A stretch of 64,000 bases of DNA from an uncultured Chloroflexia bacterium (GCA_963829295.1 CAWHHU010000010.1:642871-706870), one strand, 5' to 3'; shown: positions 1 through 64,000, numbered from the stretch's first letter. Made by a program: numbers and translations. The notes: generated by a model not told the origin, from the letters alone.

Positions 1-1
1 C

Positions 2-1675
2 AACAAGCTCGACCGTACCGGGGCGAACTTCTGGCGCGACGTCGACATGATCCAGGAGCGCCTGGGTGTGAAGCCCGTGCCGATCCAGGTCCCGATCGGG
101 ATCGAGGACACGTTCCGGGGTGTCGTCGACCTCGTCCGCATGAAGGCGCTGATCTGGCGCGACGACCTGGGCAACACGTTCGACGAGACGGACGTTCCCG
201 AGGACCTGCTCGGTGAGGTGACCCGCCACCGGGAGCACCTGCTCGAGGCGGTTGCCGATGTCGACGACGACGTCGCGCACAAGTACCTCGAGGGGGAGGA
301 GATCAGCGAGGCCGAGATCAAGCACGGGATCCGGCTGGCGACGCTGGAGTACAAGTGGGTCCCGATCCTGGCCGGCTCGGCGCTCAAGAACAAGGGCATC
401 CAGCCGATGCTCGACGCCGTCGTGGACTACCTGCCCTCACCGCTCGATGTGCCGCCGGTGATCGGCCTCAAGCCGGGCACGGACATCGAGGTCCTCAAGA
501 CCCCGGACGACAGCGAGCCGTTCAGTGCCCTCGCGTTCAAGATCGCTGCCGACCCGTTCGTGGGCAAGCTCGCCTTCTTCCGGGTCTACTCGGGCACCCT
601 CAAGGCCGGGTCGTACGTCCTCAATGCGACCAAGGGTCGCAAGGAGCGCATCGGGCGCATCCTCCAGATGCACGCCAACCACCGCGAGGAGATCGAGCAG
701 GTCTATGCGGGCGACATCGCAGCCGCGGTGGGGCTCAAGGAGACATTCACCGGCGACACGCTGTCCGACCCGGATCACCCGGTGATCCTGGAGGCGATCA
801 CGTTCCCGGAGCCGGTCATCGAGGTCGCGATCGAGCCCAAGACCAAGGCCGACCAGGACAAGCTGGGCATCGCGCTCCAGCGGCTGGCCGAGGAGGATCC
901 GACCTTCCGGGTCAAGACCGACGAGGAGTCTGGCCAGACGCTGATCGCCGGCATGGGCGAGCTGCACCTCGACGTGCTGGTCGACCGCATGGTTCGCGAG
1001 TTCCGGGTGGCGGCCAACGTCGGCAAGCCCCAGGTTTCCTACCGCGAGACCGTGCGCCGGGCCGCGGAGGGCAACGGACGCTTCATCCGCCAGACGGGCG
1101 GCAAGGGCCAGTACGGACACGTGGTCCTGACCCTCGAGCCCGGCGCGAAGGGCAGCGGGTTCGAGTTCGTCGACAAGATCGTCGGGGGGACCATCCCGCG
1201 CGAGTACATGCGGGCGATCGAGCATGGCATCCGCGAGACGCTCGACACGGGCGTCTACGCCGGCTATCCCATGGTCGACGTCAGGACCACCGTGCACGAC
1301 GGGTCATACCACGAGGTGGACTCGTCCGAGATGGCGTTCAAGATCGCTGCCTCGATGGCGCTCAAGGATGCCGTCGAGAAGGCGCGACCGGTCGTGCTCG
1401 AGCCGATGATGCGGGTCGAGGTGACGATGCCCGAGGAGTTCATGGGTGACGTCATCGGCGATCTCAACAGCCGGCGCGGCCAGATCGAGGGCATGGATCC
1501 CCGTGGCTCGACCCAGGTGGTCCGGGCGGCGGTTCCGCTCGCCGAGATGTTCGGTTACGCCACGGACCTGCGGTCGATGACCCAGGGCCGGGCCAGCTAT
1601 TCCATGGAGCTCAGCCATTACGCCGAGGTTCCCCCGAACCTGGCGGCCGAGCTCGTCGCGAAGTCGAAGGTCTAA
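2..1675 (+). CDS. fusA: Elongation factor G, 5' partial (window starts about residue 140)
   Basis: Frame 2 translation [11 protein letters not shown]...VDMIQERLG and the remainder match EF-G domains II-V. Ends with stop at 1673-1675. The ORF-track M at 47 is internal. Confidence 0.95.
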
Positions 1676-1726
1676 CAAGGGTCGGCTCGCCCCAGCGCGA
1701 GCGAGCAGCAGGGAGTCCACCGGGAC

Positions 1727-2923
<1,197 letters not shown>

Positions 2924-2932
2924 GGGCAGGAG

Positions 2933-3241
2933 ATGGCGAAGCAGCGGATCCGGATCCGTCTCAAGGCCTACGACCACCGGCTGCTCGACCAGTCGGCAGC
3001 CCAGATCGTGGAGACGGCGCAGCGCACCGGCGCGGACGTCGTCGGTCCGGTGCCGCTGCCGACCCGGATCGAGAAGTTCACCGTCCTGCGCTCGCCGTTC
3101 ATCGACAAGGACTCCCGGGAGCAGTTCGAGATCCGCACCCACAAGCGGCTGATCGACATCCTTGACCCCTCGTCGAAGACGGTCGACGCCCTGATGCGGC
3201 TCAGCCTCGCGGCTGGTGTCGACATCGAGATCAAGATGTGA
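2933..3241 (+). CDS. rpsJ: 30S ribosomal protein S10
   Basis: 102 aa, [19 protein letters not shown]... Only 9 nt after the tuf stop, with a GGAG RBS. Confidence 0.95.
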
Positions 3242-3852
3242 TGAGCATCGGACTCATCGGCCGCAAGGTCGGTATGACGCAGCTCTTCCAGCCCGACGGC
3301 ACCATGGTTGCCGTGTCGGTGGTGGCGGTCTCCCCCAACACTGTGACCCGCCTTCGGACGCCAGAGCGCGATGGCTACACTGCCGTCCAGCTCGGTGCCG
3401 GTGAGCGACGCAAGCTCACCAAGCCCGTGGCGGGACAGCTCAGGGATCTGCCCCGGGTGGCAACCATCCGCGAGTTCCGCACCGATAGCGCCGGCGACTA
3501 CAGCGTCGGCCAGCAGCTCGCTGTGGGCGACGTGTTCGCCGAGGGGGATCTGGTCGACGTGACCGGTATCTCCAAGGGGCAGGGTTTCGCGGGCACCGTG
3601 AAGCGTCACCACTTCAAGCGCGGTCCCAAGACCCATGGCTCCGACAACTACCGACGGCCGGGCTCCATCGGTCCCGGCACCACGCCCGGTCGCGTGTACA
3701 AGGGCCTCCGCATGGGTGGTCACATGGGACACGAGCGGGTCACGATCAAGAAGCTGCGCGTCGTCCGCGTGGACCCGGAGCGGAACCTGATCCTCGTGCG
3801 GGGATCGGTGCCCGGGGCGCCAGGCGCGCTGACATTCGTCCGGAAGGCGTGA
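3241..3852 (+). CDS. rplC: 50S ribosomal protein L3
   Basis: [16 protein letters not shown]... ATG at 3241 overlaps the rpsJ stop by 1 nt. An in-frame GTG at 3238 is an alternative start. Confidence 0.93.
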
Positions 3853-4493
3853 CGATGCCGCAGACCACTCTCTACGATCGCACCGGTGCCTCGGTCGGCA
3901 GCGTCGACCTCACCGAGACGCTGTTCGCCGCACCGATCAACGAGGCGGTGCTCCATCAGGCGGTGACAGCCCAGCTGGCCGGCCGCCGGATCGGCACCCA
4001 CGACACCAGGACGCGTGGCGAGGTGCGCGGCGGCGGGCGCAAGCCGTACCGCCAGAAGGGCACCGGCCGGGCCCGCCAGGGCTCGCGTGTCGCCCCGCAC
4101 TATCGGGGTGGTGGTGCCGTGTTCGGCCCGCACCCGCGGTCCTACGATCAGCGCCTTCCCAAGAAGATGCGCAGGCTTGCGCTGCGCTCGGCCCTGACCG
4201 CGAAGTTCGGCGACGACGCGATCCGCGTCATCGATCGCTTCGGCATGGACGAGGAGCCCCGGACGCGCGCGTTCGTCGCCGTTCTCGAGGCGCTCGGAGC
4301 CGGCGATGGACATGCCCGCCGGGTGCTGGTCGTCGCGCCGGCCAAGGACGAGCCGCTGCTGCGCTCGGCTGCCAACCTGCCGTCGGTGTCCGTGATCCTG
4401 GCCGACTCGCTCAACGTGGTCGACCTGCTCAACGCGGACGCCGTCCTGATCGAGCAGCCGGCGTTGGCCCGGATGGAGGAGGTGTACGCGTGA
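3849..4493 (+). CDS. rplD: 50S ribosomal protein L4
   Basis: GTG start overlapping the rplC stop (ATG at 3855 is an alternative). [15 protein letters not shown] motif. Confidence 0.93.
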
Positions 4494-4804
4494 GCGAGCT
4501 GAGCGCCGCCGACGTCATCCTGCGGCCCGTGATCTCCGAGAAGTCGATCGACGAGTCCGCCCGCGGCAAGTACACGTTCGCCGTGCATGAGCACGCCAAC
4601 AAGATCCAGATCAAGGCTGCCGTCGAGGAGCTGTACCGCAAGGAGAACGTGACGGTCGTGGCCGTCCACGTGCTGACGTCCAAGGCCAAGGAGAAGCGGC
4701 GGGGCACCCGCCGCGGGCGCATCGTCGGGCACACGTCAGCCTGGCGGAAGGCCATTGTCACCCTGGCCCCCGGCCAGAAGATCGAGTTCTTCGAGGGGGT
4801 GTAG
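4490..4804 (+). CDS. rplW: 50S ribosomal protein L23
   Basis: GTG start overlapping the rplD stop. 104 aa, [10 protein letters not shown]... Confidence 0.92.
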
Positions 4805-4806
4805 GG

Positions 4807-5634
4807 ATGCCGCTGCGAAGCTACAAGGCGACCTCGGCCGGCCGCCGCTGGATGACCCGATCGACCTTCGAGGAGATCACCACCGACCAGCCGCACAAGC
4901 CGCTGCTCGAGCCCCAGAAGCGCGGCTCCGGCCGCAATAACCAGGGCCATCGGACGGTTCGCCACCGCGGCGGTGGCGAGAAGGCGCATTACCGCCGGAT
5001 CGACTTCAAGCGCGACAAGGTGGGCGTGCCCGCCCGGCTTGCGACCATCGAGTACGACCCGAACCGCTCGGCACGGATCGGCCTGCTCCACTACCGCGAC
5101 GGCGAGAAGCGCTACATGCTGCTGCCCAACGGCCTCAAGGTGGGTGACGTGGTGGTGGCAGGCCCCAACGCTGACGCGCGCCTGGGCAATGCGCTGCCGA
5201 TCCGGAACATCCCGTTGGGCACCACGATCCACAACATCGAGCTCGTGCCGGGCAAGGGTGGTCAGATCGTGCGCTCGGCCGGGACCTCGGCCCAGCTGCT
5301 GGCCAAGGAGGGCGAGCTCGCCCAGGTGCGCCTGCCCTCGGGCGAGGTGCGCCGGATCCCGATCAGATGTACGGCGACCGTCGGCCAGGTGTCGAACGTC
5401 GATCACGAGAACCAGAGCCTGGGCAAGGCCGGTCGCGCCCGCCATATGGGCCAGCGTCCGGAGGTTCGGGGCGTCGCGATGACGCCGCGCGATCACCCGC
5501 ATGGTGGTGGCGAGGGCAAGAGCCCGACGGGCATGCCGCCCAAGACGCCCTGGGGCAAGCCGGCGATGGGCTATCGGACCCGGCGCAGCAAGACCACCAG
5601 CCGGCTGATCGTCCGCAGCCGCCATCGCAAGTAG
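4807..5634 (+). CDS. rplB: 50S ribosomal protein L2
   Basis: 275 aa. GRNNQG, the HPHGGGEGK motif and C-terminal RRSK... Confidence 0.96.
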
Positions 5635-5649
5635 GAGAGGAGCGAGCGC

Positions 5650-5934
5650 ATGTCGCGATCGGTCAAGAAGGGACCGTTCGTCCAGCCCCGGCTTCTCGCC
5701 AGGGTGCAGGACATGAACAAGCGGAGCGAGCGCCAGGTGCTCAAGACCTGGTCGCGCGCCTCCGTGATCTTCCCCGACTTCATCGGCCACACGATCGCCG
5801 TCTACAACGGGCGCAAGCACGTGCCGGTGTACGTCACCGAGAACATGGTCGGCCACCGCCTCGGCGAGTTCGCCCCGACCCGCACCTACCGCGGGCACGG
5901 TCGCAACGCCGACCGGTCGGCCGGGCTGCGGTAG
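5650..5934 (+). CDS. rpsS: 30S ribosomal protein S19
   Basis: 94 aa, [11 protein letters not shown]...[31 protein letters not shown]. Confidence 0.96.
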
Positions 5935-5947
5935 GGGAGGCGACCGG

Positions 5948-6286
5948 ATGCGCGTCTCTGCCACCGCCAAGTACCTCCGCGGTTCCACACGGAAGGCCCG
6001 CCTCATCACCGAGGCGATCAAGGGCAAGCCCGTGGAGGAAGCAGCCGCGCTGCTGCGGTTCATGCCGCAGGCTGCCGCACGCGACGTCGCGCGCGTCCTG
6101 AAGAGCGCGACCGCCAACGCCGAGAACAACCTGAGTCGCTCCGCCGACGAGCTGTTCGTCGCCGACGCGATCGCCAACGAGGGCCCGACGATCAAGCGAT
6201 GGCGTCCCCGGGCACAGGGTCGGGCGTTCCCGATCCACAAGCCCATGACGCACATCACCGTCGTCGTCGCCGACCGGGAGGCCTAG
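5948..6286 (+). CDS. rplV: 50S ribosomal protein L22
   Basis: 112 aa, canonical L22 signature and position. Confidence 0.94.
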   Translation: MRVSATAKYLRGSTRKARLITEAIKGKPVEEAAALLRFMPQAAARDVARVLKSATANAENNLSRSADELFVADAIANEGPTIKRWRPRAQGRAFPIHKPMTHITVVVADREA

Positions 6287-6288
6287 GC

Positions 6289-6969
6289 ATGGGACACAAG
6301 GTCCATCCGTACGGCTACCGCCTGGGCTACACCCGAACGTGGACGGCCAAGTGGTACGCCGACAAGGAGTACACCACCCTCCTCCGGGAGGACATCGCGA
6401 TCCGCCAGCTGCTCGACCGGCGGCTGGCAAATGCCAGCGTGAGCGGCGTCGAGATCGAGCGCGGCATCAACCACGTGACGGTCGCCATCCACACCGCCAA
6501 GCCGGGCATCGTCATCGGACGCGGCGGCCAGAACGTGGAGATCCTGCGGCGGGAGATCGGCGAGCTGACCAAGCGCAAGGTGAAGCTGGAGATCAAGGAG
6601 ATCCGCCAGCCCGAGCTCGACGCGCACCTGGTCGCGCTCAACATCGCCCAGCAGCTCAGCCGGCGGGTCGCCTACAAGAAGGCGATGAAGCAGTCCATCC
6701 AGCGATCGATGAAGGCCGGAGCCAAGGGCGTCAAGATCGCGCTGGCCGGGCGTCTGGGCGGGTCGGAGATGGGTCGTCGCGAATGGGATCGCGAAGGCCG
6801 GATCCCGCTCGGCACGCTGCGCGCGGATATCAGCTACGGGCAGGTGCACGCCCACACGACCTACGGGCGGATCGGCGTCAAGGTCTGGATCTACCGGGGC
6901 GAGTTCCCCGTCGAGCACCGGCGGCGCGAGCCGGCGACCGGTCCGGCAGCCGGCGCGCAGGGGGTGTGA
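6289..6969 (+). CDS. rpsC: 30S ribosomal protein S3
   Basis: The ORF-track start at 6199 runs in-frame through the L22 3' end. The true start is the ATG at 6289 ([15 protein letters not shown]...), 2 nt after the rplV stop. KH domain present. Confidence 0.93.
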
Positions 6970-6973
6970 CGCC

Positions 6974-7411
6974 ATGCTGATGCCGCGACGCGTCAAGCAT
7001 CGCAAGGTCATGCGGGGCAGGATGTCCGGGATGGCCAAGGGCGGCCACACCGTCGCCTTCGGTGACTACGGGCTGGCGACCCTGGAGCCTGCCTGGATCA
7101 CGGCCCGCCAGATCGAGGCCGCTCGGCGAGCGATGACCCGCTCGGTCAAGCGCGGGGGGAAGATCTGGATCCGCGTATTCCCGGACAAGCCGGCCACCAA
7201 GAAGCCGGCCGAGACACGGATGGGTTCGGGCAAGGGCGCCCCCGACCACTGGGTTGCCGTGGTTCGCCCCGGCCGGATCCTGTTCGAGATGGCCGGTGTC
7301 GAGCACGAGGCTGCGGTCGAGGCGATGCGCCTCGCGTCGCACAAGCTTCCGGTGGCGACGCACGTCGTCGTCCGCGACTCCGCGAAGGAGGTCACCGATG
7401 GAGATCGGTGA
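6974..7411 (+). CDS. rplP: 50S ribosomal protein L16
   Basis: [17 protein letters not shown]... 145 aa. Confidence 0.95.
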
Positions 7412-7604
7412 GATCCGGCTGCTCTCGGATCGAGAGCTGGACGACCGTCTTCGGGAGGCCAAGCAGGACCTGTGGCAGGCTCGCTTCGCGCTCTCGACAC
7501 GCCAGTTGAAGGACTACAGCCAGATCCCGGCGACGCGACGGACGATCGCCCGGATCCTCACCGTCAAGCGCGAGCGCGAGACGTTGCCGCGCGTGGCGGA
7601 GTAG
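7398..7604 (+). CDS. rpmC: 50S ribosomal protein L29
   Basis: [30 protein letters not shown]... ATG at 7398 is preceded by AAGGAGG (7385-7391) and overlaps the rplP 3' end by 14 nt. The ORF-track start at 7254 is an out-of-frame overlap with rplP. Confidence 0.88.
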
Positions 7605-7614
7605 GAGCGTCGGG

Positions 7615-8070
7615 ATGCCCACCGCAGGAGCCATCGAACCCGTGAAGGGAAAGCGTAAGACCAAGGTCGGCCGGGTGGTCAGCGACCGCATGGACAAGAC
7701 GATCGTCGTGTCCGTCGAGCGCCTGGCACGCCACCGGCTGTACAAGCGCGTCGTGCGTGTCACCACCAAGTTCGCCGCCCACGACGGCGACAACGAGGCG
7801 CGCATCGGCGACACGGTGCTGATCGAGGAATCCCGGCCGATGTCGGCGACCAAGCGCTGGACCCTCGTGTCCATCCTTTCGAGGGCGGGCGAGGAGCGGG
7901 CCGGCGAGACGCTTGTCGACGAGGAAGCGGAGACCACCGAGGCCATCCACCACGGTGCGCATCGCACGCGGCGCGGCGGTGATGAGCCGGCCGAGTCGGT
8001 TGAGGCTGCCGGGACCACCAACGCTGCGGACACGACCGACGTCGCGGCCGCGCAGGAGACCGGGGCGTGA
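7615..8070 (+). CDS. rpsQ: 30S ribosomal protein S17 with about 60-aa acidic C-terminal extension
   Basis: N-terminal 85 aa are canonical S17 ([17 protein letters not shown]...KRWTLVSIL). Residues about 90-151 form an E/T/A-rich tail absent from typical S17. Confidence 0.9.
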
Positions 8071-8435
8071 TCCAGGCCGAGACGCGGATGCGCGTCGCCG
8101 ACAACACCGGCGCCCGGACGATCCAGTGCATCCGGATCATGGGTCGCTCCCGCAAGACCACGGCCGGCGTCGGCGACGTGATCGTGGCGAGCGTCAAGAC
8201 GGCGATCCCCAACGCGCCCGTGAAGAAGGGTGATGTGGTCCGGGCGGTCATCGTGCGCACCGCGAAGGAGTACGGCCGGCCGGATGGGAGCTACATCCGG
8301 TTCGACGAGAACGCGGCCGTCCTGATCAACAACCAGGGCAATCCACGCGGCACGCGCATCTTTGGTCCCGTGGCCCGCGAGCTGCGAGACCGCAACTACA
8401 TGAAGATCGTCTCACTTGCCCCGGAGGTGCTCTGA
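8067..8435 (+). CDS. rplN: 50S ribosomal protein L14
   Basis: GTG start overlapping the rpsQ stop. [17 protein letters not shown]... Confidence 0.95.
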
Positions 8436-8881
8436 TGCCCGACCGGACCGTTCAGCGGCGCAGCGTCGTGCCCGAGCTGCGCAAGGGCGACACCGTGATC
8501 GTCCTGGCCGGCAAGGATGCCGGCAAGCGGGGCACGGTCGAGCGGGTCATCCGGCGTGATGCGTCGCCGTCGCCCGTTCGCTCAGGCTATCGCAGGACCT
8601 CCATCAAGGGCGGTGTGTCCGTCGTGGTCGAGGGACTGAACGTGGCCCGAAAGCACATGAAGGCGCGCCAGCGCAGCGGTGGCAACTCGATCGCGGGTTC
8701 GGCGCCGACGGTTGATCCGGGCGGCATCCTGGACCAGGCGATGGCGATCCCGGCCAGCCGGGTGATGGTCGTCTGCAGTCACTGTGACCGGCCCACGAGG
8801 GTCGGTCACCGAACGCTCGACAACGGCACCCGCGTCCGGGTCTGCAAGCACTGCGGTGAACCCCTCGAGGTGGAGGCGTGA
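8435..8881 (+). CDS. rplX: 50S ribosomal protein L24, long form with internal insertion and C-terminal Cys4 motif
   Basis: KOW motif [18 protein letters not shown]. 148 aa against a typical ~105. C-x2-C-x20-C-x2-C (CSHC...CKHC) sits in the C-terminal hairpin region. Confidence 0.9.
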
Positions 8882-9420
8882 GCGGGCAGCTCCGGGAGCG
8901 CTACGCGACCGACGCTGTGCCGGCCCTGGTCAAGCAGTTCGCGTACGCCAACCCGATGCAGGTTCCGCGGGTCGAGAAGGTCGTCCTCAACATCGGGCTC
9001 GGCGAGGCCCTCCAGAACGCCAAGGCGATCGACGCCGCCATCGGTGATCTGCAGCGGATCTCGGGCCAGAAGCCGATCATCACCCGCGCCAAGCGTTCGA
9101 TCGCCCAGTTCCACATCAGGACGGGCAACCCGATCGGCGTGAAGGTCACCTTGCGCGGCGAGCGGATGTGGGACTTCCTGGAGCGGCTGACCCGCCTGGC
9201 GCTGCCGCGCATCCGCGACTTCCGGGGCGTACCCGGACGGTCGTTCGATGGCCGCGGCAACTACTCGCTCGGTCTCCGCGAACAGCTCGCGTTCCCGGAG
9301 ATCGACTACGACAAGGTGGACCGTCTCCGCGGGCTGGAGATCAGCATCGTGACGACGGCGAAGAACGACGAGGAGTCGAAGCGTCTGCTCGAGCTCCTCG
9401 GCATGCCCTTCGCCGGGTAG
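8878..9420 (+). CDS. rplE: 50S ribosomal protein L5
   Basis: GTG start overlapping the rplX stop. 180 aa, canonical L5. Confidence 0.95.
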
Positions 9421-9439
9421 GGCGCGGGGAGGAGTCCAA

Positions 9440-9625
9440 ATGGCCAAGAAGTCGATGATCGCGAAGGCCCGGCGCAAGCCGCACCATCCCGTCCAGGCCT
9501 ATCACCGGTGCTCGGTGTGTGGTCGCCCTCGGGCATACATGCGCCGGTTCGCCCTCTGCCGGATCTGCTTCCGGGAGCGAGCCCTGGTTGGCGAGCTGCC
9601 CGGCGTCACCAAGTCGAGCTGGTAG
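9440..9625 (+). CDS. rpsZ: 30S ribosomal protein S14 type Z (zinc-binding)
   Basis: 61 aa, C-x2-C-x12-C-x2-C (CSVCGRP...CRIC). Short Zn-ribbon form, in the usual L5-S14-S8 position. Confidence 0.93.
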
Positions 9626-9629
9626 AGGC

Positions 9630-10028
9630 ATGAACATTTCCGATCCCATCGCGGACATGCTCACGCGGGTCCGCAACGCGTCCCGGGCGCGGCATACGGA
9701 AGTCGTCGTGCCGGCCTCGCGCACCAAGCGCGAGATCGCACGAATCCTCAAGGAGGAAGGCTTCATCGCCGATGTCCGCGAGGAGCGCAGCGGTGCCTCG
9801 CAGATGCTGCGCATCGAGCTCAAGTACGTCGAAGGCAAGGTCCCGGTCGTGTCGGGCCTCAAACGGATCAGCAAGCCAGGCCTGCGGGTCTATGCCCGCA
9901 AGACGGATATTCCCCGCGTGCTCGGTGGCCTGGGCGTCGTGATCGTCAGCACCTCGAGCGGGATCATGACCGGCTCCCAGGCCAAGCAGGCCCAGCTGGG
10001 TGGCGAGATCCTCGCCTACATCTGGTAA
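9630..10028 (+). CDS. rpsH: 30S ribosomal protein S8
   Basis: True start is the ATG at 9630 ([17 protein letters not shown]...). The upstream part of ORF 9519.. overlaps rpsZ out of frame. Confidence 0.93.
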
Positions 10029-10032
10029 CGCG

Positions 10033-10584
10033 ATGTCACGTATCGGTCGTCTTCCCATCGCTGTCCCCACCGGCGTCGAGGTCGTGCTCGACGGGCGGAT
10101 CATCACGGTCACGGGTCCCAAGGGCACCCTCACTCGCGAGCTTCCGCCGCGCATCGGGGTCGCGCAGCAGGGCGATGCCGTCGTCGTCACCCGACCGACG
10201 GAGACCAAGCTCGACAAGAGTCTCCACGGGCTCACCCGGACCCTCGTCAACAACATGGTCGTCGGCGTGACGACCGGGTACCGCAAGGGCCTCGAGATCG
10301 TGGGCGTCGGCTATCGCGCCCAAAAGGTTGGCGACAACCTTCAGCTCGCGCTGGGCTACAGCCACCCGATCGAGATCGAGGCGCCAGACGGGATCAGCTT
10401 TGAGGTCGAGAGCCCGGTCCGCCTCGCGGTCGTGGGCATCGACAAGGAGCTGGTCGGCCAGGTCGCGGCCCGGGTTCGGTCCACGCGCAAGCCCGAGCCG
10501 TACAAGGGCAAGGGCGTCCGGTACGCCGGCGAGCAGGTCCGCCGCAAGGCGGGCAAGGCCGGCAAGATCGGCGGGAAGAAGTGA
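10033..10584 (+). CDS. rplF: 50S ribosomal protein L6
   Basis: [12 protein letters not shown]... ATG at 10033, 4 nt after the rpsH stop. Confidence 0.93.
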
Positions 10585-10949
10585 CCATGACCAGGATCGC
10601 CAGCCGCACCGCGGCCCGCACCAAGCGCCACGAACGGCTCCGTCTCCGACTGGCCGGAACGGCGGGGCGCCCGCGCCTCGCGGTATTCCGCAGCCTCAAC
10701 CATATCTACGCCCAGGTCATCGACGATACGACCGGCAACACCGTGGCCGCAGCCTCCTCGCTCGAGGCTGGTCTCCGTGGTGGCGACGGCACCAAGACCG
10801 ACGACGCGCGGCGTGTCGGCCAGCTGGTCGCCGAGCGCGCGAAGGCCGCCGGCGTGGCCACGGTCGTGTTCGATCGGGCGGGATTCAAGTACCACGGGCG
10901 GGTTCGCTCGCTCGCCGAGGCGGCGCGCGAAGCCGGCCTCGACTTCTAG
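10581..10949 (+). CDS. rplR: 50S ribosomal protein L18
   Basis: GTG start overlapping the rplF stop (ATG at 10587 is an alternative). Basic N-terminus and L18 core. Confidence 0.92.
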
Positions 10950-10960
10950 AGGACACGCCT

Positions 10961-11509
10961 GTGGCCCGTATCGATCCCAACAAGCTCGCGCTCGAGGAGC
11001 GCGTCGTTCAGATCAACCGCGTTGCGAAGGTCCACAAGGGTGGTCGCCGGTTCTCGTTCTCGGCGGTCATCGTCGTGGGCGACGGCAACGGCCACGTCGG
11101 TGTCGGCCTGGGCAAGGCCGGCGACGTGCCGGAGTCGATCCGCAAGGGGGTCGAGGACGCCAAGAAGCACGTGGTCAAGATCCCCATGGTGGGGACCACC
11201 ATTCCGCACGAGGTTCTACAGCAGTACGCGGGCGCACGAATCCTGCTCAAGCCCGCGTCCAAGGGGACCGGCGTGATTGCCGGCGGCGCCGTCCGTGCTG
11301 TTGTCGAGGCGGCTGGCATCCGCGACATCCTGTCCAAGATCCATGGCTCGACCAACCCGGTCAACGTGACGCGTGCGACCCTCAACGCGCTCACCAGCCT
11401 GCGCTCGGTCGAGGAGCTGTCGCGGCAGCGCGGCGTTCAGCTCCGCCTGGTCGTTCCGGGTCAGGCGGCCGCCGCCGGCGCACCGCAGGAGGTGACTGAT
11501 GCCCGGTAA
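10961..11509 (+). CDS. rpsE: 30S ribosomal protein S5
   Basis: GTG at 10961 ([33 protein letters not shown]...), 11 nt after the rplR stop. Only the last ~182 aa of ORF 10328..11509 are S5. Confidence 0.9.
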
Positions 11510-11714
11510 GCTGCGGGTCACCCAGACCAGGAGCGTGATCGGCCACATCGCGCGCAACCGGGCCACCGCGCGTGCGCTGGGCCTCCACGGCATCGGCAGC
11601 TCATCGATCCTGCCCGATAACCCTGCCGTCCGCGGCATGGTCCGCCAGGTCCGGTTCATGGTGGCCGTCGAGGAGCTCCCCGAGGGCGTCGAGCAGACGC
11701 CGGAGAAGCGCTGA
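11499..11714 (+). CDS. rpmD: 50S ribosomal protein L30
   Basis: 71 aa, [16 protein letters not shown]... Overlaps the rpsE 3' end by 11 nt. Confidence 0.9.
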
Positions 11715-12415
11715 TGAAGATTCACGACCTGCATCCCGCACCGGGGTCGGTCACCAGGCGCACCCGCGTCGGCCGCGGGATCGCCGCCGGCAAGGGCAAG
11801 ACCGCCGGGCGCGGCACCAAGGGCCAGCGATCGCGCGCGGGGGCGTCGATTCCGGCGTGGTTCGAGGGCGGCCAGACTCCGCTCCACATCCGGATCCCGA
11901 AGCTGCGCGGATTCCGCAACATCAACGACATCGAGTACGAGATCGTGAACGTCGGCGCGATCAGCGCCGCCGTCGAGGCCGGCCGGCTCGAAGTCCAGAA
12001 GGGCGCCCCGGTGACGGTCAACGCCGACACGCTCAAGCAGGCCGGTCTCGTTCGACGCGATCGCCTGCCGCTCAAGGTCCTGGGCCAGGGCGAGGTCAGC
12101 ACCCGCCTGTTCGTGCTCGCCGATGCGTTCACCAGGAGCGCCCGGGCCAAGATCGAGGCAGCCGGCGGGACCGCCCAGGTCATCGAGATCCCGAGCAGCC
12201 CGCTCGCCGCGCTGGGAGTGGACGTCGCGTCGGCGACCGAGGCGGACGCCGCCCCCGACGCGGCCGAGCCCGAGGCGGCGCCCGAGGCAGCGGCGACCCC
12301 GAAGCGAACCCGCAAGGCCCGGGCGGCGAAGGCCACCGCGCCGGCCGCTGACCTGGAACCAGCGCGCGAATCACCCGAGCCGGCCGCCGAGCCCGACGCG
12401 GACGACAAGGGCTAG
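11714..12415 (+). CDS. rplO: 50S ribosomal protein L15 with about 85-aa Ala/Glu/Pro-rich C-terminal tail
   Basis: N-terminal ~150 aa are canonical L15 (GKGKTAGRGTKGQ...). The C-terminal tail is low complexity. Confidence 0.9.
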   Translation: MKIHDLHPAPGSVTRRTRVGRGIAAGKGKTAGRGTKGQRSRAGASIPAWFEGGQTPLHIRIPKLRGFRNINDIEYEIVNVGAISAAVEAGRLEVQKGAPVTVNADTLKQAGLVRRDRLPLKVLGQGEVSTRLFVLADAFTRSARAKIEAAGGTAQVIEIPSSPLAALGVDVASATEADAAPDAAEPEAAPEAAATPKRTRKARAAKATAPAADLEPARESPEPAAEPDADDKG

Positions 12416-12421
12416 CCGCAC

Positions 12422-13699
12422 GTGTTCGAGGCGTTGCTCAACGCATTCCGGGCGCCGGACCTCCGGCGCCGGATCCTGTTCGTGGCCGGGATCCTGCTGG
12501 TATTCCGGCTGCTGGCCCACGTGCCGGTCCCGGGCATCGACCGCACCCAGCTGGGCAGCTTCCTGAACAACAACGCGATCTTCGGACTGCTGGACCTGTT
12601 CTCGGGCGGCGGCCTGACCAACTTCTCGGTCGTGGCGCTGGGCGTCAACCCGTACATCAACGCCTCGATCATCATGCAGCTCATGACCGGTGTGGTCCCC
12701 TCGCTGCAGGCGCTGCAGCGTGAGGGCGAGTACGGCCGGACGAAGATCAACCAGTACACCCGCTACCTGTCGGTGCCGATGGCGCTGCTCCAGGCGTACG
12801 GCTTCCTGGCCCTGCTCAACGCGAGCGGGGTCCTGTCGACACCGTTCGACCTCGGGAGCTGGGAGACGGTCACCCAGATCGTGACGCTGACGGCCGGCTC
12901 CGTGGTCCTGATGTGGCTGGGCGAGCTGATCACCGAGAAGGGGATCGGAAACGGCGTCAGCTTCATCATCTTCGCCGGCATCGTCAGCCGCGCCCCGGGG
13001 GCTCTGACCGGCTTCCTGGACAACCCGGACCTTTCGCGCCTGGTTCTGCTCGGCCTGCTGGCCGTCGCCGCGGTAGCCGTGATCGTCTACATCCAGGAGG
13101 GCCAGCGCCGGATCCCGATCCAGTACGCGTCGCGAGTCCGCGGCCGCCGGATGTACCAGGGCGGGCAGACATTCCTGCCGCTCCGGGTCAACCAGGCCGG
13201 CGTCATCCCGATCATCTTCGCGGTCAGCATCCTGCTGTTCCCGAGCCAGATCGCGAGCTACTTCACGAGCTCGGCAGGCGTCATCGGAGACGTCGCGCAG
13301 GGCGTCGTCAGCTGGCTCAGCCGCGGGTCGTGGCTGTACGTCTCGCTGTACTTCCTGCTCACGGTCGGGTTCACCTACTTCTACACGGCGTTCACGTTCA
13401 AGCCGGATGAGACCGCCGAGCAGCTGCGCAAGAACGGTGGCTTCATTCCCGGCATCCGTCCCGGGCGCCCGACCCAGGACTACCTGGCCAGGGTGGTGAC
13501 GAGGATCACGGTCGCCGGCGCCCTGTTCCTGGGCGTCGTGGCGGCGGCTCCGCCGTTCATCGCCCTGATCCAGCCCCAGTACTCCAACATCGCCCTCGGT
13601 GGCACGGGCATCCTGATCGTGGTGTCCGTGGTGGTCGAAACGATGAAGCAGCTCGAGGCACAGCTCCTCATCCGCCAGTACGAGGGCTTCATCCGATGA
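12422..13699 (+). CDS. secY: Preprotein translocase subunit SecY
   Basis: 425 aa with 10 predicted TM segments. GTG start. Canonical position after rplO. Confidence 0.95.
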   Translation: MFEALLNAFRAPDLRRRILFVAGILLVFRLLAHVPVPGIDRTQLGSFLNNNAIFGLLDLFSGGGLTNFSVVALGVNPYINASIIMQLMTGVVPSLQALQREGEYGRTKINQYTRYLSVPMALLQAYGFLALLNASGVLSTPFDLGSWETVTQIVTLTAGSVVLMWLGELITEKGIGNGVSFIIFAGIVSRAPGALTGFLDNPDLSRLVLLGLLAVAAVAVIVYIQEGQRRIPIQYASRVRGRRMYQGGQTFLPLRVNQAGVIPIIFAVSILLFPSQIASYFTSSAGVIGDVAQGVVSWLSRGSWLYVSLYFLLTVGFTYFYTAFTFKPDETAEQLRKNGGFIPGIRPGRPTQDYLARVVTRITVAGALFLGVVAAAPPFIALIQPQYSNIALGGTGILIVVSVVVETMKQLEAQLLIRQYEGFIR

Positions 13700-13856
13700 C
13701 GCCCGCCGCCCGGGCTGCCGCTGCGCGCGCCGCGAGCCTCGGGCCGACGGCTCGCGGGCGCATCGCCTCGGCGCCCGGAGGCGGCCAGGACCTGCGCTCG
13801 TTCGCGGGCTCGTCCACGCCGTCACCCCGCACCGCCGTCGGGGCGGCTCGATTGCC

Positions 13857-14546
13857 GTGAACGTGGTCGTTCTTCTCGGCGCGCCGGGCGCCGGGAAGGG
13901 GACCCAGGCACCGCTGCTGTCCGAACGACTTGGCATCCCCGTCATTGCGACGGGCGACCTGTTCCGGGCTGCGGTTCGCGATGGGACGCCGCTCGGTCTC
14001 GAGGCCCGACACTACATGGACGCCGGTCGGCTGGTCCCCGACGAGATCACCGTCCGACTGCTGCTCGACCGACTGGTCAGGCCTGACGCGGCCGACGGGG
14101 TGATCCTCGACGGCTTCCCGCGGACGGGTGTCCAGGCCGAGGCGCTCGACGCGGCGCTCGCCGAGCGTGGATCGGCCGTGTGTGCCGCAGTGCTGGTGGA
14201 CGTGCCCGCCGAGGAGCTCGTGCGCCGAATGTCGGGCCGCTGGGTCTGCCGGGCGTCCGGGCACCCGTACCACGAAGTGTCCAGCCCTCCGCGCGTGGCT
14301 GGTCGCTGCGACCTCGACGGGTCGGAGCTGTACCAGCGCCCGGACGACAAGCCCGAGACCATCCGGGCGCGCATGACCCAGCAGCTGGGGGCGCTCGACG
14401 AGGTCATCGGTCACTACCGCATGGCTGGCCTGCTGCGCACCGTCGACGGGCTGCAATCGATCGAGGACGTCGCGGCGGCGATCGGCGCAGCGCTCGGGGA
14501 TTCCGGGATCGCGCTGGCCGGCACACCTGAGCACCGGGCCCGGTAA
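13857..14546 (+). CDS. adk: Adenylate kinase
   Basis: GAPGAGKGTQ P-loop. The LID region has C...H...C...D, not the full Cys4. GTG start. An unusual 157-nt spacer separates it from secY. Confidence 0.93.
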   Translation: MNVVVLLGAPGAGKGTQAPLLSERLGIPVIATGDLFRAAVRDGTPLGLEARHYMDAGRLVPDEITVRLLLDRLVRPDAADGVILDGFPRTGVQAEALDAALAERGSAVCAAVLVDVPAEELVRRMSGRWVCRASGHPYHEVSSPPRVAGRCDLDGSELYQRPDDKPETIRARMTQQLGALDEVIGHYRMAGLLRTVDGLQSIEDVAAAIGAALGDSGIALAGTPEHRAR

Positions 14547-15334
14547 TGGTCACCCGCAAGTCGCGTGCCGAGATCGCAAAGATGCGATCCGCCGGACGGA
14601 TCGTGGCCGAGGTCCTGGCCCTGATGGAGGAGCACCTGCGCCCGGGGGTCTCCACGGCAGAGCTGGACCGGATCGCCGAGGGCCATATCCGCGCCTCGCA
14701 CGGGATCCCGTCATTTCTGAACTACCTTGGCGGTCGCCGCTACGACCCCCGGGATCCGCACGCCTACCCGGCCTCAACGTGCATCTCGATCGACGAAGAG
14801 ATCGTCCACGGCATCCCCGGCGATCGCGAGATCTGCCTCGGGCAGCTGGTGTCGGTCGACGTGGGCGTGATCTACGACGACTGGCACGGTGATGGCGCGC
14901 GGTCGTTCATCTGCGGTGGACTGGAAGCGGCTGCGCCGCAGGCACGCGCGCTGGTCGAGACGACCCGAATGGCCCTCATGGCCGGGATCCAGGCGGCGGT
15001 GCCCGGCAACCATATCGGCGACATCTCGGCGGCCATCGAGGACGTGGCTGCTCCGCATGGCTACGGCATCATCCGGCAGTACGTCGGCCACGGGATCGGG
15101 ACCTCGATGCACGAGGACCCGCAGGTCCCCAACTTCCGGTCGCGGTCGAAGGGCCTCCAGCTGGCGCCCGGGGTCTGCGTTGCGATCGAGCCCATGCTCA
15201 CCCTGGGTGCCGAGGCAACCGAGACGCTGGCCGACGGCTGGACGGTCGTCACCCGGGACGGGTCGCTGGCCGCCCACTTCGAGCACACGATCGCCGTGAC
15301 GGACGCTGGTCCCGAGATCCTGACCCGTGTCTGA
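14546..15334 (+). CDS. map: Methionine aminopeptidase type I
   Basis: 262 aa, pita-bread fold with metal ligands (D, D, H, E, E) in conserved positions. ATG overlaps the adk stop by 1 nt. Confidence 0.93.
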
Positions 15335-15425
15335 GATCGAGGGCACGAGCATGTGCGGATCCGCGATCTGCCCACCGAGGACCGAGCCGTCTGATGCGCC
15401 GGCGACCTCCTGGGCGGGCGCGGTG

Positions 15426-15454
15426 TTGTGGAAATCGGACGCCTTTGATATCCT
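15426..15454 (+). promoter_or_regulatory. Candidate sigma-70-type promoter for the infA-rpmJ-rpsM-rpsK-rpsD-rpoA-rplQ unit
   Basis: TTGTGG, then a 17-nt spacer, then TATCCT. The patch is locally AT-richer inside the 182-nt map-infA spacer. Confidence 0.3.
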
Positions 15455-15516
15455 CAGCGTTCGTGTGTCGGCCCTGCCGGGCCGGCACTCGTGCTGCAAC
15501 GGACCAGGGAGCTAGG

Positions 15517-15735
15517 TTGCCGAAGAAGGACGCGATTGAAGTCGAAGGGGTCGTCATCGAGCCGCTGCCGAACACGATGTTCGCGGTGGAGCTCGAGAAC
15601 GGTCACCGCGTCCTCGCGCATATCAGCGGCAAGCTCCGGATGAACTTCATCCGGATCCTGCCCGGAGACCGGGTCCGCGTGGAGCTTTCTCCGTACGACC
15701 TCACCCGGGGTCGCATCACCTATCGCTTGAAGTAA
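15517..15735 (+). CDS. infA: Translation initiation factor IF-1
   Basis: TTG start. [51 protein letters not shown] matches IF-1 nearly residue for residue. The upstream part of ORF 15394.. is not IF-1. Confidence 0.9.
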
Positions 15736-15747
15736 TCGAGGAACCCG

Positions 15748-15861
15748 GTGAAGGTCAGAGCGTCCGTGAAGGCGCGATGCGACAAATGCAAGGTCATCCG
15801 GCGCCACGGCACCGTGATGGTCATCTGCTCCAACCCCAAGCACAAGCAGCGGCAGGGCTGA
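15748..15861 (+). CDS. rpmJ: 50S ribosomal protein L36 (zinc type, C-x2-C-x12-C-x4-H)
   Basis: GTG start, [37 protein letters not shown], 37 aa. Missing from the ORF track because it is under 60 aa. Confidence 0.9.
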
Positions 15862-15865
15862 CACG

Positions 15866-16237
15866 ATGGCTCGAATCGCCGGCATCGACATCCCGCGCGA
15901 GAAGCGCGTGGAGGTTGCCCTCACCTATATCTACGGGGTCGGGCTGTCGTCCAGCCAGAAGATCCTCAAGCAGACCAACGTCAACCCTGACACCCGGGTC
16001 CGGGACCTGACCGAAGACCAGGTCGCCCGGCTCCGCGAGGTCATCGACCGCAGCTTCAAGGTCGAGGGCGATCTCCGCCGCGAGGTGGCGCTCAACATCA
16101 AGCGTCTGATCGAGATCGGCTCCTACCGCGGCCTGCGCCACCGCCGCAACCTCCCGGTTCGCGGTCAGCGCACCAAGACCAACGCCCGCCAGCGCCGGGG
16201 TCCGAAGAAGACCGTCGGCTCTCGCAGGAAGAAGTGA
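15866..16237 (+). CDS. rpsM: 30S ribosomal protein S13
   Basis: [26 protein letters not shown]... 123 aa. Confidence 0.95.
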
Positions 16238-16254
16238 TGAGGAATCGCTAGCGC

Positions 16255-16650
16255 ATGGCCGAACGAAAACGCGCCGTCAAGCAGCGGCGCCGGGAGCGCA
16301 AGAACGTCCCCCAGGGGAACGTCCACATCCAGGCGAGCTTCAACAACACGATCGTGACGATCACGGACCAGACCGGGAACGTCATCGCGTGGGGTTCCGC
16401 GGGCGTCGCCGGCTTCAAAGGCTCCCGGAAGAGCACGCCGTATGCGGCTGCGCTGGCTGCCGACGGTGCTGCCAAGCGCGCGATGGAGCACGGCATGCGC
16501 CAGGTCGAGGTCTACGTCAAGGGCCCCGGTGCCGGCCGCGAGCAGGCGATCCGGTCGCTTCAGGCGGCCGGTCTCGAGGTGAGCGCGATCACCGACGTCA
16601 CCCCCATCCCGCACAACGGCTGCCGCGCGCCCAAGCGGCGCCGCGTCTGA
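16255..16650 (+). CDS. rpsK: 30S ribosomal protein S11
   Basis: 131 aa, canonical S11 core. Confidence 0.95.
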
Positions 16651-16663
16651 GCACCGAGAGGCC

Positions 16664-17290
16664 ATGGCCCGTTACACCGATGCCGTCTGCCGGCTGTGCC
16701 GCCGGGAAGGGCTGAAGCTCTTCCTCAAGGGCAGCCGCTGCTACACCAAGAAATGCTCGTTTGAGCGGCGTCCGTCGCCGCCCGGACAGCACGGCGTGCG
16801 TCGCCGCAAGGTCGGCGACTACGGCCTCCAGCTCCGCGAGAAGCAGAAGGTCCGCCGCGTCTACGGGGTGCTCGAGAAGCAGTTCCGCAACTACTACCTC
16901 GAAGCCTCGCGCCATTCGGGCGTCACCGGCGAATACCTGCTCCGGACGCTCGAGCTGCGCTTCGACAACGTGGTGTTCCGGCTGGGCTTTGCACCGTCGC
17001 GGGCAGCTGCCCGCCAGCAGGTGACCCACGGTCACTTCGCGGTCAACGGTGTGCCCACCAACATCCCCTCCTATCGGCTCAAGGTCGGTGACAGGATCGA
17101 GGTCCGGGAAACGCATCGCGGTCGGGAGCTGTTCAAGGTCGTTCGCGAGACCCTGGGATCGCACCAGGCTCCGGACTGGCTGAGCCTCGACCCGGCGAAT
17201 CTCGCTGGCTCCGTCATCGCCCTGCCGCGCCGCGACCAGATGCCGCTCGACTTCAACGAGCAGCTCGTGGTCGAGTACTACTCGAGGTAG
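16664..17290 (+). CDS. rpsD: 30S ribosomal protein S4 (N-terminal Cys4 zinc-finger form)
   Basis: 208 aa. CRLC...C-x5-C in the N-terminal domain. Confidence 0.94.
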   Translation: MARYTDAVCRLCRREGLKLFLKGSRCYTKKCSFERRPSPPGQHGVRRRKVGDYGLQLREKQKVRRVYGVLEKQFRNYYLEASRHSGVTGEYLLRTLELRFDNVVFRLGFAPSRAAARQQVTHGHFAVNGVPTNIPSYRLKVGDRIEVRETHRGRELFKVVRETLGSHQAPDWLSLDPANLAGSVIALPRRDQMPLDFNEQLVVEYYSR

Positions 17291-17299
17291 CCGCCCTCC

Positions 17300-18286
17300 A
17301 TGATCGAACTCGAGACCCCCCAGATCGAGCCCGTCGCGGAGGCTGGCACGTACGCGAAGTACGAGGCCGGCCCGCTGCAGGCGGGCTACGGCGTCACGCT
17401 GGGCAACGCGCTGCGGCGCGTGCTGCTGTCGTCCCTCGAGGGCGCCGCGGTGACGTCGATCCAGGTTCGCGACGTGTACCAGGAGTTCTCGACGATCCCG
17501 GGCGTCAAGGAAGACGTCACCCAGATCGTCCTCAACGTCAAGAAGCTTCGTCTCAAGAGCTTTGCTACCCATCCGGTGCAGCTGCGCCTGATCAAGAGCG
17601 GCGCCGGGCCGCTGATCGCGGCGGATATCGCGGAATCCGCCGATGTCGAGATCGTCAACCCCGAGCTCGTCCTGATGACGATCGACTCGGATGACGTGAC
17701 GATCGAGATGGACCTCACGGTGGAGCGCGGCGTGGGCTACCTCGCCGCCGAGCGGAGCGAGGCGCTGCCGATCGGCGTCATCGCCGTTGATGCGATCTTC
17801 ACCCCGGTCCGGAGGGTCAACTACTGGGTCGAGAGCATGCGGGTGGGTCAGATGACCAACTTCGACAAGCTCACGATCGAGATCGAGACGGACGGCACGC
17901 TCACGCCCGAGGAGGCGCTGTCCCGCTCGGCGGACATCCTGGTCCGCCAGTTCCAGCCGTTCGTGACCGTCGGCGTCCCGGTGGTGGCTCCCGATCGGGC
18001 GACCCCCGGCGTCCCCCAGCTGCCGCCCAACATGCTGGACATGCCGATCGAGGAGCTCGACCTCCCGATGCGGGCCTACAACTCGCTGAAGCGCAACAAC
18101 ATCGTCAAGGTGGGCCAGCTGCTGCAGCTCAAGGACGATGACCTGCTCCGGATGCGCAACTTCGGCAAGAAGTCGCTCGACGAGATGAAGGAGCGACTGC
18201 GCATGCGCGGGTTCATCCTTCCCGACTCCGAGCTCGACGAGACGCTCGACGGCGACGAGCCGTTCGAGGGCGAGGGGGAGGCCTGA
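17300..18286 (+). CDS. rpoA: DNA-directed RNA polymerase subunit alpha
   Basis: 328 aa. NTD dimerisation domain plus CTD (NSLKRNNI...GKKSLDEMK). Confidence 0.95.
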   Translation: MIELETPQIEPVAEAGTYAKYEAGPLQAGYGVTLGNALRRVLLSSLEGAAVTSIQVRDVYQEFSTIPGVKEDVTQIVLNVKKLRLKSFATHPVQLRLIKSGAGPLIAADIAESADVEIVNPELVLMTIDSDDVTIEMDLTVERGVGYLAAERSEALPIGVIAVDAIFTPVRRVNYWVESMRVGQMTNFDKLTIEIETDGTLTPEEALSRSADILVRQFQPFVTVGVPVVAPDRATPGVPQLPPNMLDMPIEELDLPMRAYNSLKRNNIVKVGQLLQLKDDDLLRMRNFGKKSLDEMKERLRMRGFILPDSELDETLDGDEPFEGEGEA

Positions 18287-18289
18287 GCC

Positions 18290-18643
18290 GTGGCCCATCG
18301 GATCGACGGCCGCAAGCTTGCGCGCAAGCACGGGCCTCGCATGGCGCTCTACCGAAACCTGACGGTCTCGGTGCTCCGCTATGAGCGGGTCCGGACGACC
18401 GAGGCGAAGGCCAAGGAGATCCGCGGTCAGGTCGAGCGCATGATCACGCTCGCCAAGCGCGGTGATCTCGCGGCCCGGCGGAGCGTCGTCTCGGAGCTCC
18501 CGAACGAGCCGCTCGTGGTCAGCAAGCTGTTCGACGTGATCGCACCCAAGTATGCCGATCGGCAGTCTGGGTTCACGCGACTGGTTCACATCGGTCAACG
18601 ACGTGGAGACGCGGCGGAGATCGTACAGATCGAGCTGGTCTGA
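18290..18643 (+). CDS. rplQ: 50S ribosomal protein L17
   Basis: GTG start, 117 aa, canonical. Confidence 0.93.
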   Translation: MAHRIDGRKLARKHGPRMALYRNLTVSVLRYERVRTTEAKAKEIRGQVERMITLAKRGDLAARRSVVSELPNEPLVVSKLFDVIAPKYADRQSGFTRLVHIGQRRGDAAEIVQIELV

Positions 18644-18676
18644 GGATCATCGCTGAGCGGCGATCCCGACGATCGG

Positions 18677-19459
18677 ATGCAGCGCTCGAGAGAGCGCGCC
18701 GTGCGCTACCGCGCCCGGTGTGAATACGACGGGACCGAGTTCGGAGGGTTCCAGCTCCAGCCGAACGCTCGAACGGTCCAGGGAGAGCTCGAGACCGCGC
18801 TTCGCCGCCTCTCCGGCGGCGACCGGGTGGCGGTCGATGGGGCGGGACGCACCGATGCGGGTGTCCACGCCGCGGGCCAGGTGATCGCGTTCACCTACCG
18901 CGGCCGGCTGACCGCAACGGAGCTCCAGCGGGCGGTCAACGCCCAGCTGCCGCCGGACGTCGCGGTTCGTGACGTGCGACGGGTCCCGATCGAGTTCCAT
19001 CCTCGCTACGCGGCGCGGTACCGGGAATACCGCTACACCGTCTGGAACGGGCCGCGCAGCCCGCTCCGCGAGCGCCATGCGCTCGGGGTGCGGACCCCAC
19101 TCAACGTTGCCGCGATGGCAGGTGCCGCGTCGGTCCTCGAGGGCCGGCACGACTTCTCGGCCTTCAGTGGCGGGGACCGGTCTCCGGTTCGGGCCGTGCA
19201 TGCGGTCCGGATCCGACAGGATGGTCGCCTGCTGACGATCGACGTCCGGGCGGATGCCTTCCTGCGGGGTCAGGTGCGGCGCATGGTTGCTGCTCTGCTG
19301 GAGGTGGGTCTGGGCAAGATGGATGCTGCGGGCCTTCGGGCGGCCCTGGCCGCTCGGGAGCCGGCGTTGCACGGGGCGGCCGCCCCGGCAAAGGGGCTGT
19401 GCCTCCGGCGCGTCGTCCTCGGACGGCGCACGGTGGCCGACAAGGAAGACGAGGAATGA
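18677..19459 (+). CDS. truA: tRNA pseudouridine(38-40) synthase
   Basis: [12 protein letters not shown] and catalytic-Asp region. An in-frame GTG at 18701 is an alternative start. The 3' end overlaps the rplM start by 4 nt. Confidence 0.88.
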
Positions 19460-19887
19460 GCGCGAAGACCTATACGCCTCGAGAGAGCGAGATCGAGCGA
19501 CGCTGGTACGTCGTCGACGCGACGGACGAGACGCTCGGCCGGCTCGCGACGAGGATCGCGCACGTGCTCGAGGGCAAGCACAAGCCCGCCTACGCGGCCC
19601 ACCTTGACACCGGCGATCACGTCATCGTGCTCAATGCGGCCCGCATCCACGTGACCCGCGACAAGCTTGAATCGAAGCTCTACATCCGGCACAGCGGCTA
19701 CCCGAAAGGGCTCAAGGAGGAGACGCTCGGGCACCTCCTTGCCCGCCGGCCCGAAGAGGTCATCCGTCGGGCCGTCAAGGGCATGCTGCCTCACAATCGC
19801 CTGGGTACCCAGATGCTGCGGAAGCTGAAGGTCTATGCAGGTGCCGATCACCCGCACCAGGCCCAGAAGCCCGAGCCGCTTGCCTGA
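19456..19887 (+). CDS. rplM: 50S ribosomal protein L13
   Basis: ATG at 19456 ([22 protein letters not shown]...). The earlier part of ORF 19399.. is an out-of-frame overlap with truA. Confidence 0.93.
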
Positions 19888-19900
19888 ACGAGGAGCCCTG

Positions 19901-20299
19901 ATGTCGACGCCAGCGTTCTACTGGGGCACCGGCCGCCGCAAGACGGCGGTGGCCCGCGTCCGCCTGATCCCGGGGGAGGGCGAGATGGTCGTGAACGGCC
20001 GCTCACCCGAGGAGCATTTCGGCGGCGTGCTCGCCGAATCAGAGCTGTTCCTCCCGTTCCGGATCACCGGGACGGAGGGACGATTCAACGCGATGATCAA
20101 GGTCGAGGGCGGTGGCATCACCGGCCAGGCCGGGGCGATTCGCCACGGCATCGCCCGGGCGCTGCTCCAGGTGGACCCGGACGCGAACCGTCTCCCGCTC
20201 CGGCAGGCGGGTCTGCTGACCCGTGACCCGCGGATGAAGGAGCGCAAGAAGTACGGGCTCAAGCGGGCCCGGAAGGCGCCCCAGTACACCAAGCGGTAG
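19901..20299 (+). CDS. rpsI: 30S ribosomal protein S9
   Basis: ATG at 19901 ([20 protein letters not shown]...) and C-terminal ...[12 protein letters not shown]. Confidence 0.93.
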
Positions 20300-20467
20300 C
20301 GCGCCCACCGCGCGGCCCATGCGTGCGTTGCCGGCTCCGGGCCGTCGCTCACGGATGTCGAACGGCGCTCGCTCCGATCCTCGCGGGCGCCTTCGCCTGA
20401 GCCGCCCTCTGGGCGCTCCGGACCCGGCTCGACGCGATGAGCGCTGCCCGTCGCGTAGGCTCAGCGA

Positions 20468-21406
20468 ATGAGCACGACATCGATGCGGGGGCGTGATCTG
20501 GTCTCCGCTGCCGATCTGTCGGCGGACGAGATCGGGCTGCTGTTCGGACGGGCCGCCGAGCTGAAGGCGGAGTTCGCGGCCGACCGCCGGCACGCGGCTC
20601 CGCTGCTCGAAGGCCGCACGCTGGCGATGCTGTTCCAGCGACCCAGCCTTCGGACACGGGTCGCGTTCGAGGCCGGCATGACGCAGCTTGGCGGGCACGC
20701 GATCTACCTTACCGAGGGCATCGTGCTCGGTGGCCGGGAGACCGTTGGCGACGTGGCGCGCAACCTCCAGGTGTTCGTCGACGCGATCATGGCCCGCACC
20801 GGGCCGCATGAGGTGGTGGTCGAGCTGGCGGCGCAGGCGTCGATCCCGGTCATCAACGGTCTCACGATCCGCGAGCATCCATGTCAGGCGCTGGCCGACC
20901 TGTTCACGATCCACGAGCAGCTCGGCGGGCTTCGGGGGGTGTCGCTGGCGTTCGTGGGTGACGGCAACAACGTCTATCACTCGCTGGCGCTGATGGGCGC
21001 CACGATGGGCATGGACATCCGGATCGCCCATCCGCCCGGCTATGGCCCGAGCGAGCGCATCGTCGAGCGTGCCCGGGAGCTGGCGGCGCCCAGCGGCGGT
21101 CGCCTGACGCTCGGCAACGACCCGCGAGAGGCGGTGACCGGCGCCGCCATCGTGTACACCGATGCCTGGACCTCGATGGGTCAGGAGGCCGAGGCGGAGG
21201 AGCGCCGCGACGCGTTCGCCCGCTACCAGGTGAACCAGCGGCTGCTGGCGCTCTCGCCGGAAGCGCTGGTGATGCACTGCCTGCCCGCCCATCGAGGCGA
21301 GGAGATCACGTCCGACGTGATGGATGGGCCGAGGAGCATCATCTTCGCCCAGTCCGAGAATCGGCTGCACGCGCAGAAGGCGCTGCTCGTCGAGCTGCTG
21401 GGCTAG
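20468..21406 (+). CDS. argF: Ornithine carbamoyltransferase
   Basis: STRTR carbamoyl-phosphate motif, HPCQALAD, HCLPAHRGEE. 312 aa. Confidence 0.88.
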   Translation: MSTTSMRGRDLVSAADLSADEIGLLFGRAAELKAEFAADRRHAAPLLEGRTLAMLFQRPSLRTRVAFEAGMTQLGGHAIYLTEGIVLGGRETVGDVARNLQVFVDAIMARTGPHEVVVELAAQASIPVINGLTIREHPCQALADLFTIHEQLGGLRGVSLAFVGDGNNVYHSLALMGATMGMDIRIAHPPGYGPSERIVERARELAAPSGGRLTLGNDPREAVTGAAIVYTDAWTSMGQEAEAEERRDAFARYQVNQRLLALSPEALVMHCLPAHRGEEITSDVMDGPRSIIFAQSENRLHAQKALLVELLG

Positions 21407-21433
21407 GATCGGGATCTCGAGCGGGAGGCGCGG

Positions 21434-22393
21434 ATGGCTGGTGAGCCACTGTACGAGCGCTACAAGGACGCGCTCCGGCGCGGTCACGTCGCCTCGCTCC
21501 AGAGTCGCCTCGGGGATGCGCTGACCGCCTATGCGGAGGCAGCGACCATCGCCCCCGAACGGGCGACACCCCACACCAGCGCCGGCGCGGCCCTGCTCCG
21601 CGCGAAGCGACCGGCGGACGCGCTCGACCAGTACGCGGTGGCCCTGCGGCTTGCATCCCAGGACGAGGCCGCGCTGCTCGGCCGCGCCGAGGCGCTGACG
21701 GCCCTCGACCGCTGGCGGGAGGCTGCCGACGCGTACGATGCCGTCGCGGATGTCCGTGCCGGCGCGGGCAAGCTGGCGGCCGCCGTGGACGCGGCCCGAC
21801 GTGCGCTTGAGCTGGCCGAGGGACGGGAGCGGCGCCGGACGCTAGAGAAGCTGGTGGCCCGGCTGGGCGAGACCGAGCTGGCCCAGCCGGGGCGAGACGT
21901 TCTGGAGCGCGCTCAGCGGGTCCTCGACGGATCTGCAGCCGGCAGCTTTCCGCGACGGAGGGCGGCGACGGCCGCCGCTGGCGAGGCAGTCGCCGGCGCC
22001 GCGACAGGGTCGCCCGAGCCCGCGACTGCCACGCGTCATGCCGTCCTCGACCGCGACCTGCCGGCCGGGACGGACACGGCCGCGCTCGCATTGGCGACGG
22101 AAGGCGCGATCGACGACGATCAGCGCGAGGAGGCGATCGAGAGGCTGCTGGATCTGGCCGCGGCCCAGCGTCGGGACGGATGTCGCGACGCAGCATTCGA
22201 TGCCTGTTATCTCGGCCTGTCGGTCGTGCCCGACCACGTCAGCCTGCACCTGGCCCTGGTCGAGCTGTACGAGGAGCGAGGCTGGCGCTCGTTGGCGGAC
22301 GCGAAGCTGGACCTGCTCGAGCGGCTGGTCGCCCTCGACGGCGACGAGGCAGTGATGGCGGAGGTCGCGGCGGCCCGCGCGTCTCGGGTCTGA
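21434..22393 (+). CDS. TPR-repeat protein
   Basis: 319 aa, Ala/Leu-rich with recognisable 34-residue TPR-like periodicity. No catalytic motif. Confidence 0.6.
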   Translation: MAGEPLYERYKDALRRGHVASLQSRLGDALTAYAEAATIAPERATPHTSAGAALLRAKRPADALDQYAVALRLASQDEAALLGRAEALTALDRWREAADAYDAVADVRAGAGKLAAAVDAARRALELAEGRERRRTLEKLVARLGETELAQPGRDVLERAQRVLDGSAAGSFPRRRAATAAAGEAVAGAATGSPEPATATRHAVLDRDLPAGTDTAALALATEGAIDDDQREEAIERLLDLAAAQRRDGCRDAAFDACYLGLSVVPDHVSLHLALVELYEERGWRSLADAKLDLLERLVALDGDEAVMAEVAAARASRV

Positions 22394-22493
22394 CCTCCGG
22401 GATCGAGGGTCGGGGTGACGACTCGACGCCGCGTCACGTGGTGCCTGCGAGCACCCCGGTTGGAGAGGGACCCGGTGCTACACTCGCCCGAGG

Positions 22494-23432
22494 ATGCTCC
22501 CGTTCATCGAGTCGCTCGTCCGGCAGATCACGCTGACGACGCTGCTCGACATTGCGATCACCGCGGTCGCGATCTACGCGCTGTTCAGCCTGATCCGGGG
22601 CACGCGGGCGGTCACCCTCGTCATCGGCGTGACCATCCTGCTCGGCATCTACGCGCTTGCCCAGTTCCTCGAGCTGCGCCTGTTCACCCAGCTGCTCCAG
22701 ACGGGCGCTGTCGTCGGCGTGTTCGCGCTGGTCGTCGTGTTCCAGCCGGAGCTTCGCCGGGCCCTGGAGCGGATCGGACGGGTTGGCACGTTCCGCTGGC
22801 TGGTCGCACCCACGACGCAGCACCAGATCGAGCATGTCGCCGCCGAGGTCGCCGGCGCCGCGGGTGTCCTGTCGCGCCGTCGCCATGGCGCCCTCATCGT
22901 GCTCGAACGCGAGACCGGCCTCGAGGAGATCGCCGAGACGGGCGTGATGCTCCACTCGGACCTTTCGAGCGCGCTGCTGTGCACCATCTTCGCGCCCAAG
23001 ACGGAGCTCCACGATGGTGCCGTCATCATCCGCGAGGACCGGATCGTGGCCGCCGCAGCTCTCCTGCCGCTGACGGACATGGAGCTCTCGCAGCGCTATG
23101 GCACCCGGCACCGGGCGGCGCTCGGGATCACGGAGGACACCGATGCGATCGCGGTCGTGGTGTCCGAGGAGAGTGGCCAGATGAGCGTGGTGGAGCGGGC
23201 GCGGATCGTCCGCGTGCCGACCGAGGCCCAGCTCGCGCGTTCACTCGGCTCCCTGCTCGAGACGCCGTCCATGCCCACCGGCCTCGGGCTGTGGCCGGCC
23301 CTCGGGCGCCGGACCAGCGCACGCATCCGGCTGGCGCGCCGGGCGCGCAGGGCTGATGCCGCGACGAGGGCGAACCCGGCCGCCGACGACGAGGAGGGTG
23401 GCGGCGCGGCCCCTGCGGTCGTCCGCCGGTGA
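22494..23432 (+). CDS. cdaA: Diadenylate cyclase CdaA (DAC domain, 3 N-terminal TM helices) with long Arg/Ala-rich C-terminal tail
   Basis: 3 TM helices, then a DAC domain (HGALIVLE...DGAVIIRED...RHRAALGITEDTDA). 312 aa, with a ~60-aa disordered tail. Confidence 0.88.
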   Translation: MLPFIESLVRQITLTTLLDIAITAVAIYALFSLIRGTRAVTLVIGVTILLGIYALAQFLELRLFTQLLQTGAVVGVFALVVVFQPELRRALERIGRVGTFRWLVAPTTQHQIEHVAAEVAGAAGVLSRRRHGALIVLERETGLEEIAETGVMLHSDLSSALLCTIFAPKTELHDGAVIIREDRIVAAAALLPLTDMELSQRYGTRHRAALGITEDTDAIAVVVSEESGQMSVVERARIVRVPTEAQLARSLGSLLETPSMPTGLGLWPALGRRTSARIRLARRARRADAATRANPAADDEEGGGAAPAVVRR

Positions 23433-24739
23433 GCGCGCGCGGGTTGATCCGACGCGCGGTCGGCGTCGTCGTCCACAACTGGCCGCTCAAGGTCGCCGCC
23501 ATCGTGCTGGCATCGCTGCTGTACGTGGGCCTCGTCGCTTCCCAGGACAGCAACACGCTCGAGGGCCCGATCACGATCCGGATCGACAAACCGGCGAACA
23601 CCGAGGTGACCAACCAGGTTCGCGACGTGGACCGGATCCGGTACATCGCGCCCTCCGGCGTACCCCGTCAGCGGGTCTCGGACTTCCAGGTGTCGATCGA
23701 CCTGAGCAACGTCCAGCCCGACGGCCAGCCGGCCACGGTCCGCGTCCAGGTCACCCCGCTGGATCCGCGGGTGACGATCGTCGACGTGCAGCCGCAGGAC
23801 GTCCAGGTCGTGCTCGACGAGGTAGCGTCCAAGACCGTACCGGTGCATGTGGAGCCGGGTCCACCGCCCTCCGGGATCCAGGTTGGCGAGGTGACCTACG
23901 ACCCGACCACGCTCACCGTGACCGGACCGTCGATGGTCGTGCGCCAGGTGGTTGCCGCCAGGGTCGATGTCCCACTCGACCGGGGCAACCTCAACGTGGA
24001 CTCCGAGATCGACGCCCGCCCGATCAACGCCGCCGGTGATGTGGTGACTGGGGTGAATTTCGAGCCGCGCACGGTGCATGTCACGATCCCGCTGTACACG
24101 AACCGCGAGTCACGGACGCTGCCGGTCAACCCGGTGGTGACCGGGAACCCCGCGCCCGGCTTCCGGATCGCCGGCATCAGGGTGGATCCCCAGGTGGTCA
24201 CGGTGGAGGGGAACGGGGACCGGCTGGCGACGTTGACCCAGGCGGACACCGCCCCGATCGCCCTGTTCGGAGCGACCAGTGACGTGACCGAGATCGTCGC
24301 GTACGCGCTCCCGTCCGGGGTCACTGCCACCGGGTCGGGGACGGCGACCGTGACCGTCCGCGTGGAGGCAGTGACCGAGACCCGCACCTATACGGCCGGC
24401 TTCCGACTCGACGGGTTGGATTCGGGCCTCACCTACGCCCTCTCGGACAACCAGGTCCTGATGACCCTGTACGGATCGGTGGCCGACCTCGACCGGCTGT
24501 CGTCCGCGCCGCTCGTCGTCGGGCTCGGCGTCGCGGGGCTGGGGCCAGGCTCGCACAGCGTTCCGGTCGTGCCGTCACTGCCCTCTGGCGTGACGGTCGC
24601 CTCGCTGTCGCCCCGCTCGGTGACGGTTACCATCACGGCGCCGCCGTCGCCGCCGCCGTCGCCCACCGCGACGTCCGGGGCCGCGTTCACAGAGCCGCCG
24701 ACCGGCACGCCGGGTCAGACGCCCACGCCGGCCCCCTGA
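23429..24739 (+). CDS. cdaR: CdaA regulatory protein CdaR (YbbR-like repeats)
   Basis: GTG overlaps the cdaA stop. N-terminal TM, then repeated YbbR-like beta domains and a C-terminal P/S/T-rich tail. Conserved cdaA-cdaR-glmM order. Confidence 0.8.
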   Translation: MSARGLIRRAVGVVVHNWPLKVAAIVLASLLYVGLVASQDSNTLEGPITIRIDKPANTEVTNQVRDVDRIRYIAPSGVPRQRVSDFQVSIDLSNVQPDGQPATVRVQVTPLDPRVTIVDVQPQDVQVVLDEVASKTVPVHVEPGPPPSGIQVGEVTYDPTTLTVTGPSMVVRQVVAARVDVPLDRGNLNVDSEIDARPINAAGDVVTGVNFEPRTVHVTIPLYTNRESRTLPVNPVVTGNPAPGFRIAGIRVDPQVVTVEGNGDRLATLTQADTAPIALFGATSDVTEIVAYALPSGVTATGSGTATVTVRVEAVTETRTYTAGFRLDGLDSGLTYALSDNQVLMTLYGSVADLDRLSSAPLVVGLGVAGLGPGSHSVPVVPSLPSGVTVASLSPRSVTVTITAPPSPPPSPTATSGAAFTEPPTGTPGQTPTPAP

Positions 24740-24795
24740 TCGCGTCGGGACGGAGCCGACACGGCACACCCTTCATCCCATCCACGAGGCCCTGC

Positions 24796-26130
24796 ATGAC
24801 TCGCCTGTTCGGCACCGATGGCATCCGCGGCGTCGCCAACGTCGACCTGCTGCCCTCGCTCGCCTTCGCGCTCGGACGGGCGACCGCCCACGAGATCGTG
24901 AAGCCCGGTGGATCGCTCGTGGTCGGGCGCGACACCCGGCGCTCGGGTGACATGTTCGTGGCGGCGATCACCGCCGGCGCCACGAGCATGGGCGTCGACG
25001 TCCACGTTGTCGGCGTGGTGCCGACCCCCGCGCTGGCGTTCCTCGCCGACTCCGGGGCCTTCGCGGCCGGGATCATGGTGTCCGCGTCGCACAATCCCGC
25101 GGAGGACAACGGCCTCAAGGTCCTCGACCCGCGGGGCCTCAAGCTGGCCGACGACACCGAGGACGACCTCGAGAACGCCATCCTGCGCGCCGATGAGCTG
25201 CCATCCGTGCCCGCGGCCGAGGTGGGGCGGGCGATCGACGCGGCCCCGCTCCTCGGGCGGTACGTGGAGCACAGGGCTGGGTTGGCGGCCGGGGTGACGG
25301 CCGGCGGGCTGCACGTCGTCCTCGACGCGGCAAACGGCGCCGCCTTCGAGGTCGCCCCGGCCATCCTGCGGGCGACCGGGGCACGGGTGACCGTCATCAA
25401 CGACCGCCCGGACGGCGACAACATCAACCGGGACTGCGGCGCCACCGATCCCGCGTCGCTGGCCGACGCGGTTCGTGCCGCCGGGGCCGATGTCGGGTTC
25501 GCCCTCGACGGCGATGCCGACCGGTGCGTGGCGGTCGATGGAACCGGCGAGCTCGTCGACGGTGATCAGGTGCTGGGCATCCTGGCCCTCGAACGTCTCT
25601 CGCGGGGGGCCCTGGACCACGGCAGCCTGGTGGTCTCGGTGCTGTCCAACGGCGGCCTGCAGGCGGCGATCGAGGGCGCCGGTGGCCGGATCGTCCGCAC
25701 GCCGGTGGGCGACAAGCACATCCTGGCCGCCATGTTGGTGTCGGGCGCCGGCCTGGGTGGTGAGAAGAGCGGCCACGTCATCGTGCGCGAGCACACGTTG
25801 TCGGGTGACGGGATCGTGACCGCGATCGAGCTGCTCCGGGTGATGACGGCGGCCGGTGCGAGCCTCGGCGAGCTTGCCCGCGCGATCCGGCTGCTGCCCC
25901 AGGCCCAGCGCGCGATCCGGGTCCGGCATCGCGACCAGTGGGAGAACGACGACACGCTCCGGCAGGCCATCGCCGATGCGGAGCGCCGGCTCGAGCCCCA
26001 CGGACGGGTCCTGGTCCGTCCGTCGGGCACGGAGCCCGTTCTGAGGGTGATGGTCGAGGGCAGCGATCCCGCGATGGTGATCAGCCTGGCCGACGGGATC
26101 GCGGCGCTCGCGGCCGAGCGTCTACACTAG
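24796..26130 (+). CDS. glmM: Phosphoglucosamine mutase
   Basis: MTRLFGTDGIRG..., phosphoserine loop SASHNP, 444 aa. Confidence 0.94.
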   Translation: MTRLFGTDGIRGVANVDLLPSLAFALGRATAHEIVKPGGSLVVGRDTRRSGDMFVAAITAGATSMGVDVHVVGVVPTPALAFLADSGAFAAGIMVSASHNPAEDNGLKVLDPRGLKLADDTEDDLENAILRADELPSVPAAEVGRAIDAAPLLGRYVEHRAGLAAGVTAGGLHVVLDAANGAAFEVAPAILRATGARVTVINDRPDGDNINRDCGATDPASLADAVRAAGADVGFALDGDADRCVAVDGTGELVDGDQVLGILALERLSRGALDHGSLVVSVLSNGGLQAAIEGAGGRIVRTPVGDKHILAAMLVSGAGLGGEKSGHVIVREHTLSGDGIVTAIELLRVMTAAGASLGELARAIRLLPQAQRAIRVRHRDQWENDDTLRQAIADAERRLEPHGRVLVRPSGTEPVLRVMVEGSDPAMVISLADGIAALAAERLH

Positions 26131-26154
26131 CCGCCCGCGGGGCGCGGACGGTTC

Positions 26155-26179
26155 CCGACCGTGGCCGGACCACGGTCGG
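26155..26179 (+). terminator. Perfect 10-bp stem / 5-nt loop hairpin in the glmM-glmS spacer (intrinsic terminator or attenuator, no U-tract)
   Basis: CCGACCGTGG-CCGGA-CCACGGTCGG read directly from the sequence. Confidence 0.4.
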
Positions 26180-26231
26180 CTCCCGCTCGTGGCGGGGCCG
26201 CAGCTCGTGACGCAGGAGACTTCCCAGGCCC

Positions 26232-28061
<1,830 letters not shown>

Positions 28062-28063
28062 CG

Positions 28064-28666
28064 ATGGCGCGCCCGAACCGGGCCTCGGAGGCGTTGCCGC
28101 CCGCCGGGACGGTGCCCGATGGCACGACCGAGCTGGGCATCGACATCGTCAAGGTGGACCGAATCAGAGCGGCCATGGCCCGGTTCGGCGACCGCTTCTC
28201 GCGCCGCGTCCTGACCGACGCGGAGCGACGCTATGTCCGCGACCGTGCGGAGACGTTCGCCGGCCGGTGGGCGGCCAAGGAGGCCGTGTCGAAGGTCCTG
28301 GGCCTGGGCGTCCGTGGCATCGGCTGGCGGGACATCGAGGTGGAGCGGCTGCCCACCGGGCAGCCATCGATCGCGCTGCACGGGCGTGCGGTCACCCGGG
28401 CGGAGCAGCTCGGGATGGGCCGGATCGCCGTCTCGATCACCCATGAGGCGGAGTACGCGGTCGCGATCGCGTTCGGGATCAGGACGGCCGGCGGACGGTA
28501 CCTGTTCCCACCCGACATCGAGCAGCGGCTCGACGGCCGCGAACGGGCCCTGCTGGCCCGGTTCGAGCGGATGCGCGAGCTCCACGAGGCGACGCGGGCC
28601 ATGGCGGCCGAGGTCGACGCCGTCGAGAGCGCAGGCACGCTGCGAGATGAGGTGCGGCATGCGTGA
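28064..28666 (+). CDS. acpS: Holo-[acyl-carrier-protein] synthase with about 75-aa C-terminal extension
   Basis: ATG at 28064, 2 nt after the glmS stop. IDIVKVDRI..., GRWAAKEAVSKVLG. Confidence 0.8.
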   Translation: MARPNRASEALPPAGTVPDGTTELGIDIVKVDRIRAAMARFGDRFSRRVLTDAERRYVRDRAETFAGRWAAKEAVSKVLGLGVRGIGWRDIEVERLPTGQPSIALHGRAVTRAEQLGMGRIAVSITHEAEYAVAIAFGIRTAGGRYLFPPDIEQRLDGRERALLARFERMRELHEATRAMAAEVDAVESAGTLRDEVRHA

Positions 28667-29921
28667 TCGACGACCCGTGGGTTTCGGCAGCCCGGCGCCG
28701 GATGCTGTCGTCGAACGCAGCACGGTGGGCGTCGCCGCCGGGCCCCGGACGCTGGACGACGACGCGATGGCCGGCCTCGTCCCGCGGCGCAGCAAGCGCG
28801 GCCACAAGGGGAGCTTCGGCAAGCTGCTCGTGATCGCCGGCTCGCTCGACTACGCGGGTGCCGCCCTGCTGGTATGCCGCGCGGCCGGCCGCGCCGGAGC
28901 CGGCCTGGTGACCCTTGCGGTACCCGAGTCGCTCCAGCCGCTGTTCGCGGCCAAGGTGGTCGAGGCCACCACCATGGCGATGCCCGAGGACGACGTCGAG
29001 GAGGTCGATCCCGAGCCTGCGCTGGCCAAGGTGCTCGACCACGACCATGACGCGCTGGTCGTCGGGCCCGGGCTTCGGCCGTCGTTGGCGACCGCGGAGC
29101 TGCTCCGGCTGCTGCTGACGGCCGGCGAAGAAGCCCTGAACGGATGGCCAGAGGGGTCGCCGCCTCGCTCCGCCGACGCGACGCCGGTGGTGCTGGACGC
29201 CGAGGCGCTGCGGACGCTGGCGGCGGCGGACGCGTGGTGGACGCGGGTGGGCCGGCCCTGCGTGCTCACGCCGCACAGCGGTGAGTTCGCCCGCCTGCGG
29301 GCGGGCAGCGGTCATGACCCCGCCGACGACGGCGATCTCAACGGCGACGATGATGCTCGGGCTCGAGCCGCGGTTGCCGCGGCCACCGAGTGGGGCCAGG
29401 TGGTGGTCCTCAAGGGTGCCCGGACGGTGATTGCCGCGCCCGGCGGCAAGCTGGCGGTGGCTCCGTTCGAGAATCCAGCCATGGCCTCCGGTGGCACCGG
29501 CGACGTGCTGTCGGGCACGATCGGGGGGCTGCTGGCGCAGGGATTGGCGCCGTTCGATGCGGCCAGGCTGGGTGTCTACCTCCACGGGCTCGCGGGCGAT
29601 GCCGTGCGCGAGCGCATCGGCGATGCCGGGCTGCTGGCCGGCGACCTGCCCGACGCGCTGCCGATCGGACGCCGTCGTCTGGCCCGGATCGCGGAGCGCC
29701 AGCGGAGCGGGCGACGCCTCGGATTTGGTGCGCGAGACGACCCCGAGGCGGCCGGGACGGATCCGGGCGACGCGCGAAACGACGCACACGACGAGGGCCC
29801 CGACCCGGTTGACGGCGACGGGCAGGAGCCGGCCGGAGGCGAGGATCGCGAGCCTGGCAGCGACAGCACCGATGCGACGGCCATGGACGGTGCATCCCGT
29901 GGCCCGCGGAGCGGGAGGTGA
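28659..29921 (+). CDS. nnr: ADP-dependent NAD(P)H-hydrate dehydratase (YjeF C-terminal domain only) with acidic disordered tail
   Basis: ATG overlaps the acpS stop (ATGCGTGA). GTGDVLSG motif, carbohydrate-kinase fold. No YjeF-N epimerase domain. Confidence 0.82.
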   Translation: MRDRRPVGFGSPAPDAVVERSTVGVAAGPRTLDDDAMAGLVPRRSKRGHKGSFGKLLVIAGSLDYAGAALLVCRAAGRAGAGLVTLAVPESLQPLFAAKVVEATTMAMPEDDVEEVDPEPALAKVLDHDHDALVVGPGLRPSLATAELLRLLLTAGEEALNGWPEGSPPRSADATPVVLDAEALRTLAAADAWWTRVGRPCVLTPHSGEFARLRAGSGHDPADDGDLNGDDDARARAAVAAATEWGQVVVLKGARTVIAAPGGKLAVAPFENPAMASGGTGDVLSGTIGGLLAQGLAPFDAARLGVYLHGLAGDAVRERIGDAGLLAGDLPDALPIGRRRLARIAERQRSGRRLGFGARDDPEAAGTDPGDARNDAHDEGPDPVDGDGQEPAGGEDREPGSDSTDATAMDGASRGPRSGR

Positions 29922-31270
29922 CGCTGAACGAGATCGGCGAGCTGTCGCCGGCCCTCGCGGCGCGCAGGCCGATCGAGGATTGCCTCGCGGCGGCAGGCCT
30001 GCCCCAGCTGCCCCGGACCGCCTGGCTCGAGGTCGACCTCGATGCGCTGCGTGGCAACCTCGGCGTGCTCCGCGAGCTCGTCGGGCCCGACGTTCGCCTC
30101 GAGCCGGTCGTCAAGGCCGACGCCTACGGTCATGGCGCTGGCCCGGTCGCACGCACGCTCGAGGCGGCCGGAGCCGATGGGCTCGCGGTCGCCACCATCG
30201 ACGAGGCGGTGGAGCTGCGCGACGCCGGTGTGACGCTGCCGATCCTGGTCCTGTACCCGGTGCCGCCGGGGCAGGTCGCCACGCCCGTCGCGCTGGGTGT
30301 CGCGGTCGCGCTCGGCGGGGGAGCGTCCGCCCAAAGGGTGCTCGCGGCCGCAGATCGCGCGCTGGCGGACCACCCCGGCCAGGTGCTCGACATCCACCTC
30401 GAGCTCGAGACGGGTCTCGGGCGTGGCGGCATTCTGCCGGGCGATGCGGCCGCGTCGGTGGCGGCGATCGGGCAGCGGGCGGGCGTGCGTCTGGGTGGGA
30501 TCTGGACCCACGTGGCCGCAGCCGATGACCTGGCGGCCACCCGCCTCCAGGATGCGCGGTTCGGGGCGGCGCTCGACGGCCTTGCCGACGCCGCCCGGCT
30601 GGGTGGCCGCGATGCCTGGCGCCACCTCGCCGCGAGCGGCGTCGTGCTGGCGGCCGACGTGCGACGCTGGGACGCGGTGCGCGTCGGGCTGGCCGTCTAT
30701 GGCCTGGTCCCCGACGCCCTCGTCCCGCCGCCCGAGACCTCGGAGGCCGCCGCCCGCCTGCGCCCGGCCATGAGCCTCGTCACGCGACCCATCCGCGTGG
30801 CCCGGCTGCCGTCCGGGCACGGGGTGAGCTACGGCCCGTCGTTCGTGACCGCCCGGCCGACGCAGATCGCAACCCTCCCAGTCGGGTACGGGGATGGCTG
30901 GCGGCGGGCGCTGTCCGATCGTGCCCAGGCGCTGGTCCGCGGACATCGCGTGCCGCTCGTCGGCCGGGTATCCATGGATGCTGTGATGGCCGACGTCACC
31001 GACGTTCCGGGCCCGCCCGTCACCGAGGACGACGAGGTGGTGCTGCTGGGGGCGCAGGGAAGCCAGCGGATCACGGCCTTCGAGCTGGCGGCGACCTGTG
31101 AGACGATCTCCTACGAGATCCTGACCGGGCTGTCCCGCCGTCTGCCCCGGGTGTACCATGCCGCGGGTTCGCCCGTGGAGATCCGGCTCCTTGCGGGCGG
31201 GAGGTCCGAATGGCGCGAATCGAGCTCTGGAACGGCGATATCTGCGACCTCGAGGTCGACGCGATCGTAA
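29918..31270 (+). CDS. alr: Alanine racemase
   Basis: VVKADAYGHG PLP-lysine motif. GTG start overlapping the nnr stop. The C-terminal ~20 codons overlap the next gene. Confidence 0.9.
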   Translation: MTLNEIGELSPALAARRPIEDCLAAAGLPQLPRTAWLEVDLDALRGNLGVLRELVGPDVRLEPVVKADAYGHGAGPVARTLEAAGADGLAVATIDEAVELRDAGVTLPILVLYPVPPGQVATPVALGVAVALGGGASAQRVLAAADRALADHPGQVLDIHLELETGLGRGGILPGDAAASVAAIGQRAGVRLGGIWTHVAAADDLAATRLQDARFGAALDGLADAARLGGRDAWRHLAASGVVLAADVRRWDAVRVGLAVYGLVPDALVPPPETSEAAARLRPAMSLVTRPIRVARLPSGHGVSYGPSFVTARPTQIATLPVGYGDGWRRALSDRAQALVRGHRVPLVGRVSMDAVMADVTDVPGPPVTEDDEVVLLGAQGSQRITAFELAATCETISYEILTGLSRRLPRVYHAAGSPVEIRLLAGGRSEWRESSSGTAISATSRSTRS

Positions 31271-31800
31271 GTCCCGCGGCGACCTCGTTGTGGATGTCGA
31301 CCGGCGTGGCGGGCGAGCTCAAGCGTGCGGGCGGCGATGAGATCGAGTTCGCTGCCATCCGCCAGGCACCGGCGGTGATCGGCACGGCGGTGGTCACCCC
31401 GGCCGGCCGGCTCGCGGCCCGCTACCTCATCCATGCCGTGTCGCTCGAGCGCGATCGCCGGACCAGCGAGGCCGCGATCGACCAGGCCGCCCGGAGCGCG
31501 ATGGCGCGGGCACGCGAGCTGGGTCTGGCGAGCATCGCGTTCCCGGCGCTCGGGACGGGCATCGGGGGCTTCCCGATGGCCGAGGCGGCCCGGGTGGCGG
31601 TCCATGCGGTCCGCGACGAGCTTCGGACCCCCTCCACGATCGAGCACGTCGTGTTCGCCCTGCGCGGCGCCGCCGCCTATGAGGCGTTCGCCCACGCCCT
31701 GTCCGCGGCGGACGTCTCGTCGCCCAACGCGGCGTCGACCGCCGCCGGCTCCACGACGGTGCCCTTGCCGGCCAGAGGGGCCGACGAGGCGCGCCGGTGA
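31210..31800 (+). CDS. Macro-domain protein (ADP-ribose binding / O-acetyl-ADP-ribose deacetylase-like)
   Basis: ICDLEVDAIVSPA..., GTGIGGFP, 196 aa. Starts inside the alr 3' end. Confidence 0.75.
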   Translation: MARIELWNGDICDLEVDAIVSPAATSLWMSTGVAGELKRAGGDEIEFAAIRQAPAVIGTAVVTPAGRLAARYLIHAVSLERDRRTSEAAIDQAARSAMARARELGLASIAFPALGTGIGGFPMAEAARVAVHAVRDELRTPSTIEHVVFALRGAAAYEAFAHALSAADVSSPNAASTAAGSTTVPLPARGADEARR

Positions 31801-32087
31801 GCCTGCCGCTGGAGCCGTTCGATGAGCGCCGTGAGGCGCTCGTGGAGGCGGTCGCGCGCGAGATCCGCATCCGCGGCCTCACCGGCCCGGCCGTCCATTT
31901 TCTCGAGGCCAGCCGGCCGTATCGTCCACTCGGGGCGCCCGCGATGCTGTTCTTCGATCCCGTCCTGCGGGACCTGTTCGGTGGCGAGACCCCGGTCGCA
32001 AGCGAGCTCCTGCGCGACGATGCCGGGATCGAGGCGCTGATCGATCGGCTCGAGGAGCTCGACGAAGCCGACGGCTGGGACGCCTGA
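31797..32087 (+). CDS. Small acidic hypothetical protein (96 aa)
   Basis: GTG overlaps the macro-gene stop. High GC3 coding signature. Acidic C-terminus (EELDEADGWDA). Confidence 0.5.
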   Translation: MSLPLEPFDERREALVEAVAREIRIRGLTGPAVHFLEASRPYRPLGAPAMLFFDPVLRDLFGGETPVASELLRDDAGIEALIDRLEELDEADGWDA

Positions 32088-32135
32088 CGCCCCGGACCCG
32101 GTGGTCGGCATGCCGCCACTGGTAGCATCGGGCCG

Positions 32136-33740
32136 GTGAGCAGCGAGCCGCGGGCCTTCGTCACCGTCGATCGCGGAACGGCGACCACCGCGGTCGCGCT
32201 GGTCGGCAGGGTGGATGGGCGGTGGCGCCTCCTGGGGGCGACGAGCGGGCCGGTGGAGGTGCCTCCGGAGGCGCTCGTCGAGCGTCTGCGACGCCGGCTC
32301 TGCGCGGTCGATCCGGAGCTGGCGGCATCGCTCCTGATCCACACGGACGGCGCCGCCGAGGCGATGCCCCGGATCAGCTGTGCCACCGCGGCCCCGCCCG
32401 AGATCGCGGTCGTCGCCGCGACGCATCGTGCCCTGATGCCCCTCTCCGCGACCGCCCGCGAGACCGGCTGGCAGGTCGTGCCGGTGACGCTCGAGGGAGC
32501 GCAGATCACGACGGTCGCAGCGACGCTGGCCAACCCCCGGCTCTCGGCTGTCCTGGCCGGCGCCGGGGACCCTCCAGGGGGCGACGAGCGTCCGCTGATG
32601 GCGGAGCTCGCGATGCAGGTCGGGGCGGCGGCCAACCGGCGACCCGACCTGACCATGATCCTCACCGGGAGCCTTGCCGAGCCCGGCGGGCGGTACGAAG
32701 CATCGCTCCGCCAGGATCGGGTCGGGGCGACGATCGTTGGCCCCTCGCCGGGGGCAGCCGGCGGGGGGCCGCTGCGGCGGCTCCTCGACAGCATCCGGTC
32801 GGGTGATGACGATGGCCGTCGAGCGCTGGGCGTGGCGACGGCAACGCTGGCCGAGGTCCTCCGGCGATCCGTGGGGGTCGTCGAGGTGGGGCAGTCGTCG
32901 GGGATGCGGGCCGTGGCCGACCACGCCCCGGGCGCGCCCTCCCAGGTCGAGGTGGCCATCGTCGCCGATGCCGCGCTGTTGCCCAGGAGGTTCACCGACG
33001 GGCATCTCGACGCCATCGCCGGCTGGCTCCCGGTGCCGCTCGACCGGCTGCGGATCCGGGACCGCCTCCGGGAGCTCGCCATGTCGCCCTGGGGAGACGC
33101 GGCCGGCGAGGGGGCCGCGCTCCGGCTGGCCGCGGCCCGGGCGGCCGTGCAGCGGCTGGCGGCGGCCACGCACCGTCTCGACGGCGCGCGTCCGGCCGTC
33201 ACCGTCGCGGTGGGTGGCGTGTGGTCCGCGGTGCCGGCGCCCTTGACCGCGCTGGCGCTGGCCGACGTGCTGCGACGCCCCGGCTTCCACGCTTTCGGGA
33301 TCGACCACGCGCGGCTTCTCGCGCCGCTGGGCACGATCGCGGACGCGGACGAGCGGCGCCAGCTGATGGCCGACCTGTGTGACGAGCTCGTCGCTCCGCT
33401 GGGCAGCGTGGTCATGCCGGCCGGGTTCCGTCCGGGTCGGTCGGCGGGTCGGCTCGTGCTGCATCGGGCAACCTCGGACACCACCATCGATCTCGTGCCG
33501 GGCGGCATCGAGCGGGTGGAGCTGGCACCCGGGGAGCGGGCCATCGCCGAGCTCGAGCTGCGCGAGGCGCTGGACCTCGGCGTCCGCACCCGGCGCGCGG
33601 CGGCCGAGATCGCGGGCGGCCTGGTCGGGCTGCTGGTGGACCTGCGCGATGTCCCGCTCCGGTTGCCGGAGCGCCCGGAGCGGCGTCGTGATGTGCTGAC
33701 CGCGTGGGAGCGGGTCGTGTGGCCAGCCGCCGCGCGATGA
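32136..33740 (+). CDS. Hypothetical protein, 534 aa, N-terminal ASKHA-like phosphate-1 motif
   Basis: AFVTVDRGTATTAVALV resembles the D-x-G-T/S-x-x-T-K/A start of actin/sugar-kinase/EutA-MutL-type ATPases. Strong GC3 bias. Confidence 0.6.
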   Translation: MSSEPRAFVTVDRGTATTAVALVGRVDGRWRLLGATSGPVEVPPEALVERLRRRLCAVDPELAASLLIHTDGAAEAMPRISCATAAPPEIAVVAATHRALMPLSATARETGWQVVPVTLEGAQITTVAATLANPRLSAVLAGAGDPPGGDERPLMAELAMQVGAAANRRPDLTMILTGSLAEPGGRYEASLRQDRVGATIVGPSPGAAGGGPLRRLLDSIRSGDDDGRRALGVATATLAEVLRRSVGVVEVGQSSGMRAVADHAPGAPSQVEVAIVADAALLPRRFTDGHLDAIAGWLPVPLDRLRIRDRLRELAMSPWGDAAGEGAALRLAAARAAVQRLAAATHRLDGARPAVTVAVGGVWSAVPAPLTALALADVLRRPGFHAFGIDHARLLAPLGTIADADERRQLMADLCDELVAPLGSVVMPAGFRPGRSAGRLVLHRATSDTTIDLVPGGIERVELAPGERAIAELELREALDLGVRTRRAAAEIAGGLVGLLVDLRDVPLRLPERPERRRDVLTAWERVVWPAAAR

Positions 33741-34894
33741 CGCAGGCAGCTGACTGGCTGGCGGAGGTCGCGCAGCGCCCGGTTGCAAGCCGGGATCTCG
33801 CCGTTCGCTTCGTCATGGTGCCGGGCGACCGCCCGCTCGTTGCCGCGGGCGACAAGGTGGAGCCGGGCGACCAGCTGTTCGAGCGGCTCCGCGACCGGCG
33901 GATCGAGGAGGTGACGATCCCCTCGGCGGCGGGTCCCGCGGCGCAGCCCGAGACGGGCGCCGCGACAGACCCGGTGACGCAGGCTGCGGCGGACCCGGAG
34001 GCTGGCGCCTCCGAGGCTCGCACGGCAGGCGGTCTCCCCGGGGCTGGCGAGACCGGACCGGCGACCGGGCGTCGCTGGACTCCGGTAGCCACGTCCCGGA
34101 TCCGGCGCCATGTCGCGGGCGCCGAAGGCGAGCTGCTGGCGCCCATCCCCGGACGACGGGATCGATGGCGAATGATCACCGGCGAGCACCGGGATCCGGT
34201 CGAGTCGCCGATCGCGGGGGTGGTCACGATGGTGGTTCCGGGGTCGGAGATCGTGATCCTCGCCGCGGGGCTCACGATCCGCGGTGCGCTGGCCGCCGGG
34301 GTCCCGGCGCACGGCCGTCTCGAGCTGGCCACGGACCCGTTCGGGGAGCTTCGTTCCGGCGGGATCGACGTCGGTCGCGCGGGAAGCGTCCTGGTGGTGG
34401 GTGCCAGGATCGACGCCGAGGCGCTGACCAGGGCACGGGCGATGGGCGTCCGCGGCATCGTCGTGGCGTCGCTGTCGGGCAAGGACCTGCGCGACTTTCA
34501 GGCATCGGAGCGCCGCCAGCGCGCCTCGCTGCATGCCGCCCCGCCATTCGCCGTGGTTGCGCTCGACGGTACCGCCCGGCGGCCGATCCCGACCCCGGTC
34601 GCCTCCTTGCTGGGCCGGCTGGCGGGTCGCGACGTGGGATTGGTGATGGACCCGCCGGGACTCGTGTTCGATCCTGCCGGGGTGGAGCTCCCGGACATCG
34701 ATGCGGCCTGGGTACGCATCCGCTCGGGACCCGGGGCCGGTGCCGAGGGGTGCGTGGTGGGTCCTGCCGGGCTGCACTGGTTCGGCCGCGGGACCCAGCT
34801 CGAGGCGATGCTCGTCGCCCTCGAGGGTGAGCCCGCGCGACCGATTCCGATCGGCGATCTCGAGCGGCTCGCCTGGCCACCGGCGACGCGGTGA
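33737..34894 (+). CDS. Hypothetical protein, 385 aa
   Basis: ATG overlaps the upstream stop (ATGA). Strong GC3 bias. No recognisable catalytic motif. Confidence 0.55.
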   Translation: MTQAADWLAEVAQRPVASRDLAVRFVMVPGDRPLVAAGDKVEPGDQLFERLRDRRIEEVTIPSAAGPAAQPETGAATDPVTQAAADPEAGASEARTAGGLPGAGETGPATGRRWTPVATSRIRRHVAGAEGELLAPIPGRRDRWRMITGEHRDPVESPIAGVVTMVVPGSEIVILAAGLTIRGALAAGVPAHGRLELATDPFGELRSGGIDVGRAGSVLVVGARIDAEALTRARAMGVRGIVVASLSGKDLRDFQASERRQRASLHAAPPFAVVALDGTARRPIPTPVASLLGRLAGRDVGLVMDPPGLVFDPAGVELPDIDAAWVRIRSGPGAGAEGCVVGPAGLHWFGRGTQLEAMLVALEGEPARPIPIGDLERLAWPPATR

Positions 34895-34921
34895 CCGGGC
34901 CGTTCGGCTACCCTCGAACGC

Positions 34922-35395
34922 ATGTCCGGGCAACCCGTTTATGAGCACCTAGTCACGACACGCGACGCGCAGGAGACGCGTGGGCTGGCTGCCCGCATGG
35001 CCGCCGCCGCGCGTGCGGGCGATCTCGTCTGCCTGGTTGGGGAGCTCGGCGCCGGCAAGACCCAGTTCGCCAAGGGCTTTGCGGCAGGGCTCGGCGTCAC
35101 CGAGACCGTGAACTCGCCCACGTTCGTCCTGATGGCCGAGTATCCCGGCCGGCTGCCCCTGTTCCACGTCGACCTGTACCGGCTCGACGACGCGGCCGAT
35201 GCGCTTGCCGGTGGCCTGCTCGACGAGCGACAGCGTGCCGGCGTCGCGATCGTGGAGTGGGCCGAGCGGCTGGGCGCCGCGCTGCCCAGGTCTCGGCTGG
35301 ACGTGATCATCGACGGAGCCGGCGACGACCCTCGCCGGATCGCGCTGCGGATCGCTGACGAGGGGTATCGCCGGTATCTCAAGGCCGCCGCGTGA
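34922..35395 (+). CDS. tsaE: tRNA t6A37 biosynthesis ATPase TsaE
   Basis: GELGAGKTQFAKG P-loop, VNSPTFVLMAEY. Confidence 0.9.
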   Translation: MSGQPVYEHLVTTRDAQETRGLAARMAAAARAGDLVCLVGELGAGKTQFAKGFAAGLGVTETVNSPTFVLMAEYPGRLPLFHVDLYRLDDAADALAGGLLDERQRAGVAIVEWAERLGAALPRSRLDVIIDGAGDDPRRIALRIADEGYRRYLKAAA

Positions 35396-36165
35396 CCTCG
35401 CCCACCGGCCGTCCGGGCCTGCTGCTCGCGGTGGACACGGCGACCACGCACGCGGTGATCGCGCTCGGAGACCCGGATGGGTCGGTGGTGGCCGAGCGAA
35501 CCTGGATCGCCGGCTACCGTCACGGCGAGGAGCTGCTGCCCCGGATCGAGGCGCTGCTGCGTGAGCGGAACGTTCGGCCGCCGACCCTCGGCGGGCTGGT
35601 GGTGGGCACGGGGCCGGGCGCGTTCACCGGGTTGCGGGTGGGTCTGGCCACGGTCAAGGGCCTGGCCTATGCGCTGGGCCTGCCGGTGGTTGGCGTGGCG
35701 ACGGGCGCGGCGTTGCTGGCTGCCGCCCCGGCGAGCGCCGGTTCGGCGGACGCCAATTCCGCCGCCCCGGCGAGCGCCGGTTCCGCCGCTGAGGTCGTCG
35801 CCGGCGCCGCCGCCAGTGGGCTCGTCCTGATGCAGCCGGCGGGTCCGTCCGACACGGTGCTCTCGCGACCGGGGCAGCCACCACGGATCGTGCCGGGAGG
35901 CACTGACCCGGGGCTCTCGCCGGACGAGCGGCTGGTCGCCGTCGATCTCGAGGGGCGGGTGCCGGCCGCGGCCTCCACGCTCGGCGCGACGGCCCTCACC
36001 GGCCTCGCAGCCGCGCTGCTGCGATCGGGTGCGGCTCGCCTGGCGCGGGGCGATTCAGATGACCTCGCGCTGCTCGTCCCCGAGTATGTGACCCTGCCGC
36101 GCGGCGTCCGCGCGCTGGTCCCCGAGACCGCGGTCGAGGTCACCGGGGCTGGAGGCGGGACGTGA
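35392..36165 (+). CDS. tsaB: tRNA t6A37 biosynthesis protein TsaB
   Basis: LLLAVDTATTHAVIAL...GTGPGAFTGLRVGLATVKGLA. GTG overlaps the tsaE stop. Confidence 0.88.
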   Translation: MTSPTGRPGLLLAVDTATTHAVIALGDPDGSVVAERTWIAGYRHGEELLPRIEALLRERNVRPPTLGGLVVGTGPGAFTGLRVGLATVKGLAYALGLPVVGVATGAALLAAAPASAGSADANSAAPASAGSAAEVVAGAAASGLVLMQPAGPSDTVLSRPGQPPRIVPGGTDPGLSPDERLVAVDLEGRVPAAASTLGATALTGLAAALLRSGAARLARGDSDDLALLVPEYVTLPRGVRALVPETAVEVTGAGGGT

Positions 36166-36866
36166 GCGGCGGTGCCGTGCTCAGGATCCGGCCCATGACC
36201 TTCGACGATCTGCCTTCGGTCCAGCTCATCGAGCGCGCCTCGTTCAGCACGCCCTGGCCCCCGCAGGCCTACCGCCAGGAGCTTGCCTCCAACCGGCTCG
36301 CCTATTACGTGGTGGCGGTCCTGGGTGACGATATCGTCGCCTATGGCGGCATCTGGCTCATGGTCGACGAGGCCCACGTCACCACCTTCGCCGTCCACCC
36401 CAGATACCGCCGGCAGAGGATCGGGGAGCGGCTGCTGCTCGCGCTCCTCGACCTGTCGCTCGACCGGCGCGCCCGCGAGGCCACCCTCGAGGTCCGGCTG
36501 TCGAACCTGCCCGCGCGGCGACTGTACGAGAAGTACGGCTTTCGGCCGGTCGGCATCCGCCCCCGCTACTACACCGACAACGGCGAGGATGCGCTGATCA
36601 TGACCACCGAGCCGCTCGCGGGCGACCCCATGCGCGAGCGGATCGCAGGTCTGCGGGCGGCCATCGATGCGGCACCGCCGCCATCGACACCCGCACCTGC
36701 CGGAGAGGCCGAGGCGGCCGAGGTCGTTGGTCCCCAGCCTGCCGTCGGGGCGCAGCCCTCTGCCGGCACCCACGCGATCGGCGGTGCTCTCGACGCCCAG
36801 GCGGTCAACGGCGCCACCGGCCGGCCGTCCCGCAAGGCACCGTCCGCCGGCGGCGGAGCGCGATGA
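36162..36866 (+). CDS. rimI: Ribosomal-protein-alanine N-acetyltransferase (GNAT) with C-terminal low-complexity tail
   Basis: GNAT motif A (RRQRIGERLL) and the conserved tsaB-rimI-tsaD position. Confidence 0.85.
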   Translation: MSGGAVLRIRPMTFDDLPSVQLIERASFSTPWPPQAYRQELASNRLAYYVVAVLGDDIVAYGGIWLMVDEAHVTTFAVHPRYRRQRIGERLLLALLDLSLDRRAREATLEVRLSNLPARRLYEKYGFRPVGIRPRYYTDNGEDALIMTTEPLAGDPMRERIAGLRAAIDAAPPPSTPAPAGEAEAAEVVGPQPAVGAQPSAGTHAIGGALDAQAVNGATGRPSRKAPSAGGGAR

Positions 36867-37927
36867 CCGGCCCCCTTCTTCTGGCGGTCGAGTCGAGCTG
36901 CGACGAGACCGGCGTCGCCGTGGTGGAGGACGGGCGCCGGATCCACGCCAACGTGGTCGCCAGCCAGATCGCGCTGCATGCGGCCACCGGCGGCATCGTG
37001 CCCGAGGTCGCGGCGCGCGCCCACCTGCGCTGGATCGTGCCCGTGATGGACGAGGCGCTGACGACGGCCGGCGTGTCCCTGAAGGACGTGGATGCGGTGG
37101 CGGTCACCTATGGTCCGGGCCTGGCCGGGTCGCTGCTGGTCGGCATCAATGCGGCGAAGGCCGTCGCCTGGGCCCACGACAAGCCGCTGGTGCCCGTCAA
37201 CCACCTCGAGGGCCACGTCTACGCGGGCTGGCTGCTCGACCCGGGTGAGACGGAGCGGGAGTCGCCGCCGTTTCCGCTGGTCGCCCTGGTTGTGTCCGGC
37301 GGGCACACGTTCCTGGTCGAGATGCGCGACCACCTGAGCTACCGGTTGCTGGGGCAGACGGTGGACGATGCGGCCGGCGAGGCCTTCGACAAGGTGGGCC
37401 GACTGCTCCGTCTCGGGTATCCGGGGGGTCCCGCGATCTCCCGTGCCGCCGAGCGTGCGGTGGCCCACGATCGCGTCTTTCCGCGGGCGTGGATGGGCGA
37501 CACGTACGATCTCAGCTTCTCGGGCCTCAAGACCGCGGCCCGCAGGATCATCGCCCGGGCCCGTGCAGACGAGGGGTTGCCGCCGGACGAGTCCGACGGA
37601 ACCCTGCCCGACGACGTGGTGGCCGAGCTCGCCTGGGGGTTCCAGGATTCGGTGGTCGACGTGCTCACGACCAAGACGATGCGGGCCGCCGAGGCTACCG
37701 GGGCCCGGGGAATCCTGCTGGGTGGCGGCGTGGCGGCCAACGCCGCCCTGCGGGCCCGGATCTCGGGCGAGGCAGAGGGGCGTGGCCTGGCCCTGGTGAT
37801 CCCGCGCCCGGGCCTGTGCACCGACAACGGTGCGATGATCGGCGCCGCCGGCGCGCGGCGCCTGGCCGCCGGCGCGCGCGCGGGGCTCGACCTCGATGCG
37901 CGGCCCTCGCTGCCGCTCGCGCGGTGA
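36863..37927 (+). CDS. tsaD: tRNA N6-adenosine threonylcarbamoyltransferase
   Basis: ESSCDETGVAVV, HLEGH metal-binding motif, 354 aa. Confidence 0.93.
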   Translation: MTGPLLLAVESSCDETGVAVVEDGRRIHANVVASQIALHAATGGIVPEVAARAHLRWIVPVMDEALTTAGVSLKDVDAVAVTYGPGLAGSLLVGINAAKAVAWAHDKPLVPVNHLEGHVYAGWLLDPGETERESPPFPLVALVVSGGHTFLVEMRDHLSYRLLGQTVDDAAGEAFDKVGRLLRLGYPGGPAISRAAERAVAHDRVFPRAWMGDTYDLSFSGLKTAARRIIARARADEGLPPDESDGTLPDDVVAELAWGFQDSVVDVLTTKTMRAAEATGARGILLGGGVAANAALRARISGEAEGRGLALVIPRPGLCTDNGAMIGAAGARRLAAGARAGLDLDARPSLPLAR

Positions 37928-38805
37928 GCGCCGGTCGCGGCGCCACCGAGCCCCGGCTGGATCCGCTGTTCGTGCGGCGGACCCTTCGGGAGGCGGGCCT
38001 GCGGGCGCGCCACAACCTGAGCCAGAACTTCCTGGCCGACGTGGACGTGCTGGAGGGCATCCTGCGCGAGGCCAGGCCGGTGCCCGAGCGAGGTGTGCTC
38101 GAGATCGGCCCGGGCCTCGGGTTCCTGACCGGCGGGCTGCTCGCTGCCGGCGCGCACGTGACCTCGGTGGAGCTTGACCGGGGACTCGTGGCCATCCTCC
38201 GGGAGCGGTTCGCCGAGGAGATCGAGGCCGATCGCCTCCACCTCGTCCAGGGCGACGCGCTGGACGAGGACCTGACCGGGCTGGTCCCGCCGCCGTACGA
38301 CGTGGTGGCGAACCTCCCGTACCACATCACGAGCCCGGTCCTTCACCGGCTGCTGGGCAGCCCGCCGCGTGCCGGTCGCCTGGTGCTGATGGTTCAGCGG
38401 GAGGTCGCCGAGCGCGTGGCCGCGGCACCCGGTGACATGTCGTACCTGTCGGTGTTCGTCCAGTACCACGCCCGGGCGAAGGTGGCGTTCCGGGTTCCGC
38501 GCGAGGCGTTCGAGCCGGCGCCCAGGGTGGAGTCGGCCGTCCTCGTGCTGGAGCCGTTTGCCGCCGACGATCGGCTCGATGCCGAGGCCGAGGACCAGCT
38601 GTGGCGGATCGTGCAGGCTGCCTTCCACGAACGGCGCAAGATGCTCCACAACGTGCTGACGCGCCAGCTGCCGGTCGAGCCGGATCGCGTCGACGCCGCA
38701 CTGGCCACGGTCGGGATCGCCCGCGACCGGCGCCCGCAGACGCTCGCGGTGGGCGAATGGATCGCGCTGGCCGAGGTGCTCGGCCCGCTCCCGGCCGGTC
38801 GCTGA
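37924..38805 (+). CDS. rsmA: 16S rRNA (adenine1518/1519-N6)-dimethyltransferase
   Basis: GTG at 37924 overlaps the tsaD stop. HNLSQNFL, EIGPGLGFLT, NLPYHI motifs. The earlier part of ORF 37489.. is an out-of-frame overlap. Confidence 0.9.
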   Translation: MSAGRGATEPRLDPLFVRRTLREAGLRARHNLSQNFLADVDVLEGILREARPVPERGVLEIGPGLGFLTGGLLAAGAHVTSVELDRGLVAILRERFAEEIEADRLHLVQGDALDEDLTGLVPPPYDVVANLPYHITSPVLHRLLGSPPRAGRLVLMVQREVAERVAAAPGDMSYLSVFVQYHARAKVAFRVPREAFEPAPRVESAVLVLEPFAADDRLDAEAEDQLWRIVQAAFHERRKMLHNVLTRQLPVEPDRVDAALATVGIARDRRPQTLAVGEWIALAEVLGPLPAGR

Positions 38806-39938
38806 TGACCGTCGAGGGGGCAGCGCCCGACCCGTTGCGCCGCCTCTCCCCGGTGATCCGGCTCGCACCGGCCAAGGTGAACCTGACGCTGGCCGTGCTC
38901 GGCCGGCGCGCCGACGGGTTCCACGACCTTCACAGCATCATGGTGCCGCTCGATCTCGCGGACCGGCTCTCGGTCTCGCTCGCCCCGCCTGGCGGGTCCG
39001 ATTCGTTGCACGTCGTCGGGTTCGATGCGGGGCCCACCAGCGACAATCTCGTGCTCCGGGCATTCGCCCTCGCGCGCCGCCTTGCGGGCCCCGCGACCGG
39101 CCGGCCCGGGACACCGCCACCGCTGGCCGCCCGTCTCGAGAAGCGGATCCCGATCGCGGCCGGGCTGGCGGGCGGCTCGTCGGACGCGGCAGCCGCAACC
39201 GATGCCGCGCTCGAGGCCTGGGCCATCGAGCTGGGCCCCGAGGCACGGGTGCGGCTGGCCGCGGAGCTCGGATCGGACGTCCCCTTCTTCCTCGCCGGCG
39301 GGCCGGCCCTGGTCGAGGGGAGGGGCGAGCGGCTGACCGGGCTCGCGTGGCTTCGGGATGCGCGGACGCCGGCCGCCGCGGCCGATGGCGATGGAGCGAG
39401 CAGCACGGCCGGCGAGGCCGATGAGGACGGCGCCATGACCAGGGACGGCGCGCCGGACCGACCCGGGCTGCTGCTGGTGACGCCCGCGGTGGGGATCTCG
39501 ACCCAGGCGGCATTCGAGGCCTGGGACGCCGGTGCTCGTCCTGCCGGGAACGCCGCCCGGCTCGCGTCCGACCACCTGGCCGCCGAGCTCCGCTCCGGGC
39601 TGCGGGTCACCGATCTGATGGCCCGCGCCTCGGTGCTGGCCGCCGCCAACGATCTCGCACCCGCCGCCTCGGTGCTCGAGCCTGGCCTGGTGCCGTTCAA
39701 GCGGGCCCTGTTGCGCCTGCTCGGCCGTCCGGTCGGCCTGTCCGGGTCCGGGCCGACCCACTGGGCCCTCTATCCTTCGTACGGGGAGGCCGTCACCGCG
39801 GCCGATCGCGTGAGGAGCGGGATCGTGGACGGGGAGCTGCCAGCCCTCGGTCCGCGGCCACCGTTCGTCGCCGCGACACGGATCGTCGCGCCCGCCCGGA
39901 TCGTCGCCGGTACCCAAGCAGCTCGGAGGCTAGGATGA
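38805..39938 (+). CDS. ispE: 4-diphosphocytidyl-2-C-methyl-D-erythritol kinase with about 45-aa internal low-complexity insertion
   Basis: PAKVNLTL, IPIAAGLAGGSSDAAA (GHMP kinase). ATG overlaps the rsmA stop. Confidence 0.88.
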   Translation: MTVEGAAPDPLRRLSPVIRLAPAKVNLTLAVLGRRADGFHDLHSIMVPLDLADRLSVSLAPPGGSDSLHVVGFDAGPTSDNLVLRAFALARRLAGPATGRPGTPPPLAARLEKRIPIAAGLAGGSSDAAAATDAALEAWAIELGPEARVRLAAELGSDVPFFLAGGPALVEGRGERLTGLAWLRDARTPAAAADGDGASSTAGEADEDGAMTRDGAPDRPGLLLVTPAVGISTQAAFEAWDAGARPAGNAARLASDHLAAELRSGLRVTDLMARASVLAAANDLAPAASVLEPGLVPFKRALLRLLGRPVGLSGSGPTHWALYPSYGEAVTAADRVRSGIVDGELPALGPRPPFVAATRIVAPARIVAGTQAARRLG

Positions 39939-40321
39939 ACCGCCAGTCCATCTCAACGGCCGGCGCCCCGGCCGCTATCGGCCCCTACAGCCAGGCGGTC
40001 GCCACCGACGGCCTCGTGTTCTGCAGCGGCCAGCTGGGGTTGGACCCGGAGACGGGCGAGCTGGCCCAGGGTGTCGAAGCCCAGGCCGATCGCGCGCTCC
40101 GCAACCTGGCTGCCGTCCTCGACGCAGCCGGGCTGACCCTGGCCGACGTGCTCAAGACCACGATCTTCCTTGCCGACATGGGGGACTTCGCCGCCGTCAA
40201 CGCCGTCTATGCTCGCCACATGCCGGACCCGCCGCCCGCGCGATCGACCGTCCAGGTTGCCGCCTTGCCCAAGGCCGGGCTGGTGGAGATCGAGGCGATC
40301 GCACGCCGCGCGGATCGGTGA
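39935..40321 (+). CDS. ridA: RidA/YjgF-family reactive-intermediate deaminase
   Basis: 128 aa, APAAIGPYSQAV..., C-terminal ...PARSTVQVAALP. Confidence 0.88.
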   Translation: MNRQSISTAGAPAAIGPYSQAVATDGLVFCSGQLGLDPETGELAQGVEAQADRALRNLAAVLDAAGLTLADVLKTTIFLADMGDFAAVNAVYARHMPDPPPARSTVQVAALPKAGLVEIEAIARRADR

Positions 40322-40474
40322 CGGAGCGGTAGGCGATCGGTCCGGTTGACACTCCCACCTGGCCAACCCCAGAATCGGCGCGCCTGCGATGACCAACTCG
40401 CTCACTCCCCCGGGCGCCGCCAGCGCCGAACCACCCACGGTGCCATCGACGCGAGCCACCGGACGCCCGGCCCA

Positions 40475-41929
40475 GTGACGCCCTCAAGTCCCGGGCCCTC
40501 CGGGCATCGAACGACCGCCGTGGTCCTCGCGGCAGGGCTCGGCACCCGGATGCGATCGACGCTGCCCAAGGTGCTCCATCCAGTGTGCGGGCGCCCGATG
40601 ATCGAGTACGTCCTGGACACGGCCGTGACCGCCACGACATCGCGTCCGATCGTCGTCTGCCCGCCCATGGCCCAGGGCGTTCGCGGGGACGTCGCCGAGG
40701 TCGTGGCAGGCGTGGCCGACACCGTCGTCCAGGCCGAGCCGAAGGGGACCGGTGACGCGCTCCGGGTGGCCGTGGAGGCGATCCCCGAGGCGGTCGAGGA
40801 GATCCTCGTGCTGTCGGGCGATGTGCCGCTGGTGGGTTCCGACCTGCTGACCGCGCTGATCGACGCCCGCGCCATGGACCACGCCGCAATTTCGCTGGTC
40901 GTCGTCGACGCGCTCGACCCGTCGGGCCTGGGCCGGGTCGTGCGTCGCGAGGGCGGCACGGTCGACCGGATCGTGGAGGAGAAGGACGCGACCGACGAGG
41001 AGCGTCGGATCAGCGAGATCAACGCGGGCCTGTACGCATTCGACGCGGCGTGGCTGCGCCGCCGGATCGGCGGTCTCCGACCCTCGCCTGCGACGGGCGA
41101 GGTGTACCTCACCGAGCTGGTGGCGCTGGCGCGCGAGGATGGGCGGATTGTGGCGGCGCTCGACGTCGAGGACGACGGCCGGCTGACCGGCATCAACGAC
41201 CGGGCGCAGCTCGCCCGCGCCGAGTGGGACATGCGGGTCGAGCTCAACGATCGCTGGATGCGCGACGGGGTCACGATGCTCGACCCGTCCACCGTGTATC
41301 TGGACCACGCGGTCGAGCTGTCGCGCGACGTCATCCTGGAGCCCAACGTGGTCCTCCGCGGGCGAACACGCGTTGGCGAGAGAACCCGCATCGCCACGGG
41401 GTCGCAGATCGTGGACTCCGTGATCGGCGCCGACTGCATGGTCTGGGCGAGCGTGATCGAGCGCTCCGAGGTGGAGGACGAGGTCACGATCGGCCCGTTC
41501 AGCCACCTGCGCCCCGGCGTCCACGTCGGCCGGCGATCGGAGATCGGCAACTACGCGGAGCTCAAGAACAGCCGTCTCGGCGAGCACGTCCGTCAGCACC
41601 ACGCGAGCTATCTGGGCGATGCCGACGTCGGTGCCGACACCAACGTTGGTGCGGGCACGATCACCGCCAACTACGACGGCGTCAACAAGCACCGGACGAC
41701 GATCGGGGCGCGGGTCTTCCTGGGCGTGGACACGATGCTCCGCGCACCCCTGACGCTGGGCGAGGGAGCGAGGACCGGCGCCGGCGCGGTGGTGACCCAC
41801 GATGTGCCTCCGGGCGCCCTGGTGGTCGGCGTGCCCGCCCGGATCCACGAGCCGAGGGCCGTCCGGCCGGCCGACGATCCGCCGCAGGTTGGCCCCGTGG
41901 CACCGGGAGCGAACGGGGACACGGCGTGA
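40475..41929 (+). CDS. glmU: Bifunctional GlcNAc-1-P uridyltransferase / GlcN-1-P acetyltransferase
   Basis: AVVLAAGLGTRM plus C-terminal left-handed beta-helix hexapeptide repeats. Start assigned to the in-frame GTG at 40475. The ORF-track ATG at 40346 would add a 43-aa low-complexity leader. Confidence 0.85.
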   Translation: MTPSSPGPSGHRTTAVVLAAGLGTRMRSTLPKVLHPVCGRPMIEYVLDTAVTATTSRPIVVCPPMAQGVRGDVAEVVAGVADTVVQAEPKGTGDALRVAVEAIPEAVEEILVLSGDVPLVGSDLLTALIDARAMDHAAISLVVVDALDPSGLGRVVRREGGTVDRIVEEKDATDEERRISEINAGLYAFDAAWLRRRIGGLRPSPATGEVYLTELVALAREDGRIVAALDVEDDGRLTGINDRAQLARAEWDMRVELNDRWMRDGVTMLDPSTVYLDHAVELSRDVILEPNVVLRGRTRVGERTRIATGSQIVDSVIGADCMVWASVIERSEVEDEVTIGPFSHLRPGVHVGRRSEIGNYAELKNSRLGEHVRQHHASYLGDADVGADTNVGAGTITANYDGVNKHRTTIGARVFLGVDTMLRAPLTLGEGARTGAGAVVTHDVPPGALVVGVPARIHEPRAVRPADDPPQVGPVAPGANGDTA

Positions 41930-43260
41930 ACAGCTTCATCGGAACGATCCTGCTGCTGGTCGTCCTGACCCTGCTCGAGGCGTTCTTCGTGGCCGCCGAG
42001 ATCTCCCTGGTCTCGATCCGCAGGAGCCGGGTGGAGCAGCTGGTCGAGGAGGGGCGGCCGGGTGCGCGCCGGGTCAAGAAGCTGCTCGAGGATCCGGGAC
42101 GCTTCCTCGCCGTCGTCCAGCTGGGCCTGACCGTGATCGGGTTCATGGCCTCGGCGTTGGCGGCGGTGAGCCTTGCGAAAGGGCTGGCCGGGCTGCTGGA
42201 GTCGGCCATGGACCCGGACACGGCCGCGGGTCTCGCGCTGGTGATCGTCACCGTGATCCTCGCCCTGTTCACGATCGTGTTCGCGGAGCTGGTGCCGAAG
42301 TCGATCGCGCTTGCGCACACGGAGCGATTCGCGGTCACGCTGGCGGGCCCGCTGGATCTGCTCGGCCGGCTGCTGGGACCGCTGGTCGCCGTGCTCACCG
42401 GCACCACGCGCTGGATCAGCCGCCGGTTCGGCGCCGACGTGACATCGGAGGCCCAGATCAGCGCCGAGGAGCTGCGCCTGATCGTCGAGCGCGGTGGCGA
42501 GCAGGGGATCCTCGAGGCCGAGGAAGAGCAGATGATCAACGCCGTGATCGAGCTCGGTCAGCGGCGCCTTCACGAGGTCATGGTGCCCAGGACCGCGATC
42601 GTCGCCCTGCCCACGTCGGCGACGTTCGACGAGGTGATCGACATTCTCATCGCAGAAGGGCATTCGCGGGTCCCGGTGTACGAGGCGTCCGTGGACGAGG
42701 TGGTCGGGATCCTGTACGCGAAGGACCTGCTGCCGCTGCTGAAGTCGCACGCCGATGACCGGCCGGACCTCCGCCGCCTGCTGCGCACCCCGGTGTTCGT
42801 GCCCGAATCGATGTCGATCGATGACCTGCTCCACGAGTTCCAGCGGCGAAAGGTCCACATCGCGATCGTGCTCGACGAGTACGGTGGGACGGCTGGCCTG
42901 GTCACGATCGAGGACCTGCTGGAGGAGATCGTCGGCGAGATCCAGGACGAGTACGACGTCGAGGAGCCGCTGGTCGAGCGGCTGGACGACGACCGGGCGC
43001 GGGTGGACGGCCGGGCATCGATCGATGATCTGCTCGATGTGTGGGACCTCAAGGTCCAGCTCGAGGACGAGGACGAGTACGACACCGTCGGCGGCCTGGT
43101 CTACCACCGGGTCGGCGGGATCCCGAGCCCGGGCGACGAGGTGCGCGTCGACGGCCTGCGGCTGACCGTGGAATCGACCGACGGCCGGCGGGTGGGCAAG
43201 GTGCTGGTGGTCCGCGAGCCCGTGATCGACGAGGCGGCGACCGCCGAGCACGGGGTCTAG
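41926..43260 (+). CDS. CNNM/CorC-HlyC family transporter (DUF21 - CBS pair - CorC_HlyC)
   Basis: GTG overlaps the glmU stop. 4 TM helices, two CBS motifs and a transporter-associated C-terminal domain. Confidence 0.85.
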   Translation: MNSFIGTILLLVVLTLLEAFFVAAEISLVSIRRSRVEQLVEEGRPGARRVKKLLEDPGRFLAVVQLGLTVIGFMASALAAVSLAKGLAGLLESAMDPDTAAGLALVIVTVILALFTIVFAELVPKSIALAHTERFAVTLAGPLDLLGRLLGPLVAVLTGTTRWISRRFGADVTSEAQISAEELRLIVERGGEQGILEAEEEQMINAVIELGQRRLHEVMVPRTAIVALPTSATFDEVIDILIAEGHSRVPVYEASVDEVVGILYAKDLLPLLKSHADDRPDLRRLLRTPVFVPESMSIDDLLHEFQRRKVHIAIVLDEYGGTAGLVTIEDLLEEIVGEIQDEYDVEEPLVERLDDDRARVDGRASIDDLLDVWDLKVQLEDEDEYDTVGGLVYHRVGGIPSPGDEVRVDGLRLTVESTDGRRVGKVLVVREPVIDEAATAEHGV

Positions 43261-43330
43261 GCGAAGCCGGCGCCGGGAAGCTTCGGTCTTCGCGCGCCAG
43301 GACCGGCGAAGGACCGGATCCCGCGAACGG

Positions 43331-44356
43331 TCAGGCGGTGATCACGCCATCGATGATGCCGGTCAGCTGGTCCCGGACCGTGGGGTCGATGATGCCGAGC
43401 GCGTTGAGCTCGCTGATCGCCTGGTCGCGATACCGGCGGGCCTCGGTCCGCGTGAACTCGCGGGCACCGGTGCGCTCGAGGATCGCGACGACCTCGTCGG
43501 TGTCCACGGTGTCGGGCTCGGCCGCGTACAGCCCGGCCAGACGCTCGCGATCCGCCGGTGCCGCATGCTCCCACGCGTACAGGACCGGGAGCGTCTTCTT
43601 GCCTCGCGCGACGTCCGTTGGCTCCTTGCCCGTCTGGTGCTCCTGGCCCCAGATGCCCAGCAGGTCGTCGTTGAGCTGGAACGCGAGCCCCAGCGCCCAG
43701 CCGAATCGCCGGTAGCCGGCGATCACCGTCTCGTCGTCGGTCGCCAGCAGCGCGCCCGCCTCGATCGATGCCGAGATCAGCGCGGCGGTCTTGCGGCCGA
43801 TCATGTCGAAGTACAGGTCCACCGTCATCGGCGAGCTCGACGCCGAGCTGGTGATGTCGAGGTACTGACCCTCGCACAGCAGCACGCACGTCTCGTCGTA
43901 CAGCCGCATCAGGCGCAGGACCTTCGCGTCGCTGAAGCCGAGATCCGTCAGCCGATGCAGCGCGATGCGCGACAGGCTGAAGATCAGGTCGCCGGTGTTG
44001 ATCGCCTGCGGTACACCATGGATCGTCCACAGCGTCGCCCGGTGGCGGCGTTCGCTGTCGCCGTCCTCGATGTCATCGTGGACCAGGCTGAAGTTGTGGC
44101 CGAGCTCGACGGCCGCAGCGCCCGGCAGGGCCGCCCGATGATCACCGGTGATCGATGCGTAGGCCAGCAGTCCCAGCAGCGGCCGGATCCGCTTGCCGCG
44201 CACGCCGTCCGACCCGTCGAGACCGAGGTGGTAGCGGATCATCCCGTACACGCCGGCCGTGGACGCATCGTGGTCCCGGACGACGCGCAGGATCTCCGCC
44301 TCGGTGTCGGCGAGGAGATCGCTCAGGTCGAGGTCGAGGAAGGAGGTCACCGTCAT
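43331..44356 (-). CDS. Trans-polyprenyl diphosphate synthase (IspA/GGPPS family)
   Basis: FARM LVHDDIEDGD and SARM FQLNDDLLG motifs. 341 aa. Confidence 0.88.
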   Translation of the reverse strand: MTVTSFLDLDLSDLLADTEAEILRVVRDHDASTAGVYGMIRYHLGLDGSDGVRGKRIRPLLGLLAYASITGDHRAALPGAAAVELGHNFSLVHDDIEDGDSERRHRATLWTIHGVPQAINTGDLIFSLSRIALHRLTDLGFSDAKVLRLMRLYDETCVLLCEGQYLDITSSASSSPMTVDLYFDMIGRKTAALISASIEAGALLATDDETVIAGYRRFGWALGLAFQLNDDLLGIWGQEHQTGKEPTDVARGKKTLPVLYAWEHAAPADRERLAGLYAAEPDTVDTDEVVAILERTGAREFTRTEARRYRDQAISELNALGIIDPTVRDQLTGIIDGVITA

Positions 44357-44453
44357 CGCTCACGCAGTGTACCGGCTCCGGGCGCAAACGTGTTCTTGAA
44401 AAGTAGCCTGTTGGATCCGTTGGCGTCCGGACCCGTGGTGGTACCGTCGGACC

Positions 44454-45299
44454 GTGCCCGCGCCTCGCCGTTATGTCACCGACGCGATCGTCCTGTCCCG
44501 GTTCGACCTGGGCGAAGCCGATCGTGTCCTGACCCTGATCACCCCCGGCTACGGCAAGCTCAAGGCGATCGCCAAGGGCATCCGTCGCCCGGCGTCGCGA
44601 CTGGGTGGCTCGCTCGAGCCGTTCGCCGAGCTCAACGTGGCGCTGGCGCGCGGGCGGACCTTCGATGTCGTGACCGAGGTCCGCGTGGGCCACGCGTGGC
44701 TCGCGCTCCGCGACCGGCTCGAGAGCGCGGCGACCGCCTGGTACCTGGCGGAGCTTGCCGATCGCTCGCTCGAGGAGCGGCACCCGGCGGAGCCGCTGTA
44801 TGCGCTGCTGCGACGAGCGTACGAGCTGCTCGACGCAGGGATGGCGCCCGGCCGCGTTGCCCGCTGGTACGAGATGCACCTGGCCGACGAGCTGGGGCAG
44901 CGGCCCGAGGTGGACCGGTGCGTGGAGTGCGACCGGATGCTGGACGCGAGCGAGACCTTCCGCTGGGTCCCCCCGCTGGGTGGCGTGGTGTGCCGCCGGT
45001 GTCCGGGGCCGCCCGCCGATCGAACCGAACTGTCGCTCGACGGCCTGAAGCTGCTCAAGGCGTATCAGCGGATGGACGTCGAGGCGATCGCGGCCCTGCG
45101 GCTGCCGGCGGCGGTCGAGCAGGAGGTGGAGGCGGCGATGCGGGACTTCATGCGGGTCGCGCTGGAACGCGACGCGCGATCGCTCGCGTTCCTCGACGAG
45201 GTTCGCGCGACATCCGACGCCCGGTCGCGAGCCCGATCGGACGCGTCCTACGGTGCGCCGGCCGGCTCGTCGTCAGGGGCGACGTCAACGCCCGCCTGA
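44454..45299 (+). CDS. recO: DNA repair protein RecO
   Basis: N-terminal OB fold plus C-x2-C...C-x2-C zinc motif (CVECD...CRRC). Confidence 0.85.
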   Translation: MPAPRRYVTDAIVLSRFDLGEADRVLTLITPGYGKLKAIAKGIRRPASRLGGSLEPFAELNVALARGRTFDVVTEVRVGHAWLALRDRLESAATAWYLAELADRSLEERHPAEPLYALLRRAYELLDAGMAPGRVARWYEMHLADELGQRPEVDRCVECDRMLDASETFRWVPPLGGVVCRRCPGPPADRTELSLDGLKLLKAYQRMDVEAIAALRLPAAVEQEVEAAMRDFMRVALERDARSLAFLDEVRATSDARSRARSDASYGAPAGSSSGATSTPA

Positions 45300-45312
45300 G
45301 GAGGGTCCTTCG

Positions 45313-45756
45313 ATGGTGTTCGAGTCCGGGAGCGAGACGGACAGGCACGCGCTGGAACGGCTGCGCAACGACATGATCGGCTGGTTCACGACCGTCACCG
45401 CCGCCGGGCAGCCGCAGACATTCCCGATCTGGTTCCTGTGGGAGGAGGCGCCCGGGGGCGAACCCGCCCAGATCCTGATCTACAGCGACCGCCGTGCGCG
45501 ACGCAACCTCAACATCGCGGCCAACCCGCACGTGTCCCTCCACCTCAACAGCGACGACCACGGCAACGACGTCGTGATCGTCGAGGGCGAGGCCCGGATC
45601 GACGCCTCCACACCGCCCGTCCCCGGGCACGCCGCCTATCTCGCCAAGTACGGCGAGCGGATCGTCGAGACCCTCAGCTCGGCCGAGGAGATGGCAACCG
45701 TCTACAACGTCCCGATCCGCATCCGGCCGACGCGCGGGATCGCGTTCGGAGCGTGA
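45313..45756 (+). CDS. PPOX-class (pyridoxamine 5'-phosphate oxidase-like) split-barrel protein, probably F420/FMN-dependent
   Basis: 147 aa. WFTTV..., PIWFLW..., IAANPHVSLHL match the PNPOx-like fold family common in Actinobacteria. Confidence 0.65.
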   Translation: MVFESGSETDRHALERLRNDMIGWFTTVTAAGQPQTFPIWFLWEEAPGGEPAQILIYSDRRARRNLNIAANPHVSLHLNSDDHGNDVVIVEGEARIDASTPPVPGHAAYLAKYGERIVETLSSAEEMATVYNVPIRIRPTRGIAFGA

Positions 45757-46940
45757 GGCTGCGGGGCCTGTCGCGGGCGACCCTGGCCGCCGGGGCGACG
45801 GCACTGGGTGTCCTGGCCGCCGCCGGCCCGGTGCTGGACGCGGTGGTCGCGCGGGCGGAGCGGAAGCACAATCCCACGCCGCCCGAGCAGCGCGCGAGCA
45901 TCTCGAGTCGAGCGCGCGACCTGCATGCGACGCTGCGGGTGGCGGACCTCCACGCCGACTCCCTGCTGTTCGGCCGGGATCTCCTGACCCGTGGCGACCG
46001 CGGGCATGTCGACGTGCCGCGGATGATCGAGGGGAGGGTCGCCCTTCAGGTGCTCTCGTGCTCGATGAAGGTGCCGCGCAACATCAACATCGAGCGCAAC
46101 GAGGACACCAGCGACGACATCCTTGCGATCGCGCTGGCCAAGCGCTGGCCGCTGCGGACGTGGCGCAGCATCCTCGCCCGTGCCCTGTATCAGGCGTCGC
46201 GGGCCCGTGGGTTCGCGGCGCGCTCTGGCGGCCGGTTCCGGCTCATCGAGACGGCTGACGATCTCCGGCGCTATCTCGCGGTCCGGGAGGCCGATCCGGC
46301 GATGGCCGCCTGCCTGCTCTCGATCGAGGGCGCGACCGCGCTCGACGACGACCCGGCCAACGTCGATGTCGTCGCCGATGCCGGCTTCCGGATGATCTCG
46401 CCCGCCCATTTCACCGACACGGTGTTCGGTGGCTCGGCGCACGGCGCCGTTCAGGGCGGGCTGACGGAGCTCGGCCGCGAGATGGTTCGCAGGATGGAGG
46501 CCCGGGGTGTGATTCTCGACGTCGCCCACGCCTCGTCGGCCACGATCGACGATGCGCTGGCGATCGCAACGCGGCCGGTCGTCGCTTCGCATACGGGCGT
46601 CCGGGGCATCCTCGACAACGCCCGCAACCTGTCCGACGCACAGCTGACCGGGATCGCCGCCACGGGCGGGCTGGTCGGGATCGGGTTCTGGCCATGGGCG
46701 TGCGGCGGACCGGACGCGGCGGACATCGCCCGCTCGATCGCCTACGCCGTGGAGCGGATCGGGGTCGAGCGCGTGGCGCTCGGCTCGGACTGGGACGGCG
46801 CCGTGCCCGTTCCGTTCGACGCGGCCAACGTGACGCAGCTGACCGATGCGTTACTCGATGTGGGTCTGGATGCGGCGGCGATCCGGGCGGTGATGGGTGA
46901 GAACGTCCTGCGGCTGCTGGGTGAGGCGCTGCCCGCATAA
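45753..46940 (+). CDS. Membrane dipeptidase (peptidase M19 family) with N-terminal signal/anchor
   Basis: GTG overlaps the PPOX stop. VADLHADSLL..., GSDWDG, hydrophobic N-terminus. Confidence 0.78.
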   Translation: MRLRGLSRATLAAGATALGVLAAAGPVLDAVVARAERKHNPTPPEQRASISSRARDLHATLRVADLHADSLLFGRDLLTRGDRGHVDVPRMIEGRVALQVLSCSMKVPRNINIERNEDTSDDILAIALAKRWPLRTWRSILARALYQASRARGFAARSGGRFRLIETADDLRRYLAVREADPAMAACLLSIEGATALDDDPANVDVVADAGFRMISPAHFTDTVFGGSAHGAVQGGLTELGREMVRRMEARGVILDVAHASSATIDDALAIATRPVVASHTGVRGILDNARNLSDAQLTGIAATGGLVGIGFWPWACGGPDAADIARSIAYAVERIGVERVALGSDWDGAVPVPFDAANVTQLTDALLDVGLDAAAIRAVMGENVLRLLGEALPA

Positions 46941-47331
46941 CGGGCCGGTCTGGCTGCGCGTCCGCCGGACCCTGGAACGCGAGACGCTCACTCGGGCGGT
47001 TCCCGGCGCGGGTTCGGCTCAATGGAACGCGTGGCGACCCGCGGGCCGGCCGGCCGGGCTGGCTGTCCGCCGTTGTGTGGCCCGGTGCGCGTTCCATTCG
47101 GCGGCCGGGGGTAGGTCCCGGCTGGCCCGATCGCCAGAGTGAACGCCGGGCGTTCCTGCCGCGTCCGTCCCGGCGCGGTCGCCATGCCTTCGGAACGCCC
47201 AGACCGGCGCGCCAGTACGGGCCCGGATCGCCACCTCTCCGAACGGCCCCCGGCCGTCCCCGAGCCGGCGGGCTGCTACGATCACCTTCCCGCGCGGCCA
47301 TGCCACGGTCGCGTATCAGCGGAGACGACCC
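46941..47331 (+). promoter_or_regulatory. Long structured 5' leader of glyQS: 11-bp perfect inverted repeat (47021-47031 / 47088-47098) plus five copies of GGAACGC(G/C)
   Basis: Read from the sequence. The 391-nt spacer is unusual for this compact locus. No canonical T-box core identified. Confidence 0.35.
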
Positions 47332-48741
47332 TTGACCACCCCCGGCACCGATCCGAACGCCGTCGCGCCCGCCGTCGCCAACCTCGACACCATCGTGTCG
47401 CTGTCCAAGCGGCGCGGGTTCATCTTCCCGTCATCGGAGATCTACGGCGGCATCAACGCCGTGTGGGACTACGGGCCGCTGGGCGTCGAGCTCAAGAACA
47501 ACGTCAAGCGCGCCTGGTGGCGGGCGATGGTCCAGGACCGCGACGAGATCGTGGGTCTCGATGCCGGGATCCTGATGCATCCCCAGGTGTGGGTCACGTC
47601 GGGGCACGTCGGCTCGTTCAGCGACCCGCTTGTCGAGTGCGCGACCTGCCACCGGCGCTACCGGCTCGACGAGCTGCCGGGCGCCGAGAACCTCACCGCC
47701 ACCGAGCTGCGAGACGAGGGGATCGTGACCCGGCTCGGCCTCGTCTGTCCCAACGACGCAGGACCCCTGTCACCGCCGCGCCGGTTCAACCTGATGTTCA
47801 CGAGTCACATGGGCCCGGTCGAGGACGAGGGCTCGATCGTGTACTTCCGGCCCGAGACGGCACAGGGCAGCTACGTCAACTTCAAGAACGTCCAGCAGAG
47901 CTCGCGCAAGAAGATCCCGTTCGGCATCGCCCAGATCGGGAAGAGCTTCCGCAACGAGATCAGCCCCGGCAACTTCGTGTTCCGGATGCGCGAGTTCGAG
48001 CAGATGGAGATGCAGTACTTCGTGCGCCCCGAGGAGGGGGCGGCGCAGGCGTTCGAGGCGTGGCTGCCGCGCCGGCGCGCCTGGTACGAGGCCTACGGCG
48101 TGGCCCCCGAACGGCTCCGGTTCCGCGAGCACGCACCCGACGAGCTCGCGCATTACGCGAAGAAGGCGATCGACGTCGAGTACCGCTTCCCGTTCGGGTG
48201 GAAGGAGCTCGAGGGCATCCACAACCGGGGGGACTTCGATCTCGGCAACCATGCGAAGGCGTCGGGCGAGAACCTCGAGTACTTCGACCAGGCGTCGGGC
48301 GAGCACTTCATCCCGTGGATCGTCGAGACGGCGGCCGGCGCGGACCGGGCGGCGTTCACGTTCCTGATCGACGCCTACCGCGAGGAGGAGGTCCGGGGCG
48401 AGAAGCGCGTGGTGCTGGGTTTCCATCCGGAGCTCGCGCCGTACAAGGTCGCGGTGCTGCCGCTGCTCAAGAAACGGCCCGAGATCGTGGACACCTGTCA
48501 TCGTCTGCTGGCCGACCTGCGGCGCGATCTGATGGCGGTGTACGACGACACCGCAGCGATCGGCAAGCTCTACCGGCGCCAGGACGAGATCGGCACGCCG
48601 TGGTGCGTGACGGTGGATGTCGATTCGCTCGAGGATGGCGCGGTCACGGTTCGCGATCGCGATTCGATGACCCAGGAGCGGGTGCCGCTCGAGGGCGTCA
48701 AGCGTCTGATCCTCGACCGGATGGCCGCCGCCCGTCCCTGA
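47332..48741 (+). CDS. glyQS: Glycine--tRNA ligase (dimeric alpha2 type)
   Basis: Class-II aaRS motifs. 469 aa. TTG start. Confidence 0.93.
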
Positions 48742-48748
48742 GACCCCG

Positions 48749-48875
48749 ATGGCAGCCCGGCGCCGCTGCCCGGCGGCTGACGGTGGGCCTGCAGGCTGGC
48801 GGTCGGGTGATCGCAGCCAGGCGCCGCTGCCCGGCGGCTGAGGGTGGGCCCGTACCGGCCGGCGGCTGATCGTTG
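48749..48875 (+). repeat. Imperfect tandem direct repeat (two ~63-nt units whose first ~38 nt match 36/38) followed by a third partial copy of GGCGGCTGA...GCC
   Basis: GCAGCCCGGCGCCGCTGCCCGGCGGCTGACGGTGGGCC against GCAGCCAGGCGCCGCTGCCCGGCGGCTGAGGGTGGGCC. A hairpin CCTCAC-GCGGG-GTGAGG follows at ~48907-48923. Confidence 0.5.
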
Positions 48876-48921
48876 AGCCTGCTGGCCGCCCGGCGCCGCG
48901 GGCGCTTGACCCTCACGCGGG

Positions 48922-49443
48922 GTGAGGCCCGACACTGCCCGCATGCAGTCGACACCGCCCACTCATCCCGCTCAGGACCCGCCCATCCTCACCGAGCACG
49001 GCGGTCACGTGATCTACCCGATGCCGGTGTTCGCGCGCGTGGCGACGCCCGACCCCGCCCGGCTCGTCACGTTCTTCACCGAGGTCCTGGACTTCGCGAT
49101 CGTGTTCGCGGCTCCCGAGATCGGCGGGTTGCCGTCACTCGTCCACCTGCGCCGCGCCAAGTATCAGGACGTGCTGGTGGTTCCCGCGTCCGGCGCTGTC
49201 GTCCCGGACCCCGGCCTCGTGGTCACGTTCCAGGCAGGTGACGCTGATGCGATCGATGCGCTCGGATGGCGCATCGGGGCAGCCAACCCGGCCATCCTCG
49301 ACGGCCCGCAGGATACGCCGTGGTCCACCCGAGACCTGTCCGTCACCGACCCGGACGGCCGAACCTGGACGTTCACCGCCCGCGGGCGAGGGCCGTTGCC
49401 TGGCCGCATCGACGCCGTGCCTCCCGGTCCCGGCCCAGCCTGA
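48922..49443 (+). CDS. VOC / glyoxalase-bleomycin-resistance family protein
   Basis: About 170 aa beta-alpha-beta-beta-beta module pattern. Start uncertain (48922 or 48943). Confidence 0.55.
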   Translation: MRPDTARMQSTPPTHPAQDPPILTEHGGHVIYPMPVFARVATPDPARLVTFFTEVLDFAIVFAAPEIGGLPSLVHLRRAKYQDVLVVPASGAVVPDPGLVVTFQAGDADAIDALGWRIGAANPAILDGPQDTPWSTRDLSVTDPDGRTWTFTARGRGPLPGRIDAVPPGPGPA

Positions 49444-49625
49444 GAGCGTGCCGTCCGAGGGAGTCCGGTGCAGGCCGGCACCGATCGGGACTACGGGGTC
49501 ATGGAACCGCGGTCCGGCGTCCTCAACGATCGGGGCGAGGGCGCGGTCGTCGTGCAACGGAAGGCTGACGGCCGCGCCCATCCATATCCGGGCCCGGGCG
49601 CTGCGCCCGGGCCGAGGGGGCGACG

Positions 49626-51155
49626 TCAGGCCGTCGCGGCGACCTTCGCCCTGGGCTTTGCCGCGGCCACCTCGTCCTCGGTGGGCACCGGCGGCCAGAC
49701 CCCGTTGAGCCAGCTGTCGATCGCGGCGGCCGATCGCTTTCCATCGCCCATGGCCAGGATCACCGTCGCGGCGCCGCGCACGATGTCGCCACCCGCGAAC
49801 ACGCCGGGCATGCTCGTCATGCCGTGCTCGTCCGCCTCGAGATAGCCCCACTCGTTGACCCTGAGGTCGGGGGCGCTGCCGGTGAGCAACGGGTTGGCGC
49901 GGGTCCCGATCGCCACGACCACGAGGTCGCAGTCGACGGTGAACTCCGAGCCGGGGATCGGCTTCGGCCGCCGGCGGCCCGAGGCATCGGGCTCACCCAG
50001 CTCCATCTCGATGCATCGCAGGCCCTTGACCCAGCGATCCTCATCGGCCAGCACCTCGACCGGCGCCGCAAGGTAGTGGAACACGACGCCCTCATCCTTG
50101 GCGTGGTGGACCTCCTCGGCGCGAGCGGGCAGCTCGTCCGCCGAGCGGCGGTAGACGATCGTCGCCTCGGTGGCGCCCAGACGCTTGGCCGTCCGCACCG
50201 AGTCCATGGCCACGTTGCCGCCACCGACCACCACGACCCGCTGGCCGTGGAGGATGGGGGTCTCGGAGTCCGGGTTCCAGGCGCCCATCAGGTTGACCCG
50301 CGTCAGGTACTCATTGGCCGAGTACACGCCCTTGAAGTTCTCCCCGGGAACGTTCATGAACACCGGCAGCCCGGCACCCACCGCGAGGAACAGCGCGTCG
50401 TACTCCTCGCGCAGCTCGGGGATCGTGTATGTCCGGCCGATGATGGCGTCGAGCTCGACCTTGACGCCTTCGCTCTTGAGCCGGTCGACCTCGGCCTGGA
50501 CGATGTCCTTGGGCAGGCGGAACTCGGGGATGCCGTAGATGAGCACCCCACCGGGAGCGTGGAACGCCTCGAACACCGTGACATCGTGGCCCTTGCGAAC
50601 CAGCTCGCCGGCCGCGGTCAGGCCGGCCGGTCCGGAGCCGACGATGCCGACCTTGCGCCCGCTGCTGGCAGGCTTGCGCCGTTCCGCCATCTCGGCGGGG
50701 TGATCCATCGCCCAGTCGGCGACGTACCGCTCGAGGTAGCCGACGGCGACCGGGTTGCCTTTCTTGGCCCGGACGCACACGCCCTCGCACTGCGTCTCCT
50801 GTGGGCAGACCCGACCGGTGACGCAGGGCAGCGCGTTGTCGTCGAGCAGGCTCGCCGCGGCTGCCGCCATGTCGCCGTCGCGCATGAGCTTGATGAAGTT
50901 CGGGATGTTGACGCGGACCGGGCAGCCGTCGACGCAGAACGGCTTGGGGCACTGGATGCAGCGCTCCGCCTCGAGCATCGCCAGCTGGTAGGTGAGGCCC
51001 AGATTGACCTCGCGGAAGTTGCTCGCCCGGACGTCGCCTTCCTGTTCGGGCATCGCTACCCGCTCGATGGCCATCCGCTCCTTGTTGCTGAGCTTCGGCT
51101 TTTCCGTTACGGGATCGGTGCCCGGGACGGGGGTGGGGGACGCGTGCTCGGTCAT
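49626..51155 (-). CDS. GltD-family NADPH-dependent oxidoreductase, large subunit (NfnB / SudA-like; 2x[4Fe-4S] + FAD + NADPH)
   Basis: MTEHASP... N-terminal Cys cluster CIQCPKPFCVDGCP...CPQETQCEGVC. Two Rossmann GxGxxG motifs (GIVGSGPAG, VVVGGGNVAMD). The ORF-track extension to 52001 is a frame artefact. Confidence 0.85.
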   Translation of the reverse strand: MTEHASPTPVPGTDPVTEKPKLSNKERMAIERVAMPEQEGDVRASNFREVNLGLTYQLAMLEAERCIQCPKPFCVDGCPVRVNIPNFIKLMRDGDMAAAAASLLDDNALPCVTGRVCPQETQCEGVCVRAKKGNPVAVGYLERYVADWAMDHPAEMAERRKPASSGRKVGIVGSGPAGLTAAGELVRKGHDVTVFEAFHAPGGVLIYGIPEFRLPKDIVQAEVDRLKSEGVKVELDAIIGRTYTIPELREEYDALFLAVGAGLPVFMNVPGENFKGVYSANEYLTRVNLMGAWNPDSETPILHGQRVVVVGGGNVAMDSVRTAKRLGATEATIVYRRSADELPARAEEVHHAKDEGVVFHYLAAPVEVLADEDRWVKGLRCIEMELGEPDASGRRRPKPIPGSEFTVDCDLVVVAIGTRANPLLTGSAPDLRVNEWGYLEADEHGMTSMPGVFAGGDIVRGAATVILAMGDGKRSAAAIDSWLNGVWPPVPTEDEVAAAKPRAKVAATA

Positions 51156-51991
51156 GCCTTGACCTCGGTGGTGGCGCAGGCGCCGCGCTTGTCGAGGGCC
51201 TGCTGTTCGAACGGGCGATAGGTGGTGAGGCGGTCGGCCAGCTCGGCGAAGTTGACCTTGTGCGCGTCGAACTCGGGGCCGTCCACGCACGCGTACCTGG
51301 TCTCGCCGCCGATCGTCACCCGGCAGCCCCCGCACATCCCGGTGCCGTCGACCATGATCGCGTTGAGCGACACGGTGGTCGGCACCTCGTAGGGCAGGGT
51401 CAGGTTGGCCACCGCCTTCATCATCGGCACGGGCCCCACCGCGAACACGGCGTCCACGCCGCCCGCGTCGAGCAGGTCCTTGAGCGCCTCGGTGACGAAC
51501 CCGGGACGGCCATAGCTGCCGTCGTCGGTGCACGCCACGACATCGCCGACGGCGCGCAGCTCGTCCTCCAGGATCACCCACTCCTTCGAGCGGCCGCCGA
51601 TGACGCTGGTCACGTGGACACCGCGGCGGGCGAGCTCCTTGGCGATGGGAAGCAGGACGGCGGTGCCGACGCCGCCACCGACGCACACGGCATGGCCGTT
51701 CTCCAGGAGCTCGGTCTCGCTGCCCAGCGGACCGGCGACGTCGGTGATCGCATCGCCCGCCTGGAGCGCACACAGGTCCGTGGTGCTGGCGCCGATGGCC
51801 TGGATCATGAGCGTGATCGTGCCGGCCTCGGCATCGTTGTCGGCGATCGTCAGCGGGATGCGCTCGGCGCCCGGGCCCTTCCGGACGATGACGAACTGGC
51901 CGGGACGCCGGACCTTGGCGATCCGGGGAGCCTCGATGACGAGGCGGACGACGTTCGGTGAGAGCTGCTCGCGCTCGACGACCTGGTGCAT
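51152..51991 (-). CDS. PyrK-like FAD/[2Fe-2S] electron-transfer subunit (NfnA / SudB-like)
   Basis: FNR-like fold plus C-terminal CGGCRV...C [2Fe-2S] motif. Stop overlaps the start of the downstream GltD-like gene (ATGA). Confidence 0.82.
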   Translation of the reverse strand: MHQVVEREQLSPNVVRLVIEAPRIAKVRRPGQFVIVRKGPGAERIPLTIADNDAEAGTITLMIQAIGASTTDLCALQAGDAITDVAGPLGSETELLENGHAVCVGGGVGTAVLLPIAKELARRGVHVTSVIGGRSKEWVILEDELRAVGDVVACTDDGSYGRPGFVTEALKDLLDAGGVDAVFAVGPVPMMKAVANLTLPYEVPTTVSLNAIMVDGTGMCGGCRVTIGGETRYACVDGPEFDAHKVNFAELADRLTTYRPFEQQALDKRGACATTEVKA

Positions 51992-52207
51992 GCGACCTCA
52001 CGAATATGTTGACACCTGCATCGATGGTCGCCCAGCACCGCCGTTCCCGTTACCTGCCGTCGGCCCCGGGTTGCGGTCCGAAGGTCACGAGCCGGGCAGG
52101 CCGTCCGGCGAGCGGCGATTGACGTTCGGCGTGGGTGAGTGCCGGTATGGAGGGCCGGTGGACGCTGCAGGTCCGGCCCCTCGTCGCCGGCGATCCGGGG
52201 GGCGCCG

Positions 52208-53041
52208 TCAGCGATCCAGGGGCCCGGCCGTGCGGGCGGGCACCGGCGCCGGAGCCTTGCCCTTGGGCCAGTACAGCTCCTTCTTGACGTGGAACTCCGG
52301 GAAGCCGTGCTCCATCAGGATCCGCTCCACGTTGAGGATCATGTCCGGGTTGCCGCAGATGTAGACGACGGTCTTGTCGGGCCGCAGACCCCGGTCACGG
52401 CATACCTGCCACACGACCTGCTCCGCGCGTCCGGTCAGCCCCTGCCAGCCCGTGTTGCGCGGGTCGGCGGGTCGGGAGATGGAGGGCAGGTAGGTCAGCC
52501 GGTAGGCGGGATCCTGCTGCCAGGCCTCGAGCTCGCGCCGGTAGCCGAGCTCATCCTCGAACGAGCAACCGTTGAGCAGGACGGTCCGCCGGGGTGCACC
52601 CTGGGCCATCGTCTCGCGGATCATCGAGATGAACGGCGCGATCCCGGTCCCGGTGCTGACGTACAGGTGGGTGCGGCGGTCATCGGGCTCGAGCATGAAC
52701 TTGCCCTTGGGCCCGATCATCCGCATCCGATGCCCCACCGGGAGGCGCCACAGCGCCGTTGTGAACCGGATGATCGGGACATGGCGCACGAAGAACTCGT
52801 AGCCCTCGGTATCGGCCGTGGACGGGCCGGAGGCGACCGAATAGGGCCGCTGCAGCATCCGGCCGTCGGTCACCACGCCCGTGGTCATGTACTGCCCGGG
52901 CTCGAACGGCGTGGCCGGTCCATCGAATTTGACCCAGAAGTACGCGAGCTCGTCGGTGAGCTGCTCGCGGCGCAAGAGGGTGGCGTTGTAGGTGTCGGCC
53001 TGCTGCTCGATGACTCGCGTGTCGTGGTCGAAGTCGGTCAC
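52208..53041 (-). CDS. fpr: Ferredoxin--NADP+ reductase (bacterial FPR type)
   Basis: RPYSVAS FAD motif and VSTGTGIAPF NADP motif. Start assigned to the GTG at 53041. The ORF-track start at 53335 would add an Arg-rich leader. Confidence 0.8.
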   Translation of the reverse strand: MTDFDHDTRVIEQQADTYNATLLRREQLTDELAYFWVKFDGPATPFEPGQYMTTGVVTDGRMLQRPYSVASGPSTADTEGYEFFVRHVPIIRFTTALWRLPVGHRMRMIGPKGKFMLEPDDRRTHLYVSTGTGIAPFISMIRETMAQGAPRRTVLLNGCSFEDELGYRRELEAWQQDPAYRLTYLPSISRPADPRNTGWQGLTGRAEQVVWQVCRDRGLRPDKTVVYICGNPDMILNVERILMEHGFPEFHVKKELYWPKGKAPAPVPARTAGPLDR

Positions 53042-53389
53042 GGATCGGGCTCCCGGTGGATCGCGCGCGGCCGCGAGCTCAAGACCCGAGGCGGCCGATC
53101 CTGAGTGTACCGCCGGGTCCGTGTCGTGGCCGCTCGCCCGCCTCGGGCGGCCGCCGCCCCGACGCCGCGGCCGCTCGCGGGCCATCGCGGCGCGAGGCCA
53201 AGCCCCCGAGGACCCGTGGTTCCCTGCCCATCGGACCGTTTCCAGGGGCGGATCGGCCCATGCCGTCACAACCCGCCCGTAACCCGGCCGACGCCGGGCA
53301 CCGTCGTACAATCGGGGGGTCCCCTCGACGCGCATTTGCGGGCTGCGTCCCCCACGGGGCCCGCCCTGTCAGCAAGGAGCCCCGCCACG

Positions 53390-56170
53390 ATGGCCCACAG
53401 CCCAGCCACGACCGCCGACCGTCCGCACGCTGCCGCCAAGCGTTACATCTATGCCTGGGGTGGTGGCACCGCCGAAGGCAACGGACAGATGAAGGACCTG
53501 CTGGGCGGCAAGGGCGCAGGCCTGGCCGAGATGACCCTTGCCGGCCTGCCGACGCCGCCCGGCTTCACCATCACCACGGTCGCCTGCAACGACTACTTCG
53601 CGAGCGGCAAGCAGCTTCCCGACGGTCTGTGGGACGACGTGCTGGTCGCGATGAAGGAGGTCGAGGAGCGGTCCGGCAAGGGCTTCGGCGACGCCGCCAA
53701 GCCGTTGCTGGTCTCCGTGCGCTCGGGCGCCAAGTTCTCGATGCCGGGGATGATGGATACCGTCCTCAACCTCGGCCTCAACGAGCAGACGCTGCAGGGA
53801 CTGGTCGCGCTCACCGGCAACGAGCGGTTCGGCTGGGATGCCTATCGCCGGTTCATCGCGATGTTCGGCAGGATCGTCATGGGCGTGGACGGCGCGCGGT
53901 TCGACGAGCCGCTCGAGGCCGCCAAGGAGACCCACGGGGCCGACGCGAAGGACACCGATCTCACGGTCGACGATCTCAAGGGCCTGGTCGAGGCCTACAA
54001 GCGGGTCGTCCGCGATGACACCGGCCGCGACTTCCCCACCGATCCGTTCGAGCAGCTCGATCTCGCGATCAAGGCCGTGTTCGCGTCCTGGTTCGGCAAG
54101 CGAGCCAACGACTACCGTAACAGCCAGAAGATCCCGCACGATCTGGGCACCGCCGTCAACGTGGTGACCATGGTGTTCGGCAACATGGGCGATGACTCGG
54201 GGACCGGCGTGGCCTTCACCCGGGACCCGAACACGGGCGAGGACATGCTCTATGGCGAGTACCTCACCAACGCCCAGGGCGAGGATGTCGTGGCTGGCAT
54301 CCGGACCGCGCCCAAGATCGCGCAGATGGAGCAGGACATGCCTGCCGTCTACGAGGAGTTCAAGCGGATCGGGGCGCAGCTCGAGAAGCACTACCGCAAC
54401 GTCCAGGACATGGAGTTCACGATCGAGCGCGGCCGCCTGTACATGCTCCAGACGCGGGACGCGAAGCGGACCGCCGCGGCCGCGGTGAAGATCGCCGTGG
54501 ACATGGTCCGCGAGGGCCTGATCAGCAAGGAGGAGGCGGTCACCAGGATCGAGCCGGTGCAGGTGGACCAGCTGCTTCGGGCGCAGTTCGACCAGAGCTC
54601 CCGCAAGGGCGCCCGGCGCGTGGCCAAGGGCCTCAACGCGTCGCCAGGAGCCGCCGTCGGCCGGGCCGTGTTCAGCGCGGACGACGCGGTGGACTGGGTC
54701 GCCCGGGGCGAGAAGGTCGTCCTGGTCCGGGTCGAGACGAGCCCTGACGACTTCCACGGCATGGTCCCGGCGCAGGGGATCCTGACCGCCCGTGGCGGTG
54801 CGACATCGCACGCTGCGGTCGTTGCCCGCCAGATCGGCAAGCCGTGCGTTGCCGGCTGCGCGGAGCTGGTCATCGACTACGGCACCAGGTCCGCCCGCAG
54901 CTCGGACTCCGGGCTCACGTTCAAGGAGGGTGACTGGATCAGCGTCGACGGTTCGACCGGCGAGGTCTTCCTCGACGCGCTGCCCACCGTGGCGGCGCGG
55001 TTCGAGGACCAGCCCGAGCTCCAGCAGATCCTGGGCTGGGCGGACGAGATCCGGCGCATGGGCGTGTGGGCCAACGCCGACAAGCCCGAGGAGGCCGCGC
55101 AGGCCCTCGGCTATGGTGCCCAGGGCATCGGCCTGTGCCGGACCGAGCACATGTTCCGCGAGGGCGACCGCCTGGAGATCGTGCGCGGTGCGATCCTGGT
55201 CGCCAACACGGCCACCCGGGCCAAGGCGAAGCTCGCCGCGGGCGAGAAGCTGACGGCAGACGAGCAGGAAGCCGTCGAGACCTTCGATGCGGCCATGGGC
55301 AAGCTCGAGAAGCTCCAGCAGGGTGACTTCGAGGGCATCTTTCGGGCGATGGACGGCCTGCCCGTCGTCGTCCGCCTGATCGACCCGCCGCTCCACGAGT
55401 TCCTGCCCAACCTCGAGGAGCAGCTGGTCAAGGTGACCCGCGCCGAGGACGCTGGTGGGGCGTCCGATGCGGACAAGGTGCTGCTCGCGACCATCAAGTC
55501 GATGCACGAGCAGAACCCGATGCTGGGCCTGCGCGGCTGCCGGCTGGGGCTGATGATCCCGGACTTCGTGAAGATCCAGACCCGGGCGATCCTCAACGCC
55601 CAGATCGCCGTCAAGAAGGCCGGCGGCAACCCCATCGCCAAGATCATGATCCCGCTCGTCGGCCATGTGAACGAGCTCGCCCGGACTCGACAGCTGCTCG
55701 AGGCCGAGGCTGAGGCGGTCCGCAGGGCGGCCGGCGAGGTCGAGGTCGACTACAAGTTCGGGACCATGATCGAGGTCCCGCGCGGAGCGCTCACCGCGGA
55801 CGAGATCGCGCGCGAGGCGAGCTTCTTCTCCTTCGGCACCAACGATCTCACCCAGATGACGTTCGGCTACAGCCGCGACGATGCCGAGGGCGGGTTCCTG
55901 CTCAAGTACGTCGAGGAGGGGATCCTGCCGGTCAACCCGTTCCAGACGCTGGATGACGCGGTGGCCGGCCTGATGAAGATCGCCGTCGACAAGGGGCGCG
56001 CCACGCGGCCCGACATCGAGCTCGGGATCTGCGGCGAGCACGGCGGCGATCCGGAGTCCATCCACAAGTGCGAGCGGATCGGGCTGGACTACGTGTCCTG
56101 CTCGCCGTACCGGGTCCCGGTGGCCCGGCTGGCGGCGGCGCAGGCTGCGCTGGCGTCGGCTGCTCGGTAA
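53390..56170 (+). CDS. ppdK: Pyruvate, phosphate dikinase
   Basis: ATG at 53390 preceded by AAGGAG. Catalytic His in GGATSHAAVVARQIGKPCVAGC. PEP-utilising C-terminal TIM barrel. 926 aa. Confidence 0.93.
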   Translation: MAHSPATTADRPHAAAKRYIYAWGGGTAEGNGQMKDLLGGKGAGLAEMTLAGLPTPPGFTITTVACNDYFASGKQLPDGLWDDVLVAMKEVEERSGKGFGDAAKPLLVSVRSGAKFSMPGMMDTVLNLGLNEQTLQGLVALTGNERFGWDAYRRFIAMFGRIVMGVDGARFDEPLEAAKETHGADAKDTDLTVDDLKGLVEAYKRVVRDDTGRDFPTDPFEQLDLAIKAVFASWFGKRANDYRNSQKIPHDLGTAVNVVTMVFGNMGDDSGTGVAFTRDPNTGEDMLYGEYLTNAQGEDVVAGIRTAPKIAQMEQDMPAVYEEFKRIGAQLEKHYRNVQDMEFTIERGRLYMLQTRDAKRTAAAAVKIAVDMVREGLISKEEAVTRIEPVQVDQLLRAQFDQSSRKGARRVAKGLNASPGAAVGRAVFSADDAVDWVARGEKVVLVRVETSPDDFHGMVPAQGILTARGGATSHAAVVARQIGKPCVAGCAELVIDYGTRSARSSDSGLTFKEGDWISVDGSTGEVFLDALPTVAARFEDQPELQQILGWADEIRRMGVWANADKPEEAAQALGYGAQGIGLCRTEHMFREGDRLEIVRGAILVANTATRAKAKLAAGEKLTADEQEAVETFDAAMGKLEKLQQGDFEGIFRAMDGLPVVVRLIDPPLHEFLPNLEEQLVKVTRAEDAGGASDADKVLLATIKSMHEQNPMLGLRGCRLGLMIPDFVKIQTRAILNAQIAVKKAGGNPIAKIMIPLVGHVNELARTRQLLEAEAEAVRRAAGEVEVDYKFGTMIEVPRGALTADEIAREASFFSFGTNDLTQMTFGYSRDDAEGGFLLKYVEEGILPVNPFQTLDDAVAGLMKIAVDKGRATRPDIELGICGEHGGDPESIHKCERIGLDYVSCSPYRVPVARLAAAQAALASAAR

Positions 56171-56229
56171 GAGGTCTCGAGCGGCCGCCGGCCGCGGAGC
56201 TACGGATCGAGCGGGCGCCGGCCGCAGTG

Positions 56230-57675
56230 CTACGGAGCGGGCGAGGTCATCACCCAGCTGATGCTGTTCCAGTCGATCTTGTCGACGAACAGCTGGTCTC
56301 TGATCGTCGACCCCGGCGGTGGGGTGGCCGCGATGACCGGCCCCATCTCGGGTGGCAGCTGGTAGAGCATCTCGAACAGCTGCTTCGCGATCGCAGGATC
56401 GATCACGAACCGGCGCGTCTCCTCGCCGTTCGCGGTGTCGACGACCGCGTACACGTAGGTCGATGGGTTTGCGAGCAGCGGTCCGAAGTCGATCACCGCG
56501 GTCTGCGTCTGGCCGCTCTCGCCGTTGTCCAGCTGTCGCCACGGGAAGTCGCGCGGAGCGTGGAGGACGACGGGCAGCGTGTTGGCCACCTGCAGGCTTC
56601 GGGTGCTGGGGATGCCGGCTCCCGAATACGGGTTCTGGAGCTCGGTGACGATGGTCCGGATCGTGTCCTTGGCCTCGCTGCGACACGTGTCGTCGGCCGT
56701 GGCGCAGCGGAGTGCGAGCCCGTTGCCGAGGGCCACGTCGTCGCCGGTGACGCTGAGCGTGAAGTCGCCCAGTGAGAGCGGCTTGGGGGTGGGCGAAGGG
56801 GTGGGGCTGCCCGTCGATGGCGCGGGCGATGAGGAACCGTTCGGTGACGCTGATCCGCCCGCGCTCGGACTCGCCGAGGCGGTCCCGGGTGCCGAGGTCA
56901 AGGACGCGGCGAGGCTCGGTTCGGGCGTGCCCTTGGGGGCGAACGGCCCGAGCCCGGCGGCAAACGCGACGGCGCCCAGGGCGAGCGCCGCCACCAGGAG
57001 ACCGGCCATCGGTGGAATCCAACCCGGCAGCATCGGACCCTGGCTGAGCGTGGCGCGCAGCTGGATCGGCGCCTGGCGTCCGGGCGCGACATTGACCTGG
57101 AATGGCCGCGAGCGCCGGGGCCCGAACGGGAATGGGTCATCGACGCGGACCGCGACCCCGAACCCGGCCTGCTGGTCGGGCTGGATCACGGCGCGACCGG
57201 GGGTCACCGTCAACCGCAGGCGGCGGTCGGGGTCGACCGCGTCGACCACCACCTCGACCGGGGCATTTCCGTGGTTGTCGACGGCCACGTCGTGACGTGA
57301 CCCTCGACTGCCGCGTGAGGTCTGGGGCGCGACGTCCGCACTGATGGCGCTGAACGGCGTGACGGTGACGCGCCCCTCCTCGACCGTCGAGCCTCGCGGA
57401 TCCGCAGCGGGACGGACGCGGACGCCGAACGGCAGCGTGCCCGCCCTCGGCTTGCTGGCGCGCGGCGGCGCGAACGTGATCGTGGCCGTGCCCTCGGCGC
57501 CGGGGAACAGTGACAGCGAGGGCGGATCGACCCGGACCCAGCCGGTCACGCCGACGACGTCGACGTCGAAGCGGTCGACGATGGAGCCCGAGTTGCGGAC
57601 GCGGATGGTGGTCGAGGCCTGCGCACCCGCGTCGACGGCGAGATCGATCGGGGCGAGGGTGGCGACGGCGGACAT
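56230..57675 (-). CDS. Single-pass membrane protein: two N-terminal Ig-like beta-sandwich repeats - TM - Ser/Pro-rich linker - C-terminal globular domain (hypothetical)
   Basis: Repeats of I-V-N-G...D-F-V-V...ITF-PPR pattern, TM GLLVAALALGAVAFAAGL, SPS/PTPSP linker. Local GC is lower than in the neighbouring housekeeping genes. Confidence 0.6.
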   Translation of the reverse strand: MSAVATLAPIDLAVDAGAQASTTIRVRNSGSIVDRFDVDVVGVTGWVRVDPPSLSLFPGAEGTATITFAPPRASKPRAGTLPFGVRVRPAADPRGSTVEEGRVTVTPFSAISADVAPQTSRGSRGSRHDVAVDNHGNAPVEVVVDAVDPDRRLRLTVTPGRAVIQPDQQAGFGVAVRVDDPFPFGPRRSRPFQVNVAPGRQAPIQLRATLSQGPMLPGWIPPMAGLLVAALALGAVAFAAGLGPFAPKGTPEPSLAASLTSAPGTASASPSAGGSASPNGSSSPAPSTGSPTPSPTPKPLSLGDFTLSVTGDDVALGNGLALRCATADDTCRSEAKDTIRTIVTELQNPYSGAGIPSTRSLQVANTLPVVLHAPRDFPWRQLDNGESGQTQTAVIDFGPLLANPSTYVYAVVDTANGEETRRFVIDPAIAKQLFEMLYQLPPEMGPVIAATPPPGSTIRDQLFVDKIDWNSISWVMTSPAP

Positions 57676-57722
57676 CAGGCGCAGTCTATCGGGATGGCCG
57701 CTCGAGTGGCAGCCGTTCGCTT

Positions 57723-57734
57723 GCCCGATCGGGC
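57723..57734. promoter_or_regulatory. Perfect 12-bp palindrome GCCCGATCGGGC in the divergent promoter region between the two membrane-protein genes
   Basis: Read from the sequence. A related half-site ATCGGGA occurs 30 nt upstream. Confidence 0.3.
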
Positions 57735-57814
57735 CGTGTGGCGGACGCGGCGCGAGGGAGCTCGACGGCGGCCGCTAGACTGTCGCCCTGTCTTCGGCGC
57801 GGAGGAGCGGACGC

Positions 57815-59257
57815 GTGGTCGTATGCAAGGTCTGTGGCACCGAGAACGAGCAGGGAGCGGCGTTCTGCGGTTCGTGCGGCTCGTTCCTCGAGTGGAACGG
57901 CGAACCGGCCGCGGACGACGCGCCGACCGCGCCGGTCCCCACGGCGGGCGTGCCGGCTGCGCCGGTGTCAACGGCATCGACGCCAGGCGCGCCGACCGAG
58001 CCCGTGGCCTCGCCGCCGGATCCCGGCATGGGCGCGATGCTGGTGTGCCCGGCATGCGGCACGGCCAACGAACCCTCGCGAACGTTCTGCAAGCGGTGTG
58101 CGACAGAACTCGCACCGCCGCCGGCGGAGCCGCCTGCACCGCTCCCGGCCGGCCGTTCCGGCCCGCCGCTCGCCCTGCTGGCCGGTGCGGCGGTGGTCAT
58201 CCTGGTGGTGCTGGGCGGCGCCCTCCTGCTCTCCAGAGGGTCTCCGTCGGGCTCCGCGACCGAGGCCCCATCGACATCGGCTGACGTCTCGCCCGGTGCC
58301 TCCGCGCTCGTCGCCGGCAGCCCCTCGGCGACATCGTCGACGAGCAGCTCCCCGGCGAGCAGCCCGGGTGCCAGCCCGGCCGGCAGCGCGACCCCGTCGC
58401 CCGCCACGCCGCCACCTTCGCCGACACCCACCCCGGCGACCGCGGGTACGGGCCGGATCGTGTTCACGGCCGAGAAGAATGGCAACTCGGATGTCTGGGT
58501 CTGGGATGCTGCCGACGGCGCCCAGCACAAGCTCGTCGGTGGCTCGGGAAACCAGTCCGACACGTCCTGGGCGTGGGACCTGTCTGCAGTCGTGTATCGC
58601 ACGGCCGACGGGCTCCGCATCATCAACGCCGATGGCAGCGCTCCGGCGGTCCCTGACCTCACCCACCACCAGGCCGACCTCAATCCGGCCTGGTCCCCCG
58701 ATCGCAAGCTGATCGCCTTTGCCTCCACCAAGAGCCACGGCCAGGGGCCGTCGAACGGCAGCCTCGACATCTACACGCGACCGGTAGCCGACAACACCGT
58801 GACCCACCGGCTGACCGACGATCCTGCCGACGACTGGGATCCAAGCTGGTCACCCGACGGCAGCACGATCGCGTTCGCCTCACGCCGAACCGGAGATGGG
58901 CACCTGTTCCTGATGAACGCGGATGGCAGCCATCAGCGCGAGCTCGATCTCGGCCCAGGGGTCTACGACGATCCGTACTTCTCACCGGACGGGCAGTGGC
59001 TGGCGTTCACCCGGCGTGAGAAGGCCCACGCGCTCAAGGAGCTATACGTCGTCCACCCCGACGGCTCGGGCATGCGACGGCTGACCAGTGTGAACGTCAA
59101 CCAGAGCGACCCGACCTGGTCGCCCGACGGCAAGCTGATCGCCGTGTCCCGGGGTGGCGCGGGTGCGCCGATCGTCATCGTCGATGTCGCAACCGGTCAG
59201 GACGTGCTCCAGCTCGGCGTCACCGGCGCGGCCAATCGCTGGCCCGACTGGCGCTGA
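57815..59257 (+). CDS. Double-zinc-ribbon - TM - Ser/Pro linker - PD40/TolB-like beta-propeller protein
   Basis: CKVCGTENEQGAAFCGSCG and CPACGTANEPSRTFCKRCA ribbons, one TM. Five or more W/F-SPDG-x-x-IAF repeats (DxxWSPDG...) typical of PD40 blades. Confidence 0.75.
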   Translation: MVVCKVCGTENEQGAAFCGSCGSFLEWNGEPAADDAPTAPVPTAGVPAAPVSTASTPGAPTEPVASPPDPGMGAMLVCPACGTANEPSRTFCKRCATELAPPPAEPPAPLPAGRSGPPLALLAGAAVVILVVLGGALLLSRGSPSGSATEAPSTSADVSPGASALVAGSPSATSSTSSSPASSPGASPAGSATPSPATPPPSPTPTPATAGTGRIVFTAEKNGNSDVWVWDAADGAQHKLVGGSGNQSDTSWAWDLSAVVYRTADGLRIINADGSAPAVPDLTHHQADLNPAWSPDRKLIAFASTKSHGQGPSNGSLDIYTRPVADNTVTHRLTDDPADDWDPSWSPDGSTIAFASRRTGDGHLFLMNADGSHQRELDLGPGVYDDPYFSPDGQWLAFTRREKAHALKELYVVHPDGSGMRRLTSVNVNQSDPTWSPDGKLIAVSRGGAGAPIVIVDVATGQDVLQLGVTGAANRWPDWR

Positions 59258-59469
59258 CCGCGCGGTCCCTGCCGCCCGGCTCTGACCAGGCCAGATCCGG
59301 CGGGGCTCGGAGTGGTGTGGTGCCGTCGGGGGAGGTCCGGAACGGTCGGGTGGGCTGGGCAATAGGGACGGCTGCCGGGTTGCCTGCGGTGGCGTCCCGT
59401 GGATAACTGGGTGGACCCGTTCCTGATCGCGGTGGCACCATAGCGGAACGCCGCACCGAAGCGAGCGGC

Positions 59470-62400
59470 GTGAGGTGGAGAACGCCATTGCGAGACGGAA
59501 ACCGTCCGGCTCGATCGGCGCGGGGACCTGATCCGTTTCATGCACCGCTCGTCGTCCCGGCGAAGATCCGCATCCCGGCACCGGAAGCGCTTGCACGCTC
59601 GCGCCTCGAGTCGAGGCTGCGGGAAGCCTGGCGGCATCGGCTCACGCTTGTCGTCGCCCCCGCCGGATCCGGCAAGACCACGCTGGTGGCGCGTTTCGCC
59701 GCGTCGGCCGGCGTCCCCGTGGGCTGGTATCGGGCCGAGAGCTGGGATGCCGACGAAGCCTCCTTCGTGCGCCACGTGGAGGCCGCGCTGGCAGGCGTCC
59801 TGCCGGGGCTCAACGACGGTTCCGGGACGGTCGACGATCTCGCCCGGGCGCTCGAGACACATCCCGTGCCCGTGGCGGCCCTGGTCATCGACGACGGGCA
59901 CGCCCTCGAGGGAACGGCCGCCGAGTCGGCGCTCGGCCGGTTCGTCGATTACGCACCGCCGTGGCTTGCGGTCCTGATTGCGGGACGAGTCCCGCCATCG
60001 ATCAACCTGCCCAGGTTGCGGGTATCGGGCGAGCTGCTCGAGCTGGACCAGGACGACCTTCGCTTCCGCGCCTGGGAGGTGGAGCAGCTGTTCCGCGACG
60101 TCTACCACGACCCGATCCCGCCGGCCGATCTGGCCGTGCTCGCGCGCCGAACCGAGGGCTGGGCAGCCGGCCTGCAGCTGTTCCACCTGGCCACTCGCGG
60201 CCGCCCGGTCGAGGAGCGCCGGCGGGTGCTCGGCAGCGCCGGTGTGAGTGGTCGCCTGCTGCGCGAGTACCTGGCCCAGAACGTCCTGTTCGGCCTGCCC
60301 GAGCAGCTCCGCGGGTTCCTGGTCGAGACTTGCGTCCTCGGGCGGCTGTCCGGCCCGCTGTGCGATCGGCTGCTCGGATCCGGCGGCAGTCAGGCGAAGC
60401 TCGACGAGCTCGCCCGCCGAAGCGTGTTCACGGTCCCGGTCGAGGACGCGGACGACACCTACCGCTACCACTCGGTGCTCCGCCAGCACCTGGATCGGAT
60501 GCTGGTGGAGGCGTTTGGCGAGGTCGAGGCGCGCGTCCGGCACCGACGCGCGGGTGAGCTCCTGGAGGCCGACGGTGCGCTGCCGGAGGCATTGAGCGCC
60601 TACTGTCGCGCCGAGGACTGGGATGCGGTCCGCAGGCTGCTCGGCCGGCAGGGCGAGCACCTGGCGGCGGCCGGGCGCAGCGGCTGGGTGGACGCCGTCC
60701 CGCCCGCGATCGAGCGCCACGACCCGTGGGTGGCGCTCGCGTCCGCACGCAGGGCACGCAACAACGGCCGCTGGGTGGTCGCAACGGAGGGCTACCTGCA
60801 CGCCGAGACGATGTTCGGACCGTCGCGGGCCGCGGACGCCCCGCGGCGCGAACGGCAGGTGATCGCCGCCTGGCTGGATCCGACCGCCTTGCCGACGGCC
60901 GACGCGGCAGGCGTCCTGCGGAGCGGGCTGGTGCGGGAGCCCCTGACCGTTGCTCGAGACGGAGCCCCGGCCGACGACCCGGCGATGCCGGTCACCAGGG
61001 GGCTGCTGGCCCTCGCGGCCGGTGACGTCGCGGCAGCCCGGCGCCAGCTGTCACAGGCGGCGGACTCCGGAGAGACGGGTCCGCTCGCCGGGGCCGCGGC
61101 GCGGCTGGGTGCGCTGGTTGCGGCATGCCTGGGCGGTGATGCCTGGGACCCGATGGTGCTCGATCGGGCGGTCGAGGCGGCGGAGCGCGCCGGTTCGCCG
61201 TGGCTGGCCAGGCTCGGGCGGACCCTGGCAGCCGAGCTCGACGGGAGCAGCGCGGCCGGTGGTCCCCGGGGTATCGGTCGGGAGCAGGTCGCCCCGGGGG
61301 GGACCGGTGGCGGAGGCGACGACGGGGGTGGGCGGCAGGACCAGGATCCGTGGGCGCCGGCGCTGCAGCTCCTTGCCCGGGCCTGGGCCCGATCCGAGGA
61401 TGCCGAGGCCCGGCACCGAACGGCCGATGGCGCTGCGACGGCCTTCCGTCGCCTCGGCGCCGGCGTGCTCGAGGCATGGTCGAGGGGGCTCGCGGCCATG
61501 GCGTCGGCCGCCATGGGCAGTGCCGACGCCCGTGAGGCGGCGCTCGTGGCCGAGTCCGCAGGCCGTGCCGCGGGGACCCAGGCGCCCCGCCTGTTCGCCT
61601 ACGCGGCCCTCGCCGAAGTCGACGATGCGCACGCCGCCGACTACGAGCTGATGGCGGAGGCGGTCGCGGCGGACACGGGTCTGACACTGCAGCGCGCGGA
61701 CCAGCAGGCCGACCGCGTCGGGCGGCCGGCGGCCGTGGCCGGGGTTGGCCAACCCGACCGGACGGCCGCGCATGGCAACGGGGCCGGTCCGAGCATCCGG
61801 ATCACGACCCTGGGCGGGTTCGGGCTCGATGTCGACGGCCGCCGGGTCCCGCTCGATGGCACCAAGCCGCGTGTGCGGACGCTGCTGAGGCTGCTCGCCG
61901 TCCACACGGGAACGCCCGTGCACCGCGAGGTGCTGCAGGAGGCTCTGTGGCCGGACGCTGGCGCCGCTGCCGGTGGCCGCAACCTGCATGTGGCGCTGTC
62001 CGCGCTCCGCCGCTGGCTGGACGAGGTGGCTGCCCCGGTCGGGGGCCAGCTGGTGGAGCGTGATGGCGATGCGTACCGCCTTGCACTGCCGGCCGCCGCC
62101 GTCGATCTGGGACGGTTCGACGAGGCGATGGCAGAGGCGCGTGCAGCGCGATCGCGAGGCGAGGTGGCGACGCCCGCGCTCTCCGCCGCGGTCGGGACCT
62201 ATGCTGGCGACCTCCTGCCCGAGGAGGGTCCAAGCGAATGGGTCGTCGTGCGGCGCGACCACTACCGCCAGGCGGCGGTCGAGGCCGCCCGGGGCCTGGC
62301 CGAAGCTTCGCTGCTCGCAGGCGATCTGGCGACCGCCGTCCGCGCCTGCCGGTTCGGTCTCGAGCTCGATCGCTACCAGGATGCCCTGTGGCGGATCCTG

Positions 62401-64000: not shown

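Follow-up and report, generated by a model that had tools for sequence, protein, structure and literature searches.

The described systems closest to the proteins analysed here are the GlmL/MutL family and the diol-dehydratase reactivase DdrA/DdrB (PDB 2d0o), which combines an ASKHA ATPase with flavodoxin-like and swivelling domains. The GlmL/MutL family is covered by PF13941, TIGR01319 and the NCBIfam models NF040745 (methylaspartate mutase accessory protein GlmL) and NF040744 (GlmL-related ornithine degradation protein), and GlmL is described in the literature on the family as a reactivating chaperone (PMC4682846). Also close are the macro domain proteins of the MacroD/Af1521 type, represented by 2dx6 and Deinococcus DR_2288. 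In enzymes of the MacroD/YmdB type, the Asn residues of the loop 1 N-A-A-N motif are important for catalysis. The Limnocylindria (formerly Ellin6529) are abundant Chloroflexota of soil and freshwater whose genomes are known as metagenome-assembled.

The window, that is, the whole stretch of 64,000 nt that was analysed, was assigned to the Chloroflexota class Candidatus Limnocylindria, and the Actinobacteria-type context assumed in the original prediction was incorrect. As that prediction had stated, a block of four genes splits alr from tsaE; the four ORFs are co-directional on the plus strand, which carries all of the features given below. Downstream of alr (alanine racemase, 29918-31270; recognised by Pfam Ala_racemase_N and Ala_racemase_C and by TIGR00492, whose cut-off of 168 it exceeds with 285 bits), the block encodes a stand-alone macro domain protein of 196 aa (31210-31800), an acidic 96-aa protein (p96, 31797-32087), p534 (32136-33740) and its partner protein p385 (33737-34894). 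It is followed by tsaE (34922-35395; PF02367 E = 3.6e-34; TIGR00150 100.6 bits) and then by tsaB, rimI and tsaD. Profile matches recognised TsaE, TsaB, RimI and TsaD as well as a Carb_kinase/Nnr gene upstream, in agreement with the predicted flanks. The predicted tight coupling was likewise present: the macro gene opens with an ATG at 31210, overlaps the last 61 nt of alr (end at 31270) and is preceded, 5 nt away, by a GGAGG Shine-Dalgarno site read from the sequence (31200-31204), the macro stop overlaps the p96 start in a GTGA at 31797-31800, and the p534 stop overlaps the p385 start in an ATGA at 33737-33740. The p96-p534 and p385-tsaE spacings are 48 and 27 nt, respectively. All four are real coding genes under purifying selection, with dN/dS values of 0.035-0.063 for p96, 0.21-0.29 for the macro gene, 0.21-0.34 for p534 and 0.24-0.33 for p385.

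The gene order nnr-alr-macro-p96-p534-p385-tsaE-tsaB-rimI-tsaD was collinear, strand included, in 80/80 species-level genomes examined, and a relative of p534 was encoded in at least 334 species-level genomes. The wider operon reads cdaA-cdaR-glmM-glmS-acpS-nnr-alr-[block]-tsaE-tsaB-rimI-tsaD-ksgA-ispE-ridA-glmU. Two genomes from other Limnocylindria orders (L084 and L087) have a GlmL-like gene and a partner gene between alr and tsaE, without macro or p96, and two more (L089 and L090) have a p95 gene followed by the GlmL-like and partner genes at the same position, without macro. The macro gene was also missing in 3 of the 80 genomes (L053, L075 and L080), where the remaining block genes stay, and is therefore dispensable and separable from the rest of the block. 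The GC content is flat over the block and matches that of the flanks, no bounding repeats, promoters or terminators were found around it, and its four genes diverge in step with the flanking genes (Spearman 0.45-0.83). Very probably, the block has been inherited vertically as a fixed part of an extended Limnocylindria housekeeping operon, with the fold assignments given below, and the 'insertion' is ancient and fixed class-wide rather than recent. It was built up in layers: the p534-p385 pair is the oldest, and all Limnocylindria orders seen have it at the alr-tsaE junction; p96 is a layer accompanying the pair in several lineages including one distant non-Limnocylindria lineage, and the macro gene came last and is the layer most easily dispensed with. 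The original prediction had named as a refutation the ubiquity of the four genes at this site in relatives together with assigned housekeeping functions; the ubiquity was observed (80/80), but the second half does not hold, because three of the four proteins are without an assigned function.

For p534, no Pfam match was obtained even at E <= 10, and neither PF13941 (cut-off 27 bits) nor the NCBIfam GlmL models matched. Its AlphaFold model (pLDDT 89, pTM 0.89) has an ASKHA fold that Foldseek matched to acetophenone carboxylase (5l9w_b, 8.6e-8); the leading matches were Apc, N-methylhydantoinase and acetone carboxylase beta, and PPX/GppA, DnaK, PilM and FtsA were also matched. The link to PF13941 is transitive, the A1 profile reaching P0369 at 4e-33 and P0369 scoring 56.6 bits on PF13941 against the cut-off of 27. 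Relatives of p534 in sister orders and L088 exceed this cut-off with 56.6, 39.7 and 208.6 bits, and the L091 homologue matches NCBIfam GlmL and GlmL-related Or-4 at ~1e-23. On the model, the Foldseek matches and this profile link, p534 is predicted to be a divergent ASKHA ATPase of the GlmL/MutL family that has kept the nucleotide motifs. The N-terminal VDRGTATTA singled out in the original prediction is a real ASKHA phosphate-1 motif, given the ASKHA fold of the model, and it contains D12-R-G14-T-A-T17 (32169-32186), where D12 is nearly invariant and G14 invariant in the wide family. The phosphate-2 motif E250-V-G252 (32883-32891) has an invariant G252 and an E at the position where other orders and L088 have D (D-x-G), and the adenosine motif G360-G361 (33213-33218) is invariant in the order, with DLVxGxG as its distant-lineage equivalent. 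A flavodoxin/CheY-like alpha/beta domain with a GAGDPPGGDER loop is inserted in ASKHA subdomain I (approximately residues 79-200, 32370-32735). The C-terminal beta domain and helix (33393-33737), with the motif GGxxGxxxDxRxxPxxxP...R...W, lie outside the Pfam MutL model, PF13941 spanning just residues 7-463 of the L088 homologue; 17 sequences drawn from all lineages share G494, G495, G498, D502, R504, P507, P511 and W524 without exception.

The partner p385 has no Pfam family and no Pfam RraA-like match. Its domain order is sandwich-barrel hybrid (SBHM, two copies), RraA-like swivelling beta/beta/alpha and KOW-like, the SBHM and KOW-like domains being backed by sequence-profile matches. A disordered insert rich in Ala, Gly, Pro and Thr (approximately residues 62-128, 33920-34120; pLDDT 44-72) varies in length by lineage, with gaps in most orthologues and a longer form in P0123. 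The swivelling-domain core (approximately residues 199-311, 34331-34669) forms a block of invariant columns and includes the stretch GRAGSxLVVGARIDAEALTRARAMGVRGIVVASLxGKxLRDF, which is conserved in the L087, L084, L089 and L088 partners. The KOW-like C-terminal beta domain (34709-34873) carries WVRIRSGPGAGAEGxV...GDLER. Homology with the partners was supported by hhalign at 4.8e-18 for L087 and 5e-12 for L088.

The acidic character predicted for p96 was borne out by a pI of 4.33, and the protein has an invariant core, SRPYRxLGAxAMLFF...FGG. It gave no match in Pfam, NCBIfam, PADLOC or PDB, and is the most conserved product of the block, with a median identity of 81.8% over 78 genomes compared with 80.7% for TsaD. 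Homologues are encoded in L089 and L090 (hhalign 7e-42) and in a distant cluster in L088 (1.2e-10). In L088, L091, L093 and L094, p96, the GlmL-like protein and the partner are again encoded together, outside the alr-tsaE context, in an eight-gene cluster that is itself conserved and that also encodes a DUF6754 protein (2 TM segments), a HEAT-repeat protein, two polytopic proteins (~200 aa with ~6 TM segments and ~221 aa with ~5 TM segments) and a giant acidic protein of 1000-1077 aa that has a single strong TM segment and 14 P-[DE]-W-[LF] repeats. Database entries that look like fusion proteins resemble frameshifted gene calls.

The macro protein, predicted as a stand-alone macro domain, is confirmed as such by PF01661 (E = 2.6e-25, 89.1 bits against a cut-off of 22), and none of the NCBIfam macro equivalogs reaches its cut-off on it. 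Its best solved relative is TTHA0132 of Thermus thermophilus (2dx6, E = 6.7e-27, full-length), and it is accordingly classed as MacroD/TTHA0132-like. In the 2dx6 alignment, loop 1 (residues 17-42, DAIVSPAATSLWMSTGVAGELKRAGG, 31258-31335) has both Asn residues of the canonical V-N-A-A-N replaced (S-P-A-A), whereas 2dx6 and deeper Limnocylindria have N-[AP]-A-N. Among 77 orthologues, closer relatives have V-S-P-A-x-T and deeper lineages V-N-[AP]-A-N. The diphosphate-binding glycine loop 2 (AFPALGTGIGGFPM, 31537-31578) is kept in nearly all orthologues, in which it is present as the glycine-rich AFPALGTGIGGFP. Since the canonical catalytic Asn is lost in the window lineage, the macro protein may bind rather than hydrolyse. 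It is probably independent of the other three proteins, as a housekeeping binder or hydrolase of ADP-ribose derivatives beside the NAD(P)HX repair gene.

The original prediction had raised an ADP-ribosylation-based toxin/antitoxin or defence module. In a toxin/antitoxin or anti-phage module of this kind, the macro protein would be the antidote and one partner the toxin. The tight coupling of a stand-alone macro domain to uncharacterised genes would suit such a module, as would weak DarG-macro matches from PADLOC (25.8 bits, E = 1.6e-6, macro core only) and NCBIfam (NF048014, 24.6 bits against a cut-off of 250), the former being the sole PADLOC match in the block. However, synteny contradicts the reading: all 80 genomes carry the block in collinear form, other orders have it at the same site, it co-diverges with its flanks, and neither a patchy, mobile or island-like distribution nor other island features were seen. 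Moreover, the macro protein is the dispensable member, the partners are under strong purifying selection, p96 most of all, and the DarT-like ART fold sought in the partners was found neither in p534 (ASKHA and flavodoxin-like) nor in p385 (SBHM, swivelling and KOW-like). We consider a toxin or defence module extremely improbable, and the fallback of the original prediction, a lineage-specific add-on, fits the data.

In the mechanism that we favour, p534 would bind and hydrolyse ATP via its intact ASKHA phosphate-1, phosphate-2 and adenosine motifs and would act in complex with p385, the pair forming an ATP-driven machine of the protein-remodelling or reactivation type that works on some client, with p96 serving as a stoichiometric adaptor or regulatory subunit. 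Gene linkage alone suggests a physical p96-p534-p385 complex. A remodelling or reactivation machine is favoured because the domain types of the pair match those of DdrA/DdrB and because GlmL/MutL is described as a reactivating chaperone; no gene for a coenzyme-B12 mutase or other obvious client is adjacent to the block. Such a reactivase-like mechanism is tentative, although in our view the most likely one, and for the main reading as a whole, a vertically inherited housekeeping block that encodes a reactivase-like machine, we estimate a probability of roughly 0.45. Given that the trio in the distant lineage is accompanied by four membrane proteins and a HEAT-repeat protein, a membrane-associated machine is at least as strongly indicated as a soluble chaperone. 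The trio might then supply the cytoplasmic ATPase core for a membrane system specific to Chloroflexota, a scaffold or envelope machine in which p534, like the ASKHA proteins PilM and FtsA, docks on membrane partners. In Limnocylindria the trio would be parked beside alr, glmS, glmM and glmU, genes for cell-envelope precursors. The embedding of the trio among membrane-protein genes in the eight-gene cluster, the presence of PilM and FtsA among the Foldseek matches with the best target-normalised TM-scores (0.31-0.38) and the operon context of alr, glmS, glmM, glmU and cdaA/cdaR all point this way. Nevertheless, tblastn against the 64-kb window gave no membrane component of the cluster, the 15-kb loci of the 80 relatives have none either, none of the four window proteins has convincing TM segments, the leading Foldseek matches belong to the hydantoinase/carboxylase branch rather than to the cytoskeletal ASKHAs, and the neighbours in the long housekeeping operon are functionally mixed, so we regard an envelope machine as unlikely. 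Somewhat doubtful, yet worth stating, is the broader proposal that the trio of p96, GlmL-like ATPase and SBHM-swivel-KOW partner forms the conserved soluble core of an undescribed Chloroflexota system whose full form is the eight-gene cluster found elsewhere and whose core was wired into the Limnocylindria envelope/translation operon; if true, an essential ATP-driven role that is specific to the lineage and has no characterised counterpart would be implied, perhaps in the assembly of the envelope or of membrane proteins.

Alternatively, p534 could be a kinase or ligase like hydantoinase A or acetone carboxylase, with the p385 swivelling domain shuttling or closing over an activated intermediate, in a pathway tied to D-alanine/cell-wall metabolism or to the repair of NAD-derived metabolites (nnr, macro). 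An ATP-dependent small-molecule enzyme of this kind is improbable: the wide partner family lacks a conserved His, H266 being lost in L087 and L088, the RraA-type metal/substrate R-D pair is not conserved outside the window order, no HyuB-like partner was found, and the trio is encoded elsewhere too, far from alr and nnr. A further possibility is an accessory role in t6A tRNA modification or translation, in which the KOW-like and SBHM domains of p385 would touch RNA or the ribosome, and p534, which has the ASKHA fold in common with TsaB and TsaD, would act with TsaE, TsaB and TsaD. The block is always directly upstream of tsaE-tsaB-rimI-tsaD-ksgA in Limnocylindria, and p385 combines a KOW-like domain with RNAP-type SBHM domains; on the other hand, small beta-barrel domains such as SBHM and KOW are generic, and the trio in the eight-gene clusters adjoins no tsa gene. 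To our knowledge, bacterial t6A synthesis (TsaC/TsaBDE) runs without such proteins, which also counts against this role, and we consider it very improbable.

Returning to the vertically inherited block, every genome examined carries a trio of function-unassigned proteins in the middle of a core housekeeping operon, and strongly conserved unknowns such as p96, which is conserved like TsaD, make good candidates for essential functions specific to a lineage. Annotation gains a concrete handle from the link to the eight-gene cluster of other Chloroflexota: p96 and p385 each found a new family, and a GlmL subfamily is marked by its C-terminal domain. Counts of ADP-ribosylation defence or toxin-antitoxin islands should leave the block out, and a false lead is thereby removed.

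Compared with known systems, the sole feature shared with DarTG is a macro domain beside uncharacterised genes: the block is without a DarT/ART partner, the DarG models score far under their cut-off, and it occupies a fixed, syntenic housekeeping locus, not a variable one. The window macro protein has the full-length match and the G-T-G-x-G-G-F-P loop in common with the MacroD/Af1521 type, but it and its closer relatives carry V-S-P-A-A for V-N-A-A-N. The swivelling domain of p385 compares with those of yeast YER010C (2c5q), PSPTO_3204 (3k4i), HMG/CHA aldolase (3noj) and the phosphohistidine domains of enzyme I and PPDK, from which it differs in being set between SBHM and KOW-like domains. The likeness of the p534-p385 pair to DdrA/DdrB is architectural only, as the domains are on different polypeptides and in another order, and p385 has the additional SBHM and KOW-like domains; sequence similarity to DdrA/DdrB and related AdoCbl-enzyme reactivases is not detectable, and the block has no gene for a B12 enzyme nearby. 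With GlmL/MutL, p534 shares the hydantoinase-A branch of the ASKHA proteins, the inserted alpha/beta domain and the conserved phosphate-1, phosphate-2 and adenosine motifs, although the NCBIfam scores of its relatives are far under the equivalog cut-offs (82 against 475-600). Unlike GlmL/MutL, it is not beside genes for glutamate mutase (glmS/glmE) or ornithine aminomutase (oraS/oraE); the adjoining genes are alr and tsaE in all Limnocylindria loci and those for membrane proteins in the L088-type clusters. What further sets p534 apart from that family is its highly conserved C-terminal beta domain of ~110 residues and its constant pairing with a p385-type partner.

Between the alanine racemase gene alr (29918–31270) and tsaE (34922–35395), the ORF list contains the four co-directional forward-strand genes of the original prediction: a macro-domain gene (31210–31800, 196 aa), a gene for a 96-aa protein (p96; 31797–32087), one for a 534-aa protein (p534; 32136–33740) and one for its partner protein (p385; 33737–34894, 385 aa, or 33704–34894, 396 aa, depending on the start). 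The proposed junctions were all found in the sequence. The macro ATG at 31210 lies 61 nt inside alr with a GGAGG 5 nt upstream, and stops and starts overlap as GTGA at 31797–31800 and ATGA at 33737–33740. The flanking genes encode alanine racemase, TsaE, TsaB, RimI and TsaD; a gene of the Carb_kinase family (NAD(P)HX dehydratase) lies upstream.

The overlap of alr and the macro gene (31210–31270) is again exactly 61 nt long in the relatives at loci L001 and L003, the ones for which gene calls were inspected; the alr match of some deeper lineages stops short of the macro start codon. The tail of alr is not conserved and has probably arisen as a side effect of the conserved macro N-terminus, which occupies another reading frame in a genome of 74% GC where stop codons are scarce. 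The ORF upstream of alr (28233–29921) is listed with 562 aa, of which only residues 198–474 match Carb_kinase, and a YjeF_N epimerase domain was not detected in it. In relatives this gene is called at 302–383 aa with a separate acpS ahead of it, and the 562-aa ORF probably begins too far upstream.

The block had been described as an insertion into an Actinobacteria-type neighborhood. Other phyla do have alr directly beside tsaE, and here the block does separate the two genes. However, the hundreds of p534 and p385 homologues all came from Chloroflexota metagenome-assembled genomes labeled Candidatus Limnocylindrales or Limnocylindria, and the actinobacterial label was therefore wrong; when each species was represented by one genome, at least 334 of the genomes scanned had a p534 relative. 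The order nnr-alr-macro-p96-p534-p385-tsaE-tsaB-rimI-tsaD was collinear on a single strand in all of the 80 best loci, apart from the macro gene, the only gene ever absent among them (missing from L053, L075 and L080). The wider operon runs cdaA-cdaR(YbbR)-glmM-glmS-acpS-nnr-alr up to the block and, beyond it, through tsaD to ksgA-ispE-ridA-glmU.

Several kinds of evidence favor an old block, inherited vertically and kept under purifying selection, over an island. GC content was flat over the block, no bounding repeats and no promoter-like or terminator-like sites with meaningful support were found around it, and no tRNA, tmRNA or Rfam family reached threshold anywhere in the 64-kb window (1–64000). 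For every gene of the block, identity to orthologues correlated with the values for alr, tsaE and tsaD (Spearman 0.45–0.83). Against three relatives, dN/dS was 0.035–0.063 for p96, 0.21–0.29 for the macro gene, 0.21–0.34 for p534 and 0.24–0.33 for p385, a range that matches the flanking genes. What had been called an insertion is thus old and vertical, and the alternative of a lineage-specific add-on is supported.

The first protein is indeed a macro domain (PF01661, 2.6e-25), and its closest solved relative is Thermus TTHA0132. At loop 1 (31258–31335), the window and its closer relatives carry V-S-P-A-x-T, with [AST] at x, where TTHA0132 and deeper Limnocylindria keep V-N-[AP]-A-N (canonically V-N-A-A-N); the L045 and L047 orthologues are examples of the N-A-A-N form. 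The second glycine loop is intact and the gene is still under purifying selection. The change suggests that the protein has turned from a hydrolase into a binder or that its catalytic mechanism is altered.

The other three proteins, p96, p534 and p385, had no match in Pfam (E ≤ 10), NCBIfam or PADLOC, and PDB sequence-profile searches with each of them returned chance matches only. The AlphaFold model of p534, built with 42 homologues, was confident (pLDDT 89, pTM 0.89) and Foldseek against the PDB placed it among ASKHA ATPases. The hydantoinase-A branch matched best (acetophenone carboxylase 5l9w_b at 8.6e-8, N-methylhydantoinase and acetone carboxylase beta), followed by PPX/GppA, Hsp70, PilM, FtsA, glycerol kinase and the corrinoid activator RACo. 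Relatives of p534 score on PF13941 (MutL/GlmL) with 56.6 bits (P0369), 39.7 bits (P0381) and 208.6 bits (the homologue on contig L088), and some of those scoring are named ‘glutamate mutase L’ in their sources; the L091 homologue matched NCBIfam GlmL models at ~1e-23, far under their cut-offs. Across 17 aligned sequences that cover every lineage, D-x-G at phosphate-1, [DE]-x-G at phosphate-2 and the glycines of the adenosine motif are retained, and a C-terminal motif outside the Pfam model, GGxxGxxxDxRxxPxxxP...W, is invariant. p534 represents a diverged subfamily of GlmL-type ATPases whose C-terminal domain is new, and we infer that it is an active ATPase acting with p385 and p96.

The p385 model reached a pLDDT of 85.6, a disordered insert excepted. 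Its N-terminus resembles barrel-sandwich hybrids (RNAP beta′, NqrA, RnfC and biotinyl domains) and its C-terminus resembles NusG. A profile built from the broad set of partner proteins matched the sandwich-barrel hybrid of RNAP beta′ Si3 (1.6e-6) and, weakly, KOW regions of uL24/L26 in the PDB, and the L088 partner exceeds the RnfC_N threshold. p385 is a partner with a new domain architecture. Roles as a phospho-carrier through His or as a lipoyl or biotinyl carrier through Lys were rejected because neither residue is conserved across the wide family. The insert (33920–34120; ~65 residues, rich in Ala, Gly, Pro and Thr) lies between the two N-terminal beta domains and is missing from most orthologues, while that of P0123 is much longer; a similar low-complexity insert follows the flavodoxin-like domain in the p534 homologues of L089/L090 and P0242/P0251.

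Acidic (pI 4.33) and without a TM segment, p96 has an invariant core, ends in W-D-A and is the most conserved protein of the ten-gene stretch (median identity 81.8% versus 80.7% for TsaD). It is a new ultra-conserved small protein.

Distant relatives found by a p534 profile search were traced to their contigs; a single-protein metagenome scan led to two loci only. The pair of GlmL-like ATPase and partner occupies the alr–tsaE interval of other Limnocylindria lineages as well. In L084 and L087 it occurs with neither the macro gene nor p96, the L087 partner being homologous to p385 (hhalign 4.8e-18), while L089 and L090 lack the macro gene and encode a 95-aa homologue of p96 (hhalign 7e-42). At this site the pair is therefore older than the other genes; p96 occurs in some of the lineages, and the dispensable macro gene was added last and is the least constant. 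Database proteins P0352 (724 aa) and P0362 (1198 aa) merge fragments of p534 and p385; since they also take in pieces of TsaE, TsaB and RimI, and resemble merged or frameshifted gene calls from error-prone assemblies, they were rejected as natural fusions indicating interaction.

The most distant p534 relative, P0491, belongs to a lineage with 58% GC and a different gene context, conserved in four contigs as an eight-gene cluster (L088:1379–11150, L091:3216–12696, L093:8812–18548 and L094:3452–11895). Its order is a HEAT-repeat protein, a 90-aa protein, DUF6754 (two TM segments), a ~200-aa protein, a 1000–1077-aa protein with one strong TM anchor and 14 acidic P-[DE]-W-[LF] repeats, a ~221–250-aa protein, MutL and a 395–421-aa partner; the ~200-aa and ~221-aa proteins are polytopic (~5–6 TM each). 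No member has an assigned function. The MutL is a bona fide PF13941 member, p96 has its homologue in the 90-aa protein (hhalign 1.2e-10, 80 columns) and the partner is homologous to p385 (hhalign 5e-12). Recurring in this context, the trio of p96, p534 and p385 forms a unit that does not depend on alr, tsaE or the macro gene. The block is a class-wide, strongly conserved, uncharacterized module linked to a larger gene cluster elsewhere in Chloroflexota.

For the mechanism, we ranked first a reactivase or chaperone-like remodeling machine, in which p534 would drive reactivation or remodeling by ATP together with p385 and p96; no client is evident for it. A membrane-associated machine built on the trio is a serious rival because the trio sits in a membrane-protein-rich cluster in the other lineage; in the window, a search for the extra cluster genes found none. 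An ATP-dependent metabolic enzyme and an accessory to t6A modification or translation are weaker candidates. The pair might conceivably also stand in for TsaC/Sua5. Both the distribution data and the partner-protein folds contradict the ADP-ribosylation-based toxin or defense module first proposed, which is not supported.

The reactivase reading owes its rank to two likenesses. GlmL/MutL, the nearest named family, is called a reactivating chaperone in a figure legend (PMC4682846), and the portions of the literature on PF13941, DUF6754 and GlmL covered here go no further than that description. The second likeness is to the diol-dehydratase reactivase DdrA/DdrB, whose domain repertoire is reproduced by the pair of p534 and p385.
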